DNA from: Candidatus Woesearchaeota archaeon
Lineage (GTDB): Archaea; Nanobdellota; Nanobdellia; Woesearchaeales; GW2011-AR9
Length of the DNA: 64,000 nucleotides
NCBI GenBank assembly: GCA_018696595.1
Contig: JABHQW010000003.1
Location: forward strand, 247,757 to 311,756
Direction: 5' to 3'
Of the stretch, positions 1 to 64,000 are shown in pieces. The translations under genes and the position numbers were made by a program. The number at the start of each line of letters is the position of its first letter. Positions within the stretch are counted from its first letter, which is position 1. A model generated the notes under the pieces. The model saw nothing but the letters and a program-made list of their open reading frames with translations, did not search any database and was not told the origin of the DNA.

Positions 1-282
1 AAGGAATTCAAATTAGCTTTCAAGAGGTACTGCGGTAAAGAATTCTATCCCCATATAGTAAGATCTCATTATGCTACAAGTAAAGTTAAAAATTTCATTA
101 AAGGTAAAAGAAAACTCAACAAAAAGGAAGTAAATAAGTTATATTTAGAAATTGCTAGTTCTTTAGGGCATAAAAAGTTCTCAAAAAAAGATAATGTTTG
201 GAAAGAAAGTTTCTCTGTTACTGTGGGACATTATATTGAGCCAAAGTTGGTTGAGAAGGTTAAAAAAATGGTTAGTAAATAA
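1..282 (+). CDS. C-terminal fragment of a DNA topoisomerase IB / tyrosine-recombinase-fold protein (5' truncated by the window)
   Basis: Frame 1 is open to TAA at 280-282: ...FYPHIVRSHYAT...IASSLGHKK...VTVGHYIEP. HxxR, LGH and a C-terminal Tyr are the catalytic R/H/Y arrangement of this superfamily. Confidence 0.6.
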   Translation, partial: KEFKLAFKRYCGKEFYPHIVRSHYATSKVKNFIKGKRKLNKKEVNKLYLEIASSLGHKKFSKKDNVWKESFSVTVGHYIEPKLVEKVKKMVSK

Positions 283-347
283 ATTCTAACTACAATTAAG
301 TGACAACACCCAAAACATTTATAAACTGAACACGAAGAAATAGAGTT

Positions 348-1832
348 ATAACAGATTATTTTACAGAATATGACCAAAAATGGCACCAGAGAATATCTTC
401 TCTTCATGTTAATGCATTACGTACTGCAGAATCAACTGCTAAAGCATCAAAGAAATTTAAAAAAATTATGGTTTCTGCAGAAAGAAAGAGACAACAAGCA
501 TTAATAAATTATGATCAAACAACAGCTCTTGATTCCTTAGAATCTAAATTAAGAGCAATAGATATACAAGAAGATTTAGATACAATGGATTTGTCAAGAG
601 AAATAACTTTAGAAGTTGTGCAAATGGAGTTAAGAACACATTTACGACAATCATTGACAGAGTTAACTGATATTGGTTGGAAAATGTACCAGGATGATTT
701 AAAACAATTTAATGATGAAGGACAATTAATATTTTATTTCAAGTTAGCAAATGAATTATTTATGATCAGTGAATTACATGAAATGGAATTTTCTTATCGT
801 ACTGATGAACCATTATTATCAGATTGTAATGTATTAAAAGAAAGATTATTTCCAAGAGGACCACCTAAAGGAAGTATTGATAGCTTTTTTGAGAGCAGAC
901 AAGATGATGTAAAAACTTTGGTCCAAGAATTACAAAGAAATAATTATATCACTAAGAAAGCAGCAAGAAAATTAACTCAATTATTAAACCCACTTAGTGC
1001 TGAATTAGAAAGAAGAGAAGTGGCTAATATTACTTCAGCGGTAAGCGAACTTTTTGATAGTATTTATAGTACAATAGAAACACATACAAAACCAGTACCA
1101 AAAAAAAAGACAGTTATTGAAGAAAAAGTTGCAACAGGACCAACTCCAGAACAAATTGCTGAAAGTCAAGATGTTTTAATTAATTTCTTTGATTTAAGAG
1201 AAGAAATTGCTGACAATTATGCTAACCAATTATCTCAATCAGATATAATTCATATGTATAGTCAACTAGCCAACACAATTGGTGACGAACCAGCAATAGC
1301 AGTTATTAGAGATAATCCAGAAATTTTAACATATGTACAAACTAATCAATGGAGTAAATATGTCAGAGCCTTAAGTGTTATCTGTAACGGAACCGGGCAA
1401 GAAACAATTGAAAGTTATCCCACAAATGAATATTCCTCTTTAGAAAGAGCTTTAGAATTAAAACAAAAAGTTAATTCGTTTGCTAATAGTAAAGATACAG
1501 CAGAAATAACTGAAGAATTAACAAAACCAGAATTTGAATTATACAGATATACCTTTCTTCATACAGGAAATGAACATGTAAATAGAAGAAGAGAAAGTTT
1601 AATTAAAAAAGGAAAAGTAACAGTTACAGACCGAGATCATTGGAATGGAGGAAGTTCTGGTGCAAGAGGAAATAACATCATCATGAAATTAGATTATGAA
1701 ATCGGGATTTTGTTTTCAGACTTGGGCTTACCAGAACCTGATTGTAATCCTAATTTTGGTCAAAGAACATTATCTATTTCTCCACAAGACCAAGCTAACC
1801 TAGCAGAAGTTGCTGCTTTATATTGTAAATAA
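348..1832 (+). CDS. Hypothetical helical protein (ORF track start 468; frame open from 330, probable ATA start at 348)
   Basis: Long ORF. TTTATAAA at 318 lies exactly 30 bp before ATA at 348, the same TATA-to-start spacing as many ATG genes here. No family recognised. Confidence 0.6.
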   Translation: MTDYFTEYDQKWHQRISSLHVNALRTAESTAKASKKFKKIMVSAERKRQQALINYDQTTALDSLESKLRAIDIQEDLDTMDLSREITLEVVQMELRTHLRQSLTELTDIGWKMYQDDLKQFNDEGQLIFYFKLANELFMISELHEMEFSYRTDEPLLSDCNVLKERLFPRGPPKGSIDSFFESRQDDVKTLVQELQRNNYITKKAARKLTQLLNPLSAELERREVANITSAVSELFDSIYSTIETHTKPVPKKKTVIEEKVATGPTPEQIAESQDVLINFFDLREEIADNYANQLSQSDIIHMYSQLANTIGDEPAIAVIRDNPEILTYVQTNQWSKYVRALSVICNGTGQETIESYPTNEYSSLERALELKQKVNSFANSKDTAEITEELTKPEFELYRYTFLHTGNEHVNRRRESLIKKGKVTVTDRDHWNGGSSGARGNNIIMKLDYEIGILFSDLGLPEPDCNPNFGQRTLSISPQDQANLAEVAALYCK

Positions 1833-1833
1833 A

Positions 1834-1971
1834 TGGGGCCGCGAAGACTTTCAAATTCTCTCTTGCGAAAGAATTTTTTGAATTCCAGGATTAATTATTA
1901 ATCTCTCCGATTCCACGACTTCTGGTTTTGATCCCCAGCCGTGGGTGCTAACCAAGTTACACTACGGCCCC
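1834..1971 (-). tRNA. tRNA-Pro(GGG) with three BHB introns: 37/38 (1932-1920, 13 nt), 53/54 (1904-1883, 22 nt), 59/60 (1876-1848, 29 nt)
   Basis: Acceptor stem GGGGCCG/CGGCCCC+A, D stem GTGT/GCAC, anticodon stem CACGG/TCGTG with loop CTGGGG|G, T stem CGGAG/CTTCG. Removing the three inserts gives a 74-nt cloverleaf with T loop TTCAAAT. Confidence 0.9.
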
Positions 1972-2018
1972 GATGAAGTCTAAGTAAAGAATCAATATAT
2001 AAAATTTACTATAAGAAA

Positions 2019-2432
2019 CTAAAATCTACTTCTCTGATGAAAATCTTCTTTTCCCACCAATCCATCTTCTAAAAGAAACTTTTGAGAACCGATATACAAA
2101 CCATCATGACGTAAATCTAAATTAGCCACTTTAACAAGTCGTTGATATTCCCCATCAACAATATTATCCACCCTGGCTTCTCGAATAGAATCAACAAACT
2201 CAAAAAAATCATTTCCTCCTGAAGAAAAAAGATATTTCCGTTCTGCAGTTTCAATTTCTTTTAACAAATCACCATCAATATCTGGGTTTTGTTTAAGAAA
2301 ACCAGCTTTATTATCAATAATCGCATAAGCACAATAATCCATTTTAACTTGACTTAAAACAGTTTCATCAAAAAAAGATAATTCTGTCATAAAGCGAAGT
2401 ACTTCTGATCTCATTTGGTTCATGATAGTCAT
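2019..2432 (-). CDS. Hypothetical protein
   Basis: 137-aa ORF co-oriented with the NUDIX gene. No motif recognised. Confidence 0.55.
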   Translation of the reverse strand: MTIMNQMRSEVLRFMTELSFFDETVLSQVKMDYCAYAIIDNKAGFLKQNPDIDGDLLKEIETAERKYLFSSGGNDFFEFVDSIREARVDNIVDGEYQRLVKVANLDLRHDGLYIGSQKFLLEDGLVGKEDFHQRSRF

Positions 2433-2463
2433 AAATCTGTTTGGAAAAGGTTAGTTTATAAAA

Positions 2464-2898
2464 TTAATGCTTATAAATTTCATTAGTAAAGAAGTTCTTA
2501 ATTATTTTCACACAAGGTGGAAATACTTTCTCTGGCAATTCTGAAAAGGAAAACCAACGCCACTCGACTATTTCATCTGGTTCCATTGTTTTAACATCTC
2601 CTTCAAAGTCTGTACAAATAAATCCGTTAGTTACAAAATGGTTGTCATGTACAATTTCATCCGTCACACTAATTAGTTTTAAATTATTAGCTTTCAGACT
2701 AGTTTCTTCTTCTAACTCCCTCATAGCACTCTCTTTAATTGTTTGATGCCAATCAACTTTACCACCTGGCATAGTCCAAGTTCCTTCTCCATGTAATTCA
2801 GAACTAGCTTTCTCTGCATCAGAATGTCTTAAACCTAAAAGAACCTTATGATTTCTAACAACCATAACTCCTACTCCTGCTCTTGGATATTTTGTCAT
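2464..2898 (-). CDS. NUDIX hydrolase (NUDT15/MutT-like)
   Basis: Nudix box GGKVDWHQTIKESAMRELEEETSL and N-terminal GVGVMVV. Start at 2898 chosen from TATA spacing. Confidence 0.9.
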   Translation of the reverse strand: MTKYPRAGVGVMVVRNHKVLLGLRHSDAEKASSELHGEGTWTMPGGKVDWHQTIKESAMRELEEETSLKANNLKLISVTDEIVHDNHFVTNGFICTDFEGDVKTMEPDEIVEWRWFSFSELPEKVFPPCVKIIKNFFTNEIYKH

Positions 2899-2951
2899 AA
2901 TAACAACAAGAAACAAATACATTTAAAAACTTTATGAATAACATTTAATAG

Positions 2952-3422
2952 ATGAGAGAAAAACCTAAAGAGCGGTTAACCACCTGGTTATTCCTATTTG
3001 CATACTTAACTACTTTAGCAATAACTTTCTTAGACTTTTTCAAACTTAAAATATTAACATTTAATTACGAAATCATTTTTGGGATCCTTTTAGCAGGAGG
3101 AATAGCCTTAAGACTTCTTTGTAGAATGTGGTTAAGAAGGTTTTTTAGTATCCATATTAAGATTAAAAAAGACCATGAAATTGTTAGAAAAGGATTATAT
3201 AAATATGTTAGACATCCGATGTATACTTCTACACTTTTAATTTTCTTAGGTTTTGCAGGAATATTTTCTTCAATCTTAGGAATAATTGCAACTCTAGTTT
3301 TAATACTACCAGTAACTTTGTTAAGAATTAAACGAGAAGAATATTATTTGAAACAGAAAACAAAAGAACGTTATGAAGATTATATGAGAAATACTAAGAA
3401 ACTAATCCCTTTTATTTATTAA
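2952..3422 (+). CDS. Isoprenylcysteine carboxylmethyltransferase (ICMT/Ste14) family membrane protein
   Basis: GLYKYVRHPMY and REEYYL...YEDY...KLIPFIY motifs; several TM helices. Confidence 0.88.
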   Translation: MREKPKERLTTWLFLFAYLTTLAITFLDFFKLKILTFNYEIIFGILLAGGIALRLLCRMWLRRFFSIHIKIKKDHEIVRKGLYKYVRHPMYTSTLLIFLGFAGIFSSILGIIATLVLILPVTLLRIKREEYYLKQKTKERYEDYMRNTKKLIPFIY

Positions 3423-3429
3423 ACAACTT

Positions 3430-4338
3430 CTACTTATTTTTTGTGATTAAGCTTATTACAGTATCAGAAAAAGGGACAAGGATATCTTTTCTAGTAACTC
3501 CAAAATATTCTTGCCAACTTTCATCAAACCAACCACCATGCTTAAGAAAAGTTTCCTCTTCTTTCACAAAACTAGGATTATCAGAAACTAATAATTTTCC
3601 ACCTGGCGCTAAACTTTTAGTGATATTAGCCATAGCTAATCTCTGTGCTTCTGGAGATAATTGATACATAACACTCATGCAATTAGCGAAATGGAATCTT
3701 CCTTCATGTAAAACAACATCAGCAATATCATTATGGTGAACATCAACGTTTCCAGGAAATATTTTTCTAAGTCTACCATGATTAACTTTAAAGGATTTAG
3801 GAACCTTTGCTTTCTTAATTCCTTCACGTAAATAATAGTTCGGACCAAAACTTCTTGAACTTCGACATTCGGAATCAAAAAGTAATCCTAGCTCTCCTTC
3901 AACCGCACCTGAGCAACCTTTAGCAACCTTACAATAATCAAACCAAGATTCCCCACCAGTTGGATCTTCTTCCCAACTAATTCTTGCAAACAAATGTTTT
4001 CTTCCAAGAACATTTTCAACAATCCCAGAATGATTATCAACAATAGTCATGCCATATTCAATTCCTTTTTCTTCAAGCTTTGCCCCGATAAAATATGGTT
4101 CATAAGAACAAAGTAAAGGATGAGCCCAAATGCCTACACCAATTTGTAAAACTTCAAACTTTTCCAAAAACTCTACTTCTGGAATTACTTGTTGCTCTAA
4201 AACATTTAAAACTCTTGGCATTCGATCAATTCCCGTTTGGGTAAGATATTTTTCTGAGTCCAACCAAGTACTGCCTTGATGAATAATAACGGGTTCATAT
4301 CTTTCTCTAAGTTCTGCTAATAATGTGTCTTTATCCAT
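3430..4338 (-). CDS. Putative class I SAM-dependent methyltransferase
   Basis: VLQIGVG motif-I-like segment, FHFANCMSVMYQL, and SLAPGGKLLV (LxPGG motif). Confidence 0.6.
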   Translation of the reverse strand: MDKDTLLAELRERYEPVIIHQGSTWLDSEKYLTQTGIDRMPRVLNVLEQQVIPEVEFLEKFEVLQIGVGIWAHPLLCSYEPYFIGAKLEEKGIEYGMTIVDNHSGIVENVLGRKHLFARISWEEDPTGGESWFDYCKVAKGCSGAVEGELGLLFDSECRSSRSFGPNYYLREGIKKAKVPKSFKVNHGRLRKIFPGNVDVHHNDIADVVLHEGRFHFANCMSVMYQLSPEAQRLAMANITKSLAPGGKLLVSDNPSFVKEEETFLKHGGWFDESWQEYFGVTRKDILVPFSDTVISLITKNK

Positions 4339-4386
4339 TAGAATTGATTAAGATAAAGAATCTTTTAAAAATCTTTTGTAAAGGAA

Positions 4387-5853
4387 CTACTTAAGGGTAA
4401 CAACTTCGCCCACTAAACTTCTTAACATATGCGAAACAATCTTAACCTTAATCTTCTTACCAAGAGGAATCCGACCTTTAACACCAATAATCAAAGGATA
4501 AGTTCCAATTTGTCGACAGAAAGTAGTTTTTCCATCATAAATCTCTGTGTAAACTTCACTAAGAACAGTTCCAACAGGTACAACTCGTTTCAACATTGGC
4601 AAATCAATCTTCTGCCGGATTTCATTTCTCCATTTCCAATAATGTTTCTTATTCTTTCGCAGAAACTTATTTCCGCCATGCTCTTCCAAATATGTTCCAG
4701 GCATAACGACAGCTTGCCGCAAATTAATACGACGCAACATTAATCCTGAATCTAAGATCTCTAACAAAGCATCCATGTTCTTCTGATGAGTTCCTTTCCG
4801 TTCTTCAAGTAAACCAAAAATCAAATTCAAACCAGGAAGAAAAACAGGCATTCCATTCTTGCCCCTCTCTGAACCATACTTGTTGATAATTTCAATTGCT
4901 TTCATTGCCACACTAGGAGTCGTGTTCATCCTGTTAGCCTTCACAACTTCCGGATCAAAAGATTCAATTCCAAAAGCAGCAATGTTTCCAGGGGTACAAT
5001 ATTTAACAATCGCTTTCGTTATTGCTTCGCCATCTTTAGAAACAACAGAATTTGGATTAACATTATCAATATGAAGAACTTCAATCTTTGGACACTTTTT
5101 GTTAATCCCCTCCAATAACTCAATAGGCCTATCAATCGCATAAAAGTCTGCTTGTTTTCCAATACGAAAATAACGAGCCCCCGAATTATAATAAGCAACA
5201 ACCTCTTCTAAAACACCTTCCATTTTACGATTACAAAACTTATTCTTGATTGACTCGGTACAAAAACTACACTTCCCGAACTTGCAACCACGAGAAGTTT
5301 CAATTTCAATTACTCTTTTATCAGGAATCTGATTCAATATACCGGCACCTTCAACCACGTATTTATCTAACTCATCAAAAGCATAAGTATAATCTTTAAC
5401 TTCATTAAACAAAGATAAATCTTCTTTCTCAAAAGATTTTCCACCTTCAAGTTGGGTACCAAATACGGCAGGCCCAGTAAGAATTTTCTCACACTTAATA
5501 TCCTTTAACATTGGCAAGACTTCTTTTAAAGTCCCAGGAACAGCAGTTAAATATTTGCCAGGAACGTGTACCCCAAGAATTACAATCAACAGATCTGTTT
5601 TTAATAAAGTTTCTTCAGCCTTATTCTTGGTAAGGTTATTCACATAAATGTTTGTTTTCTCTTTCACAGAAGGTTCTTTCTTAACACCTTTCAACTGTTT
5701 CCATAATCTTAAATCATCAATAGTCAGATAATTAACGGAATCTCCTGAAGAAGTAAACTTACCAAATAAATACCTAGGATAAGTTCCTAAGTATGGTGGA
5801 ACACCTAATCCAGAAGCTTCATCTGTGTAACAGTCAAGTATAGTTATGTTCAT
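4387..5853 (-). CDS. Archaeal radical SAM protein (COG1031-like) with C-terminal TRAM-like domain
   Basis: ILDCYTDEASGLGVPPY N-terminus; ETSRGCKFGKCSFC cluster motif; GIESFD; VPVGTVL...GTYP TRAM-like tail. ATG at 5853 preferred over the ORF-track start at 5937. Confidence 0.85.
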   Translation of the reverse strand: MNITILDCYTDEASGLGVPPYLGTYPRYLFGKFTSSGDSVNYLTIDDLRLWKQLKGVKKEPSVKEKTNIYVNNLTKNKAEETLLKTDLLIVILGVHVPGKYLTAVPGTLKEVLPMLKDIKCEKILTGPAVFGTQLEGGKSFEKEDLSLFNEVKDYTYAFDELDKYVVEGAGILNQIPDKRVIEIETSRGCKFGKCSFCTESIKNKFCNRKMEGVLEEVVAYYNSGARYFRIGKQADFYAIDRPIELLEGINKKCPKIEVLHIDNVNPNSVVSKDGEAITKAIVKYCTPGNIAAFGIESFDPEVVKANRMNTTPSVAMKAIEIINKYGSERGKNGMPVFLPGLNLIFGLLEERKGTHQKNMDALLEILDSGLMLRRINLRQAVVMPGTYLEEHGGNKFLRKNKKHYWKWRNEIRQKIDLPMLKRVVPVGTVLSEVYTEIYDGKTTFCRQIGTYPLIIGVKGRIPLGKKIKVKIVSHMLRSLVGEVVTLK

Positions 5854-5957
5854 GATATCATTAATTACTTGTTTTATTATAAATATAACGATTGAAAATA
5901 TAACTCCCAGTACAACAATGCTTTTTAACAAGTTCAAGATAATAAATATTGAAAAAG

Positions 5958-6530
5958 ATGGTCTATAAAATAGGATTAACTTCTACCCACGGCACAGGAA
6001 AAACATCATTAAGATTCGATGTTGCTGGCGCTTTATCAAAAAGGGGGATCAAAACAATTGATGTTAGAGAAGTCGCCACATTAGCAACACATTTGGGGAT
6101 TCCGATTAACCAAGAGACAACTTTAGAAGCACAAGCATGGATATTACATAAACAATGCACATTAGAACTTAAAGGAGAAATCGACAAATATCAAGCTATT
6201 GTTTCAGATAGGACGGTTTTTGATAATTATATCTATTTAGCTAATGCCTGTGGAGAAAACCCTCATTATTTGAATTTAGCATTGAACCATGCAAAACAAC
6301 ACCCATATTCAAAGATTTATTTATTACCTGTAGTTGGAGAACTGGAAGAAAATGGAACCAGAGATGCTGAAGATAAACAATTTCAAATAACCATCAATGA
6401 CAAATTAGAAGCATTTCTGGAAAAACATAATATTGAACATATTAAACTTCCAATTCCTAAACCTTATGATGGCGATAGAGAAGAGTGGTTAAAATTAATT
6501 GTTTATGAAACACTTAAAGATTTAGAATAA
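5958..6530 (+). CDS. AAA_28 / NadR-type P-loop kinase-ATPase
   Basis: STHGTGKT P-loop, SDRTVFDNYIY, ENGTRD. Confidence 0.75.
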   Translation: MVYKIGLTSTHGTGKTSLRFDVAGALSKRGIKTIDVREVATLATHLGIPINQETTLEAQAWILHKQCTLELKGEIDKYQAIVSDRTVFDNYIYLANACGENPHYLNLALNHAKQHPYSKIYLLPVVGELEENGTRDAEDKQFQITINDKLEAFLEKHNIEHIKLPIPKPYDGDREEWLKLIVYETLKDLE

Positions 6531-6534
6531 TAGA

Positions 6535-7260
6535 ATGGCAAAACAGATAATCTTAATTGCTGGCAACATTTGTGCAGGAAAGACCGAACTTGGTAAGTAC
6601 ATTGAAGAAAATAAAGCACAGTTCGAACCATTTCTTGCAGAAGGTGAAGAAGTTACATTCATTCCTGAATTTATTGATCCAGTAGCATTAGAGTTATTTT
6701 ATAAAGACATGAAAGAACATAGTGTAACCTTTGAAGAAAGCTGTCTAAGAGGAAGAATTAACCGCCACTTAAAAGCCAAACAGGAGTCAGGGATTTACAT
6801 TTTTGACAGAGGCACGATTGAAGGAGCAGAAACATTTTGTAAGAATTCTTTCGAAGAAGATAATCTTTCACGTGAAGACTATGAGAATTACCATCGTAAC
6901 TTAGAAAGGGGATTAGACCAATTAGATCGTACAAAACAAGATCAATGGTTAGAACAGATAGTTATTTATTTAAAAGTTGGTAATGAAAAAGTTTTAGTTG
7001 AAAGACAAAAACAAAGAGATACAGCTAACGAAACTATTCCTATTGAATATCTAATAAAGATTAACAGAATGTATGAAACTCTTTTTGGTAATGTTGACCT
7101 GGTTTATTCAAAGTATGCTGTAAGGGCGCCAGAAGTAATAACAGTTGACGCCACCCAGGATTTCACTCGAGATAAAGGTTATCATTCAAGAATACTAGAC
7201 TCTTTGGTCCAATCACTAGAAAGAAAACAAGATAGAAACCAACAAATTCTTCTAAAGTAA
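6535..7260 (+). CDS. Deoxynucleoside kinase (dAK/dGK family)
   Basis: IAGNICAGKT, FDRGTIEGAETF, IYLKV...RQKQRD..E.IPIEYL. Confidence 0.85.
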   Translation: MAKQIILIAGNICAGKTELGKYIEENKAQFEPFLAEGEEVTFIPEFIDPVALELFYKDMKEHSVTFEESCLRGRINRHLKAKQESGIYIFDRGTIEGAETFCKNSFEEDNLSREDYENYHRNLERGLDQLDRTKQDQWLEQIVIYLKVGNEKVLVERQKQRDTANETIPIEYLIKINRMYETLFGNVDLVYSKYAVRAPEVITVDATQDFTRDKGYHSRILDSLVQSLERKQDRNQQILLK

Positions 7261-7296
7261 TAAATAAGAAAAAAGAAAAAAGAAAAAAAAAGAAAT

Positions 7297-9255
7297 TTAC
7301 TTTCGCTTCATTAACCAGTAAGCAACCACAATTACTGCAATTACTACCAAGATTAAAGCCACCCACGGCCAAGTTGATTTGCCTTCTTTAGTTATTTCTT
7401 CAGTTATTTCTTCAGTAGTTTCTTCAACAACTTCTTCGCCAACTTCAGCTACTTCAGCCACTTCTTCAGCAACTAGCTCTTCTTCAGTTAACGGAGCCGC
7501 TTCTTCTTTTTGCCCAATTACAAAATAACTGAATCCAGGAGTTTCCGCGGTATAATGTTGATAAGTATCATCAGCAGAACCAAGGGTTGTCTTCAACTCT
7601 ACCCACTTCTCATCGACATACCTAAACATAGCAACATTATTCTTACTAAACTTGTTTTCTTTCAACCATGCTTTAGTTACTTTAAAGTCAATTGTTACTG
7701 ATCCTTCTAAAGCTTCTTGAACATTATTCTCAGTAATCTTAACATTCTTGTAAACTTTGTTACTAAATGTTTTAACGTTACTCGGCAAACTAGTTTTCTT
7801 CTCAACTTTTAACCAAGCCCCGTAAATGGTTTTGTCAACTTTAAAGTTTACTTCAGTAACACCAATTTCACCATTATCAACTTCCACGGTGGCTGTTTCT
7901 CCACTATTAATGGAAGCCCAAACTTCTTTTGCAAATAAACCCGCAGCACCTGTTCCGATACCACCAGAAGAACCACTATTACCACCACCACTAGATGATG
8001 CTGTACTTTCAGTATATTGGACACTACGCGCATTTCCAGCCTCGTCTGTACAAACAACAGTAAAAGTAAAGGAAGTTTCAGATTGCAATCCAGAATAAGT
8101 AATTGTCCAGGAATCTTTAGTCCCAGTAATAGAACCAATATCTGAAGTACAACTAGCAGCATCAACATTTGTACTTACATCAATTGTAAGTGAACTGGTT
8201 GATATAGTTGTAGATGTAAAAGAAATAGTTGGTGCAGTATTGTCAATCCAAAATGTTCTATTTACTGACCAAGACTCATTAATGTTATTAGCAGTATCAT
8301 TCACATAAACAGTTAAGTTATAATGACCATCAGTAATATTTGCAGTACCATAACTAATGTTCCAAGAACTTCCATTAGCAGCAGTAATGTTTATTAAATA
8401 CTGAGACCCACTAGCATTACTAAAATTAAGAACAACCCAATCAACACCAGCTAAACCATCTGTAGCAGTTACGTTAAAAAGAACAACACCACTTAAGTTA
8501 TTACTAGAGTTACCAGTTATGTTCAACTGAGTAACTGCTGGAGCAATAGTATCATAAACAAACTCAAATCTAGTAGTACTATTCACATTGTTAACTGTAT
8601 CGTTTGCCAAGATAGTTAAATTATATCTATTGTTACTCAAATTACCAGACGCATTTAATGTAAAGTTCCAATAATTGCCATTAGCAACAGATGAGTTGTA
8701 GATATAAATTTGTCCACTACTACCATTACTAATATTAAACCTTACCCAATCCATTCCAACTAAAGCATCTGTGGCAGTTACATTGAAAAGGAAAGTGTTA
8801 GTACTAAAATTACCTGCCGGTGTGTTAATAGTTACTACAGGAACAGTGTTATCAACTGTAATATTTATCGAATAATTAGATGGCATATTCAATGCACCAG
8901 AAACATTGGACATGTTAATCATTAATTTATACATTCCATCTGTAAGAATTGAGGTGTCAAATAATGAAGATTGATTATTATCAAATTTAACGTCATTTAA
9001 AGTATTATTCCAAATAGTTTCGTTGTAAACAAAAGATCCATTTAATGCTTGAAAACGAAACGTCACATTTGTAATGTTGTTAGCGTTTGACCCATCTTGG
9101 TTCAATGTTACATTCAGCACAATACTCCCACTATAATTAGTCATATTTACTGGTGCAACGACCGTCGAAGAACTAATTAGTCCAAAAGCAAAACAAGCTA
9201 ATAAAACAAATACTAAAACAAATAAAACCAGGATCCCTTTTTTTTTGAAATTCAT
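7297..9255 (-). CDS. Cell-surface glycoprotein with Ig-like repeats and PGF-pre-PGF domain
   Basis: Signal peptide; very dense NxS/T sequons; repeated (V/Y/I)DxxxP Big-like repeats; TPGFSYFVIG motif; acidic linker; C-terminal TM + KRK. RBS GAGGTTGA precedes ATG 9255. Confidence 0.85.
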   Translation of the reverse strand: MNFKKKGILVLFVLVFVLLACFAFGLISSSTVVAPVNMTNYSGSIVLNVTLNQDGSNANNITNVTFRFQALNGSFVYNETIWNNTLNDVKFDNNQSSLFDTSILTDGMYKLMINMSNVSGALNMPSNYSINITVDNTVPVVTINTPAGNFSTNTFLFNVTATDALVGMDWVRFNISNGSSGQIYIYNSSVANGNYWNFTLNASGNLSNNRYNLTILANDTVNNVNSTTRFEFVYDTIAPAVTQLNITGNSSNNLSGVVLFNVTATDGLAGVDWVVLNFSNASGSQYLINITAANGSSWNISYGTANITDGHYNLTVYVNDTANNINESWSVNRTFWIDNTAPTISFTSTTISTSSLTIDVSTNVDAASCTSDIGSITGTKDSWTITYSGLQSETSFTFTVVCTDEAGNARSVQYTESTASSSGGGNSGSSGGIGTGAAGLFAKEVWASINSGETATVEVDNGEIGVTEVNFKVDKTIYGAWLKVEKKTSLPSNVKTFSNKVYKNVKITENNVQEALEGSVTIDFKVTKAWLKENKFSKNNVAMFRYVDEKWVELKTTLGSADDTYQHYTAETPGFSYFVIGQKEEAAPLTEEELVAEEVAEVAEVGEEVVEETTEEITEEITKEGKSTWPWVALILVVIAVIVVAYWLMKRK

Positions 9256-9390
9256 ATATATCAACCTCTTTTTTTAAATGTAAATTTATAGTAATAGTAA
9301 ATCTTAGGACATTATAAAAGTTTCTTTTTCTAGAAAATAGTTCTATATCTGTAAACTATATGTTCAATAACATAAATAAAAAGAAAAAAA

Positions 9391-9539
9391 TGGACTTGCC
9401 GAGACTTTCAAAAATAATTCCGCAGTGCGTTGGATTTTATATCCAACTCGCTCTTGCGTATCAAATGCGCGTAACCATTTGGTTGAACTCGGGTCCCACG
9501 GCTGCCAGCCGTGAATAATAGCCGTTATACTACAAGCCC
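9391..9539 (-). tRNA. tRNA-Ala(GGC) with a 77-nt intron at 59/60 (9481-9405)
   Basis: Acceptor stem GGGCTTG/CAAGTCC+A with the G3:U70 Ala identity pair; anticodon arm CACGG-CTGGCAG-CCGTG; T stem CCGAG/CTCGG; BHB core TTCA/TGAA. Confidence 0.9.
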
Positions 9540-9588
9540 AAAACAAAACAGAAATAATTAACCTACTATATATACATAACGGAAAAAT

Positions 9589-11304
9589 TCAAACCATCTT
9601 TTCAACTTCTTCACTAGTTGTAGCCTGCTCTGCTTTCTTATCATCTCTAAACTTCAAAAATCTTGGAAATCGTAAAGCCAATCCAGAAGCGGCCGTATGA
9701 AACGGACTTTTAGTAACTTCTGCACCAAAAACTTCTACAACCACATTTGGTGAAAACCAAACATCTGCTTCCATTTCTTTCTTAAACAGTAACCGAGCAG
9801 GTTGTTTCTTAAGTTCATACTTCTTTAATTTCTTGGGCAATTCTGCTAAAACCTCATCAGTTAAACCAGTTCCCAATTTACAAAAAGTTTCAAACCGATC
9901 TTCTTTGTCATTATAAACTGCACAAAGTAAAGCCCCGTAAACTCCACTCCTTTTACCCCTACCGTAAAAAGCACCAACGATAACCAAATCAAGAGTATCA
10001 ATCATTTCTTGAACGTATTCCTTTTTCCATTTGATCCAATTCCAACCCCGAACCCCGGCTTGATAGACAGAATCTTCTGCTCGGGACTTAATAAAAATAC
10101 CTTCATAACCAGAATTCAACATTTTTCTAAAGAATTCATCAATCTCATTAACATCATCAGTAAGAATTCTTTCAGTAGGATTAACTTCTTTATTCTTATG
10201 TAAAATCTTTTCTAATTTTTCACTTCTCTTAAAATAAGGTTCGTTCAAATAAGGTTTTCCATTTAAATATAATAAATCAAAAACTTTGAAATTGATTGGA
10301 ATCTTCTTAACATATTCTTCAATGTCGTGTTTTCTTCTTCTCTGCATTAAAACTTGGAACGGTTGCGGTTTACCATCTTGATCAACAGCAAGAACTTCTC
10401 CCTCAACAATAAATTCTTTCTCGGGAATTGCTTTCAGTAGATACTTAACTAAATCTGGAAATTGATCAGTAATATTATCAAGTCTTCTGGAAAATAAATG
10501 TATTTTTCCTTCTTTATCTTTATGTGCTTGGATTCTTTCCCCATCATATTTAGCTTCAACAGTAACTTTGCCAGGAATCTTTTCTTGTGCTTCCTCTAAC
10601 GATTTAACTCTTTGCCCGAGCATCATTCTTATTGGTATGCCAACATGAATCTCAATCTTTTCAATCGCTTTCAAACCTTTCTTAGCTAAAGTTTCCGCAA
10701 TAATTCCTACGTCAGGACAAATGTTGTAAGCGTTTTCCAAAATTTTCTTATTTTGCTTATCTCCCGTAAAAGCCATTGCTAAAGCATCAAGTACGGCCAT
10801 TTCTGCTACGCCCATTCTTAACGTTCCTAAAGCAACTCTTACTAAATACTTAGCACTTTTACCAGTACATTTCTGTAACATTGCTGCAAGAGTATTAATT
10901 TTCAAATCCTGGCTTTTCGCTCCAGAAGTTTCTGCAATCTTATGTAATCCTTTGAAAGCTTCATCTAAAGTTAATTTTCCTACTGGAACAAGAGTCATTG
11001 GTTTTGTTTTCATAATTTTCTCTGCTACTAAACCGGCATCACCTGTTTCTTTCAAAATTCTTTTAACTCTGCTTGAATCTGCACCACCAGCAATAGAAAT
11101 TGATTTCAAAACCATCTTCTCTGCTAGATTTAATACAACAGATTGATAGTCAGAAGCAATCTGCCCAAGAGTTAGATAAGAAATAATTCTAATGTCGTCC
11201 TTTGGAACTTCTTTAAAGAATTCTGCTAGAATTTCTCTTATTTGATTCCCTGAAGCAGTATTTTCTAGTTCTTCATAGATGTTGGCTAGCTTAGTAAAGT
11301 CCAT
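9589..11304 (-). CDS. lig: ATP-dependent DNA ligase (archaeal)
   Basis: Motif I EAKYDGERIQAH, EGIFIK, WIKWKK, DLVIVGAFYGRGKR, LRFPRF. Confidence 0.97.
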   Translation of the reverse strand: MDFTKLANIYEELENTASGNQIREILAEFFKEVPKDDIRIISYLTLGQIASDYQSVVLNLAEKMVLKSISIAGGADSSRVKRILKETGDAGLVAEKIMKTKPMTLVPVGKLTLDEAFKGLHKIAETSGAKSQDLKINTLAAMLQKCTGKSAKYLVRVALGTLRMGVAEMAVLDALAMAFTGDKQNKKILENAYNICPDVGIIAETLAKKGLKAIEKIEIHVGIPIRMMLGQRVKSLEEAQEKIPGKVTVEAKYDGERIQAHKDKEGKIHLFSRRLDNITDQFPDLVKYLLKAIPEKEFIVEGEVLAVDQDGKPQPFQVLMQRRRKHDIEEYVKKIPINFKVFDLLYLNGKPYLNEPYFKRSEKLEKILHKNKEVNPTERILTDDVNEIDEFFRKMLNSGYEGIFIKSRAEDSVYQAGVRGWNWIKWKKEYVQEMIDTLDLVIVGAFYGRGKRSGVYGALLCAVYNDKEDRFETFCKLGTGLTDEVLAELPKKLKKYELKKQPARLLFKKEMEADVWFSPNVVVEVFGAEVTKSPFHTAASGLALRFPRFLKFRDDKKAEQATTSEEVEKMV

Positions 11305-11327
11305 AGAATTCTAGATTACTCATTATT

Positions 11328-12343
11328 ATTTAAAGGTTGTTGTAAGATATTAAAAGTTAAAAATAGACCACCCCCATAAAGTAACAACCCCACAAAAACT
11401 TTATAAACAAAAACAATTCTGAAAGTAATATGAGAAAATATCTTTGTAATGATTGTAATTTAGAAAGGTTATTAAAAAGTTTTGCAGGTAAAACCTTTGA
11501 AGATCCAAGAATAGTTTTAAACTCATTATCTGAATTAAATAAGCAAGATATGGAAGATTATGTTAAAGTAAAAGGCTTAGACGTATTGAAACAAGGAAGA
11601 GAAACACTTTTACAAGGAATTTATACAATGACATTAGGTGGTATAGCTTTAAACCATCAAATTGGCAGAGAAATGGAATTTTCAGATTTTTTAATTGTAG
11701 GTGGCTTATGGTTTGGAGCATTAGCATCAACAGGGGCTACTTTATTACATAAAAATGAGACCAAAGAACTTTCCGAAAAATTAGAAGAAATTTGTTATCC
11801 TCATTGGTCAACTTTTATCCGTGAAAATAAAGGGATGTATCAATTAAGTACAGAATCAGTAAAAGATCCAAAAGATAATAGCTGGGGAAGCGATGAAGAA
11901 ATAATGAACCAAAAATCAGAAGAAGGAAAAAAAATCATAGATTCTGAAAGATCACTGGAAAATAGAAAACAGGGTGAAGCATATGTTTTAGTAAACGGAG
12001 TATTAGTTACTGAATGTGAATCCAGAAACGAAACAGCTGATGTTATTGATTTTAAAACAGGAATAAAACTAGAAGAAGAATCTTATTCAACAAATCTTAA
12101 AATTGTTACAAAAAATGAATTTGGTTTAAAAACAGCTGATGCATATATAGAAGCACCAACTAATGAATTATTAGGTCAAGATAGATCTTTATTAGGACAA
12201 GAATTATGGATGTTATGCCAATATGAAGGAGAAAAAATTAGAGTAGTAGATTATGGCCCTGCTGTTAATATAACTCCGACTGTTCCTGAAGTTATTAGAA
12301 AAGTCCAAGTTTGAAAATAATTAGAAGATTTAAAGGTTGTTGT
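11328..12343. repeat. Perfect 16-bp direct repeat ATTTAAAGGTTGTTGT at 11328-11343 and 12328-12343, flanking one accessory gene
   Basis: Identical 16-mers exactly 1000 bp apart. On the minus strand the repeat reads ACAACAACCTTTAAAT, the BRE/TATA of the ligase gene. Confidence 0.8.
11430..12314 (+). CDS. Hypothetical membrane protein
   Basis: 294-aa ORF with two hydrophobic helices (about aa 60-105) and its own TATA 30 bp upstream. Confidence 0.7.
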   Translation: MRKYLCNDCNLERLLKSFAGKTFEDPRIVLNSLSELNKQDMEDYVKVKGLDVLKQGRETLLQGIYTMTLGGIALNHQIGREMEFSDFLIVGGLWFGALASTGATLLHKNETKELSEKLEEICYPHWSTFIRENKGMYQLSTESVKDPKDNSWGSDEEIMNQKSEEGKKIIDSERSLENRKQGEAYVLVNGVLVTECESRNETADVIDFKTGIKLEEESYSTNLKIVTKNEFGLKTADAYIEAPTNELLGQDRSLLGQELWMLCQYEGEKIRVVDYGPAVNITPTVPEVIRKVQV

Positions 12344-12370
12344 GCTAGAAATAGAAAGATCCAAAATAAA

Positions 12371-12925
12371 TTATTTATACTCTTCCATTAATGCTAATTT
12401 AGGATCTAATAATTCTTCAACCAAATCTGGATCCTCAAAATATGGGCCCGCAATCATAAAAACATAAATTTTGTCTCCTCTACGTATCTGAATAATATTA
12501 CCAAAAATTTCATCATCATCATTCACTAAAAATGAAAAAAAAGTTTCATCACCCAAATCAATAAAGTTTTCTTGTTCTTCTACTTTACTATCACCAAAAT
12601 ATGCGCCACCTTTGTAAGCCAGAATAAAGTTTCTGAAACTTTGTTTTGCTTCAGCCACATTTTTCTCAAAGTTAATAGATGACATGATCATTAACTGATC
12701 AACTTTTTCTATTTCAAAGGAATCGTATTCATATTCTATTTCAATAGACCCATCAGTATAAGCAACTTTATCATATTCTCCAATTTCTGCCAGATATGAA
12801 AGATCATAGTCTTGAAAATCTTCAACTGAAATTAATAAACCCTTTTCTTCTTCAGAAATAGATAAAGGGATACATCCACTAATAAAAAACATTAAGATTA
12901 ACAAAATGGGGGTTATTTTCTTCAT
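12371..12925 (-). CDS. Putative lipoprotein
   Basis: MKKITPILLILMFFISGC lipobox-like signal; acidic globular domain. Confidence 0.7.
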   Translation of the reverse strand: MKKITPILLILMFFISGCIPLSISEEEKGLLISVEDFQDYDLSYLAEIGEYDKVAYTDGSIEIEYEYDSFEIEKVDQLMIMSSINFEKNVAEAKQSFRNFILAYKGGAYFGDSKVEEQENFIDLGDETFFSFLVNDDDEIFGNIIQIRRGDKIYVFMIAGPYFEDPDLVEELLDPKLALMEEYK

Positions 12926-12995
12926 CAATACAGATTTAAACACAATAAGTATATAAAATTATAGTTGCAACAGAACAACAATTTAAAAAAAGAAT

Positions 12996-13106
12996 TTACT
13001 CTTCTTCTTCCTCTTCTTCAACTTTCTTCTTTACAAAAGAACTAAGAGTATGACAACTCATCATTGCTTTATAAGAAATTTTTTTTGTAACGTTTTTTAT
13101 AATCAT
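12996..13106 (-). CDS. Possible 36-aa small protein with acidic tail (not in ORF track)
   Basis: GAGGTGA RBS just upstream; MIIKNVTKKISYKAMMSCHTLSSFVKKKVEEEEEEE*. Confidence 0.3.
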   Translation of the reverse strand: MIIKNVTKKISYKAMMSCHTLSSFVKKKVEEEEEEE

Positions 13107-13371
13107 CCATCACCTCTTTTTTGTAAACACCCAGCGGAAAAACTAATTTCCGTGGATGTCGGAAGTTCCTTTGTTCCCTAACACCTATCAGAAATTCAGA
13201 AAGCGAACTTGTTTATAAATAATGTTGGGGTTGAAAATATATTCTATAACCCGATACCATTCCAAAAGTATAATTGCAGTTTACTACTCGCAACCAATAT
13301 GTCCCATTACTACTTTTGTAGAGGTAGAAAAAGTTTAAGATTAAATTAAAAATAATTATTAAAAGTTTTAG

Positions 13372-13674
13372 TCAGAACCAGATCTCGGGAAATTGTTTTC
13401 TAATTTCCAAAACGAGATTCAAAGATTCTTTATACTGAACATAAGTATTTTCTTTCATCTGTGCAAAAGTCTCATCTTGCGATAAATAGGGAATACATTT
13501 TTCTTCATAACGTAAAATCCTACCAGTTAACCCAGATAAACAATTTCCTTTACGATGAACTTTAGCTCCATCAGGTGGCAGAGCATTTAGTTGCACTTTC
13601 AAGTGAGTATATAAAGAATAAACTTCTCTGTCTTGTAAACGTTCTTCTAACTCTTCTCTTGTTTCTTGTTTCAT
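13372..13674 (-). CDS. Hypothetical protein
   Basis: 100-aa ORF, third gene of a minus-strand run after TFS. Confidence 0.6.
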   Translation of the reverse strand: MKQETREELEERLQDREVYSLYTHLKVQLNALPPDGAKVHRKGNCLSGLTGRILRYEEKCIPYLSQDETFAQMKENTYVQYKESLNLVLEIRKQFPEIWF

Positions 13675-13692
13675 TTTACTAAGAACATCTAT

Positions 13693-14178
13693 TTACTTCT
13701 GTACCAGATCAATTTCTTGAGAATCTTCAACTTCGCCAGTACCAGCATTAAGTTTCATGTTTACGAACTTCAGCTGTTTAGTTATGAAAGTAAAATTCCA
13801 AACTGTTTTCTCTTGATAAGTTTGCAAGATAATAAAGCCATCTCCCAAAAGTGCCCCAGGAAAACTTTTAGGAAGTTCTTCTTTGAGAATATCTAAAGCT
13901 TGTACAAAAGATAATTTCACTTCATCTAACTTTAAAGGTTCAACTTTAGCATCCTGTTTCTTAAAAACATCATCCGCTGGTTTAATCTCAAAACCGTTTT
14001 GATTAGCAACAAATACAGTTATCTTATCATTAGAATGGTAACCAATTTCCCAGTTAGATTTTAATTGAAAGTCTGCACTTAATGGACAAAATAAATGTGA
14101 TAAAAAACTTTCAGCATTATCTTGCTGCCACTGTTTAAACAAATCATCCTCAGAAAGTTTCTCAATTAACTCTTTCAT
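13693..14178 (-). CDS. Hypothetical protein (possible PepSY-like beta fold)
   Basis: ATG at 14178 overlaps the TFS stop (TAATG), implying translational coupling. Confidence 0.65.
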   Translation of the reverse strand: MKELIEKLSEDDLFKQWQQDNAESFLSHLFCPLSADFQLKSNWEIGYHSNDKITVFVANQNGFEIKPADDVFKKQDAKVEPLKLDEVKLSFVQALDILKEELPKSFPGALLGDGFIILQTYQEKTVWNFTFITKQLKFVNMKLNAGTGEVEDSQEIDLVQK

Positions 14179-14489
14179 TATGCATATTCTCTCCAAGTAA
14201 AACCACACTTAGTACATCTAAAGAATCTGGTTTCTGGTTCATCTGCGCCACGAGTTTGCTGAGTCCAGTATAAAGCAATCCCGTGCCCACATTTCTCACA
14301 CTTTGCTTTAATTTTTGGATGAGTATCTGTATCTTCCATAATTTCAACTTTCTTACTAACACTACCTTTTTCTTTTAGTTCGATTGTTTCTTCTTCAGGG
14401 GCTTTATTAAAACCACAAGTACAGAAAAGAACTTTTTTACCGGCCTTCATTTTTGGCCTTAATATTGAACCACATTTTGGACAAAACAT
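14178..14489 (-). CDS. tfs: Transcription factor S (TFS, RpoM family)
   Basis: Two Zn ribbons (CPKC..CTC; CEKC..CTKC) and the QTRGADEP acidic hairpin. Confidence 0.93.
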   Translation of the reverse strand: MFCPKCGSILRPKMKAGKKVLFCTCGFNKAPEEETIELKEKGSVSKKVEIMEDTDTHPKIKAKCEKCGHGIALYWTQQTRGADEPETRFFRCTKCGFTWREYA

Positions 14490-14616
14490 TGTATATTCAC
14501 CTATAAGTATATTTAACGATTTTGTTGGAATTGTGAAGTTATTTATATAATTTTGGTATTTAGGGAATATGCTTTGAGACTAAACCTTTTTAAACATTTA
14601 ACTTATCCCAATTAAT

Positions 14617-16446
14617 ATGGATTATGAAAAAATTGGTTTGAAGTCAGGAATAGAGATACATCAACAACTTGAAGGGAAGAAATTATTCTGTAATTGTCCA
14701 ACTTTGTTAAGAGATGATAAACCAGATTTTGAAATTAGAAGAAAATTAAGAGCGTCAGCTGGAGAATCTGGAAAAATTGACGTTGCTGCAAAACAAGAAC
14801 AAATTAGAAATAAAACGTTTATCTATCAAGGTTATCATGATACTACTTGTTTAGTTGAATGCGATGAAGAACCACCGCATGCAATGAACCAAGATGCTTT
14901 ATACACCTGTTTACAATTATCTAAATCAGTTAATGCTAATGTTTCTCCAGTTGTGCAAGTGATGAGAAAAACAGTAGCAGATGGTTCTAACACTGGTGGA
15001 TTTCAAAGAACTGCTTTAATTGCCAGAAATGGTGAAATTGAAACTTCAGAGGGGATTGTTAGAATTGATAACATTTCTTTAGAAGAAGATGCTTGTAAAA
15101 TTGTTTCTGAAACCGAAACTGAGAAAACTTACAAATTAGATCGCTTAGGAATTCCGTTAATTGAAATTGGAACTGCCCCAGATATTAAAACGCCACAACA
15201 ATGTCAAGAAACGGCAAAAAAATTAGGAATGTTATTACGTTCACTTCCAAGAGTTAAACGAGGATTAGGAACCATTCGGCAAGATGTTAATGTTTCTATT
15301 AAAGGTGGAACAAGAGTAGAAGTTAAAGGAGCACAAGATTTACGTGCTATTCCAACACTAGTTGATTTAGAAATTAAACGGCAAATGGAATTGTTAAATA
15401 TCAAAAAAGATTTGTCTGGAATTAAATTGAATGAATTTAAAATTTATGATATAACTAAATTATTACAAAAATCTAAAGCCAAAGTTATCGAATCTGCAAT
15501 TAAAGTTAAAGGAAAAATTTTAGCTTTGAGGTTGAATGAGTTTTCTGGAATTATTGGTAAAGAATTGCAACCCAATTACCGGGTTGGCAGTGAATTCTCG
15601 GGCCGAGCAAAGATTAAAGCTGGCGTAAAAGGAATATTTCATTCAGATGAATTACCTAACTATGGAATTACTAAAGATGAAGTTGATTTAATTAAGAAAG
15701 AATTGAAATGTAAAGAGAAAGATGCTTTTGTGTTAGTTGCTGCTTTAGAAGATAAAGCCAAGATTGCACTTTCTGCAGTTTATGAACGGGCTGAAGAGTT
15801 GTTTACAGGAGTCCCAAAAGAAGTTCGTAAAGCGGAACAAAATGGGTTATCCTCTTTCATGCGGCCAATGCCTGGTTCTGCTCGTATGTACCCTGAAACA
15901 GATGTTCCTTTAGCAAGACCAGACCCACATTCAGTAGAATTACCTGAATTAATTTCTGAAAGGGCTGAACGATATCAAAAAAAGTTTAGTTTGAATTCAG
16001 ATATGGCCAATCATGTTGCTAAATCAAATTATTCAGAATTGTTTGAAGAATTAGTAAAGAAATATCCTAAATTCAAACCAGCATTTATTGTTGATACGTT
16101 AATATCAATGCCAATTGAAATTAAGAAGAAATATCAATTAGATTCTTCTAAATTAACTGATGAGAATTATAAAGATTTGTTTAAGTATTTGCATTCAGAA
16201 GAAATTCATAAAGATATTGTGGTTGATGTTCTGATTGATATGATTAAAGGCAAGTTTGATTTAAAAAATTATGAATCTCTTTCCACAGAAGATGTTCATG
16301 AAACTATTAAAAAGATTGTTTCTAAAAATAAAGGGGCTCCTTTTGGCGCTTTAATGGGTCAATGCATGAAAGCTCTTGCTGGAAAAGTTAGTGGGAAAGT
16401 GATTAGTGAAGCCCTCAGAAAGGAAATTTCTGGGGCGCAAAAGTAA
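14617..16446 (+). CDS. gatE: Glutamyl-tRNA(Gln) amidotransferase subunit E
   Basis: GLKSGIEIHQQLEGKKLFCNCP, LDRLGIPLIEIGT, GLGTIRQDVNVSI, RPMPGSARMYPETD. Confidence 0.96.
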   Translation: MDYEKIGLKSGIEIHQQLEGKKLFCNCPTLLRDDKPDFEIRRKLRASAGESGKIDVAAKQEQIRNKTFIYQGYHDTTCLVECDEEPPHAMNQDALYTCLQLSKSVNANVSPVVQVMRKTVADGSNTGGFQRTALIARNGEIETSEGIVRIDNISLEEDACKIVSETETEKTYKLDRLGIPLIEIGTAPDIKTPQQCQETAKKLGMLLRSLPRVKRGLGTIRQDVNVSIKGGTRVEVKGAQDLRAIPTLVDLEIKRQMELLNIKKDLSGIKLNEFKIYDITKLLQKSKAKVIESAIKVKGKILALRLNEFSGIIGKELQPNYRVGSEFSGRAKIKAGVKGIFHSDELPNYGITKDEVDLIKKELKCKEKDAFVLVAALEDKAKIALSAVYERAEELFTGVPKEVRKAEQNGLSSFMRPMPGSARMYPETDVPLARPDPHSVELPELISERAERYQKKFSLNSDMANHVAKSNYSELFEELVKKYPKFKPAFIVDTLISMPIEIKKKYQLDSSKLTDENYKDLFKYLHSEEIHKDIVVDVLIDMIKGKFDLKNYESLSTEDVHETIKKIVSKNKGAPFGALMGQCMKALAGKVSGKVISEALRKEISGAQK

Positions 16447-16527
16447 TCGTTGTTACTTTTTGCGAACTGAAGAAATTGACCACCAAAAAGTGATAAATTT
16501 ATAAATGGTTAATTTCTTTGATGTATT

Positions 16528-17112
16528 ATGGGAGATTTATTACAATTCGCAAGACAAGAAATGGCTAATTTGTATGCCATAGGATTACAAATCCCAGTCC
16601 CCACTGGTGCTAAATTCGTGGATCATGGCGAAGTAATAGACAAAAAACAACAAGAATTATGGGGATCCTGTACAAATCAATATTCTGCTGGAAAAATGTT
16701 AACAGAGTTAATGGTCAATGGATTATTAGAAAGAGATGTAAAAACTTTTGCTCGTGGACATGAAGAAGGCCATGCAACATTTTATTTAGGTCATTTAAAA
16801 TCTCTTAAAGAAATTGCTGAGGAGTTAGAAGTAACTTTGAAATTTTTTACAGATGATTATTGTTTAAAACATGATGAAGCTATGAAAAGATTTCTTATTC
16901 CTGGTGTAGGAACCAATGAAGATTATAACATTGCCAAATGTAAACCCATGTATGAACGAGAGATGATTGCACATATTGGTGGATTAGCAGCATTAGTAAA
17001 TTCCCCTTCAGCAAAAAAAAGTATTATTGAACATGTTCAACATGCCATTTGTAATGGCGATATAAATGCATATCCGTTAGCTAAAGCGGTTAAAATAACC
17101 AGGCGTTTTTAG
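16528..17112 (+). CDS. Putative zincin metallopeptidase
   Basis: RGHEEGHA (HExxH) plus downstream YEREMIAH, a candidate third Glu ligand. Confidence 0.55.
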   Translation: MGDLLQFARQEMANLYAIGLQIPVPTGAKFVDHGEVIDKKQQELWGSCTNQYSAGKMLTELMVNGLLERDVKTFARGHEEGHATFYLGHLKSLKEIAEELEVTLKFFTDDYCLKHDEAMKRFLIPGVGTNEDYNIAKCKPMYEREMIAHIGGLAALVNSPSAKKSIIEHVQHAICNGDINAYPLAKAVKITRRF

Positions 17113-17175
17113 TTGTCACTCTTTTGTGACAAAAACAACGAAACATTTATAAATAAGCTTAATTCTTAGTATATT

Positions 17176-18447
17176 ATGCTTGAAAGACTGGTAGAAAGTA
17201 CTAAAACAGGTGATGTTGGACTAGGTTTAAACGATTCTTCTAATAGCGTTTTCGCTGAAAATGGTGCTATTGAAAGGTCTTTAGAAAAGAGCGTAAATTT
17301 TGTTTATGATACCATTTATGGAAATAGAGACACTTCTGAAATGTCTGATAAAGAAAAAGTAGCACGTTTAGCTGGTGCAAGTGCTTTAATTGCGGCCATG
17401 GGAACTTCTTACGTTTTAGCTGAATCAGTTTGTAGGGGATCAGAATTTATTGGTAGAGGAACAGTAGAATTATTAGGAAAAGCAGGAAACCTTGCTTATA
17501 ATAAATTAGAGTTTGTTGAAAACGCTACTGAGAAAGTTAAAGATGTTTATAATCAACTTCAAACGAAAGTATCTAGACCAATAAAGAAAAAAATTGGCCG
17601 ATTCTTTAAAAGATTTAAAGACCAGTTAGTAATTGGTGCTTCTGTAGCAACATTAGCATTAAGTTATGGCGGAATTAAAGGATGTAATGAAGAACCTACA
17701 GCAATTGTTGAACCAGAAAGAGATTATAGAAACCCAATAAATAGTATTACAGATTTATTTGAAGAACCTCAAGAAGAGGAAAGAGTACAGAGACCAACCT
17801 CAAGAACAATAGAACCACCAAGACCAGTTATTCAACAATCTAGAAGAGCCCCTGAAAGAGTAACACCTCAATGTTCAAACACAAGTTCAAGAAGTGAATA
17901 TCAAAATGTTGCTAATGCCGCCCAATCAAGAGCAATTTCTCAAAGAACCAATTATGCTTTTGATAATGCACCAACTAGTCCTTTAGAAGGACTAACTGGA
18001 AACACTGAACCAGGAAGAACAAAAATTAATTGGTTAAAAAACAGAAATAAATGTAACCAGTTTGTTGGAGACGCATTAGTGCAAGCAGGACATAAAGTTC
18101 CAACTCATGAAATGAATGATAGAAATCATTCTTTACATTACAAAGAAATTGAACAATTCCCTCATGAAGATAATTATTTTACAAAAGTTACTGATTTCTG
18201 TGATATTAAACCTGGACACGTTTTAGTTATTGATCATCCAACTAGTGGAGAAAGTACTGCTCACGGAGAAATCATTGCTGATGTGAATTATCAAACTGGA
18301 ACAATTAGAAGTTTCGGTGCCCACGCAGATGGTGCTTACAAAAAAACATTTGACATTTTCAAACACGCTAAACTTGTTACTGATGATGAAAATAATATAC
18401 ATTGGAAATTAGGCTTGGACAAAATCTATGTATTAAAACCAAAATAA
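17176..18447 (+). CDS. Membrane-anchored NlpC/P60 / CHAP-like cysteine hydrolase (putative peptidoglycan amidase/endopeptidase)
   Basis: C-terminal NKCNQFVGDAL (catalytic Cys), IKPGHVLVI, TAHGEII (catalytic His), SFGAH. N-terminal hydrophobic helices end in GGIKGC; Pro/Gln/Arg-rich linker. Confidence 0.65.
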   Translation: MLERLVESTKTGDVGLGLNDSSNSVFAENGAIERSLEKSVNFVYDTIYGNRDTSEMSDKEKVARLAGASALIAAMGTSYVLAESVCRGSEFIGRGTVELLGKAGNLAYNKLEFVENATEKVKDVYNQLQTKVSRPIKKKIGRFFKRFKDQLVIGASVATLALSYGGIKGCNEEPTAIVEPERDYRNPINSITDLFEEPQEEERVQRPTSRTIEPPRPVIQQSRRAPERVTPQCSNTSSRSEYQNVANAAQSRAISQRTNYAFDNAPTSPLEGLTGNTEPGRTKINWLKNRNKCNQFVGDALVQAGHKVPTHEMNDRNHSLHYKEIEQFPHEDNYFTKVTDFCDIKPGHVLVIDHPTSGESTAHGEIIADVNYQTGTIRSFGAHADGAYKKTFDIFKHAKLVTDDENNIHWKLGLDKIYVLKPK

Positions 18448-18449
18448 AA

Positions 18450-19808
18450 ATGGATCTAAAACCACAATTAGAAGAAGCTATTAAATGTACAAAGCAAGCA
18501 GGAACGTGGGTAAATCAACACCAGCCTAGTTTTGCTAGATTTGCAGATCCAATCATGATGAGAACTGCTGCTGGTTTAGGTTATATAGAAGGAGTGCAAG
18601 GAGTTATCGAATCCACTCAAGCACCGCCATTAATTCAAGCTGCATTATATTCTGCCGCAGGTGTAGGAATGGTTAAATGGAATGAGATTGTTGTTTCTGA
18701 AATTAATCGTGGATTACATGAATATAATTCTAGACAAACCGTTGGAGATGGATTTAATTGGGCAAAGAGTTTATTATTATTAGGCACGGCTAGTTTAGCA
18801 GTTTCTTCTCTTACAGATAATTGTGATAGTCAAGGAACTCCTTTTCATGAAGAAAATGTTGAATACATAACTAAAGATTTTGTTCAAAAACCAGCAAATG
18901 ACACTCTTAGGTTCCTTATTGGAGAATCTGAAGAAGAACTAAACGATTTTGAATCTGAGTTGCGCGATTTATTAGCTGAGGAAGATTTAGAATCGGACTT
19001 AGAAAAATTTGAACTTTATGAACCAGATGTGAGTTTATCAGATATTGTTGACGAAGATTCTCAATCAATCAATTTGGTAGATATTGAACAATTAAAATCA
19101 AGGTTAGAAGAAACTCTTGCTAGACAAGCAATTATAGAAACACCATTACATCCAAAAGCACAACAACATTATGAGGGGTACTCTGGAAGACATCATCATC
19201 GAATGGTTAAAAAGATTGAAAGAACTAGCCAATATGATGATTTAATACAAGATGCCGCAGAGAGATATAATATTGATAAAGAAGTAATGTCTGCTTTAAT
19301 TATTAAAGAGAGTGATGGTAATTTTAAAGCAAAATCTCATGTTGGCGCTCGAGGTTTAATGCAAATCATGCCAAGGACTGGAAAATACCTTGCCGAAATA
19401 ATGGGTGATAAATTTGTCGAACTAACTGGAAGAAGCACATTAAGAACTTCTGATTTGTATGACCCAAAAATTAATATTGAGATGGGTGCGTTTTATTTAA
19501 GATTTATTCATGATCGTTATGGAGACCGAATTTTGAAGAAACGTGAACAAGCAAGTAAAGATTATCAAGAATGGACTGCAGCTGACCGCTGGGATTTCAC
19601 TATGGCTTGTTATAACCGAGGTCCAAGTGGAATGACTAGAAATATGATGAAAGCCCGTGCCGACACATTCTGGGATTTAGAAAAAGAACAAACTACTGAT
19701 GAAGTGTTATTTTATGTTCCTAGAATCAGAGCAATTGCAAAAGTTCGTGCTGAATATTTAATGAAGCAATCTGGTGTTAATGAAGAAGTTGCGAGGTTGG
19801 TGCATTAG
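18450..19808 (+). CDS. Membrane-anchored soluble lytic transglycosylase (SLT domain)
   Basis: YDDLIQDAAERYNID...ALIIKES (catalytic Glu), GARGLMQIMPRTG, LYDPKINIEMGAFYL, ACYNRGP. N-terminal TM segments. Confidence 0.92.
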   Translation: MDLKPQLEEAIKCTKQAGTWVNQHQPSFARFADPIMMRTAAGLGYIEGVQGVIESTQAPPLIQAALYSAAGVGMVKWNEIVVSEINRGLHEYNSRQTVGDGFNWAKSLLLLGTASLAVSSLTDNCDSQGTPFHEENVEYITKDFVQKPANDTLRFLIGESEEELNDFESELRDLLAEEDLESDLEKFELYEPDVSLSDIVDEDSQSINLVDIEQLKSRLEETLARQAIIETPLHPKAQQHYEGYSGRHHHRMVKKIERTSQYDDLIQDAAERYNIDKEVMSALIIKESDGNFKAKSHVGARGLMQIMPRTGKYLAEIMGDKFVELTGRSTLRTSDLYDPKINIEMGAFYLRFIHDRYGDRILKKREQASKDYQEWTAADRWDFTMACYNRGPSGMTRNMMKARADTFWDLEKEQTTDEVLFYVPRIRAIAKVRAEYLMKQSGVNEEVARLVH

Positions 19809-19809
19809 A

Positions 19810-20502
19810 ATGAGATTAGCATTAAATCAAATATTACCTGAACTAGAAAAAGAAGAACATTTTGTCCATATAGATATTAACAACCATTTGTTTATACAAT
19901 TAGCTAAAACAGAAGGTAAAAGAGTAGAAAAATTATGTTATTTTCCTGAAAATAAAATTATGTATATCCCAATCACAACTGGGATTGTTAATGGATTGAC
20001 ACTAAAAAAACTTGCAGATCAATTTGGTCCTGAAAAAGCAGAACATGATGCAACGAGTGCAAAACTATTTTTGGCAGAAACAAAAAAATATTGGACTGCT
20101 CCTAAAAGAGAAGTTCTTGAAGAAGCAATTAGTCAAGAAGCAAGAACTGTTTGTTCAGATATTAATAGATATAATAGAAACAAATTAGAAGAATTATATC
20201 AAAGTATTTTAGGTTGGAACGTTTTAGAAGCATGTACTGAAGCTTATGCAGAATCGTTTAGAAAAGATTCAATTATACTTGAACGTCACAATCTTGTAGA
20301 CCTCACGGAAGAATATAAAGCCCTTGCTTCTTTTAACAGAAAAGTATCTGCTCAAGCAGGTTATGGTGCTAAAAGAACTGAAAGATTCATTCAAGAATAT
20401 GAAAATACTTGGAGATTCAGAGGACTTGAAAAACCAAAAGGTGATTTTGAAGAAATTAAAAATAAAGTTGTTGAGGAAGCAACAACTCATTTTACAAAAT
20501 GA
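19810..20502 (+). CDS. Hypothetical protein, third gene of the hydrolase operon
   Basis: ATG 2 bp after the SLT stop. No motif recognised. Confidence 0.65.
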   Translation: MRLALNQILPELEKEEHFVHIDINNHLFIQLAKTEGKRVEKLCYFPENKIMYIPITTGIVNGLTLKKLADQFGPEKAEHDATSAKLFLAETKKYWTAPKREVLEEAISQEARTVCSDINRYNRNKLEELYQSILGWNVLEACTEAYAESFRKDSIILERHNLVDLTEEYKALASFNRKVSAQAGYGAKRTERFIQEYENTWRFRGLEKPKGDFEEIKNKVVEEATTHFTK

Positions 20503-20596
20503 AAGCAAGATTAGAAGAATTAGCATTACAAAATTACCAATAACTTTATAAAAACAATTAGAAAATAAATAAAACATAATTAGGAGGAATATTAAA

Positions 20597-21106
20597 ATGA
20601 CTGAAATTAAGAAAGGAGATAAAGTAAAAGTTGAGTATACAGGAAAGTTAGAAGACGGCACTGTATTTGATAGTTCTGAAGGTAAAGCGCCTCTGTGCTT
20701 TGAAGTAGGAGCACAACAAGTAATTCCTGGTTTTGAAAAAGCTGTTGAAGGAATGAAAAAAGATGAAGAAAAAGAATTCACACTTAAAGTAGATGAAGCT
20801 TACGGTCCTGTTAAGGAAGAAATGGTACAAGAAATTCCTAGAGATAAGTTACCAGCTGAACCAGAACCTAAAGAAGGTATGATGTTAATGATGCAAGCAC
20901 CTACTGGTCAACAAATCCCTGCAAAGATTACAAAAGTTGCAGATGATAAAGTTACAATCGATATCAATCATCCATTAGCTGGAAAAGAATTAACCTTCTC
21001 TGTAAAAGTAGTTGGTGTAAACGATCCAGAAGAAGCTAAAGATGAGAAGAAAGATGATGATGGTTGTAAACCAGACGATTGTTCTTCATGTTGCGGTTGC
21101 AACTAA
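20597..21106 (+). CDS. slyD: FKBP-type peptidyl-prolyl isomerase (SlyD-like) with Cys-rich tail
   Basis: VKVEYTGKLEDGTVFDSS, VIPGFEKA, DINHPLAGKELTF; tail CKPDDCSSCCGCN; RBS GGAGG. Confidence 0.93.
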   Translation: MTEIKKGDKVKVEYTGKLEDGTVFDSSEGKAPLCFEVGAQQVIPGFEKAVEGMKKDEEKEFTLKVDEAYGPVKEEMVQEIPRDKLPAEPEPKEGMMLMMQAPTGQQIPAKITKVADDKVTIDINHPLAGKELTFSVKVVGVNDPEEAKDEKKDDDGCKPDDCSSCCGCN

Positions 21107-21180
21107 TTTTTTTTAATTTATTTTTTTAAATATTTTTCTTTTTGGTTAACTTTATATAATTCTTTAATTTCCTAAATTTT

Positions 21181-21546
21181 ATGAAACAAGTTTCCAAATC
21201 TCTTAGAGTCTGGTTTAAGATACATTTTATCGTAGATTTCTTAGTAGCAATTCCTTTAATCTTTTTCACTAAATGGACATTAGGATTGTTTGGCTTTCCA
21301 TTAGAAAATTTAGTTTTCGCTCGTTTAGTTGGCGCGGCATTAATTGGTATTGGTGGAACCTCATATTTCTGTAAGAAGAAAGAACACTTTGAAATTATGT
21401 TGATTCTGAAAATATTTTGGAGCTTAACTGCAATTCTTGCTTTGATCTGGGGAATAATAGAAACAGGAAGTTTATCTTTATGGATATTTTTAGTTGTGTT
21501 TGTAATCTTTTCCGGAATATGGCATTACTATTGGTTTAAGAAATGA
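21181..21546 (+). CDS. Small integral membrane protein
   Basis: Four hydrophobic helices. Confidence 0.7.
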   Translation: MKQVSKSLRVWFKIHFIVDFLVAIPLIFFTKWTLGLFGFPLENLVFARLVGAALIGIGGTSYFCKKKEHFEIMLILKIFWSLTAILALIWGIIETGSLSLWIFLVVFVIFSGIWHYYWFKK

Positions 21547-22109
21547 AAAAAGAAAAAGTTGTCCTAATAATCTTCTGTATCTTTATCCCTATATTCTTAC
21601 TACTGTTCTCATACAAAGTTGTATTAGGATTATCTGATCTGACTGAGAATCAACAAGAAACAATGGATTTCTTAGATAACAAAGAAGAATTAAACTTAAA
21701 CTACACGTCTTCCGCAGTATCACATTTAGAAGATGTTAAAGGAGTAATGAACTTTATTGATTATTTGTTTTATTTTAGTTTACTAGTTTGCACTGGAATT
21801 ATTACTTACTACAAAAAGAACAAAGAACAATTAATGAAACTTTTCAAATATGGAGGAATAACAACTTTAGTCTCTATTGGATTTATTTTATTGTTTGCTT
21901 TGTTTGCTTTCAATCATGTATTTACTTTATTCCATCAGATCTTCTTTCCGCAAGGTAACTGGATCTTTCCCACAAATTCATTATTAATTCAAACGTTTCC
22001 AATTGATTTTTTCATTGGAATTAGTTTTAAGATCTTTTTGTTAAGTATTGGATTTGGAATAGTTTTTATTTTGCTTAATTCTTTGTTAAAAAAGAAACAA
22101 TTATCTTAG
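21543..22109 (+). CDS. DUF1461 / TIGR01906-like integral membrane protein
   Basis: HLEDVK, FTLFHQIFFPQGNWIF, LIQTFP motifs. Confidence 0.8.
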   Translation: MKKEKVVLIIFCIFIPIFLLLFSYKVVLGLSDLTENQQETMDFLDNKEELNLNYTSSAVSHLEDVKGVMNFIDYLFYFSLLVCTGIITYYKKNKEQLMKLFKYGGITTLVSIGFILLFALFAFNHVFTLFHQIFFPQGNWIFPTNSLLIQTFPIDFFIGISFKIFLLSIGFGIVFILLNSLLKKKQLS

Positions 22110-22151
22110 CACAACAATATTTAAAAACTAACATTTGTTTTTTACTTAATT

Positions 22152-22703
22152 ATGGACCCAGCAACAAAGATAGAGAATGATTATCCAACCAAAGTAAATC
22201 AATCTTTAACAAGATTACAACTTGCAGGATATCTAGAAATTAGATGTTTATGGGAACCAACAAACTATGATAAAGCAAAAGCCATTTTATCCATAAATAA
22301 GGAAGATAATAAATTAACATTTCCAAGTTTAATAGAACAAAATGATGATTATGTTACCGAAATCTGTGAAGGAACTTTTGCAGGTCAAGAATATTTAGTA
22401 CAAGAAGAGTTTCTAGCATCTTTCTTAGAAAGAATGTTAACTAGAAACCCAGAAAAACAATATCAACTTGCCCAAGACATAGACAATTTACCAGAACAAG
22501 AAGGCACTGAATTTTATCATAACATTGCAGCAATTTCTGTTCAACGCCAAATTCCATTTCAAGATACCCTTACTTTATTGGGAGTTTATGTTTTACATCA
22601 AGCTCAAGAACAAGGATTGGTACAAATGGGACAAAATGTGGGTGATGAAGTTTGTTGTGTAGTTTATCATCCTAAAGATAGTAATTTAGAGAAAAGAGTT
22701 TAA
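22152..22703 (+). CDS. Hypothetical protein
   Basis: 183-aa ORF with its own TATA about 32 bp upstream. Confidence 0.6.
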   Translation: MDPATKIENDYPTKVNQSLTRLQLAGYLEIRCLWEPTNYDKAKAILSINKEDNKLTFPSLIEQNDDYVTEICEGTFAGQEYLVQEEFLASFLERMLTRNPEKQYQLAQDIDNLPEQEGTEFYHNIAAISVQRQIPFQDTLTLLGVYVLHQAQEQGLVQMGQNVGDEVCCVVYHPKDSNLEKRV

Positions 22704-22740
22704 ACAAACCTTTTTATATTCCTAAAATTTCTTACTTAAT

Positions 22741-22956
22741 ATGTTTGTAGTAAGAGGAGTTAAAGGTTGGATAGTTACATTGATTGCCTTAGCGGTAATC
22801 ATAATCGCAATAGTGTTAGTATTTCAACTATTTTTATTCTTACTTCCGTTAATATTAATTGTAATTATCATTAGTTACCTCTTTAGAATGCTCAACAAAC
22901 TTAAAAAAGAGGAACCAAATAATTACATAGATGTTAAGTATAAGGTAAAGAAATAA
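22741..22956 (+). CDS. Small membrane protein
   Basis: Long hydrophobic segment, then basic tail ending YIDVKYKVKK; coupled to tpiA. Confidence 0.7.
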   Translation: MFVVRGVKGWIVTLIALAVIIIAIVLVFQLFLFLLPLILIVIIISYLFRMLNKLKKEEPNNYIDVKYKVKK

Positions 22957-23615
22957 TGACAAAGCCCCTAGTGTTAATCAATTTTAAAACGTACAAAGAA
23001 GCTTATGGAGATAAAGCATTAGAATTAGCAAGAAAGATTGCTAAGGTTAAGAAAACAAAATACGATTTAGCAATTGCCCCGTCACTATTAACAATTAAAG
23101 AAGTTGCCCAGAAAACAAACTTAACAATCTTCTCACAACACACTGACCATATTAATTTAGGTGCAAATACAGGAAGGATCCCAATCGATGAGCTTAAATC
23201 ATTTGGAGTTAAAGGAACAATATTAAATCATTCTGAAAGAAAGATACCATTGAAATTTCTTAAAGAGATTGTTCAGAGATGTAAAAATAAAAAATTAATT
23301 ACTGTTGTTTGTGCTTCCACAATTTCAGAGATTAAAAAAGTAGCACTATTTCACCCTAATTATATTGCTTACGAACCAAAGGAGTTTATTGGCGGAAATA
23401 TTTCTGTAACAGAAGCCAAGCCAGAGATTATTGTTCGCGCAGTAGAAACAGTAAAATATCTCAGCCCGAAAACAAAAGTTCTTTGCGGTGCTGGAATTCA
23501 TTCCAAAGAAGATTTAGGACACGCGTTATTATTAGGAACAGAAGGTGTTCTGATAGGTCATGCTGTTCCAAAAGCTAAAGATCCAAAGAAATTCTTAGAA
23601 GAAATGTTAATTTAA
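22956..23615 (+). CDS. tpiA: Triosephosphate isomerase (archaeal type)
   Basis: INFKTY, ILNHSERK, AYEPKEFIG, CGAGI. Confidence 0.95.
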   Translation: MTKPLVLINFKTYKEAYGDKALELARKIAKVKKTKYDLAIAPSLLTIKEVAQKTNLTIFSQHTDHINLGANTGRIPIDELKSFGVKGTILNHSERKIPLKFLKEIVQRCKNKKLITVVCASTISEIKKVALFHPNYIAYEPKEFIGGNISVTEAKPEIIVRAVETVKYLSPKTKVLCGAGIHSKEDLGHALLLGTEGVLIGHAVPKAKDPKKFLEEMLI

Positions 23616-23622
23616 AAAGAAT

Positions 23623-24159
23623 TTATTTAACATTCACATAAAACTTCTGAGTGTTACCATATTGTTTAGAATCAGAAAATATCTTAACACTAAAAATATA
23701 TTGACCATTAGGGGCAGTCTTAGGAACATTGACTAAAATGGATTCACTAACATGTTCTCCCTCCAATATTTTAATTGATTTGGTGTTAAAAAGTAACCAG
23801 GTATCGGTTCCAGAAACTGACACTTGTGATTCAGTTTCATCTAACACTTTAGATAATCCCACTTCAATATTAAATTTATCTCCAACTCCACCGATATTTA
23901 GAATTCCAATTCCAAATACGTGCTGTTCTCCTCTATTTACATAAGCAACATGTAATGGTAAAGCAACAGGTTTACCTTGATCAACTAACAATCTTTCAAG
24001 TTCTGTTTTAGTTTTTGCATCTAATTCTCCTTTAATCTCTTCTGCTCCACCAATGAATTTGTAAAGTAAAGTAATTCCTCCAGCAAGAACAACTAATGAA
24101 ATGATAACAACAACTAAAGTGTTTATTGAAAGTCCGATTGCAGCCTTTTTGTTCATCAT
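23623..24159 (-). CDS. Type IV pilin-like protein (class III signal peptide)
   Basis: MMNKKA/AIGLSINTLVVVIISLVVL: basic leader, KA cleavage site, hydrophobic alpha-1; beta-rich body. Confidence 0.8.
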   Translation of the reverse strand: MMNKKAAIGLSINTLVVVIISLVVLAGGITLLYKFIGGAEEIKGELDAKTKTELERLLVDQGKPVALPLHVAYVNRGEQHVFGIGILNIGGVGDKFNIEVGLSKVLDETESQVSVSGTDTWLLFNTKSIKILEGEHVSESILVNVPKTAPNGQYIFSVKIFSDSKQYGNTQKFYVNVK

Positions 24160-24211
24160 ATAGCACAAAAGTAACTAAAAATATATAAAGATGCTTTACT
24201 ATTACTCAGTC

Positions 24212-26107
24212 ATGTCAGTTCCAGAATTAATATTAGAAGAAAGGCTAAGTAAAGTAAAATCAGAAAATATTGCTAAAGAGATTATAAGCAAAAGAGATAA
24301 CCGTTCTTGGTTAAGAAAAGGAGTAGATTATTTGTCAAGAAGCATTTTATTACCTGCCGCAGCAACTTTAGCAATTGCTTTACCTTCTTGTGAAACTGGA
24401 GAAGTCAATTCACAATATAATGGATGTAAGTTCGATAGTCAATGTGCTTCTGGAGAAATTTGTGATAACAATACAAAACAATGTGTTCCAAAAGATAAAG
24501 AATTAGAAAGTTGTATTATGGATACAGATTGTCCAGAAGATTTTCATTGCAACCCAGATAAAGTTTGTTCAAATGTTCCAGATACTACTAAGATATTAGG
24601 GTCAGCAGTTTCTGAGTTAGAGAGTATTACAGGAGATCAGAAAAAATTAACTTTCAAAGGAAGTTCTACCTACGCCAATAAACTAAAACCAGGAGACATC
24701 ATAGTAGCAGGTATTAGTAATAAATTGGAAGAAGGATTATTGAGAGAAGTCACTTCAATCAGTAACTCAGGAAGCAATATTAGCGTTCAAACAGTAAGTG
24801 CATCTTTAGAACAAGCAATAAAAAAAGGAATAATTAGTGGAACAATTGTTTTTAGTGAGGATTATTTAGGAAAAGCTGATGCAATCACACCAGGAGTAAC
24901 TATTGAAACAACTTATTTTCCGCTTTCAGAAGAGATGAGTATGGAAATTAATTTTGATCATGTTAATCTTTACAAAAATGTATTATTCTTAGATGGAAGT
25001 TTAGAAGGAAATATTTCTGCTAATTTTGAAGTAGAAATTGATTGGTTTAAAATTAAAGAAGTTTATTTTGCTTTAGGTGGCGAAGAAAACTTAGACTTAA
25101 CTTTAAGTGGAGAAATAAGTAAAACGATTTCTGAACAATTACCCCCAATCAAACCATTACATTTTCCTCCAATTGCTTTTGCCATTCCGACTGTCCCCCC
25201 AATACCGGTAGTAATTAGTCCAGAACTATCCATTATTCTTGGAGTTGATGCATCGGGAGAATTAAGTTTTGAAACAGGAATTAATCAATCAATAGAAATG
25301 TTATATGGATTACAATACAAAAATAAAGAATGGCAACCAATTAAATCTTTTGCCCATAATTTTGATACTACTGGGGTTAATTTAACTCAAACACACGCAG
25401 ATATTAGAGCATATGTTATTCCTTTATTCGCTTTAGATTTTTACGGGGTTGCTGGCCCTTACGGTGCAGTTGAAGCTTTTGTTGGTGCAGAAGTTGAACC
25501 ATTTAATAATCCTTGGTGCTCAGTTTATGCAGGATTGGATATTATGGCAGGAGTTCATGTGGAGGCATTAGGAAAAACTTTAGCCGACTATCATACTACT
25601 ATTTTTGAATTAGAAAAAGAATTGTATACTTGTGAAGAAAGTAATACGTGTATACCATCTCAAGAGATTTGTGATGGAAAAGACAATGATTGTGATAATA
25701 ATGTTGATGAAGGAAACGTTTGCGGAAGCACTTGTCAAGATGAATGTTATAATGTTGGACAAACAGAATGTGTGAACAGTTCTTCATTTAAAGAATGTGG
25801 AAATTATGATGAAGATAGTTGTTTAGAGTTAAGTTCTACACAATATTGTGGGAATGAGGAAATTTGTGAAAATGGCGAATGTGTTGAAGAATCTACGGGA
25901 ACAGATTATACAGTTGATGAATTGTTTCAATTATGTTCAGATTGGAGAGATCTCCATAAAGAATGTTACGGAGAATATCCTGCATTAATGAGCATGCTTT
26001 GTTCAGAATTATCAGAAGAAGTAAAAGAAAGTGGAAATATTCCAAAAGATTGGCTTTGTGCAAAAAATGCTACTTGTACCAAATATATTGAATGTCACGA
26101 GAATTAA
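24212..26107 (+). CDS. Cys-rich secreted lipoprotein (EGF-like repeats, beta-rich core, CDGKDNDCD metal-binding repeat)
   Basis: LAIALPSC lipobox; CxxDxxC repeats; EICDGKDNDCDNNVDEG motif. Start at 24212 is 30 bp from TATATAAA. Confidence 0.75.
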   Translation: MSVPELILEERLSKVKSENIAKEIISKRDNRSWLRKGVDYLSRSILLPAAATLAIALPSCETGEVNSQYNGCKFDSQCASGEICDNNTKQCVPKDKELESCIMDTDCPEDFHCNPDKVCSNVPDTTKILGSAVSELESITGDQKKLTFKGSSTYANKLKPGDIIVAGISNKLEEGLLREVTSISNSGSNISVQTVSASLEQAIKKGIISGTIVFSEDYLGKADAITPGVTIETTYFPLSEEMSMEINFDHVNLYKNVLFLDGSLEGNISANFEVEIDWFKIKEVYFALGGEENLDLTLSGEISKTISEQLPPIKPLHFPPIAFAIPTVPPIPVVISPELSIILGVDASGELSFETGINQSIEMLYGLQYKNKEWQPIKSFAHNFDTTGVNLTQTHADIRAYVIPLFALDFYGVAGPYGAVEAFVGAEVEPFNNPWCSVYAGLDIMAGVHVEALGKTLADYHTTIFELEKELYTCEESNTCIPSQEICDGKDNDCDNNVDEGNVCGSTCQDECYNVGQTECVNSSSFKECGNYDEDSCLELSSTQYCGNEEICENGECVEESTGTDYTVDELFQLCSDWRDLHKECYGEYPALMSMLCSELSEEVKESGNIPKDWLCAKNATCTKYIECHEN

Positions 26108-26132
26108 TAAAAAAAATTAAAATAAAAAAAAT

Positions 26133-26372
26133 TTACTTGAGAATTTCGTATTCTTTAACAATTATCACTAAGAACAAGAACAGTAATACTGCACCACCAA
26201 TCATGTACCATAATCCTGGGAACATCATTGTATCTCTAATAGCAACATACATTCCCCAGCCCATGACGATAAAACCTAGCCAAAGAAACTTGTCTAACAC
26301 TAACTTCATGATCTGAAATTCTTGATCCTCGGTCATCTGTTTTTTTCCGTTTATTTTTCTTTTTCTTGCCAT
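26133..26372 (-). CDS. Small two-TM membrane protein
   Basis: QEFQIMKLVLDKFLWLG followed by two TM helices; co-oriented with the pilin gene. Confidence 0.7.
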   Translation of the reverse strand: MARKRKINGKKQMTEDQEFQIMKLVLDKFLWLGFIVMGWGMYVAIRDTMMFPGLWYMIGGAVLLFLFLVIIVKEYEILK

Positions 26373-26384
26373 TTTTCAATACCT

Positions 26385-26939
26385 CTAAATGATGTTCACA
26401 AAGAAAGATTTCTCTGCGTACGGTGCGTCTGGAGTAATTTCATTACCACCATCATCAACTTCCATTATTCTCAAGTTAACCAAATAAGTTCCAGTATCAC
26501 CATCTGCATTAATCTTAATATTGTAAGCTTCTGCATTAGTTGTCTGCAAAGTAAACGCACTAGTATCATAGAAAAAACTCACATGATCTTTTAGCTGCTC
26601 AATAGTCCACTCTGGATGAGCTTGACTCTCTGTCGCCTCAACTTTAATCTCAAACTTCAATTGAGCGTTGTTAGTATTCTTAACACCAATTGCAATATCT
26701 TGCGCGTCTCCCTTCTCAATACTTAATGTAGTTGCTGGAAAACTTAACTTTTTATCACCTGTTCTAAGATCTTCCAAAATCTGTTGTCTAATCTGTTCTT
26801 GTACTCCAGTAGAAGTTTCTGTAATAGATTTAAACTGACCACGAACAAAACTTAATCCCAATCCCAGAACAACGAAAGCAATAACAACAATTACGATCGC
26901 TTGGATAGATAAGTTCAATGAACCTTTTTTATTATTCAT
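26385..26939 (-). CDS. Type IV pilin-like protein (class III signal peptide)
   Basis: MNNKKG/SLNLSIQAIVIVVIAFVVL; RBS GAGGTG; paralogous to 23623-24159. Confidence 0.82.
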   Translation of the reverse strand: MNNKKGSLNLSIQAIVIVVIAFVVLGLGLSFVRGQFKSITETSTGVQEQIRQQILEDLRTGDKKLSFPATTLSIEKGDAQDIAIGVKNTNNAQLKFEIKVEATESQAHPEWTIEQLKDHVSFFYDTSAFTLQTTNAEAYNIKINADGDTGTYLVNLRIMEVDDGGNEITPDAPYAEKSFFVNII

Positions 26940-27079
26940 TATTTTACACCTCTTTTTTAATAATTATAATATAAAGTAATATTTTTTCATATATAAATGT
27001 TTGGAAAAATAACATTTTTCCAGACATTTCAAAAAGTCCTTGCTTTTTGTTATGTATTGGATATTTCAAGTTAAAAAAT

Positions 27080-27916
27080 TTAGAACAACCTTTTAATAAT
27101 AAAATCAAAAACTTCTCTGCCAAATATTAACACTAAGTAAGCAAACAAGAAACTGGGAACGAAAGGTACGCCTTCTTTGATCAAGATTAAGTTTTTCAAG
27201 GGTAACAATTTAACTAAATCTTCTTTTTCTAAAGTTTTTGCTGCCACAATAATTTTTGTTCCAACTTTAACATCTTCAGCTAACCAATCCCCTTCTGTAA
27301 GATTCTCTGGTTTGATTTTTTTAAAGAAACAAGTTTTTTCTACAGAGTTTACGAAACTGAACAAATAAAACATTCCTAAAGGGAGAATGATTAACGGCCA
27401 GAAAAATGATTGGAAGATAGTCAAAACAACAAAGATTAAAGAAACGATTAAAGTAAATGAATGTAACTTCTTCTGTTTCTTCATTCTTTTCGTGATATCT
27501 TTAACAAAAAGTTTTCTTTTGACAATAGCGATTACAATCATATAAATCAAACCATAAATTGCGCCCAAGAATAATAATGCTAGGAAAAAAAATAGTAAGT
27601 TCCAACTATCGGCATTAAAAGAATAATTAATTCCAATAATAACTCCCATCGCCATTAATAGTTTAGAATCTCCGCCACCCCATTGACCAGTATAATAGAA
27701 TAGAAAAGCTAATGCTAAACAGATAATGAAACCTAGAATCCCGCTAAATAAAACAGTCCAACCCAATTCGAATGAGAAAATAATTCTGACCCCAAACGCA
27801 GCAAAGATCAATCCATAATTTAACCAATCAGGAACTTCTCTTGTTCTAATGTCTGAATAAGAAGCAATAAGTAAAGCGATTAATGTGATTGCAATTAGAG
27901 TAACATCTAAAACCAT
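27080..27916 (-). CDS. Prepilin/prearchaellin peptidase (A24, FlaK/PibD-like)
   Basis: ASYSDIRTREVPD (first Asp), GGGDSKLL (second Asp), LTEGDWL, GVPFVPSF. Confidence 0.92.
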   Translation of the reverse strand: MVLDVTLIAITLIALLIASYSDIRTREVPDWLNYGLIFAAFGVRIIFSFELGWTVLFSGILGFIICLALAFLFYYTGQWGGGDSKLLMAMGVIIGINYSFNADSWNLLFFFLALLFLGAIYGLIYMIVIAIVKRKLFVKDITKRMKKQKKLHSFTLIVSLIFVVLTIFQSFFWPLIILPLGMFYLFSFVNSVEKTCFFKKIKPENLTEGDWLAEDVKVGTKIIVAAKTLEKEDLVKLLPLKNLILIKEGVPFVPSFLFAYLVLIFGREVFDFIIKRLF

Positions 27917-28222
27917 ATGTAGAAAGAATTATTTTATGTTTATTAAGATGTTGGTTTTTTGTTAGTTCTGGTAACAATTTATTAATAATAAAGGAAGAAA
28001 AAAATCATTGAAAACCGTATAGCAAAACATTGAACAATGCTAATTTTAAACACGAACAAAGATAAACAATATAATCTTCATTTTCTAATTATTATTTTCA
28101 TCTAAATCAAATCAACAAAATTAAAACCAAGACAGTGCAAACATTTATAAACAAAATTATATTAACAGAACCTAGTAGAAAGTAGAATATAATACTTAAT
28201 AAACAAAAAAACGGTGATAAAT

Positions 28223-28783
28223 ATGGTAGACGAAAACTATGATCTCTTACCTCATAAACTTCTTGCAGACTTAAAAGAAGATGTGGATTCTTTAAAAAAG
28301 AAAATGAACGAACCAAATCAAAAGATTAACGAACTAATCTTAGAGATTGAAAGTATGAAAGATGTGGTAAATGATTTAAACACAATATTTCAAAAAGCTT
28401 TGGCACAAACCAAAGATGCGGACCCACATCAAATTATTAAAGTTCTTGCACAAAGAACAGAAACGGTATTGAATCAAAACGAAACTATTGCTAAAGGCAT
28501 GGTAGCAATTTCTGATAAATTAGAGAGTTGGATGGAAACACAGAGTCAAGTTGTAAGTAAACCAATACCACAACATGCCCCTGTGGCTCAGCAACAACAA
28601 CAACAACATATGCCACCACCCCAAATGGGGACATCGCAACATAGTATGGGTCCGCCAGAGATGCCGGGCAATAGAGTTGCTCCAATGCCACCGATGGCAG
28701 GACAACAGCAAGGAGGGATGGATATGCCGCCACCACCGCCAGGTTCAAGTAAGAAAAATATAATTGGTGGATTATTCAAATAA
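28223..28783 (+). CDS. Coiled-coil protein with Pro/Gln/Met-rich disordered C-terminus
   Basis: Heptad-rich N-half, then QQQQQQHMPPPQMG...MDMPPPPPG; RBS GGTGA. Confidence 0.75.
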   Translation: MVDENYDLLPHKLLADLKEDVDSLKKKMNEPNQKINELILEIESMKDVVNDLNTIFQKALAQTKDADPHQIIKVLAQRTETVLNQNETIAKGMVAISDKLESWMETQSQVVSKPIPQHAPVAQQQQQQHMPPPQMGTSQHSMGPPEMPGNRVAPMPPMAGQQQGGMDMPPPPPGSSKKNIIGGLFK

Positions 28784-28785
28784 AG

Positions 28786-29652
28786 ATGGGTTACTTAAAA
28801 GCCAAACAATTATTGGTAACTTTAGCTAAAGTTCAAGAGAAAGAAAAAAAGAACTTTAATAGACTTGAGATCGTTAAAAAGATGAACGAAATAAAATATC
28901 TTTCTACACAAAAGAAAGTTCCGCGTTTGACTTTAAGAAAAGAGGTAATTCATTTAGAAAATAAGATCGAAGGAATTCTAGAACTTGAAGAAGAATTAAT
29001 GAAGAAAAAGAAACATGAATCAAAAAGAATTGTTTCTTTGAAAAAACAAATTACTAATCTGAAGAAAAAGTTAACTGCTTGTCAGGATAAAGATTTAAAG
29101 AAAAAGGTTGAAAGATTATCTCACTTATTGGGGGATTTCTTAGCTAAACATGGAACTAAAGATGACATTGAGTTAAGTAAAAAAATCTTGAAAGAAATTA
29201 AAGTTAAGAAAAGGTTACCTTCAACTAAAGCTAAGAAAATCAAACATGATCGACACCCTGTTAAAAGACAAAAAGTTACTGAAGTTTCTATTTTAACTGA
29301 ACAAGATAAATTAAGGATCAGAAGATTACAATTACGGATGAAGATTCTTAAACAAGAATTAGACCAAGTTGAAGAAGTTGATTTACAGAAAACTAAATTG
29401 TTGGAACAAAGAGTAAGTCTTTTAGAAATGAAGTTAAACGGTTATTACAAAGAACACCCAGAATTACTTTCTGAAACAATTGTAGAAAAGAAATCTGAAG
29501 TGGTTTCTTCGCCGATGGAAGTTAAACATACTTTAATGTTCAATGGTTCTGAGAGTAAAGAATCTTTATTGCTTGGTGACCATGGCAAATCTATAGAAAT
29601 TGATTTAGAGAAAGAATTACCTTTACCGCCGCCGCCTAAGATGACTGATTAG
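28786..29652 (+). CDS. Basic coiled-coil protein with polyproline tail
   Basis: Lys/Glu-rich heptads; ends ELPLPPPPKMTD; 2 bp after the preceding gene. Confidence 0.75.
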   Translation: MGYLKAKQLLVTLAKVQEKEKKNFNRLEIVKKMNEIKYLSTQKKVPRLTLRKEVIHLENKIEGILELEEELMKKKKHESKRIVSLKKQITNLKKKLTACQDKDLKKKVERLSHLLGDFLAKHGTKDDIELSKKILKEIKVKKRLPSTKAKKIKHDRHPVKRQKVTEVSILTEQDKLRIRRLQLRMKILKQELDQVEEVDLQKTKLLEQRVSLLEMKLNGYYKEHPELLSETIVEKKSEVVSSPMEVKHTLMFNGSESKESLLLGDHGKSIEIDLEKELPLPPPPKMTD

Positions 29653-29717
29653 AGTTCTTGAAGATATATATTTGCGGAGGATAATATTTTTAAATCATTT
29701 CTAATTAATTATTGTCT

Positions 29718-30230
29718 ATGAAAGAATTATTAAGAGAAGTTTATTTCTTTAAAGGATTAGATGATGAACAAATTGGTCAAGTTTGTGGCATTTCTATGTT
29801 TTCCACTTATCAACCAGGAAAAATAATTATTACTGAAGGAGCAATAGATGATAAATTTTATATCATTCAATCTGGAGGAGTAGAAGTTTATACGAAACCT
29901 TTTCTTGAAGCGGAGAAACAAATATTAGCCACATTAGGAGCAGGAAATTTTTTTGGAGAAGTTGCTGCAATCTTTGGTAGACCAAGAACAGCTTATATTG
30001 CTGCAACAGATCAAACTTATGCTTTAGAAGTTGATGGAACAGAACTGAAAAATTTGATGAGAGATAACTCATCACTGGGATCTTTAATTATGTATGGAAT
30101 TGCAGAAGAATTAGCACGAAGACAAGAAACATCTAATAAAAGAGTAAAGGATCTTGAAATTGAAAAGAATACTTTGGCAGCAAAGTTGCACATAGCTGAG
30201 ACTAAAATTCCAAGAAAGAAACGTGATTAA
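29718..30230 (+). CDS. Stand-alone cyclic nucleotide-binding domain protein
   Basis: IIITEGAIDDKFYIIQSGGVEV, GNFFGEVAAIFGRPRTA (intact phosphate-binding cassette); C-terminal coiled coil, no HTH. Confidence 0.88.
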   Translation: MKELLREVYFFKGLDDEQIGQVCGISMFSTYQPGKIIITEGAIDDKFYIIQSGGVEVYTKPFLEAEKQILATLGAGNFFGEVAAIFGRPRTAYIAATDQTYALEVDGTELKNLMRDNSSLGSLIMYGIAEELARRQETSNKRVKDLEIEKNTLAAKLHIAETKIPRKKRD

Positions 30231-30273
30231 ACAGTAATATTTATATAAGATTTCTTGATTTTCTATGTTTATT

Positions 30274-30411
30274 GCCCCTGTGGCCTAGCGGTATGGCGTT
30301 GCATTGGTAAATCTTAACTTAGTTTTCGTTAAGTTCAAAGATGCAGAGATCCCGAGTTCAATTTCCGTAAGGGAGTTACAAACCCTTCGTTTGAAAGTCT
30401 CGGCAGGGGCT
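30274..30411 (+). tRNA. tRNA-Thr(GGT) with two introns: 37/38 (30310-30340, 31 nt) and 59/60 (30363-30397, 35 nt)
   Basis: Acceptor stem GCCCCTG/CAGGGGC+T; anticodon stem TTGCA/TGCAG with loop TTGGTA|A; T stem CCGAG/CTCGG; BHB cores TTGG/TCAA and TTCA/TGAA; T-run terminator follows. Confidence 0.9.
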
Positions 30412-30456
30412 CTCTTTTTTTCAATAAACTTTAAAAATAAAACCAACTTCTAAGCA

Positions 30457-30589
30457 TTGCTTATCTCATTAGGTATAGCTTAGCCCCTTTGTGGGCACTT
30501 TGCTTTCCAGTTACCCTTTACAGACCTAGTGCTGTATTTCGGGCCCGGGAGGATACCTTTTACAACAGCAACCCTTTTGAGATAAGCAA
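30457..30589. ncRNA. Unidentified structured RNA (about 133 nt)
   Basis: GC-rich island closed by a perfect 12-bp stem TTGCTTATCTCA/TGAGATAAGCAA and an inner stem AGGTAT/ATACCT, plus GCCC/GGGC, GCACT/AGTGC and TACAG/CTGTA complementarities. TTTAAAAA at 30430 is about 30 bp upstream on +. Confidence 0.6.
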
Positions 30590-30602
30590 CTTAATTCTCA
30601 AC

Positions 30603-30707
30603 AGAAGTAAGTAATATGTCTACTTTGCCAATGGAGGCACATGGCACACTAATTAAAAAATTTAACAGGTGCCATAATCGTGCCGTGCAAGTTGATATAT
30701 TACTTCT
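30603..30707 (+). ncRNA. Repeated bulged-hairpin motif, copy A
   Basis: AGAAGTAA/TTACTTCT outer stem; core CAATGGA-GGCAC-AT...AT-AATC-GTGCC-GTGC. Related to copy B at 37095. Confidence 0.55.
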
Positions 30708-30750
30708 AAACAAAAGAAATTCTTATATAACAAACAACTAAACAAATTCC

Positions 30751-31674
30751 ATGCTAAATCAAATATCACAAGAAATTAAATCCATGATTAACAGTTTCTC
30801 TGCAGAAGATAATATAGTTTTCAATAACAAAGTCATCAGAATAAACAAAGATAATTTCCAAGAGATAGTCCTAAATGAAAACAAAACACTAGCTTTCATC
30901 GATGGTGGACAAGCAGAGATAATCTCAACTGGAAACTTCTGCCTCTCTTTCATCAGAATAGCAGCTGTTTTCTTTCAAAACAATAAAAAAATCAACCAAA
31001 TTAAGAAAGAATTCTATTTGTTTACTAAATCTAAATACTTAAACGAAGATTTATACTATGAATCAAAGATATTTGGAAACAAAATAATCAATGAAGAAGA
31101 TTTATTAATCTCTTCTAATGATTCCAGTATTAAAACAGGATCAGAACGAGCACCAATTTCTAAAATAACAAACATGGCTAGAAGATTTGCAGAATTATCT
31201 TTAGCAAAAGAAATCCAAGCAGACCACATTATCTTAGATGGTACTTTAGAACCAACTTTTAAGAATGAAGAAAAATATATTCCCAATAATGCTTCAGCCC
31301 TAGCAAAATCATCATCTCTATTCACAACATCAGGAAATTCGCCAGTAATTCTCTTAAATAAAATAGGATTAAGTAATTGTTGGAGTTATTTCTTAGAGAA
31401 TAAAACTTATTTTGTAAAATTGAATCAGAAAGCCAAACATGTCTTCCGATTTGAAGGTAATAGAGAAGCTCTCCCCCATTTAGTTAGTAATTCTAAAGAT
31501 GCTTTGTTCCTTGGTTATCCGTATGGATTAATCTTTGTGGATCAGATAGCTAGAGTTTCAAATTCTGAAAAGAATTCTTTGAAAATGAATTTCTTGTTGA
31601 GAAAAGATAATCAGGAAATTGCTGAGTATTTGTCTACGAGTAACGCCCATGAGATATTGGATAATATTTCTTAA
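30751..31674 (+). CDS. nurA: NurA-family DNA double-strand break repair nuclease
   Basis: AFIDGG, LDGTL, GYPYGL..VDQIARVS...HEILD. Confidence 0.8.
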   Translation: MLNQISQEIKSMINSFSAEDNIVFNNKVIRINKDNFQEIVLNENKTLAFIDGGQAEIISTGNFCLSFIRIAAVFFQNNKKINQIKKEFYLFTKSKYLNEDLYYESKIFGNKIINEEDLLISSNDSSIKTGSERAPISKITNMARRFAELSLAKEIQADHIILDGTLEPTFKNEEKYIPNNASALAKSSSLFTTSGNSPVILLNKIGLSNCWSYFLENKTYFVKLNQKAKHVFRFEGNREALPHLVSNSKDALFLGYPYGLIFVDQIARVSNSEKNSLKMNFLLRKDNQEIAEYLSTSNAHEILDNIS

Positions 31675-31729
31675 TGTAATTACTACTTACCAGTAAGATT
31701 TATAAAAACGTCCTCTTCTAAACGTATTA

Positions 31730-32617
31730 ATGACTTATAAATCCTATTTCAATCAATTAGCAGCAAGAGAACAAATTGAACCATTAAAAGAAGCAATCGA
31801 AATAACAATTGATTTAAGTTACGCAAGTAGTGTTCTTTTCCAACAGTATCCAATAGACAAACCCTTTGAGGAACTAATAGTCTATCAAGTCTTAGATGAA
31901 CTTGCCGATCTTTCTGAACAACATGAGTCAGCAGAAGGTTTAGCAAAATTAATTTGGTATCCAGCAAAAGTCATTTGTGCTGTTATGGACCATAAAATAC
32001 TACATAAAGAAGAAGGCCAGTACATTAAAGAAGCAACCGAATTAGCACTTGGCATTTACAATGGAGAAGCCACAAGAGAAGAAATTCTTGCTTTAAAAGA
32101 TAAATTCATGAGTGATGAAAAAAATAAAGTGGGTTTTTCAAGATTAGATATTTACGGTAAAAAAATTGCTGATCAAAGGTCTTGCAAAGCTATGGACCCA
32201 AAGTACAGTGAAAAGGCAGTAAAAAGTTTAACTGAAACTGTTAACGGGGAAGATATTTTATTCATTGCGTTAGGTAATGGGGGAATTGCCCCAGGTTTAG
32301 ATGTATTCCTGCGTTATTGCAACCAGAATGAAACAGATTCTACATTTTATCCGGTTCGTTTTTCCTCACATAAAAGAGCAGACCAAACACCCCAGCTCAA
32401 TGATTGGGAAGCAAAATATCTTCAAGAAGTAAGAGGAGATAAAAAAGTAGTAATATTTGATGAAGACACATCAAGCGGTTTAACTTTGAAAAGAAGTCAC
32501 GAATTCTTCTGTCCTAGTTTTGTTTCAGATAAAGACATTATTCTAATGACAAATGAAGAAGGAACTCTTGAAATAGATGACCTTTGGTATAATCAAATAA
32601 GAAAGAAATCAGCTTAA
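31730..32617 (+). CDS. Protein with C-terminal phosphoribosyltransferase-like domain
   Basis: IALGNGG and VVIFDEDTSSGLTL (PRPP-binding-loop-like); helical N-terminal half. Confidence 0.6.
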   Translation: MTYKSYFNQLAAREQIEPLKEAIEITIDLSYASSVLFQQYPIDKPFEELIVYQVLDELADLSEQHESAEGLAKLIWYPAKVICAVMDHKILHKEEGQYIKEATELALGIYNGEATREEILALKDKFMSDEKNKVGFSRLDIYGKKIADQRSCKAMDPKYSEKAVKSLTETVNGEDILFIALGNGGIAPGLDVFLRYCNQNETDSTFYPVRFSSHKRADQTPQLNDWEAKYLQEVRGDKKVVIFDEDTSSGLTLKRSHEFFCPSFVSDKDIILMTNEEGTLEIDDLWYNQIRKKSA

Positions 32618-32701
32618 TTATACTCTACAACAGCATAAACTTTATAATAGATTAACTTAAAGCTAACATATTAAAAATTTTTAAAAAGCAGGTGATGTTA
32701 A

Positions 32702-33478
32702 ATGAGAAGTATTTGTGTTATTAATCATAAAGGTGGAGTAGGAAAAACTACTACTGCCGTAAGTTTAGCTTCTGGATTGTCCAGAAATGATAAAAATGTT
32801 CTACTAGTGGATTTAGACCCGCAAAGTAATGTTAGTGTTTCACTAAAAGTAGATGCCCCATATAATTTATATGATGCTTTACAAGGAAATATTCCATTAA
32901 AAAGGTGTATTACAAATCTGGCTAAAAATCTTGACGTTTTGGCTTCTAAAGAAACTTTAGTAAAAGCAGAATATTTCTTAGCTAATAAGCTAGGATCAAA
33001 AATGCTTCTAAGAGATTTGTTAAATACCCTAGAACATGATTATGATTATATTATCATTGATTGTCCACCATCATTAGGAATATTAAATCAGAATGTGTTG
33101 GCTTTCTGTAAAGAAGCGTTTGTTCCAACATCTACTGATTTCTTAGGATTAGATGCTTTGAAGAAAATGCAGATCATTGTTGAAAAGATTAACTCTAACT
33201 ATAACCACAATATCAAGATAACTAAAGTTGTTCCAACATTCTTTGACAGAAGAACAAAGATTTGTAAAAATACTTTAATAGAAATGGAAAGAATGTTTAA
33301 TGGTGTTGTTGCTGACCCAATTAGAACTAATTCTAAATTAAGAGAAGCACCAATGCATGGTAAATCTATCTTTAATTATGCTAGATCTAGTAATGGAGCT
33401 AAAGATTATGAAAAATTGGTAGATGGCGTCTTGCAAATGGGTTCTATTAGGGTTACTGAAGAAACTATTATGGCTTAG
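32702..33478 (+). CDS. ParA/Soj-family ATPase
   Basis: NHKGGVGKTTT, LVDLDPQSN, IIDCPPSLG, LREAPMHG. Confidence 0.92.
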   Translation: MRSICVINHKGGVGKTTTAVSLASGLSRNDKNVLLVDLDPQSNVSVSLKVDAPYNLYDALQGNIPLKRCITNLAKNLDVLASKETLVKAEYFLANKLGSKMLLRDLLNTLEHDYDYIIIDCPPSLGILNQNVLAFCKEAFVPTSTDFLGLDALKKMQIIVEKINSNYNHNIKITKVVPTFFDRRTKICKNTLIEMERMFNGVVADPIRTNSKLREAPMHGKSIFNYARSSNGAKDYEKLVDGVLQMGSIRVTEETIMA

Positions 33479-33501
33479 TTCTTTTTTATTATTATTTTTC
33501 T

Positions 33502-34197
33502 TTATTTTTTTAAATATCCCTTCCTTTTTCCTTCTTCTAATCGTTCAATAGAATATCTTAACATCGTTCGAGGCATTTCAGCATAATGTTGATCCAAGAA
33601 TCCAGTTAAAATTTTTTCATCACGTTTCCCAATCTCACGTAACATCCAACCAACTGCTTTGTGAATCAAATCGTGCTTATCATTAAGTAATATCTCAGAA
33701 ATCTTCAAAGAATCTTTGAAATCTCCTAAGCGAATGAAAGCAAATGTTGCTAAAACAGAAATGCGCCGTTCCCACAATGAAGAGGATTTAACCAATTTAT
33801 ACAAAATGCTTCGATCATTGTCAACCAAATAAGCACCAACTGTTTTGGGAATAGTTACATCAACCAAATCCCAATTGTTAATATAGGCAGTATTCTTTAG
33901 AAAAAATTCATAAATCTCTTTTCTAGAATCAGTATCTTTCTCATATTTGTAAACCAACATCACCAAAGCACACATTCTAAATTCATGATATTTGCTTTTA
34001 ACTAACTCTTGAACAAAAGATAAAGTAATTTCCTTAAAGTATTTCTTAGCAATAACTCTAATTTGAGGCATAGTCAAACCTAAAAAAACGTCCCCTTCAC
34101 CATACTCCCCAGGCCCAGTCTTAAAGAATCCCTGGGAATGTTTAGCTCTTACAGGATCAGACGATTCATACAATTCCATAATTATTTGTTTCAACAT
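33502..34197 (-). CDS. DNA alkylation repair protein (AlkD family)
   Basis: FFKTGPGEYGEGDVFLG, NNWDLVD, WERRIS, DLIHKAVGWMLREIGKR. Confidence 0.9.
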   Translation of the reverse strand: MLKQIIMELYESSDPVRAKHSQGFFKTGPGEYGEGDVFLGLTMPQIRVIAKKYFKEITLSFVQELVKSKYHEFRMCALVMLVYKYEKDTDSRKEIYEFFLKNTAYINNWDLVDVTIPKTVGAYLVDNDRSILYKLVKSSSLWERRISVLATFAFIRLGDFKDSLKISEILLNDKHDLIHKAVGWMLREIGKRDEKILTGFLDQHYAEMPRTMLRYSIERLEEGKRKGYLKK

Positions 34198-34241
34198 ACA
34201 ATTACAAATATTTAAAAACATAAAAACATTTCCTTTTCAGT

Positions 34242-34808
34242 ATGTCTTTCCTAAACTTCCTAAAAAAAGAGCGTTTAATTTGGCACAGAAGGTTCATTCC
34301 CAGTTTAATTGCAGGCATTGCAGTTGGAATTATTACATTTTTCTTTGAAATGACCGCTTCAAATATAGTTATGTTTGCTTCTTTAGGTGCAAGTGCAGCA
34401 ATAATCACCCATAAACAGATTCATAAATTAAATATTCTAAGAACAGTTATCTTTTCTTACCTAATTTCTTTGATTGTTAGCGGAGTTGTTATATACTTGA
34501 TCCATCATTATTCCTTATCTTTTTCAATTGCTGCCTTGATTGCAGTATCATTAGCAACATTATTTATGTATTTGGGAGATGTTTTTCATCCGCCAGCAAT
34601 ATCTGCAGCTTTATCTTTTGTATTGTTAGATGGTGGATTTTGGGAAACAATTGTAATTTTCTTTTCTGTAATTGTTCTGTTAATCATTACTAAAATATTA
34701 ACTTATATTTTTTATTACGAACATTTAGAAATGCACAAGTTCAAGATGGAATTTAAGAAATTAGAACGGGAAGAAAAGAAGAAATGGAAAAGAATGTTTA
34801 AGAAATAG
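34242..34808 (+). CDS. HPP family membrane protein
   Basis: FASLGASA and FHPPA motifs; 4-5 TM helices. Confidence 0.85.
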   Translation: MSFLNFLKKERLIWHRRFIPSLIAGIAVGIITFFFEMTASNIVMFASLGASAAIITHKQIHKLNILRTVIFSYLISLIVSGVVIYLIHHYSLSFSIAALIAVSLATLFMYLGDVFHPPAISAALSFVLLDGGFWETIVIFFSVIVLLIITKILTYIFYYEHLEMHKFKMEFKKLEREEKKKWKRMFKK

Positions 34809-34981
34809 AATTCTAACATATTAAAAAAATAAAAAAAAAGAAATCTTGCCCATAAGATGATCCTTACAGGGGTGGTGTAAGAGAAATAATTTAAGGGCAA
34901 GATATATGAAAATGAGACACGCAACACTTTGCATGCCAACAACTACACCTCTTTTTCCCAGATTAAGGGAATACTTGTTCC

Positions 34982-36046
34982 TTAAACCAACTCGATTCCT
35001 AACTCTTTACTCAAAGTTTGTGCTCTTGTCTCAGATCTCTTTTGATCAACTTTACCTAAAATCCAAGGACTGTTAACTCCGGTAATGATTGTCATTACTG
35101 TTAGTTTTCCTTTCATGTTGTCATCTACTCTTGCTCCCCAGATTACATTAGCATCATCATCTAAAGATTCAGTTACTAATTCTCCAATCCGAGATACATC
35201 ATCCAAAGTCATGTCCGGTCCACCAGTAACATGAATCAAAGCTCCTGTAGCTCCTTCATAGCTAATATCTAGTAAAGGATTACTCAAAGCACCTTTTACA
35301 GCTTCATCAACTCTGTTATTAGTATCGGAAGAACCCACACCAATAGCTGCTACACCACCATTACTCATGATTGCTTTTACGTCAGCATAGTCTAAGTTAA
35401 CTAAACTTGGTACAGCAATAGTTTCAACAATTCCTTTAATCATAGTTGAAATTAACTCATTTGCAACAGAGAATGCTTGTTGAATTGGTAAATTACCAGC
35501 AATTTGTACTAATCTGTTGTTATCAATTACAATTACAGTATCACAAACTTGTCTTAACTGTTGTAATCCAAACTCAGCTTTATCACATCTTGCTCTTTCA
35601 ATGTTGAAAGGCATTGTTACAGTTCCGATTACAATTGCTCCAGTATCTTTAGCAACTTGTGCTACTACAGGTGAAGCTCCAGTTCCCGTTCCGCCACCCA
35701 TTCCTGCGCAAACAAAAACCATGTCAGAAGTTTTTAAAGCATCCTTAACAACAGTCATAGATTCCTGAGCTGCTTCTGCTCCTCTACTTGGGAATCCACC
35801 ACAGCCTAAACCACGAGTGCAATCTTTTCCAATTAAAAACTTTCGATCTGCTCCTGTAATGTTAAGATGCTGATGATCAGTATTAGTTGCAATAATCTCA
35901 GCTCCCTTTATTCCTTTCTTGTATAGCCAGCCAACCATATTGTTACCAGCTCCGCCAACGCCAATAACCTTAATATTAGCTTGACTCATGTTCTCAAAAT
36001 CGTGCTCTGGCGCGTTGTTCAGAGCGTTTTCCACGATAAAATCCAT
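34982..36046 (-). CDS. ftsZ: Cell division protein FtsZ
   Basis: IKVIGVGGAGNN, GMGGGTGTGASP tubulin signature, NLDYADV; RBS GAGGTG. Confidence 0.98.
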   Translation of the reverse strand: MDFIVENALNNAPEHDFENMSQANIKVIGVGGAGNNMVGWLYKKGIKGAEIIATNTDHQHLNITGADRKFLIGKDCTRGLGCGGFPSRGAEAAQESMTVVKDALKTSDMVFVCAGMGGGTGTGASPVVAQVAKDTGAIVIGTVTMPFNIERARCDKAEFGLQQLRQVCDTVIVIDNNRLVQIAGNLPIQQAFSVANELISTMIKGIVETIAVPSLVNLDYADVKAIMSNGGVAAIGVGSSDTNNRVDEAVKGALSNPLLDISYEGATGALIHVTGGPDMTLDDVSRIGELVTESLDDDANVIWGARVDDNMKGKLTVMTIITGVNSPWILGKVDQKRSETRAQTLSKELGIELV

Positions 36047-36091
36047 TTTTACACCACCTCAAATTTTTCCACCCTCAAGTGTGTTTTTTTT

Positions 36092-36117
36092 TGGAATATA
36101 TATATATATATACTCCA
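36092..36117. repeat. (TA)8 microsatellite inside the palindrome TGGAA-(TA)8-CTCCA in the ftsZ promoter/leader
   Basis: Seen directly, about 25-30 bp downstream of the minus-strand TTTATAAT box. Confidence 0.7.
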
Positions 36118-36343
36118 GCACACAAAAGATTATAAATGTGTTATACTTTTCTACTACTAGAATTAACCAAATTCGAAACCTATAACCAAAACCTAATTTA
36201 AACTGATAGAATTAACTTATAATTTTATCCAATACGTTTTTTCAAAGGTAACCAGCCTTTAAAACACCCAAACCTATTTTCTAGTAAAGTGCTCCCCCTA
36301 TATAAAGATTTCGCTTCTCAAATATTTAAGAAAATAATTGCAT

Positions 36344-37012
36344 TTAACGCTCTAAATTAAGTTTCTCTTTAACTTTATCGACGACAGAACTACTAACTTT
36401 TTGTAACGAAACTTTTGTGGCGTTTGCTTTTCTTGCCAGAATTGTAGCAGTATCATTCATATACTTTGCTGGATCCCTTAACCTTAATCTCCAAGAACCA
36501 AAATAAACAACCGTTTCTAAAGGATATTTAGGGGGTTTAGGAGGGACTTCTTTTGGATAACCAATAGCAATGATTGCTTGTGGTCGAACATCAGGAGGAA
36601 TCTTAAACATAGTCTTAAGCGCTTCCTCGTCAAAGCCACCAATCCATCTTGTTCCCAATCCAAGAGACTCGGCTTCTAATAACATATTTTGAATAGCAGC
36701 AGCGCAATTTTGTACAGAATAAAGCCGTTCTCCCCTTAAACCATAGTACCTTTCAGCTTTTTCTGGCTCTCCACAAACAATAATTAAAGTTCCTGCTTGT
36801 ATAATTTCATATTGTTTGTAAGCTGCTTCTGCAACTTGCTGTTTTTGATCAGGATCTGAGACTAAAAGAAACTTCCAGTTCTGTACATTTCCGCAACTAG
36901 GAGCATGTCTACCAGCGTCAATTATACGAGAAATTTTCTCCCAAGAAACATATTTAGGCATAAATGTCTTAATTGTACGTCTATTCTTAATTAAGTCTAA
37001 AATATCACCCAT
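36344..37012 (-). CDS. Nitroreductase family protein
   Basis: RRTIKTF, APSCGNVQNWKF, AAIQNMLLEAESLGLGTRWIGGF, IAIGYP. Confidence 0.92.
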   Translation of the reverse strand: MGDILDLIKNRRTIKTFMPKYVSWEKISRIIDAGRHAPSCGNVQNWKFLLVSDPDQKQQVAEAAYKQYEIIQAGTLIIVCGEPEKAERYYGLRGERLYSVQNCAAAIQNMLLEAESLGLGTRWIGGFDEEALKTMFKIPPDVRPQAIIAIGYPKEVPPKPPKYPLETVVYFGSWRLRLRDPAKYMNDTATILARKANATKVSLQKVSSSVVDKVKEKLNLER

Positions 37013-37094
37013 TTTAAATAAGTAATATCTTAAGGGTATTTATATTTAACGTTTTTTGTTAGAGTTAAAATGGTTAGTAACACCAATTTTAAGA

Positions 37095-37167
37095 CAAAAC
37101 ACCAGCGGCAATGGAGGCGCATAAATTTACAAAGGAAATTTATCACCGCGCCGCGCTCTGGTGTTTG
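37095..37167 (+). ncRNA. Repeated bulged-hairpin motif, copy B
   Basis: CACCAG/CTGGTG outer stem; core CAATGGA-GGCGC-AT...AT-CACC-GCGCC-GCGC, with a compensatory change relative to copy A. Confidence 0.55.
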
Positions 37168-37301
37168 CCAAAAATAAAAGTAAAGAAGATAAATATTTTA
37201 CTTTTTCTCCTTTAAATTTCTTTTATGAAATCTGATTTCAAATTTGAAATGTCTTTTCAAAAATAGAAATCTATTTAAATCCAAAATAATTTCTTAATCA
37301 A

Positions 37302-37823
37302 ATGGAACGGGGTGGCGTAATAGCAAAACTAATTGATTCTAAAAAAGCAGCTATACTAGGAGTAATCCTGAACTCCAAAGAAGAATTATATCTGAAAGAA
37401 GTTTCAGACAAAAGCAATGTTTCAATTACTTCAACTTTCAGAATTCTTAAAGAACTAATTGAATTAGATATTATTAATAAAAAAGAATGGAAAACTAGCA
37501 AGGTGTATTATTGCCAAAAAAATGGCAAAGTAGATTTTCTTAAAGAGTTGTTTATTCAAACATATGATGGATTATCAGATTTTGTTAAAGAAGTAGTAGA
37601 AATGGAAGGTGTAGAAAATATAGTCTTGCATGGCACTAAAAAGAAAAACAAAGCAAATGTCTTAGTTATTGGAAATAGTGTTGATGCGGACAAGATCGAT
37701 ATAATCTGCGAACAAATCAAGAACAAAGGATTTGAAATAACATTTATGCCACTTACTAAAGAGCAATATACCCAAATGGTTAAAATGGGCCTATATTCTG
37801 GTGAGAAAAAAGTATTAAAATAA
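37302..37823 (+). CDS. Winged-HTH protein fused to a degenerate nucleotidyltransferase-like domain
   Basis: ELYLKEVSDKSNVSITSTFRILKEL wHTH; IVLHGT...ANVLVIG resembles the MNT fold but lacks GS and DxD. Confidence 0.65.
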   Translation: MERGGVIAKLIDSKKAAILGVILNSKEELYLKEVSDKSNVSITSTFRILKELIELDIINKKEWKTSKVYYCQKNGKVDFLKELFIQTYDGLSDFVKEVVEMEGVENIVLHGTKKKNKANVLVIGNSVDADKIDIICEQIKNKGFEITFMPLTKEQYTQMVKMGLYSGEKKVLK

Positions 37824-37842
37824 AAAAAGAAAAAAGAAAAAA

Positions 37843-38775
37843 CTAACCTTTTAAATCAAAACCTTTCTTATATGAAGCCATTAATTGATTATCAGCATCA
37901 TACAAAGTAATTGTAACATCCACATCTGAAAGATCACCAACTGTTGATTCACTATAAGAAAACCCACCAGAAATTGTTGCGGTTGAACTAACTGCGGTTT
38001 TAGATTTTACAGTCTTTGAACTTGGTGCTAAGGATGCAGTTTTCTCAAAATCATCATAACCCTCTACCATTACCACAAAATGGTCTGGCTTAACCGTACC
38101 AGCTTCATTATTCTTAATAGTATATTTGATTTTTTCAATCTTTCCCCATGTACCTTTCCAGTTGATATTAACATCAGTAATTGCTAAAGCAACATTAGCA
38201 TATGAAGTAACTACATCTTCATCGGATTCTTCTGCAACAGCAGCTTCTTCTGCAACAACTGGCTCTTCAACTGAATCTTCAACTGAATCTTCAACTGAAT
38301 CTTCAATTTCTTCTGTAGTGGTATTATTTTCTACAGTCGAACCACCAGTGGGGGTTCCCTCATCGGTAGAATCAGAAAATAGCCCAGTAAAGAACCCTGA
38401 TACGGAAGAGGCTATAGAACTATCTTCAACAGCCACTTTAGTTTCTTCAGCAACTTCAACAGTTGAAGTTGTTGTTTCTGCATCGCAGCCAACACTTAGT
38501 CTTCCTAATAAAAAGAAACAAATAAGTAATAGAACAATTAAAGCCCATTTAATTAATTGTACTGGTTTAATTTTAAAATTAATTGTAACTTCTTCTTCTA
38601 ACAATTTAGGTTTAGCACGCTTATGTTTTGTATGACGTTCTTCCCCAACTGTAATTTCTTCATTTTCCATTGTTTCTCCAAAATCTTCCATTTCTTCTTT
38701 CACCGCCTTTTTATTTTTACTTCGATCTTTATTCTTAAATTTTTTCCAAGCTTCGTGTATGTGTTCGTCTTTCAT
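37843..38775 (-). CDS. Membrane-anchored protein with acidic linker and Ig-like C-terminal domain
   Basis: Single TM; Ser/Thr/Glu linker with a 12-bp tandem repeat (TCTTCAACTGAA x3, 38264-38306; EDSV x3). Confidence 0.7.
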   Translation of the reverse strand: MKDEHIHEAWKKFKNKDRSKNKKAVKEEMEDFGETMENEEITVGEERHTKHKRAKPKLLEEEVTINFKIKPVQLIKWALIVLLLICFFLLGRLSVGCDAETTTSTVEVAEETKVAVEDSSIASSVSGFFTGLFSDSTDEGTPTGGSTVENNTTTEEIEDSVEDSVEDSVEEPVVAEEAAVAEESDEDVVTSYANVALAITDVNINWKGTWGKIEKIKYTIKNNEAGTVKPDHFVVMVEGYDDFEKTASLAPSSKTVKSKTAVSSTATISGGFSYSESTVGDLSDVDVTITLYDADNQLMASYKKGFDLKG

Positions 38776-38783
38776 TTTTCAGT

Positions 38784-38960
38784 TTAAATTAGGAATAGCA
38801 CAAAAGAGACCAATATTAAAAACAAACCCCCCCCGATTACTCCAAAAGAGATTTGTTCACCCAAAGTTAAATTCTTAAAGTTTTTCAGTTTATTAATAAT
38901 AAACTGAACAAAAGCATTAACTTTCTGGTTAAATTCATTTAATTGTTGTTTAAAGTCCAT
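38784..38960 (-). CDS. 58-aa membrane microprotein (below the ORF-track cutoff)
   Basis: MDFKQQLNEFNQKVNAFVQFIINKLKNFKNLTLGEQISFGVIGGGLFLILVSFVLFLI*. Fills the intergenic gap and is co-oriented with its neighbours. Confidence 0.7.
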   Translation of the reverse strand: MDFKQQLNEFNQKVNAFVQFIINKLKNFKNLTLGEQISFGVIGGGLFLILVSFVLFLI

Positions 38961-38997
38961 CTTATTAGTATTAGTAAATTGAAGTAATATAAAAAGC

Positions 38998-40356
38998 TTA
39001 CTTCAAATACTTGTTTACCTCCTTCTCAGGCCAACCATTCTCAATCAAGGTTTTCTTTACTTGATCTAAAGGGACGTTCTTAACTTTCTCCTTTTTGATA
39101 TATTCTTTAATTTCGTTAGCAGAATCCAGTTTAGGTTTCAGATATAATAAGAAAACTAACCCGCCAATGATTATTAACAAAACAATTGAAGCAACTATTA
39201 ATAAAATAGGAGTAAGTTTACTTTTTTCTTTTAGGGGCTCTGTCTCTTCAGAACCAAATGTAAAGTCCGGTTCAACAATTTTTTCTTGAGGAATTCCTTG
39301 CTGATCTAATCCAACATCTAAGTTGTTTATATTTAAATCATCTTTAGAGCCAGATTTACCAGAAACCCCAGAACTAGTGCCAGAAGAACTTCCTTGACAA
39401 GATTGTTCTTCTGTTGGCTTAGTTAAAGTAGTGCCACAATAATGTTTATCTGTACAAGTACGTGTTTGCTTCCCACCACTGCAAGAACTCCAACCAGTAC
39501 AATTCCAAGACTCTAGACACATAAAACATTCAACAGTTTCAACATAATCCATTTCACAACCATACTTATCAGTACAATTTTGTGATTTTGTTCCATTAGC
39601 ACAAGTAGTCCACTCTGTACAAGTCCAATAAGTGTTACAATCAGGATCAAACCCTGTTTTATTTAGTAAGTTAATAACATTTTCCAGTAAATCTTCAGTA
39701 TTATCAATCAAAATATTTGAAAGATTAACCAAAGTTTCATTCACAGGATCAACATCTTCTAAATCATCAACATAATCATCAATATCATCAGAAAAATCTT
39801 CTAAATCTTCTTTTAGTTCATCTAAATCTTCTCCTAACTCCTTAAGATCCTCTAAGTCCTCTAAAGTTAATAATGAAGTTTGATTAGGCTGGTTTGTTGT
39901 ATTATGCTCAACACTTTCATTTGTAATTTCATAATATTCTTCTTCAAAATCAGAATAAGTTTCGTTGTAACCCATAAATTCATTTTTAAACCAAGAATAA
40001 TCTTTTATTGTTTCTGGTCCTGATTCTGGTTCAGAGATAACGCAATCTTCCCCTAAACAGAACTCTTTAGTCTGAGAATTTCCATCCGCACAATTAACAA
40101 TAATTTCATACTTACCAAGAGTATTATCAGACTTTGTATTATAATTCATCTGCCAGCTAGCGAACCCCTGATCCACAGTTACTGGAAATCCAGAGGGATT
40201 ATTTATCATTAATAAAGAAGTTTCAACACAACCAAAAACACTAATCGTAACTATTTCATCTAAATTATAATTATCTTTTGGAAGACTGATTTCTACCGCC
40301 AAAGCTAAAGGTAAGATTATGATTAAGCCAATTATAAACAGTAACGGGAACCTCAT
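38998..40356 (-). CDS. Surface protein with thrombospondin-like WxCxxWxxC repeats, TM anchor and cytoplasmic GW mini-domain
   Basis: Signal peptide; acidic coiled coil; two WTCTEWTTC/WNCTGWSSC repeats; TM; tail YIK...LIENGWPEKEV. Confidence 0.8.
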   Translation of the reverse strand: MRFPLLFIIGLIIILPLALAVEISLPKDNYNLDEIVTISVFGCVETSLLMINNPSGFPVTVDQGFASWQMNYNTKSDNTLGKYEIIVNCADGNSQTKEFCLGEDCVISEPESGPETIKDYSWFKNEFMGYNETYSDFEEEYYEITNESVEHNTTNQPNQTSLLTLEDLEDLKELGEDLDELKEDLEDFSDDIDDYVDDLEDVDPVNETLVNLSNILIDNTEDLLENVINLLNKTGFDPDCNTYWTCTEWTTCANGTKSQNCTDKYGCEMDYVETVECFMCLESWNCTGWSSCSGGKQTRTCTDKHYCGTTLTKPTEEQSCQGSSSGTSSGVSGKSGSKDDLNINNLDVGLDQQGIPQEKIVEPDFTFGSEETEPLKEKSKLTPILLIVASIVLLIIIGGLVFLLYLKPKLDSANEIKEYIKKEKVKNVPLDQVKKTLIENGWPEKEVNKYLK

Positions 40357-40357
40357 T

Positions 40358-41527
40358 TTAAGATAATCCTTCATATTGCACTTCAAAAGTTTCATTTAAA
40401 TAAACCGTCCAAAGACTGGGATCATTAACATCAAAAACAACAACCTTTTTTGTTTTGACTAAATCTAAATCTGGATAACTTACAATATGATCATAAGGTT
40501 GATCTTTTTCTAAAGAAGGGTAAAGAATCTTACTAAATAGAATGATTGCCCCATCTTCATCTAATAGAGTTGTAATCACCCAGAAGGGTTTATCAACATT
40601 CTCAATAGCAAAAAGTTTTGTTGTTGTCTTACTGACGTCTTCTGCGTTTAATAATGGTGGAGCAATAACACAAGCACCATCCAAACAAATTGTTTTTTCA
40701 GGACAAGTTTCAAGTTCCCAATCAACAAAATTATCTTCACTGCAAACATACTCAATAACTTTACTAGAATCATAACAACTATCTTGCTTTGAAGTTAATT
40801 TATTTTCTGCAGAACCAGAAGTTAAATCCAATTCAATTCCAGTAATAGTTCCTTTCTTAGAAGTATCATTTAAATCGGAATCTTGACAAAAAGAAGTAAT
40901 TTCACCAGTAGTATTGATAGTAATCGAATAATTTGTTACAAGATCATCACCAGTAAATCCATCACAATATTGGTTAAGTGGGTCTTCTGTTGAAAAGTTA
41001 CCATCTTTCCATTTTGATAAAACTTCATCAAGTTTGTTTAAAGGATATTGACAATTAATTTCTGTTCCTATTTGTTCTTTTGCATAATTTTGATTAATAT
41101 ATTCCTTTGCATCAATACTTTCTTGAGTTGCACCATTCTCTAATAAAGTTTGTATTGCTTTTTCAGTATATTCTAAACTCATATTAGTTATTGTTTGCTT
41201 AATGATACATTTTTCTGCAATAATCATCTCATAAATTTCAAGGTCAACTGACGAGGTTACATTAACACCAAGAATATCAATAGAGAAATTATTTGTAAAT
41301 TTAACAGGAATGCAATCTTTTGCAGATTCCATAAAACAAGTAAAATTGGTGCCACAATCATTATCGGTCCCAGTAGCTTTACCAGCAAAATTTCCTGAAG
41401 AAAATAATAGGATAAACATTATTATGATTAATCCGATTGTAATAGAAGCAATGATTAATGTTTTGTGCGCATCTTTATGGTTAGCTACAGGATGTGCTTC
41501 ATTATGGTTATTTCTATCTAAATCCAT
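40358..41527 (-). CDS. Membrane-anchored Cys-rich surface protein
   Basis: N-terminal TM, then AGKAT; CQDSD...KG...DSC...EYVC...CPE..CLDGAC module. Confidence 0.75.
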   Translation of the reverse strand: MDLDRNNHNEAHPVANHKDAHKTLIIASITIGLIIIMFILLFSSGNFAGKATGTDNDCGTNFTCFMESAKDCIPVKFTNNFSIDILGVNVTSSVDLEIYEMIIAEKCIIKQTITNMSLEYTEKAIQTLLENGATQESIDAKEYINQNYAKEQIGTEINCQYPLNKLDEVLSKWKDGNFSTEDPLNQYCDGFTGDDLVTNYSITINTTGEITSFCQDSDLNDTSKKGTITGIELDLTSGSAENKLTSKQDSCYDSSKVIEYVCSEDNFVDWELETCPEKTICLDGACVIAPPLLNAEDVSKTTTKLFAIENVDKPFWVITTLLDEDGAIILFSKILYPSLEKDQPYDHIVSYPDLDLVKTKKVVVFDVNDPSLWTVYLNETFEVQYEGLS

Positions 41528-41619
41528 TTATTGGTCCTCTTTTGTATAAAGAAAATACTTTATTATTTATATAGGTTTGGATTTAAGAAAAAAGTAAAAA
41601 GATTAAAAATAAAGAAAAA

Positions 41620-42039
41620 TTATTCCTTCTTTTCTTCTTTAGGTGCTTCTTCAGCAGGAGCTTCATCTAAAGATTTAGAACCTTCCTTAAGAACTTTCAA
41701 GTTAACTTGTCGAATAATCTTAGTAACTAATTCTCCGCAAACAGTTCTACGTTTCAAAAGACCTTTTTGTTTCTGTTTATTTCTATTCTTACCAGAAAAT
41801 CCAACACCTTTACCGATCATAATTTGTTTTCTAGGTTCTTGGATACCTTTCCGCATTGGAAATCCACATTTGTCTGATCCACCAGTTATTTCAAATTCAT
41901 ACCCTTCAAATCCTAATAAGTCACCAGAAATCTTTTCACTAATTCTTCTTTTCAATAAATTGTCTGCTTCTGGACTTTTAATTTCTTTTTGATAAGTTTT
42001 TCCGTCCTTTGCTCCAATTACACATTTAAAGTCTACCAT
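41620..42039 (-). CDS. rps6e: 30S ribosomal protein S6e
   Basis: EFEITGGSDKCGFPMRKG, RRTVCGE; RBS GGGGAG. Confidence 0.96.
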   Translation of the reverse strand: MVDFKCVIGAKDGKTYQKEIKSPEADNLLKRRISEKISGDLLGFEGYEFEITGGSDKCGFPMRKGIQEPRKQIMIGKGVGFSGKNRNKQKQKGLLKRRTVCGELVTKIIRQVNLKVLKEGSKSLDEAPAEEAPKEEKKE

Positions 42040-42051
42040 TTTATTTATTCT

Positions 42052-42105
42052 CCCCGAGACTCAAGAACTTACCAGTTCACGCCCAAATAGGGTTATCTCA
42101 GCTTG
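42052..42105 (-). promoter_or_regulatory. Structured 5' leader of rps6e (three-way junction)
   Basis: CTGAGA/TCTCGG closing stem, CCC-TATTT-GGG and GAACT-GGTA-AGTTC hairpins; TATA at 42137; the stem overlaps the RBS. Confidence 0.5.
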
Positions 42106-42151
42106 TTTTATGGTTATTTCTTTGTAGTTTTTATAAAGATTTGGGTTAAAT

Positions 42152-42337
42152 TTACTCAGAATTCTCTAAACCAGTCAATTCTTCAGAAAATGTAGAATGT
42201 TCTGCTCTTAATGCCTCTAAAGTCTTCTTTTTGAACTCATTTATCTGGTTTCTGCTTGAATCCCACTCTAACGGTTTTATTTTCCGTTCTAGGTTGAAGA
42301 GCATTTCCTGTAGTTCAGATATTCTTTCTTTAGACAT
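42152..42337 (-). CDS. Small coiled-coil protein
   Basis: 61 aa; own TATA about 30 bp upstream. Confidence 0.65.
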   Translation of the reverse strand: MSKERISELQEMLFNLERKIKPLEWDSSRNQINEFKKKTLEALRAEHSTFSEELTGLENSE

Positions 42338-42454
42338 ATTAAGAGGTGAGACGTTGATTTATATAAAGGTTAGGTAATAAAAAGAAGAAAAAGAAAGAAA
42401 GTTAAACAACTAGCGAGAATAACTCACTTTAACTAAAGTTATTTTTAGTATATT

Positions 42455-43390
42455 TCATTCCAAAAATCTAACATTTTGGGAAACATTGAATTGGTTAAAT
42501 CTTTCTAATTCTCTTTCTAACTCCCTTACTTTAACATCTTGCTCTTGATCATGCTCTTCATCTTGCCATCCAATAAAGATCTTACTATTACTTGCTTTTT
42601 CTTCCAAAATCATCTTCATTCTTCCAAGTGCTTCTTTAGCATCACGCAAATTTGCCCTGGGATGATCTGGAAACATTTTGCCGCTTCTTTCAGATTGATA
42701 ATAGGGGTGGAAATTAAAATCTACAGGAACACCATATTGTTCACTCAATTCTAAACCATATTTCATAGTTTCAACTACTTCTTGAATGGCTTCTTCACCA
42801 GTTAATTCAGGAGGTTGAAAAACAATGTTAACATCAATTCCTACTTCCCCATTATATTCACCTACATTACTAAATAATCTTTCTATCCCTCCCTTAGTCA
42901 TTCTCTTATTCAATTTTCCAATCCTTATTTCATCATTCTGAGATTCAATCCCCAAGATTATTCTTGCCTGTTGATCTTCTCTTAAAGATTTAACAACATA
43001 GTCAAGACTATCTTTAGTCACATACATTTCTCTTGAATCAAGAGATACTACCTTACACTTATCCAAAGATGAAATATAACCTAATATTGTTCCCAAAGTC
43101 CTACGAGACATTTCTCTTTGATCTAGTACACTGCCGGAATTATACACCAAAAGATGTTCCGCATCTTGAAGATCATCTTTGAAATAATCCTTTAACCATT
43201 CTAATCTTTCAAGATTCATGTCAGGAGTAAAAAGTCCTTCCCCTTCACCAATATCACAATGATGACAATCCCCCCTAAGATAAAAAGGGCAGGAACCATT
43301 TTCATTACCAATGGCCAAAGCAACACGTTTTCCATCTGGCCCATAAGCAACCCCAAGTTGGATATCGGCATTATTTATTTTCGGTCTCAT
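42455..43390 (-). CDS. Radical SAM protein, TIGR01210/RaSEA-like
   Basis: CPFYLRGDCHHC (Cx7Cx2C), VYNSGSVLD, DSREMYV, GIESQNDEIR...LNK. Confidence 0.7.
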   Translation of the reverse strand: MRPKINNADIQLGVAYGPDGKRVALAIGNENGSCPFYLRGDCHHCDIGEGEGLFTPDMNLERLEWLKDYFKDDLQDAEHLLVYNSGSVLDQREMSRRTLGTILGYISSLDKCKVVSLDSREMYVTKDSLDYVVKSLREDQQARIILGIESQNDEIRIGKLNKRMTKGGIERLFSNVGEYNGEVGIDVNIVFQPPELTGEEAIQEVVETMKYGLELSEQYGVPVDFNFHPYYQSERSGKMFPDHPRANLRDAKEALGRMKMILEEKASNSKIFIGWQDEEHDQEQDVKVRELERELERFNQFNVSQNVRFLE

Positions 43391-44133
43391 CTTAAATCAT
43401 ACACGACAAGAAAACCATAGTTCCTGCTCTGTGTATCCTCCATTACCTCTGGTATGACACTAACAACCTTGCCACCGTTTCTCACATGAAATCTTGCTCC
43501 AAGATCTCTTGGTAATTCAGTACCTTGCTTCTTTTCTCTAAGATATGCTTCAACCTCATCAATTGTCGGATTTTCATATTCCTTGCTTAAACAAGGGATC
43601 CGAGCATATCCAATTGCAAATTTTTTCCCTCCATCCCTTGAAACATTTAACGCATTTTCAACTAGATAATCAACTAAATGAAACCCTCTCTTCTCGGGGA
43701 TTATTGTAACTCCAATCAAAAAAGTACAATCACTTGTGGGATCATGAGTATTAACTCCGGAGCCCTTGATAAATCCACCATTAGTCGCTTCATACCAATT
43801 TCTGGGCAAGTTATATTCTTGTACTATTTCATTCCAAGGTAGAAAGCCACTATGACCATATCTTCCCATAATTTGAGCAATTGTCTCCGAATTAATCCAA
43901 GAAGGGTTCTGGTAACTAATGATTCCCGAAGGGATCCCATCATGTTCAAGTAAGTCAATTGTTCCTAATTTTATCCTGTTCTTCAAAGCGTCTTGGTTAG
44001 CAACCATGCCTTCCTCCTTACTATTCCAACCACTATGTTCAATCCCACAAATCACCCCCAGGTCTTCAATTCTAGGCCTAACAATATTAGTGCGACTGAT
44101 CCTTTTTTTGTCTTTAGTTTTTATCATTACCAT
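43387..44133 (-). CDS. GNAT-family acetyltransferase
   Basis: THDPT...GVTIIPEKRGFHL (acetyl-CoA motif A), GYARIP, RFHVRNGG...SRNYGFLVVY; ATGA overlap with the rSAM gene. Confidence 0.75.
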   Translation of the reverse strand: MVMIKTKDKKRISRTNIVRPRIEDLGVICGIEHSGWNSKEEGMVANQDALKNRIKLGTIDLLEHDGIPSGIISYQNPSWINSETIAQIMGRYGHSGFLPWNEIVQEYNLPRNWYEATNGGFIKGSGVNTHDPTSDCTFLIGVTIIPEKRGFHLVDYLVENALNVSRDGGKKFAIGYARIPCLSKEYENPTIDEVEAYLREKKQGTELPRDLGARFHVRNGGKVVSVIPEVMEDTQSRNYGFLVVYDLR

Positions 44134-44260
44134 GTATTAGTGGTAACACCAAGACTACTTAAACTTATGTTGTAAGATTCCTTACGAAAATAAAATTGAT
44201 ACTAAAGAAGACACTTTCCTACCACAACATTTATAAATAAATTAACAATAGTTAATAACC

Positions 44261-44428
44261 ATGGTAAGTTACGGCTCAAACTCAGGATATGGAACAAGTT
44301 CAGGCCATCAAGTAGTAGGCTATGGCTCATCTGGAACGGGTTATTCGGTAACAACTTCATCCTGGCAGAAGACAACTTGCTGTGGAGCTAGGAAGTTCAA
44401 TCAAATTTGTACAGATTGCCCAGGTTAA
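44261..44428 (+). CDS. 55-aa Gly/Ser/Tyr-rich, Cys-tailed peptide (not in ORF track)
   Basis: MVSYGSNSGYGTSSGHQVVGYGSSGTGYSVTTSSWQKTTCCGARKFNQICTDCPG*; TTTATAAA 31 bp upstream; first gene before the HTH-iscS-iscU operon. Confidence 0.75.
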   Translation: MVSYGSNSGYGTSSGHQVVGYGSSGTGYSVTTSSWQKTTCCGARKFNQICTDCPG

Positions 44429-44452
44429 AATAATAAAAAGAGGTAAAATAAA

Positions 44453-44824
44453 ATGTTAAAAAAACTAATATTCCCACAAGAAATTGAAGTCTGGTATATT
44501 CTGCCAGCAATTAGAAAGAAAATATCACTAAAACTAACAGAAAATCTTGCTCAAAAAGATGTTGCAGAAATCATGGGCGTTACTCCTGCCGCAATTTCGC
44601 AATACAAAAAACAAAAGCGAGCCAAAGAAGAGATTTTTGATAAAGAAATGGAAAAAGAATTAGAAGTCTCTGTTAAAAATATCCTCAAAGATAACAATAA
44701 TTTGGGTGATGAAATTATTCGATTAAACAATCTAATGAAAAAGAAAGGCATTGTTTGTAAAATTTACAAAAATATTTGTGCTTTGAAAAAAAGTAAAGCC
44801 TGTTGCTATTGTAATAAAAAATGA
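44453..44824 (+). CDS. Archaeal HTH transcriptional regulator (COG2522-like) with Cys-rich tail
   Basis: FPQEIEVWYILPAIR...AQKDVAEIMGVTPAAISQY; C-terminal C..C...CCYC; RBS GAGGT. Confidence 0.85.
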   Translation: MLKKLIFPQEIEVWYILPAIRKKISLKLTENLAQKDVAEIMGVTPAAISQYKKQKRAKEEIFDKEMEKELEVSVKNILKDNNNLGDEIIRLNNLMKKKGIVCKIYKNICALKKSKACCYCNKK

Positions 44825-45954
44825 AAACAATCTATTTAGATCATGCAGCCACCACTCCGTTAGATCCAAGAGTGAAAAAGGAAATGGATTCTATTAAAAC
44901 TTATGCTAATCCTAGCGCTTTACATCAAATGGGATTAGAAGCAAAAGAGATTCTTAACAATGCAAGAAATAAAGTTGCTAAGATTCTAAATGCAGAACCA
45001 GAAGAAATTATTTTCACTTCTGGCGGAACTGAATCAATTAATCTAGCAATTAAAGGAATAGGAAAAGGGCACATTATTACCAGTAAGGTTGAACATCCCG
45101 CTGTTTTAGAAACATGTAAATTCTTAGAAAGAAATGGATGCAATGTCTCTTACTTAGATGTTGACAAAGATGGTTTAATTTCTTTAAAAGATTTAGAAAA
45201 AGCAATAAAGAAAGAAACAATCTTGATTACAATCATGTACGCCAATAATGAGATTGGCACAATTCAACCAGTAAAAGAGATTTCTAAGATTGCCAAGAAA
45301 CATAAGGTTCCATTCCATACCGATGCCTGTCAAGCAGGTTTCTTAAATTTAAACATTAATGCAGACCTAATTACTTTAAACGGCTCAAAGATTTACGGCC
45401 CGAAAGGAATCGGAATTCTTTACAAAAGGAAAAATATCAAATTAGAACCTTTAATGCATGGTGGGGGACAAGAATTTAATCTTAGAAGTGGCACGGAAAA
45501 TCTGACTAACATTGTTGGCTTCGCCAAAGCGTTAGAATTAGCACAAAAAGAAGACAATAATAAAATAACAAAACTAAGAGATTATTTTATTCAAAAAGTT
45601 CAGAAAGAAATACCAAGAACTTTTATTAACGGACATAAAACAAAGAGACTACAAAACAATGCCAACATTTCTTTTTTAGATGTAGAAGGGGAATCAATTT
45701 TATTATACTTAGATCACAAAGGCATTTTAGTTTCAACAGGATCTGCTTGTTCTTCAAAAAAGTTAGAAATTAGCCATGTCTTAGATGCAATTGGCATAAA
45801 ACACGATGCTGCTCATGGTTCAATCAGATTCTCATTAGGTAAATCTACAACAAAAATAGAATTAGATTATGTTGTTAAAGAATTAAAAGGAATAATCCAT
45901 TCATTAAGAATGCTTTCACCAATACATTTAAACAAAGGAGATATAAGAAAATGA
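44821..45954 (+). CDS. iscS: Cysteine desulfurase IscS/NifS
   Basis: YLDHAATTP, FTSGGTES, HTDACQ, SKIYGPKG (PLP Lys), STGSACSS (catalytic Cys). Confidence 0.95.
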   Translation: MKTIYLDHAATTPLDPRVKKEMDSIKTYANPSALHQMGLEAKEILNNARNKVAKILNAEPEEIIFTSGGTESINLAIKGIGKGHIITSKVEHPAVLETCKFLERNGCNVSYLDVDKDGLISLKDLEKAIKKETILITIMYANNEIGTIQPVKEISKIAKKHKVPFHTDACQAGFLNLNINADLITLNGSKIYGPKGIGILYKRKNIKLEPLMHGGGQEFNLRSGTENLTNIVGFAKALELAQKEDNNKITKLRDYFIQKVQKEIPRTFINGHKTKRLQNNANISFLDVEGESILLYLDHKGILVSTGSACSSKKLEISHVLDAIGIKHDAAHGSIRFSLGKSTTKIELDYVVKELKGIIHSLRMLSPIHLNKGDIRK

Positions 45955-46376
45955 AAGTTGTCGGATATAAACAAGATAAAGCTTGGCTTTATTCAAGCAA
46001 AGTAAAAGAACATTTCTTTAATCCAAAGAATATTTTCAAGAGTGATCAGGAATTAGAAGATTACAAAAAAAATGCTGATGGCGTTGGTCAAGTTGGTTCT
46101 CCAGCCTGTGGCGACGTTATGGAAATGTTTATCAAAGTTAAAAATAATAAAATCAAAGAATGTCGGTGGCGAACTTTTGGTTGCGCATCTGCAATTGCTT
46201 CAACATCAATGTTATCTGAAATGGTGGTTGGTAAAACTTTAGCTGAAGCAAAGAAGATAACTCCAAAAGATATTGTTAAAGCTCTTGGCGGGTTGCCAGC
46301 CAGAAAAATACATTGTTCTATTTTAGGAGACCAAGCGTTAAGAAAAGCAATTGAAAATTACGAGGGCAAGAAATGA
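45951..46376 (+). CDS. iscU: Fe-S scaffold IscU/NifU
   Basis: GSPACGDVM, FGCASAIAS, LPARKIHCS. Confidence 0.95.
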   Translation: MKVVGYKQDKAWLYSSKVKEHFFNPKNIFKSDQELEDYKKNADGVGQVGSPACGDVMEMFIKVKNNKIKECRWRTFGCASAIASTSMLSEMVVGKTLAEAKKITPKDIVKALGGLPARKIHCSILGDQALRKAIENYEGKK

Positions 46377-46666
46377 ATATTAAAGAGAAAATAGATTATT
46401 CTGAGAATGGGGTTTTAAGTAAAGTTATTTCTAAAACAGAGAAAAATAATCTAACTTTATTCTGTATGGCTAAAGGAACGGACATTGGAACGCACACTTC
46501 TACTAAAGAAGGTTTTGTTTATGTAATTGAAGGATTGGGGGTGTTTATTTTAGAAGGTGAAGAAATTATTATGAAAGAAGGAGTAATAATCTTCATGAAT
46601 GCTAATGCTAAACATTCTTTGAAAGCAGAAGAGAATACTAGTTTCTTGTTAAGTTTAAGTAATTAA
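46373..46666 (+). CDS. Cupin-domain protein
   Basis: LTLFCMAKGTDIGTHTS, YVIEGLG, HSLKAEEN. Confidence 0.88.
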   Translation: MNIKEKIDYSENGVLSKVISKTEKNNLTLFCMAKGTDIGTHTSTKEGFVYVIEGLGVFILEGEEIIMKEGVIIFMNANAKHSLKAEENTSFLLSLSN

Positions 46667-46704
46667 AAGAAAAGATTATAAATCAAATCATTTTCAATAA
46701 ATTA

Positions 46705-46771
46705 AATTGAGAGCAGTGATTACGCTTGGATGGTCCCAGATGAGCTTTGTGGAGTTACGCCCACCTCAATT
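46705..46771 (+). ncRNA. Stand-alone about 67-nt sRNA with a K-turn
   Basis: TATA (ATTATAAA, 46675) 30 bp upstream; terminal stem AATTGAG/CTCAATT; K-turn AGC-AGT-GAT/ATGA-GCT; second hairpin GTGG/CCAC; T-run terminator. Confidence 0.6.
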
Positions 46772-46780
46772 GTTTTTTAT

Positions 46781-47848
46781 TTAAAAATCAGTCAACTTTT
46801 TATCAGAAGAATAATTGATAATTGTCGTATTACCTTCTTTACCAAAAACTCTTTCTGTAGAAATAAATTTCCCTTCATCTAATTTAACAATTCGACGATG
46901 GAAACTTTTATAACTCATTTCACCACCCTTTTTAGTATAAGCATTATATAAATCACCGATTTTTTGTCCAGAGTTCTCTCGAATTAAATCCAAAATAAGT
47001 AACAAATTTGGATCCAAATCTTCTGTTGGTTTAATATGAAAATCATCAACTTTCTTAATCGCTTCCGCCACATGAGATAAACTAATCTTTTTGGATGATC
47101 TTTCTTCAGCCAAATTACCAGCTTCTTTCATCAAATACAAACCAACACGAACATCTTTTGCATTAGTACATTTCTCAACCATTTCCTTAAATGCTTCTTC
47201 ATCCCAACAATTTTGTACAAAAGCATATTCTCTTCTTTGTTTTAAAATTCCTGCAATCTCTGTTTCATTATAAGCTCTAAAATTCAAAAATTCAGGATTG
47301 AGTCTACTCCTAATCCGTTCATCCATTTCTGAATAAGTATCTCGGTAATTTGTTAACAAAATAATTGTTTTACGATAAATATCTTCTAAAACAGTATAAA
47401 GAAAATCAGTATCTTCTAATTTATCAATCTCATCAAAAATAAAAACCACAGATTTTTTGTTAAGTTTATCTTTAATCATAGAAAAAAGTTCAGATGTTTT
47501 TTTGTTTTGTAAGAATTTGTAACCTAACAATTCACAAACTTTAGAAAAAATTTTGAAGGTAGTATTTTCTTTCCAACAGTTAACATAAATTGGAACAACC
47601 TCTTCAGTTTCATCTTCCAATTCTCTTAACACGTGTTTACAAGCAGTAGTCTTTCCAACACCCGGAACACCATAAACAAATAAATTCCTACCATTATGGC
47701 CCTGAAGTAAAGGCCGAACAGCAACCGCAAATCTTTGTTGTTCAGTCTCTCTAAATTTTAGGATCTTTGGTTGAAAATCATAATCTAATACGACCGTATC
47801 TCGAAACAAAGTTTCACCACTTTTCAACATATCTTTAAACATAGACAT
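46781..47848 (-). CDS. cdc6: Orc1/Cdc6 replication initiator
   Basis: FRDTVVLDYDFQP, GVPGVGKT Walker A, FIFDEIDKL Walker B, C-terminal wHTH. Confidence 0.93.
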   Translation of the reverse strand: MSMFKDMLKSGETLFRDTVVLDYDFQPKILKFRETEQQRFAVAVRPLLQGHNGRNLFVYGVPGVGKTTACKHVLRELEDETEEVVPIYVNCWKENTTFKIFSKVCELLGYKFLQNKKTSELFSMIKDKLNKKSVVFIFDEIDKLEDTDFLYTVLEDIYRKTIILLTNYRDTYSEMDERIRSRLNPEFLNFRAYNETEIAGILKQRREYAFVQNCWDEEAFKEMVEKCTNAKDVRVGLYLMKEAGNLAEERSSKKISLSHVAEAIKKVDDFHIKPTEDLDPNLLLILDLIRENSGQKIGDLYNAYTKKGGEMSYKSFHRRIVKLDEGKFISTERVFGKEGNTTIINYSSDKKLTDF

Positions 47849-47893
47849 AAATAAGAAAAATAAGAAGTTCTTTATATTAATTGTGTAAATAGA

Positions 47894-48604
47894 CTATCCT
47901 TTTACAATCGTTCCTTTGAACCCTTCTAAATCATCAGAGAGTATTTTTCCCAACTCAGATTCCTGACAAATATAAAGAATGATAAATTTATTTTCCAAAC
48001 CTAACTTTGCCGCTAAAGGATCTAAAGGAGTATTCAATCTTGGTACCCATTTAGTGCCAACTAAATTCACCATCTTTTGCCAAGTTGCTTCCGGAAGATC
48101 TTCCGCTTCATCTAATCTCTGATGTTTCTCTCCTTTAGACAAATCTTTAATTTCTAACGGAGACAAATCTTTAACAACTTCAAAATCAGAAATTTTAATA
48201 ACTTTTTCAGCACCATAAGTTACAGCAAGAGTCATGGTTACGTAATCCGTACTATTCCCTGGTTTCCATCCACCAGCAAAATAAATTCTGTAACCAGAAA
48301 CTTCTTTTGTTGGATCTTTGATAACTTCTGGACAAACTTTTTCTACCCCAGAATCTTGAAATCTTTTGATAACATATTCGGCGTTTTCCCAAGTTGCTTC
48401 TATCCCTAACCAATCTTTTCGTTCATCATCAGCATCAGGTTCATCTGCTTGCTTTTTCCCAGCTAAAGCACCGCCACCAATAATAATCATAAACTCTTGC
48501 TCAGAATATTTTTGTACTAGTTCAATTAAACTATCAATGAAAGAATCGTCCCGCGTTTCAGGCGTTGGACTTACTTTTGACCCGCCGTATTTGATTATGT
48601 TCAT
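47894..48604 (-). CDS. pyrH: Uridylate kinase (archaeal)
   Basis: IIKYGGS, IIGGGALA, DWLGIEATWENA, GGWKPGNSTDYV, PLDPLA. Confidence 0.88.
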   Translation of the reverse strand: MNIIKYGGSKVSPTPETRDDSFIDSLIELVQKYSEQEFMIIIGGGALAGKKQADEPDADDERKDWLGIEATWENAEYVIKRFQDSGVEKVCPEVIKDPTKEVSGYRIYFAGGWKPGNSTDYVTMTLAVTYGAEKVIKISDFEVVKDLSPLEIKDLSKGEKHQRLDEAEDLPEATWQKMVNLVGTKWVPRLNTPLDPLAAKLGLENKFIILYICQESELGKILSDDLEGFKGTIVKG

Positions 48605-48667
48605 TTTTTACCCCAGGTGAAAAATGAACGACCAAAATTATTTTTAATTTTGTGTATGTTCATTTTG
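48599..48667 (-). promoter_or_regulatory. pyrH leader: duplicated start region with alternative hairpins and a 20-aa uORF
   Basis: AAAATGAAC occurs twice with the complementary GTTCATTTTT between them. uORF 48663-48601 (MNIHKIKNNFGRSFFTWGKK) ends in an ATGA overlap with pyrH. Confidence 0.55.
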
Positions 48668-48719
48668 TTGATTAAGAGAAAAGAAGACATTTATTAATGT
48701 TATGTAAAAAAAGAAAAAA

Positions 48720-49127
48720 TTAATGAAACTTCTTTTCTAAAGAATAGCCTTTCTCTTCCAATAAAAAAGCAACCTGATCAGCAACATTAGCATCTTTTAC
48801 AGCAATGCCACATATTTTTGGAAATAAGTCCTCAGAACTGTGTTCTCCTAATTTAACACTTCCATCTTCTTCAACAATTGAAATTACTCTTCGTAAAATA
48901 TTATACAATTCAGTTTTCACATCAAAACATGCAGGAACTAATTCTCCCGTACTTTCTCTTTTACGATAAGGCATTGCTTTTCCTTCAACAGCACGAGCTA
49001 CTTCCACACAATCAGATCCAAAGATTGCATAAGGTAAATCTCCTTTTTCTATTTCAAACAAAAACCCTTCACATTCCATAAAAGGATTTGTTTGATAATG
49101 TACATTTATTTTCTTTTCTAATTCCAT
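48720..49127 (-). CDS. Hypothetical protein
   Basis: RBS GGAGG + AAATAAAATG; last gene of the small-ORF operon. Confidence 0.65.
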   Translation of the reverse strand: MELEKKINVHYQTNPFMECEGFLFEIEKGDLPYAIFGSDCVEVARAVEGKAMPYRKRESTGELVPACFDVKTELYNILRRVISIVEEDGSVKLGEHSSEDLFPKICGIAVKDANVADQVAFLLEEKGYSLEKKFH

Positions 49128-49148
49128 TTTATTTATCCTCCGTTCTTT

Positions 49149-49589
49149 TTATTCCAACTTAATTGTATAAGTAGGCCCTTTCTTTCCATCTTTATTTGCC
49201 CAAGCAACTTCTACTTTATCATCTGCTAAAGCCTCTAAACTAACATAATCATGGTACAACATATCGCGCTTATCAAAACGTGAATCGTATTGATCCCTAG
49301 TTCTGATTTCATTAGTGGATATTTTTTTAATATCTCCTTCTGGACCAAAATGATATAATGCTACCCACTCATTTGTTCCAACTCCTCCTTTAAATTCGTT
49401 CCAGTAACGTGATTCCCATTTAGCTGCTACTACATTATGTTCACCAACCCTTAAATGTTCCACATCGGTAGGATGTTCTCGGTATTGCTTTCCTCCTCTT
49501 TCCGAAACACGTTTCAGAATTTTTTCAACCCCAGGCAAAAATTCTTCTGCTTCAATAATTTTCTCTTCTAATCTTTTTTCAGTTTTCAT
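49149..49589 (-). CDS. Hypothetical protein (paralog at window end)
   Basis: C-terminal VSLEALADDKVEVAWANKDGKKGP matches the 63858-64000 ORF. Confidence 0.7.
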   Translation of the reverse strand: MKTEKRLEEKIIEAEEFLPGVEKILKRVSERGGKQYREHPTDVEHLRVGEHNVVAAKWESRYWNEFKGGVGTNEWVALYHFGPEGDIKKISTNEIRTRDQYDSRFDKRDMLYHDYVSLEALADDKVEVAWANKDGKKGPTYTIKLE

Positions 49590-50167
49590 TTTATCTCTCC
49601 AAATTCTTCTTCCAAAAACGATTTCATTGTTTTATCAATAAGCTCCTGTTCAAACCCAATCAAATGCTGATACAAGCCTGCAGCATGACTCAGATCAGAA
49701 CAAGGACCACCACCACCCAAATCAACCCCATAACGTTTGTTAAGATTTACAACCATTGTTGGAACTTTACCAGAATCCAATAATTCTTGTTCTAAAGGAG
49801 CATATCCTGCAAGAGCTTTTTCTACAGTAGTAAAAGCCGCTACTTCTTCAAAATCTGCAATTGGAAAACCAGGACCACCATACCCAAAATCAATCTCTGA
49901 AGTTCTTGCATAAACTAAAACTTCAACATCAGTGTCTGCAAACCTTTCTTCAAAATGATTAGGATTAAGATCTAATAAACACATTCCCAATTGTTGCCTT
50001 TCTTTTTCTTCATCAATAAGAACATCAAACAACAATCGAGAAGGATCACTAAGTGAATATATTGGTTTACTTTGTAAACTGGTATATTCCGGAACCCTTT
50101 CTAGACTTTGTTCTAAACCATTCTCGGGATCTAATCCTCTACTAATTTTCAATTCTAATCTTTTCAT
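49586..50167 (-). CDS. Hypothetical protein
   Basis: RBS GGAG; overlaps the next gene. Confidence 0.65.
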   Translation of the reverse strand: MKRLELKISRGLDPENGLEQSLERVPEYTSLQSKPIYSLSDPSRLLFDVLIDEEKERQQLGMCLLDLNPNHFEERFADTDVEVLVYARTSEIDFGYGGPGFPIADFEEVAAFTTVEKALAGYAPLEQELLDSGKVPTMVVNLNKRYGVDLGGGGPCSDLSHAAGLYQHLIGFEQELIDKTMKSFLEEEFGEIK

Positions 50168-50189
50168 TTTATTTCATCTCCATTAATTT

Positions 50190-50528
50190 CTAAATCATTC
50201 TGTCTGATAACATCCCTAAACCATAACCCACCGTGTGAGCCATTAATGGAATAATAGGATTCAAAAACGATGCTAGCGTTAGTGTTAAAGCAAAATCTGT
50301 ATCAGAATATGCTCCAACACTCATTACCAAACCCGCAGGAACTATACCTGCAATAAGGCCAACTTCTACATTTTCTTCTAAAGGAATTCCAGATCCTTGA
50401 CCCATAAAACCTTGACCAGTTGCCCCTTCATAAACACCCATCCCTAACGCGTAAAGAGTAACCCCTCCAAAATACGCAAGTCCGCCACCGAAACAAGTAC
50501 CTTTCAATATGTCTTCGAGTTTTCCCAT
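50190..50528 (-). CDS. Gly-rich membrane protein
   Basis: Three Gly-rich hydrophobic helices; RBS GGAGAG before ATG 50528. Confidence 0.65.
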   Translation of the reverse strand: MGKLEDILKGTCFGGGLAYFGGVTLYALGMGVYEGATGQGFMGQGSGIPLEENVEVGLIAGIVPAGLVMSVGAYSDTDFALTLTLASFLNPIIPLMAHTVGYGLGMLSDRMI

Positions 50529-50566
50529 TTTATTTCTCTCCATTTTATTTTTTCAATTTGATTACT

Positions 50567-51052
50567 TTAACAAACATATTTAGCATATCTTGTTCTTGCT
50601 TGTTGAATTTCTTCCACATTTGGAATTTCTCGAATTATTTTTTCATACACTTCCTGCCAAGATTTAGGATCACTTTTTGGAGCTCTTGTTTTTTCTCTAA
50701 TCTCGGTAGGATCAACAATTCCTTCCCAAAAATAATTTACAAAAGCAACCTCTCCTAAATTATTGTGATTATCTATACCTGCGGTTATTACTAACCAAGG
50801 TATGTATCTTCTTTCTGCTTCTTTTGCCAACTCAAAGCCTAATATTTCTGGCTGATACCCTTCAGCTTTTGGCAATTCTAAATCAAACATTCCGATGGCA
50901 TATGGGCCTTGCCGAAGTTTTTGTAATCCCTCTTCATAATTTACAGCAAAATCTACATGGACCCCATCAATAGATTCAAAATAAACTTGTGCAGCTTTCC
51001 TATTTTCTTCTCTATCGTCCACAACTAAAATTTCTAATTTATTTCCAGCCAT
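50567..51052 (-). CDS. Single-domain response regulator (receiver)
   Basis: ILVVDDREEN, GMFDLELP (phospho-acceptor Asp), VITAG. Confidence 0.8.
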   Translation of the reverse strand: MAGNKLEILVVDDREENRKAAQVYFESIDGVHVDFAVNYEEGLQKLRQGPYAIGMFDLELPKAEGYQPEILGFELAKEAERRYIPWLVITAGIDNHNNLGEVAFVNYFWEGIVDPTEIREKTRAPKSDPKSWQEVYEKIIREIPNVEEIQQARTRYAKYVC

Positions 51053-51054
51053 TT

Positions 51055-51381
51055 CTATTCACATTTCATTTTCATATATTCTGGAGTTACCTCTAGAACT
51101 TTGATCGAATCCCCTATAGTTTCAGCACTAACAGGAAAATACAAATTAGATTCTTTCCTACTGTTAGAAGGAATTATTGCAAAAGTTTCTTCATTAGGCA
51201 TACCCGCATATCTAAAACCTTGATCAACAAAATTATGAGAACCATTATTACAAGTAACTTTTTCTCCAACTGTCAAAACATGTTCTTGTTTCCTAAACTC
51301 TTCCACGCTTTTTTCGTTTCCACAACCACTAGTCCCTAAAAGACCAGCCAATAGTGCTAACGTCACTGCTGTTTTTTTCAT
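51055..51381 (-). CDS. Small lipoprotein
   Basis: MKKTAVTLALLAGLLGTSGC lipobox; RBS GGAGG. Confidence 0.7.
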   Translation of the reverse strand: MKKTAVTLALLAGLLGTSGCGNEKSVEEFRKQEHVLTVGEKVTCNNGSHNFVDQGFRYAGMPNEETFAIIPSNSRKESNLYFPVSAETIGDSIKVLEVTPEYMKMKCE

Positions 51382-51409
51382 TTTATTTCCTCCATTTTAT
51401 TTTTTAAGT

Positions 51410-51598
51410 TTAAATTTTGTAAACACTATCAACTTCTTCCCCTGTTTCAAATACTTTGTAACCAACCTTTGGCTCTTTACATTCAACAGTCGGACAATAC
51501 AATTTACCTAAACCCTCCAACATTTCTTCGATCAAAATCATTTCAACCTCTTCAGGTTTGATTACAATCACTTCCAACGGATCATACATTCCTATCAT
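51410..51598 (-). CDS. Small hypothetical protein (CxxxxC)
   Basis: RBS GGGGTGA; first gene of the operon. Confidence 0.55.
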   Translation of the reverse strand: MIGMYDPLEVIVIKPEEVEMILIEEMLEGLGKLYCPTVECKEPKVGYKVFETGEEVDSVYKI

Positions 51599-51720
51599 TT
51601 TATTTCACCCCATTTCATTTACTAATATATAACAACTAATCAATACTAAAACGTTTGCAAGAAATAATCAATCAAAATAAGAATAATGGCCAAAATACCT
51701 TAATAAGAACAAGAACCAGA

Positions 51721-52686
51721 CTATTTACTAGGCAGGTATATCTCTTTGTAATACTTCAAAACTCTAAAATAATTATAATCTCTAATTGCTCCCGGAAATT
51801 GAATTTTCATTTGATCAATAATTTCCTGAAACTGTTCAAAATTTTTAACTTCTAGATCAAACTCAAAATCAAACTCACTAATCGCTTTATCAACTTTAAG
51901 AATATTAGGATGAACCTGACAAAAACTAATTAATTTATTAATCACTTTCAAATCATCTAATTCCATATTAACACGATAACGATTATACCCTAACTTAGAA
52001 AACTCAATACTAACTCTTGTGCCGACAATTACTTTTTTACTAATCAATTGTTTAATCCGATAAATAATTGTCATACTACCCATTTTAGTCTTCAGAGCAA
52101 TATCTTTAATGGGAGTTCTAGCATTCTTAGCCAACATTTTCAATATTTCTAAATCTAAATCATCAACTTTAACTTTCTCTGCTTCATAAATAACCCAATT
52201 CTTTTCACTAACATCTTTCTTTTCTTCTGTCAGATAAGCTCTTCTAAAAGAAATTTGTTCTGTAACTAAAGCAACATTATAATGTTTAACATGTTTTCTA
52301 AACTTTTCTAAAACTGTATTCCAAATTTTTTGAAAATCATCAACTTTCTCAACATAAAAACCAATTATCACGTCCCAATCTCCAACTACTCGAGCAACAA
52401 GGCCCGCTTCGGGCAACTCAATAAGATATTTTATTAATTCATCATCAACATTAATATCTCGTTCATAAAAATCAACATAAACACGAAAAAAGAAGTAACC
52501 TAATTTAGATGCATTCACCAAAGTGTTATAACCTTTAACCAATTTCTCATCTTCTAACCTTTTGATATTATAATTAACAACGTTCTTGCTAATCTTTAAT
52601 TTCTTAGCAATTTGAATGTTGCTTTGCCGAGCATCTAAGTCTAATATCTTAAGAAGCTTCTGATCACGTTTGTTTAATTTAATCAT
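51721..52686 (-). CDS. Tandem (double) Lrp/AsnC-family transcriptional regulator
   Basis: Two wHTH-RAM units: DQKLLKILDLDARQSNIQIAKKL and DLEILKMLAKNARTPIKDIA. Confidence 0.9.
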   Translation of the reverse strand: MIKLNKRDQKLLKILDLDARQSNIQIAKKLKISKNVVNYNIKRLEDEKLVKGYNTLVNASKLGYFFFRVYVDFYERDINVDDELIKYLIELPEAGLVARVVGDWDVIIGFYVEKVDDFQKIWNTVLEKFRKHVKHYNVALVTEQISFRRAYLTEEKKDVSEKNWVIYEAEKVKVDDLDLEILKMLAKNARTPIKDIALKTKMGSMTIIYRIKQLISKKVIVGTRVSIEFSKLGYNRYRVNMELDDLKVINKLISFCQVHPNILKVDKAISEFDFEFDLEVKNFEQFQEIIDQMKIQFPGAIRDYNYFRVLKYYKEIYLPSK

Positions 52687-52753
52687 TATTATTAAGGTGA
52701 AATAAAGAGAACTATATAAATATTCTTATTATGATTAAGAAAAAAGGAAAAAA

Positions 52754-54532
52754 TTAATAAATAAATAAACTTTCTGTATCTCCATTAATCTTACGATAGA
52801 AGCTATATCCATATCTAGAACCATAAGTCTTTGCATAACTCCCAAACTTTTTTCTTAGTTCTTCATCTTTTAATAATTTTGTAGGGAATAAGAAAAGATA
52901 AGCAAATGAATAATCTTTCTTCAATACTTGTTCTTTAATTATTGATTCTAAAACTGATAAAAGATGATTTAAATCCGTAGGTTTAATAAAAATATGAAGA
53001 TTGGGGTCATCACCCTCAGAACAATTTAAAATAGAAAGCTTAAGCAAACTTTTAATTTGATTAAGACTAAAAAAACCAGGGAAATTATAAATCTGAATAT
53101 CCAAACATTTATGAATTTTATGTTCTTTTTTACAAATTCCCGACATTGCAGTTAAAAAATTATAAGGTAAGAAATCATAACGAGGACCACAGGTTACACT
53201 CTTAATTGCTACGGGAAATTTGCCAACAAACCACTCTCCTAAGCCAATCATTCTTTTAGAAATTTCTGATTGTAAAATCAACCCCTGTTTACTATTATAA
53301 CCCCCGTGGGGTTTTCGACCATTTCGGTTTATATGTTGAAAATTATCCCCTCTATATGCATGAGATTCCACAAAAGAGATTTCAGCATCATCAAAACTAT
53401 TAACAAATTTATTAAATCCCTCCTCAGCAATTATTTTACTTCCTCCACAGGATTCACTAATTTTTTCTTTATAATATAAAAGTTCATCTTCAATTTTTAC
53501 TTTCTTTAAATGACTTAATAAATCAATTCCAGATAAAAATTTATCAAAAGCCTCTAAAATAGATCCAATATCTTCATAATATTCTTTTTCATGCTTAACA
53601 GCTTCGATGGGGTCATATTTTCTTTTCCAATCTTTTAATCCTTCAAGAACAGGTTTAGAATTAAAATAACCAAAATAAACTACAAACCCTTCTTTATTTT
53701 CAGATAACCTAACGTAAGGGATTATACTTATTGCAAATTCTGCAAAATGAGTAGAGGGTTCTGAGTCGCCTTCCTTAAATAAACCAACGCTTAGTAATAA
53801 CTTTTGTGATTTAGCAGCATGAAGATTTCGCAATACTAACTTTTTCATAACGGTTTTTTGATCTTCTTCTATAATCTTTAATTTGTACTGGTAATAATCT
53901 GAAGTAACAGCACTTTTAATCTCTTTATTCTTTTTGTCAATAAAAGAATTTATTGCATCCATAATCTTATTTTTATTGTCCACAATATACATCCCTGCAA
54001 GTTTTTTGTGAATTGTTTCACGATCTTCCATAAATTCTTTAATATCTAATACATGAATTAAATGTTGTAAAGCAGCATTTAATCCCCTTATTTTTGTCAT
54101 GATTTCCGAGAATTCATCTTTTACAGAATCTTGTTTTAATTTTTTCTTAAATTGACCAAAGTATCTTGAAAAATTCTTAATATAAACATCTTCAAATAGA
54201 ATAACAACTTGTTCTTGTGCTTTTTTTATATCTTGATTCATTTCTGGATAATGTGTTTTAATATCTTCTTCTAACTCTTCTATATATTTAACTTCTTTTT
54301 TTTCTTTCCGATTAATACTAGGGCTCCATCGCCCAATATTTTTAATTGATTGCCCGACAGAATCAGAATCGCCTTTTTCCAAACCGCTTTCAATATTTAA
54401 AAAATAACGATATACCCCTTCAAGAGAATTAAACAAAAGTTGAACTTTTTTTTTAGTTTTTTTGAGCTCAGATTTTAAACCATCAATAGTTCTTTTTTCT
54501 TTTTTAGCAACATATCTTTTTAATTGGATCAT
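52754..54532 (-). CDS. Large protein with N-terminal coiled coil and unknown C-terminal domain
   Basis: About 170-aa heptad region, then an alpha/beta region containing AYRGD and GEWF..KFPVA; RBS GAGGTG. Confidence 0.7.
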   Translation of the reverse strand: MIQLKRYVAKKEKRTIDGLKSELKKTKKKVQLLFNSLEGVYRYFLNIESGLEKGDSDSVGQSIKNIGRWSPSINRKEKKEVKYIEELEEDIKTHYPEMNQDIKKAQEQVVILFEDVYIKNFSRYFGQFKKKLKQDSVKDEFSEIMTKIRGLNAALQHLIHVLDIKEFMEDRETIHKKLAGMYIVDNKNKIMDAINSFIDKKNKEIKSAVTSDYYQYKLKIIEEDQKTVMKKLVLRNLHAAKSQKLLLSVGLFKEGDSEPSTHFAEFAISIIPYVRLSENKEGFVVYFGYFNSKPVLEGLKDWKRKYDPIEAVKHEKEYYEDIGSILEAFDKFLSGIDLLSHLKKVKIEDELLYYKEKISESCGGSKIIAEEGFNKFVNSFDDAEISFVESHAYRGDNFQHINRNGRKPHGGYNSKQGLILQSEISKRMIGLGEWFVGKFPVAIKSVTCGPRYDFLPYNFLTAMSGICKKEHKIHKCLDIQIYNFPGFFSLNQIKSLLKLSILNCSEGDDPNLHIFIKPTDLNHLLSVLESIIKEQVLKKDYSFAYLFLFPTKLLKDEELRKKFGSYAKTYGSRYGYSFYRKINGDTESLFIY

Positions 54533-54771
54533 ATCAAACACCTCAAGAGATAGTAATATAAAATAATAATACTATATAAATTTTCTTATTATGAAACAAC
54601 CCACTAAATTATTTCCCACATCACAAAATTAAAATTATTCTAAAAACCCACCAAAATAAGAAACCCCAAAAGTTTTTCTTTATATCAAACTATTTCTGTA
54701 CACAAGCTTTCATAAACCCAAACTATCGTCAATAAAATATTGTGGTGGTGCTGAATGTTTGGAGATAAAAA

Positions 54772-55437
54772 ATGGAATACATTGGAAAAATGAAAAATGT
54801 TTTGGTTGCTGGATTAGCAGCATTAGTTTTAGGATCTTCTGGTGGATGTGCAGCAGAGAATAACATTCCAGTTGGATTAAGGAACCAAGGTGATATTACA
54901 GTTGATGCAAAAATGGCAATATATCTCCATAAGAAAGGAAGAGCATATCAGCCAATAGATGAAATTTGTAACAATAAGGGAGAAAAATATATTTTTGAAG
55001 ATGGAGAATGGACAGATACAAAAGAATCATGCCCTGATAAAGGCAGATCAACAGGTCCTGGTGACATTAATAGAATACTTGAGAAGGTTCCTGCAACAAA
55101 ATCTCAATTGCCAAAGATAAAAATTTACCAAAGAGGAAAACTGGTCAAACAAACTAAAGGCAATACCATGGAAGAATTTGAGTATAACACTGAAGAAAGA
55201 ACCATCACTAGAAAAGTTACTGACTATGATAAAGACAGTGTTAACGAAGAGACATGTTATTTTGGTAAAGGATTTAGTGTAGTTAAATGTGGCAAAGAAA
55301 CAAAGGATGCTGAGGGGCAAGTTGTGGAAACATATGAAGATTGGGAATCAGAACCGCTAGTTTTTGGTGGATGGAATAGTTGGCTAAGAGAATTATGGCA
55401 TGAACGTAAATCAGGAGTACACGACCTTCTTCAATAA
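54772..55437 (+). CDS. Putative lipoprotein, beta-rich
   Basis: VLVAGLAALVLGSSGGC lipobox; RBS GGAG. Confidence 0.7.
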   Translation: MEYIGKMKNVLVAGLAALVLGSSGGCAAENNIPVGLRNQGDITVDAKMAIYLHKKGRAYQPIDEICNNKGEKYIFEDGEWTDTKESCPDKGRSTGPGDINRILEKVPATKSQLPKIKIYQRGKLVKQTKGNTMEEFEYNTEERTITRKVTDYDKDSVNEETCYFGKGFSVVKCGKETKDAEGQVVETYEDWESEPLVFGGWNSWLRELWHERKSGVHDLLQ

Positions 55438-55445
55438 AATAAGAT

Positions 55446-56741
55446 TTATTTTTTTCTTTTAATCTCTTTAATCCCGCCCATGTACGGCCAAAGCGCTTTA
55501 GGAATCTTTACTGTTCCTTTCGCTGTCTGAAAATTCTCAAGAATAGCGGCTATCGGCCTAGTATCAGTAAGAGCAGTATTATTCAACAGATGCACATACT
55601 GTTTAGTTCCATCTTTCCGCTTAACCCGAGTATTCAAAGTCACCGCCTGATAATCTAAACAATTACTGCAAGAAGTTACTTCCCGATAAGTTCCTTTCTT
55701 CCCATTCTGTCCAGGGAACCATGCTTCAATATCATTTTGTAAAGATTGTTTGTTACCAATATCACCAGTACAAATATTAACAACTCTAAATGGAAGTCCT
55801 AATTCTTTAAACAAACCTTCTGAGTTTGCTTGTAACATGTCAAAATACATTTTAGATTCTTCTGGAAGACAATAAATTATCTGTTCAACTTTATTAAATT
55901 GATGAACTCTAAATATTCCTTTATCATCTCGACCATGAGTTCCTAATTCTTTTCTAAAACAAGCACTCACCCCACAAATTTGAATTGGTAAATCTTTCTC
56001 ATTCAACAATTCATCTTTTTTTAATGCAATCAATGGATGTTCAGAAGTTGCAATCAAATACAAATCTTCTCCTTCAATTTTGTAGATGGTATCCTCAAAT
56101 TCAGATAAGTTTACACCGCCTTCTAAAGCACCCCTATTTAACATAAACGGAGTTTGAATTAAAGTATAACCTTTCTCTCGCATTTTGTCAATCGCAAATC
56201 TTTGTAAAGCTTGACTTAACAACACCGCCTCATTTTTCAAATAATAAAATCTCGCTCCAGAAACTTTTGCAGCGGTATCCAAATCAATTAAATCTAATTC
56301 TTCAGCAAGTTCAATATGATCTTTGATAGGAAAATCAAATTTAAGAATTTTTCCCCATTTACGTAATTCAACATTCTCAGAATCATCTTTACCCTTAGGA
56401 ACAGATTCATGAAGAACATTACCAATTAATTTCAAAGTATCGTTTCTTTTCTTCAATAATTTGTTAACCTTCTCCTCAGATTTCTTAAGATCTTCAACAA
56501 CAGATTTCATTTCTTTAATTTTCTTTTTTGCTTCAGATTCTTTTTTATTTTTCTTAGCTTGATTAATTTCTTGAGAAACAACATTTCTTGTATGTTTTAA
56601 CTGTTCCATTACTTTAAGTTGTTTTCTCCATTGTAAATCTGATTTAAGAACTTCATCAACTAATTTAGGATCATGGTCACGTTTCTTTTCAGATTTCCTA
56701 ACCAAGTCAGGATTTTCCCTTACAAAGTTTATATCTAACAT
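55446..56741 (-). CDS. serS: Seryl-tRNA synthetase
   Basis: MLDINFVREN, YLIATSEHP, CFRKELGTHG...FRVHQFNKVEQ, EVTSCSNC, HLLNNT. Confidence 0.97.
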   Translation of the reverse strand: MLDINFVRENPDLVRKSEKKRDHDPKLVDEVLKSDLQWRKQLKVMEQLKHTRNVVSQEINQAKKNKKESEAKKKIKEMKSVVEDLKKSEEKVNKLLKKRNDTLKLIGNVLHESVPKGKDDSENVELRKWGKILKFDFPIKDHIELAEELDLIDLDTAAKVSGARFYYLKNEAVLLSQALQRFAIDKMREKGYTLIQTPFMLNRGALEGGVNLSEFEDTIYKIEGEDLYLIATSEHPLIALKKDELLNEKDLPIQICGVSACFRKELGTHGRDDKGIFRVHQFNKVEQIIYCLPEESKMYFDMLQANSEGLFKELGLPFRVVNICTGDIGNKQSLQNDIEAWFPGQNGKKGTYREVTSCSNCLDYQAVTLNTRVKRKDGTKQYVHLLNNTALTDTRPIAAILENFQTAKGTVKIPKALWPYMGGIKEIKRKK

Positions 56742-56843
56742 TTTGAAATGAGTAATTTAATGAGCTATATAAACTTTATCTTAACATTTCTCCAAACGAA
56801 ATATATATAAATAACAAAGTAATCATTTTACTTACAAAAGAGG

Positions 56844-58529
56844 ATGAAATATAAAAGTGTTTTACTATTGATAGTTATTTCTTTAGCTCTAGCTTCTTTT
56901 ACAATTGCAGAAGAGTTTCCGGGCCTAGGTTGTATAACAGATTTAGATTGTCAAGAAGTCGAAGACATTATTGGAGAAGGCGCTTACTGTAATCCATTAA
57001 CAGAAGAATGCGCCACACCAGATGGATCAGTTGAAGAGTTGCCGTTTGAGGAAGATTCTTTATTTGAAGAACCACTAGTTTTAGAAAACAATTCAGAAAC
57101 AACCCAAACAGTTAGTTCGGGCCAATTAGAAACTGAAATAACAGTCTTACAAAAAAAAGTAGATTCTTTGGAAGGAGAGAAAGGAGATTTACAACAACAA
57201 TTAAACTCAATCAATTCTAACTTACAATCATTATCGAACCAATTAGAAGATATCAAGGAAGTTAAAACAGAATTAAATAGTATTTCTACTGGGCTAGCTA
57301 CTTTACAAGAAGAGCTGGATCAAACTACAACAGAATTAGGAACAATTGAAGAGGATATAAAGAAAAAGGAAACAAGAAATAAGACTTTAATAATTATCTT
57401 CTTTGTATTATTAGCAATCGCTGCCGCATTAGCAATGGTTTATTACATTACCAGACAAAGATCCACAAAGAAAGTAGACCCAAAAATAGTTGATTACATT
57501 ACTAAACAAATCAAAAAAGGGAAAAAGTACCCACACATTAAAAACCTACTAAAGAAAGCAGGTTGGGCCGAAGAAGAAATTAAATTAGCATATAAAAAAA
57601 CTATTAAGGACAATTATAAAAAATATTTATCAAGAACAGGAACAGTTGCAAGAGTAAAAAACACAAAGGTAACTTCTCAAAAAGATTACGATAAAAAGAA
57701 AATGTTCGCAATTATTGGAGTTAGTGTTTTATTATTAGCAGGAGTTTTATTAATTCTTAACGGCACTGTAGGGGAAGCAGTTTATTTTGAAAAATTAGTG
57801 GGAGGAGTTGAAGGAGGCACAAATGGAAAAGTAACTTATAAAGTTGAATGTACCTCGCCCCATTTATTGAACCCTACTGAAGATGGTTGTTGTTTAGACA
57901 TTAATGCTAATGAAGTTTGTGACTACATTGAAGCAAAAGAAGCAAGCCTTGAACAAACATCAGGAACTTGTCATGATAATTTACAATGTGCACCAGGAGA
58001 GTATTGCATCAATACTAAATGTACAGAATTAACTGAATTTTATAACAATCAGGAATGTGAACAAACTTGTAACTTTTACGGATTAAAAGTATCAGCAACA
58101 ACTTATATTAGAGATGAAAGTTATCTTTCTTGTGCAGAACTAAATTATGAACAGAAATCCACAGAAGAAGTAAATTTCGCCTGTAAGAATAATAAACAAT
58201 TAGTTTGTGCTGGAGAAAAAGTATTAATTGAAGAATATAATGTAAAAGCAAATCAAGGAAGTTATACCGCTGCTGGGGCATTAGAATGGAAAGTGTTACC
58301 AATGCCAGATCATTGCTTAGGAGAAGAAACAGTTGTTCCAATTAATGTATTGATGAAAGATGGCGGAAAAATTTTATCAGAATCTGCTATTGTCTTGAAA
58401 AAAGATCAAATTAGTAATATTATTTCTCATCCGAACTTAGTTTGTGTGAATGCAAATACTGGCAAAGAATCACCAAGAGTAGAATTCACACTTGCAGTAG
58501 AAGAGATTTATCAACCTATTGGTTGTTAG
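56844..58529 (+). CDS. Two-TM surface protein: Cys-rich N-terminus, coiled-coil stalk, cytoplasmic GW domain, Cys-rich C-terminus
   Basis: Signal peptide; CITDLDC; long heptads; TM; YITKQIKKG...LKKAGWAEEEI; second TM + VGEAV; CHDNLQC. Confidence 0.8.
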   Translation: MKYKSVLLLIVISLALASFTIAEEFPGLGCITDLDCQEVEDIIGEGAYCNPLTEECATPDGSVEELPFEEDSLFEEPLVLENNSETTQTVSSGQLETEITVLQKKVDSLEGEKGDLQQQLNSINSNLQSLSNQLEDIKEVKTELNSISTGLATLQEELDQTTTELGTIEEDIKKKETRNKTLIIIFFVLLAIAAALAMVYYITRQRSTKKVDPKIVDYITKQIKKGKKYPHIKNLLKKAGWAEEEIKLAYKKTIKDNYKKYLSRTGTVARVKNTKVTSQKDYDKKKMFAIIGVSVLLLAGVLLILNGTVGEAVYFEKLVGGVEGGTNGKVTYKVECTSPHLLNPTEDGCCLDINANEVCDYIEAKEASLEQTSGTCHDNLQCAPGEYCINTKCTELTEFYNNQECEQTCNFYGLKVSATTYIRDESYLSCAELNYEQKSTEEVNFACKNNKQLVCAGEKVLIEEYNVKANQGSYTAAGALEWKVLPMPDHCLGEETVVPINVLMKDGGKILSESAIVLKKDQISNIISHPNLVCVNANTGKESPRVEFTLAVEEIYQPIGC

Positions 58530-58564
58530 TAAAACTTATATATTTCTACTTAATCACTATAAAT

Positions 58565-59053
58565 ATGGCTTACATCAGAACAAAAAAGATTGGTAAGAAT
58601 AAATACGCTTACCTAGTTGAAATTGTTTCTACAGATAAAGGCCCAAGACAAAAAGTCAAACAATACTTGGGAAGAATCCATGAACTTAAAAAAAATAATG
58701 AAATAAGTGAGATTAGAGAAGGGAATTCTAAAGAGAGTATTTTATTAAACCTCATTATTCCGGAATTAAAATCAAGAGGATTTAAAGATAAAAAAAATAA
58801 TTTGGTTTACAAGAATTTCATTTTCAATTCCGAAAAAATTACCTTAACTAAAAAAAGTAAAAACAAAACAAATAAAGAAGCAGTGATCAGTTCAGAAGAA
58901 GGTTACTTATCAACATTCACTTTTCAAAGAATTCTTAACTTTCAAAAAACTAAAAATCTAAACCAAGACGCACATCAATTAGCAAAATATTTCTTAGAAG
59001 CAGGATTACAAATAAATCAAGAATTGTTTGTTAAATTTTATCAGAAGTTGTAA
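58565..59053 (+). CDS. Hypothetical basic protein (N-terminus YIR.K...YAYLVE...GPRQKVKQYLG)
   Basis: ATG at 58565 with a TATA about 30 bp upstream. The N-terminus resembles IS1634-type N-termini, but there is no DDE domain. Confidence 0.65.
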   Translation: MAYIRTKKIGKNKYAYLVEIVSTDKGPRQKVKQYLGRIHELKKNNEISEIREGNSKESILLNLIIPELKSRGFKDKKNNLVYKNFIFNSEKITLTKKSKNKTNKEAVISSEEGYLSTFTFQRILNFQKTKNLNQDAHQLAKYFLEAGLQINQELFVKFYQKL

Positions 59054-59054
59054 A

Positions 59055-59375
59055 TTATCTTCTTCTAATAGGTTTCTTCATTGACTTCCGATCAATTTTT
59101 TTCGGAACAGCTAAAATTTTCTGATACTTCTCTTTCATCTCTGCCAGAATACCAAACTTTCTTTTCAAATCTTCCATATCGTAACAATTAACAATCATTG
59201 CATTTATTTCCACATCAATCTTTTCTCCAGAAGGGATAACTTTAGCTTTAGACAAATCTTCTTTCCTAAATAATGCTAAAACTTCTTCCAAATGTTCTTT
59301 ATCTGGTAAAGTCCAAGTTTCGTTACAAACATGCAACTGATGTTTCTTTTGATATGTTTTGAATAAGATTCCCAT
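59055..59375 (-). CDS. Hypothetical protein
   Basis: 106-aa ORF with a TATA about 30 bp upstream. Confidence 0.6.
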   Translation of the reverse strand: MGILFKTYQKKHQLHVCNETWTLPDKEHLEEVLALFRKEDLSKAKVIPSGEKIDVEINAMIVNCYDMEDLKRKFGILAEMKEKYQKILAVPKKIDRKSMKKPIRRR

Positions 59376-59490
59376 TTTAAGTTTAATTTGTGGTTTCTGC
59401 TTTTAAATGTATTGGTTAAATCTAAAAACAATCAAAGTATACGGTTAAATAATTAAGTTTATATACTTTTCTTATTTATCACAAATAACT

Positions 59491-62073
59491 ATGAAAAAGA
59501 GGAACATCCTACTAATTATGTTTTTACTAATTTTAACCATTTTTCTTGTTGGTTGTACAAAAGAATTATCTCCAGAAGAAGAGATTATCGTTGATGAAGA
59601 AGGTCTAAATCCAGAAGAAACCAAAAACTTTGTTGGAGAAGCTAGCAGAACTGCCCGTTCAAAGTTCACCTGGATTCATTGCGATGACCAAGGCAATCAA
59701 ATTATTGCTGGTTATGCTTACAAAGGAAAGAAAAATAAAAGAATTTTTAAGAATGGTTGTATACAAAACCAAGTCCAAGATTATTACTGTGACCATAACG
59801 AGTTAAAATCAAAAAAAATCCCTTGTGATTATGGATGTAAAAACGGAGCTTGTGTTACTGCCAAACCCATAAAAAAAGGAGAACCCAATTGGATTGAAGT
59901 TAATGAAGAAGTAAGTGCTTTAGATTTACCATTCTATATTACTGGAGTAGGAGAAGAAAGTTGTCTTTTGGAAACCAATAATGAAGAATATGACATTAAA
60001 AATAAGGGATGCCAAAAAATTGATAATTTGTTTTTTAAAGTCAATGATATTTCCAAAACTGAACAAAAATGTTTAATTACATTTTACGATCAAACTATCC
60101 CGTTCTGTTGTGATACAGATGGAAATGACTATTTTAATCTTGGAAAAATTTACACTGATGCTTACGCCAACGGGAAAAAAGATCATTGTCAAACTGTAGC
60201 CAGTGGGAAAAATTATCTGATGGAAATGCGTTGTAAAGACAATAAATATTACTATGATCAAAAAGAATGTCTTAAGTTGGGTGAAGACTATGTATGCGAG
60301 GATGGCACTTGTATAGTCCAAGATAAAACCATTGTTATTTTAATAGATCAAAAAATAGCTGATTTAGATTTAACCCAGTTCTATTCAGATATTAAAAATG
60401 AAGGATACAAGGTAATAATTGAAGATAAAACGTGGAATACACCTGAAGAAGTAAGGAATTACTTGAAGAATGTGTATGACTCCGTTACTCCACAATTAGT
60501 GGGGACCATCCTAATTGGGGAAATCCCCTACCCTCATTATGCAGTAGATAAAGAAGTCATTTCTTTTTGGTTTTACCAAGATCTTGATGGAATATTCTTA
60601 AAAGAGAACCCTAAATTCCCAAATGCTTATAGTGTACATGAAGGCAACACAAACAGTGAAATATGGGTAGGGATATTACCATTTTATAAAACCACGAAAG
60701 AAACAAAAAAGAAACTCAAAAATTATTTTAATAAAAATCACCAGTATAGGACTGGAAAACAACAATATGGAAAAGGTTATATTGAAATAAATGAACATGT
60801 TGAAGAAGTTAAAACTTTAGAAAAATACGAAGAAACCATCGGTTATGGATATTCTGGCCCATATTCACCAATCATTTCTTCTTTAAATTATTGGGACAAA
60901 ATAAATTTCTTTTTTGACAATTCAATTATTGGTAAAGCCCCAAAATCAGAAGGTTATGCTCGCCTTAGCAAAAAGGATTATTTGATATGGGATATGTCTA
61001 GCCATGGCGATGCAAAGAGTTTTGGAGAGATATCTAAATACTGGTTGATTTACAATAAGATTAATGTTCCTTTTGCTTTTATTGGAGGTTGCGAAAGTGG
61101 AAAATTAGATTATACAGAACCACCAATTCTTGAAGAATTGATTTACCATGACAATAGTCAGGTTTTAGTTACCCAAGGCACAACTACTTTTTCAGGAGGC
61201 ATGGGAACTAGCATCAAAGGATTTTATATAGACACGATATTAAAAGGCTTAACTCAAGGCCAATCATTTGGAGAAGCAATTATTACCCATATCAACGCAC
61301 CATTAAAATATCCTTGGTCAGAAAATGAATTCACACATCATGGCATCATAGTTTTAATGGGAGATCCAACATTAGAGTTTGCCATTCAAGATCCAAGCCC
61401 GATAGAAGAGATCAAACCAGACTTATGGACAAAATCAATAATTATAAAAGAAGGAGGGATTGAGATTACTTATTGTAATGGGGGCAATTTAGTTGCTAAG
61501 AACTATAAGAATAAGTATACGCTTCAGTCTGAAGGAAAAGTAATAGATACATTTATTCTAGAGGTTCTAAGTTTAACACCAGGAGAATGTGAAATCATTG
61601 AGAAAACAGCAGCATACTTTCAGGAATTTAATTTAGGAGAAGAAATCTTAATCACTTTTATTACTGACTCAGAAAAATCAGTGAATGAATTAAATGAAAA
61701 AAATAATTATTTAACTAGACCATTTAATTATCCTCTAGGAATTAAGCCGGACTTAACAGTAAAATCAATAATTAAGAAACAAGGTGGAATTGATATTACT
61801 TATTGTAATATTGGCAATTTAATTGCCAAGAATCATAAAAATAAGTATACACTACTTTCTGAAGGAAAAGTAATAGATACATTTACAATAGATATTGTTA
61901 ATTTAGCAGCAGGAGAATGTGAAATCATTGAAAAAACAGCGGCATACTTCCAGAAGTTTGATTTAGGAGAAAAAATCTTAATCACATTTATTACTGATCT
62001 AAAAAAATCAGTAGGTGAATTAAATGAAAACAATAATGCTTTAACTAAACAATTTAATTATCCTTTAGGATAA
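59491..62073 (+). CDS. Secreted gingipain-like (peptidase C25) lipoprotein with two C-terminal CARDB-like repeats
   Basis: FLVGC lipobox; Cys-rich modules; LVGTILIGEIP, YQDLDG, EIWVGILP; SHG (His) and GCESG (Cys) dyad; LMGDPTL. Confidence 0.75.
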   Translation: MKKRNILLIMFLLILTIFLVGCTKELSPEEEIIVDEEGLNPEETKNFVGEASRTARSKFTWIHCDDQGNQIIAGYAYKGKKNKRIFKNGCIQNQVQDYYCDHNELKSKKIPCDYGCKNGACVTAKPIKKGEPNWIEVNEEVSALDLPFYITGVGEESCLLETNNEEYDIKNKGCQKIDNLFFKVNDISKTEQKCLITFYDQTIPFCCDTDGNDYFNLGKIYTDAYANGKKDHCQTVASGKNYLMEMRCKDNKYYYDQKECLKLGEDYVCEDGTCIVQDKTIVILIDQKIADLDLTQFYSDIKNEGYKVIIEDKTWNTPEEVRNYLKNVYDSVTPQLVGTILIGEIPYPHYAVDKEVISFWFYQDLDGIFLKENPKFPNAYSVHEGNTNSEIWVGILPFYKTTKETKKKLKNYFNKNHQYRTGKQQYGKGYIEINEHVEEVKTLEKYEETIGYGYSGPYSPIISSLNYWDKINFFFDNSIIGKAPKSEGYARLSKKDYLIWDMSSHGDAKSFGEISKYWLIYNKINVPFAFIGGCESGKLDYTEPPILEELIYHDNSQVLVTQGTTTFSGGMGTSIKGFYIDTILKGLTQGQSFGEAIITHINAPLKYPWSENEFTHHGIIVLMGDPTLEFAIQDPSPIEEIKPDLWTKSIIIKEGGIEITYCNGGNLVAKNYKNKYTLQSEGKVIDTFILEVLSLTPGECEIIEKTAAYFQEFNLGEEILITFITDSEKSVNELNEKNNYLTRPFNYPLGIKPDLTVKSIIKKQGGIDITYCNIGNLIAKNHKNKYTLLSEGKVIDTFTIDIVNLAAGECEIIEKTAAYFQKFDLGEKILITFITDLKKSVGELNENNNALTKQFNYPLG
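61411..62070 (+). repeat. 330-bp intragenic tandem duplication (2 x 110 aa, CARDB-like)
   Basis: IKPDL..KSII...GGI.ITYCN.GNL.AKN.KNKYTL.SEGKVIDTF...PLG occurs twice, starting at 61411 and 61741. Confidence 0.9.
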
Positions 62074-62107
62074 GAGATCAACTAAAAAATAAATGAGAGT
62101 TCTAATA

Positions 62108-63793
62108 TTATAAGAAATCTTTAACCATATAAACGCCTTCTAGTTCATATCCCAACTTCTGATAATATCCCCTTACACCAATTCCAGAAATAATTACAAC
62201 TTTATTCTTGCTATGCTCTTTAGCAATCTTTTCCGCTTCTAATAATAACTTCTTACCCCAACCCCGGTGTTGCACAGATCCTTCTGAACCAAGAGAAGTA
62301 GCTGTTCCGTAAATATGTAATTCACGAACAATAGCAGAGTCAAAAGTAATTTCTTCTCGCAGACTTTCAGCAGGAAATCTCATCCGTAAAAAACCAACCA
62401 GAAAATCGTTTTTAGTATCCTCTACAGATATAAAAAACTCTTTCCCCTTCGAAGCATTATATTCATTTACTTTTATCCCTACAGAACCCCAATCAACCTC
62501 TTGACCTTTAGGTTCTCTACATCGGATACATCTGCACTTAACATCATAATTCTGATGAATGTATTGTCTAAGATTTGTCATCTCGACACCAGCAGCAATT
62601 TGATAAGTAGGAATATCTCTTTGTACTCGCATTACTCGACAATATTCTGGAATTGATTTCTTAAATTCTGCAATTAGAGAAGCAGCTTCTTTTGCGTCAA
62701 GAGGTTTATAGTTTCCTTTCTCCCATTCATCATATAACTTAGTTCCTTTAGTAACCATACATGGATAAAGTTTGATCATGTCTGGACAATAATCAGAATC
62801 TGTAAACAATTGTTTCATTCCAGCTAAATCTTTCTCTCTGTCTGTTCCGGGCAAACCAGGCATATAATGGCCAGCAACTTTAAATCCTAAATCTTTCAAT
62901 GTTCGAATAGAATCTTTTGTTTGCTGAGTTGTATGTCCTCTTTTCATTTTCTCTAAAACATCATCGTAAACAGATTGAATTCCTAATTCTACACGAGTAC
63001 AACCTAAACGTAACATTTGATTGCCTTCTTTTAACATTCCGTAATCTGGACGAGTTTCAATACAAAGAGCAACACATCTAAGATGAGCAGTTTCATTCTT
63101 CTTTTGTTCAGTTTCTAAAGAAGTATCTTTTTTCAAAGATAATATTTTCTCATGTAATCTAGCTGCCCTTTCTTGATTACCAAAATCTTCTGTAGGTAAT
63201 TCAAAAAACTCTTTAAAACACAAGAAATCAAATCCACCATCAACAAAAAACTTTTCTGAAAAATCGTTCATTGCCTGAAATGCTTCTTTAACAAACTCTT
63301 CTTGATAATCTTCAGGAAAACTTGGAAATGTACCACCCATTAAAATCAATTCAACTTTCTCACAATTATGTCCTAATAAAATGTATTGTTGTAATCTGTT
63401 GAAAACTTGTAAATAAGCACTATACTTGTTTCTAATACCCCTCATTGTAGCTGGTTCTTTCCCAGTATAACTTTGAGGAACATCACCAAACTCGCTCTTA
63501 GGGCCGCCAGGACACATAATACAGGGTCCCACTGTTTGTGCATGCGGACATGGAAATGGCTTTGTCATGATTGCCACAGGTGCAACACCAGACATGGTTC
63601 TTGTTGGTTTTGTAAGTAACTTCTTTTTCAAAAAATTCAAATCCTCAACACTACAATTCAATAAAATTTGAATATTTGTAGGGATATGTTTTAGTTTATA
63701 CTTCTGTGATAAATCTCTTTTCAGCTTAGCTAACTGTCTAGCTGAATACTCTTTTTGCTTCAATTCCGAGATGATTTCTTGATGAAAGTCCAT
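62108..63793 (-). CDS. elp3: tRNA uridine(34) acetyltransferase Elp3 (radical SAM + KAT)
   Basis: RTMSGVAPVAIMTKP.CPH...CIMCPGG, MGGTFP, ETRPDY, RVELGIQS, RVQRDIP, VRELHIYG, QHRGWG. Confidence 0.96.
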   Translation of the reverse strand: MDFHQEIISELKQKEYSARQLAKLKRDLSQKYKLKHIPTNIQILLNCSVEDLNFLKKKLLTKPTRTMSGVAPVAIMTKPFPCPHAQTVGPCIMCPGGPKSEFGDVPQSYTGKEPATMRGIRNKYSAYLQVFNRLQQYILLGHNCEKVELILMGGTFPSFPEDYQEEFVKEAFQAMNDFSEKFFVDGGFDFLCFKEFFELPTEDFGNQERAARLHEKILSLKKDTSLETEQKKNETAHLRCVALCIETRPDYGMLKEGNQMLRLGCTRVELGIQSVYDDVLEKMKRGHTTQQTKDSIRTLKDLGFKVAGHYMPGLPGTDREKDLAGMKQLFTDSDYCPDMIKLYPCMVTKGTKLYDEWEKGNYKPLDAKEAASLIAEFKKSIPEYCRVMRVQRDIPTYQIAAGVEMTNLRQYIHQNYDVKCRCIRCREPKGQEVDWGSVGIKVNEYNASKGKEFFISVEDTKNDFLVGFLRMRFPAESLREEITFDSAIVRELHIYGTATSLGSEGSVQHRGWGKKLLLEAEKIAKEHSKNKVVIISGIGVRGYYQKLGYELEGVYMVKDFL

Positions 63794-63857
63794 ACTTTAA
63801 TCATTATTTTCGAGTATAGATATAAAGATTACTAAGAAAAAGAAAGAAAGAAAAAAA

Positions 63858-64000
63858 TTATTTCAAATCAACAACATAAGATGGCCCTTTCTTCCCATCT
63901 TTACCAAGCCAAGCAACTTCTACTTGATCTTCTGCTAAAGACTCCAAACTAACATCAGGAAATTTATCAATCAGATCTTTCCTATCTCTATGAAAATAAC
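63858..64000 (-). CDS. C-terminal fragment of a paralog of 49149-49589 (5' truncated)
   Basis: ...DVSLESLAEDQVEVAWLGKDGKKGPSYVVDLK* aligns with ...VSLEALADDKVEVAWANKDGKKGPTYTIKLE. Confidence 0.75.
   Translation of the reverse strand, partial: YFHRDRKDLIDKFPDVSLESLAEDQVEVAWLGKDGKKGPSYVVDLK

Follow-up and report, generated by a model that had tools for sequence, protein, structure and literature searches.

The window, that is, the whole stretch of 64,000 nucleotides analysed here, belongs to the 1.19-Mb genome of a DPANN archaeon (G000, 97% complete) and holds two intergenic hairpins on the + strand (Table 1). Copy 1 lies upstream of the + gene nurA, whose product was confirmed as NurA (PF09376, 35.4 bits). 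Copy 2 likewise lies upstream of a + gene, of 173 aa, that had been read as a wHTH-NTase gene; the wHTH was found only below threshold and the NTase domain was not confirmed. Both hairpins stand where an earlier note on this DNA had placed them, and both fold far better than shuffled sequences, copy 1 at -35.4 kcal/mol as RNA (z = -5.1; as DNA, z = -5.6) and copy 2 at -26.1 kcal/mol (z = -2.9; as DNA, z = -3.5).

Table 1 Coordinates of the two hairpins and their parts in the window
Feature	Sequence or parts	Position	Strand	Remark
Copy 1, left flanking direct repeat	TCTCAACAGAAG	30596..30607	+	
Copy 1, complete inserted element	TAAGTAATATGTCTAC...GTTGATATATTACT	30608..30704	+	97 nt
Copy 1, core 5' side	GC, C, AATGGA (unpaired), GGCAC (5-bp helix)	30627..30640	+	
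Copy 1, core 3' side	AATC bulge, GTGCC (5-bp helix), GT (unpaired), GC	30676..30688	+	
Copy 1, right flanking direct repeat	TCTAAACAAAAG	30705..30716	+	just upstream of the nurA TATA region
Copy 2, element	CAAAACACCAG-CGGC-AATGGA-GGCGC-[ATAAATTT..AAATTTAT]-CACC-GCGCC-GC-GC-T-CTGGTGTTTG	37095..37167	+	
Copy 2, core 5' side	AATGGA bulge, GGCGC helix strand	37110..37120	+	
Copy 2, core 3' side	CACC bulge, GCGCC helix strand, GC (replacing GU), GC	37144..37156	+	

Fold and conserved core

The architecture described in the earlier note is present in both copies: an outer stem, G-C/C-G, a 5' bulge C-AAUGGA, a 5-bp helix GGCRC/GYGCC, an inner stem starting with A-U, a 4-nt bulge on the 3' side and then GU (GC in copy 2). 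Copy 1 forms a long imperfect palindrome around this core, in which the GC of the 5' side pairs with GC at 30687-30688. The covariation noted in the central helix, GGCAC/GUGCC versus GGCGC/GCGCC, is a genuine paired change, and over 104 copies of the family the covarying pair is G-C in 46, A-U in 42 and C-G in 11, with one single-sided change. The family core consists of G-C/C-G, an unpaired C-AAWNG-A opposite an unpaired G-U, the helix GGCRC/GYGCC and an A-U pair, and it ends in a 3' bulge of 4-5 nt with a variable apical hairpin beyond; the outer arms vary among sub-families yet always pair. The 5'-side columns of the core, as in copy 1, are 94-99% conserved among the 104 copies, 66 of which carry no change at any of the 21 core positions. 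Pairing holds in 94% of the alignment cells, and both-sided changes were seen at 24 of the 26 pairs. Stems contain G·U/U·G more often than A·C/C·A (70 versus 27, p = 1.5e-5), and given that wobble pairs are tolerated on the motif strand only, we infer that this strand is the folding one.

The motif had been presented as matching no known family, and a comparison with Rfam agrees. The whole window gave no match at gathering thresholds, and at E<=10 neither locus had a match over its core, the one hit being a chance-level snoRNA match touching the outer arm of copy 1 (14.1 bits, gathering 85). Families without a match include twister, pistol, hatchet, hammerhead, H/ACA and C/D. A C/D RNA and the 11-nt tetraloop receptor (a CCUAAG/UAUGG look-alike) were rejected on sequence or topology. 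The L7Ae-binding K-turn has a 3-nt bulge, tandem sheared G·A/A·G pairs and A at position 1n, whereas the hairpins have a bulge of 5-7 nt, bulge-adjacent pairs G·U and A·G, and U at 1n in 94% of copies. An H/ACA guide needs a variable, rRNA-complementary pocket, but here the 'pocket' stays the same in over 100 copies, no K-turn is present, and the sequence 3' of the stems, where an ACA box is expected about 14 nt 3' of the pocket, is unconserved. Archaeal BHB splicing substrates and mobile tRNA introns share the succession of outer helix, 5'-strand bulge, short central helix, 3'-strand bulge and inner helix; their two 3-nt bulges with 4 bp between (3/4/3) differ from the 7 nt / 5 bp / 4-5 nt of the hairpins, which are intergenic and not in tRNA or rRNA genes. 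A small ORF from the AUG inside AAUGGAGG is not conserved (the AAAGGA and AAUUGA variants have no AUG), and for a Shine-Dalgarno mimic (GGAGG) a start codon is not consistently downstream.

Copy number and insertion sites

The description of a two-copy motif proved wrong. A covariance-model search for further homologues, as the earlier note had proposed, found 22 strong copies in G000 at E<1e-10, all intergenic and scattered across seven contigs, with copy 1 scoring 50.7 bits and copy 2 56.3 bits, and more than 100 further copies in relatives. Of 35 other genera in the family, 15 have matches (1-39 copies); none of 24 sampled sister families does, and order-wide 3 of 150 other genomes have one copy each. 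Within the genus the number ranges from 39 in one genome to 0 in another (84% complete). Within the window alone the motif 11-mer does not exceed chance (at least two matches in 14 of 100 shuffles), so the significance of the hairpin rests on the genome-wide family and not on that count.

The elements measure 75-130 bp and have palindromic arms and no ORF. Members of the same sub-family occur in different genera at non-syntenic sites, and the copy-1 sub-family shows no synteny in G015 and G027. One decayed copy lies at C3:210033. We found no 'empty' palindromes with the same arms and no core in G000, no family member in viral contigs despite 79 exact 15-mer matches (covariance model and inspection by eye), and no description of the element in the literature.

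Copy 1 is an insertion, and a recent one, between a putative ncRNA/tRNA-Thr cluster and the nurA promoter. It is flanked by an imperfect 12-bp direct repeat (left and right identical at 10 of 12 positions), and the orthologous site is empty to the base in two genomes of the same genus, G001 (contig C71) and G002 (contig C54), where the alignment leaves a single copy of the flanking 12-mer; the nurA promoter is otherwise conserved there despite the absent hairpin. The insertion that left copy 2 is older, and the copy has decayed slightly: the orthologous spacer in G001 has no hairpin, no flanking repeat is recognisable, and the core departs from the consensus at 2 of its 21 positions, one of them the U of GU, which is almost invariant in the family. 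G018 has copies whose inner stem-loop is almost the same as that of copy 2 and whose outer arms are unrelated.

Other copies show the same pattern. The one at C6:75307 is absent in G001, which has a single ATAGAAAAGAA versus the duplicated ATAGAAARTAA of G000; G001 and G002 both lack the one at C3:349849, and one orthologous site holds members of different sub-families in G000 and G002. Flanking direct repeats scoring at least 8 were found for 6 of the 22 copies compared with 6.5% of 2000 controls, and three of those in G000 are 12-mers, a length reached by none of the controls. Only about one copy in three has a recognisable repeat; the repeats measure 8-12 bp in G000 and 8-18 bp in relatives. 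Copies are also nested in one another, with the inner core on the opposite strand, or carried within a MITE with the terminal inverted repeat TGGTCTGTCCAGAAT and a fixed 8-bp target-site duplication (TSD); a search of five genomes for an autonomous insertion sequence with TGGTCTGTCCAGAAT ends returned MITE-sized pairs only. In G002, copies stand at an inversion breakpoint and beside an insertion of hairpin, promoter and ORF whose site is empty in G000.

As one reading, the earlier note had proposed DNA hairpins that terminate a small mobile element. Mobility is borne out, with each hairpin a complete element; a 6.5-kb composite bounded by the two hairpins is rejected, given that the interval between them is ordinary chromosome whose genes are syntenic in the hairpin-free G001.

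Neighbouring genes and the search for a mobilising enzyme

The other reading on offer, a cis-regulatory or protein-binding RNA, is unsupported. Copy 1 is missing upstream of nurA in the two same-genus genomes, copies show no preferred orientation towards the flanking genes (12 co-oriented and 9 opposed in tandem contexts), and no gene family recurs among the neighbours; neither copy is likely to regulate its downstream gene. Many copies follow a stop codon at 12-35 nt or precede a promoter. Along contigs, 39 of 43 copies are co-oriented. Replication strand was rejected as the cause: orientation does not flip across orc1 in contig C3 of G000 or contig C1 of G014, and this constancy across an orc1-marked origin in two genomes weakens the single-strand/replication idea.

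A profile search of G000 gave no match to Y1_Tnp, RVT_1, DDE_Tnp_1, DDE_Tnp_IS240, DDE_Tnp_IS1595, TnpB, rve or Transposase_mut, and the genome has no dispersed repeat of at least 200 bp and no multi-copy insertion sequence. The only recombinases found in it were tyrosine recombinases (four matches), which are equally present in genomes with and without the motif and are not adjacent to copies. No convincing co-occurrence was seen between the motif and Y1_Tnp, RVT_1, tyrosine recombinases or DDE families.

Comparison with known mobile hairpins

As in MITEs, the elements are small and non-coding with inverted-repeat ends, they are numerous (22 copies), and they show presence/absence polymorphism with target-site duplication (copy 1, C6:75307 and the enriched flanking repeats). 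A fixed-length TSD with conserved terminal inverted repeats of a parent insertion sequence was not seen, the TGGTCTGTCCAGAAT carrier alone having a fixed 8 bp, and none of the eight families searched in G000 supplied a trans-acting transposase. The hairpin MITEs (Neisseria Correia/NEMIS, ERIC/IRU, RUP and Sulfolobus SM-type) are close in being small, non-coding, intergenic, multi-copy and patchy, with inverted-repeat arms, flanking target duplications, nesting and mobilisation in trans. The DPANN family differs from them in its free arms, invariant asymmetric centre, 8-18-bp repeats and one-strand wobble bias, and the search turned up no parent insertion sequence or transposase whose ends match.

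REP/REPIN sequences are GTAG/CGTC-tagged palindromes mobilised by RAYT (Y1 HUH) transposases (PMC3733652). They too are extragenic imperfect palindromes in tens of copies. They can form longer hairpins by pairing up or nesting, their active form is probably a single-stranded hairpin, and they depend on an enzyme encoded elsewhere in the genome. Unlike REPs, the DPANN hairpins show target duplications; their consensus has no GTAG/CGTC tag, PF01797 (Y1_Tnp) has no match in G000, G001 or G002, and the motif does not correlate with Y1_Tnp across the family. Integron attC sites, which also occur in archaea (PMC9668308), share the conserved fold with variable sequence, the unpaired or extrahelical bases that make the strands unequal, and the co-orientation of neighbouring sites. 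The DPANN hairpins differ in having no R/L boxes in the consensus, no cassette arrays and no neighbouring IntI; they are dispersed, and the hairpin alone inserts, with target duplication.

Discussion

The hairpins are probably small mobile DNA elements, palindromic and non-coding, of a single DPANN family of the Woesearchaeales type. The best reading is a trans-mobilised palindromic element of the MITE/REP type with a recognised core. An enzyme outside the common transposases would move the hairpins in trans, and the invariant core would serve as its cis-acting recognition site, read on the motif strand folded single-stranded, as ssDNA or, less likely, as RNA. The range of repeat lengths speaks against a single DDE transposase, for which they would not vary so. 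Among the observations that tell against the best reading, no mobilising enzyme was found in G000, recognisable flanking repeats are confined to about a third of copies and range from 8 to 18 bp, and the outer arms, that is, the ends, vary around an invariant centre, the reverse of a classical MITE.

That the hairpins are instead a host-encoded family of structured ncRNAs, cis-regulatory or protein-binding, acting on or with neighbouring genes, appears improbable. It would explain the strongly conserved structure with paired changes, the invariant unpaired nucleotides, the G·U excess on one strand and the position of many copies after stop codons or upstream of promoters, and such a family would be new, having no Rfam match. 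Yet copies are missing at orthologous sites in the same genus while the neighbouring promoters persist, their orientation to genes is random (12:9) with no common neighbour, genomes of a single genus have between 0 and 39 of them, target duplications flank them, nesting puts the inner core on the opposite strand, and the invariant loop cannot be a guide pocket. We give a similarly slim chance to a SINE-like retroelement, in which a reverse transcriptase would recognise the core in the hairpin RNA and copy it into nicked AT-rich DNA. The variable flanking repeats (8-18 bp), the G·U tolerated on one strand and four copies (L102, L051, L035 and L058) with non-palindromic A/T-rich 3' tails or apparent 5' truncation favour it, as does RVT_1 in 6 of 10 motif-bearing genomes among 21 family relatives scanned; but RVT_1 is absent from G000 with its 22 copies and from the motif-bearing G004, G012, G016 and G020, while three genomes have a reverse transcriptase and no motif. 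The tails are moreover inconsistent, no internal promoter is evident, and the palindromes are near-perfect out to their ends, like those of DNA transposons.

An attC-like recombination site, folding on one strand, at which a tyrosine recombinase would insert, invert and exchange small gene cassettes, is very unlikely. Its appeal lies in the conserved hairpin with variable sequence, extrahelical bases and strand asymmetry, in tyrosine recombinases being the only recombinases found in G000, in the co-orientation along contigs (39 of 43), and in the G002 copies at an inversion breakpoint and beside the inserted promoter and ORF. Set against this are the missing R''/R' boxes (RYYYAAC/GTTRRRY) and arrays beside an integrase, an inserted unit that is the hairpin alone at the sites examined, flanking repeats that differ at each site, unlike att cores, and the equal presence of tyrosine recombinases with and without the motif. 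Rather unlikely is a new kind of hairpin element whose core is folded on one strand (ssDNA/RNA) and moved by machinery outside the known transposases and reverse transcriptases. It could consist of a host tyrosine recombinase or nuclease put to a new use, or of a small catalytic RNA core with the conserved G-U junction; the machinery would leave target duplications of variable length and insert preferentially into other hairpins. If true, this would account for several DPANN MITE-like families in which the folded centre is better preserved than the ends.

The genomes of DPANN archaea are tiny, and hardly any transposases can be recognised in them. For 256 Nanobdellota proteomes, only RAYT-type matches have been reported (2026 preprint, 10.64898/2026.05.13.725050). 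G000 nevertheless has 22 recently inserted copies of the hairpin, and a genome of its genus up to 39. The invariant centre with variable ends, the variable duplications, the one-strand wobble, the co-orientation and the search that found no enzyme suggest that current annotation overlooks a route of mobilisation or a selected function of the single strand.

For this family, covariation cannot tell DNA from RNA, since pairing in palindromic DNA can persist through arm-to-arm repair or module swapping. In a mobile palindrome, covariation by itself is no evidence for an RNA gene, and masking of hairpin elements is advisable ahead of ncRNA discovery in DPANN genomes. The conservation of the core and the G·U excess would fit a functional RNA as well.

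Structure and distribution of the hairpin family

The two hairpins that the earlier note had picked out were both located on the + strand, and the anatomy drawn for them holds for each in sequence and folding. An outer stem closes with G-C/C-G. Opposite an unpaired C-AAUGGA in the 5' strand there is only GU on the 3' strand (GC in copy 2), and a 5-bp helix (GGCRC/GYGCC) leads to an inner stem whose first pair is always A-U; the 3' strand carries a bulge of 4 nt. Folded as RNA, copy 1 reaches -35.4 kcal/mol (z -5.1 against shuffles) and copy 2 -26.1 kcal/mol (z -2.9), and as DNA they stand out from shuffles just as well (z -5.6 and -3.5). The 11-mer common to both copies is within chance for the window alone; the weight comes from the genome-wide picture. 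A covariance model (R1) built from an alignment (A1) of 18 copies, together with regex scans, revealed many more copies, and the description as a two-copy motif was wrong: the genome under study (G000; 1.19 Mb, 97% complete) has 22 strong covariance-model matches (E 1e-10 to 5e-27), all intergenic, alongside a few that are weak or variant.

The family has a patchy distribution among relatives. The model finds 39 copies in one genome of the same genus and none in another (84% complete), 1–17 copies in 15 of 35 other genera of the family, no hairpin in any of 24 sampled sister families, and one copy each in 3 of 150 genomes of an order-wide sample. The window has no Rfam match at gathering, and at E<=10 no Rfam match covers the core of either hairpin. 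No member of the hairpin family was found among IMG/VR contigs bearing the exact core 15-mer.

Positions of the features discussed (G000, genome under study; G002, a genome of the same genus; L047 and L062, hairpin-bearing loci)
Feature	Sequence	Position	Strand
tRNA-Thr(GGU)-like gene	window	30274-30418	+
Structured region between tRNA and copy 1	window	30455-30595	
Copy 1, upstream of nurA	window	30608..30704	+
Copy 2	window	37095..37167	+
Copy with flanking repeat	G000 C6	75307	
Composite copy	G000 C3	349849	
Decayed long-form hairpin	G000 C3	210033-210158	
orc1, at the cumulative GC-skew minimum	G000 C3	212 kb	
Three-way-junction variant	G000 C4	22676-22745	
Three-way-junction variant	G000 C6	219357-219436	
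Three-way-junction variant	G000 C5	71025-71113	
Interval with two hairpin copies	G000 C2	52954-54032	
272-aa ORF in that interval	G000 C2	53129-53947	
Insertion L062	L062 (G002 C96)	~1067-1640	
Empty site of L062	G000 C8	80912-80922	
Counterpart of L047 (G002 C45)	G000 C8	50269-51374	

Conservation and modularity

In a model-fitted alignment of 104 copies, 94% of cells pair, against 64% in shuffles and 38-50% with partners slid, and in 24 of 26 pairs both partners have changed. The covarying central-helix pair already seen in the window recurs as G-C in 46 copies, A-U in 42 and C-G in 11. Core conservation reaches 94-100% at the unpaired C, AA, G, A and GU and at the A-U pair, and the 3' bulge varies in sequence. 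In 66 of the 104 copies all 21 core positions are unchanged, a somewhat inflated count, given that the model score threshold favours intact cores. Much of the apparent covariation in the arms may be due to swapped or nested whole palindromic modules and not to stepwise compensation, because the core recurs in nested and modular contexts with unrelated arms. Within the 5-bp helix the paired changes have the appearance of genuine compensation; repair between the arms of a palindrome could also yield them.

The core also lies within longer hairpins that have an outer module on the opposite strand, and the inner stem-loop of copy 2 is nearly identical to that of copies in a relative (G018), with unrelated outer arms. 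In some copies a mini-hairpin takes the place of the AAUGG linker and gives a three-way junction; the three such variants in G000 have GTATAC outer arms and retain CCGCC-GU-GC on the 3' side. At four loci in G018 (L262, L263, L265 and L266) and one in another relative, G079 (L259), the hairpin lies at the centre of a MITE whose terminal inverted repeats are TGGTCTGTCCAGAAT and whose target duplication has a fixed length of 8 bp. This MITE is present in another family of the order as well, has other palindromes inserted within it (L263) with further nested palindromes in some copies, and showed no autonomous partner in five genomes scanned.

Evidence for insertion and alternative explanations

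Comparison with relatives shows that the hairpins are inserted DNA. At copy 1 the flanks are ~84% identical in two same-genus genomes, which conserve the nurA promoter as well as the structured region upstream, and lack the hairpin to the base; each has a single flanking sequence, which G000 has duplicated as TCTCAACAGAAG and TCTAAACAAAAG. A copy on C6 likewise reads ATAGAAAATAA-hairpin-ATAGAAAGTAA in G000 and one ATAGAAAAGAA in the same-genus genome G001. The composite copy is missing in both same-genus genomes and copy 2 in G001, in a spacer that has diverged and shows no remaining flanking repeat. Of the 22 G000 copies, 6 have flanking direct repeats with a score of 8 or more, versus 6.5% of 2000 random controls, and three of the G000 repeats are 12-mers, a length reached by no control; in relatives, clean direct repeats of 8, 11, 13, 17 and 18 bp adjoin the palindrome. 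The sub-family of copy 1 (arms GTCTRCTTTGCC...GCAAGYTGAC) is also found in other genera at non-syntenic sites, and one orthologous spacer holds different sub-family members in G000 and G002. A decayed long-form hairpin, with C-to-T changes and a deletion in the core, is found ~1 kb upstream of orc1/cdc6; the likely origin, marked by the cumulative GC-skew minimum, is close by.

The strands differ from each other: the core is asymmetric, and the stems contain 70 G·U/U·G pairs versus 27 A·C/C·A, counted in distinct contexts (binomial p=1.5e-5). We interpret this as a need for the motif strand to fold in single-stranded form. A new cis-regulatory RNA had been proposed, a reading that the evidence fails to support; a regulatory RNA borne in UTRs is unlikely because in tandem gene contexts the hairpin is co-oriented with its neighbours in 12 cases and opposed in 9. 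No protein family recurs next to the copies. Within contigs co-orientation is strong, at 39 of 43 copies (p=2e-4). Replication direction was rejected as the cause, the orientation being the same on both sides of orc1 in G000 C3 and in a relative (G014 C1).

The best-supported reading, and in our view a likely one, makes the family a palindromic hairpin element of MITE/REP type that is mobilised in trans. The invariant asymmetric core would be its cis-recognition site, probably read on the folded single strand, a step that we infer. The earlier proposal of mobile DNA was right in spirit; its placing of the hairpins at the ends of a mobile element is contradicted by G001, which has no hairpins and retains the gene order between the window copies. 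The family falls short of a classical MITE in the strict sense: its duplications vary in length, and searches yielded neither a parent insertion sequence nor a transposase. It does not qualify as REP/RAYT, attC, K-turn, H/ACA or BHB either. G000 has no match to Y1_Tnp, RVT_1, DDE_Tnp_1, DDE_Tnp_IS240 (IS6), DDE_Tnp_IS1595, the TnpB zinc-ribbon, rve or Transposase_mut, and no dispersed repeat of at least 200 bp; it does have four tyrosine recombinase matches, but these enzymes occur equally in motif-free genomes. Strict transposase matches in 256 Nanobdellota proteomes are reported to be only RAYT-type (2026 preprint, 10.64898/2026.05.13.725050).

Neighbouring features

Upstream of copy 1 lies a tRNA-Thr(GGU)-like gene whose anticodon loop and T-loop each hold an intron and which ends in a T7 run; it gave no ARAGORN call and an Rfam tRNA score of 18.6 bits (gathering 29). 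The single-copy region that follows, ~133 nt and strongly structured (z -3.4), is ~90% identical by eye in both same-genus genomes, more than the coding sequence beside it; it lacks a match in Rfam and is a candidate ncRNA of no known family. At L062, an insertion of ~575 bp in G002 resembles a single-gene cassette associated with a hairpin: it combines a hairpin copy with a TATA-like box and a small ORF on the reverse strand, and the corresponding site in G000 is empty. On C2 of G000, a single ORF lies between two co-oriented hairpin copies. Compared with G000, G002 carries a small inversion at L047, and a hairpin copy sits at its junction.
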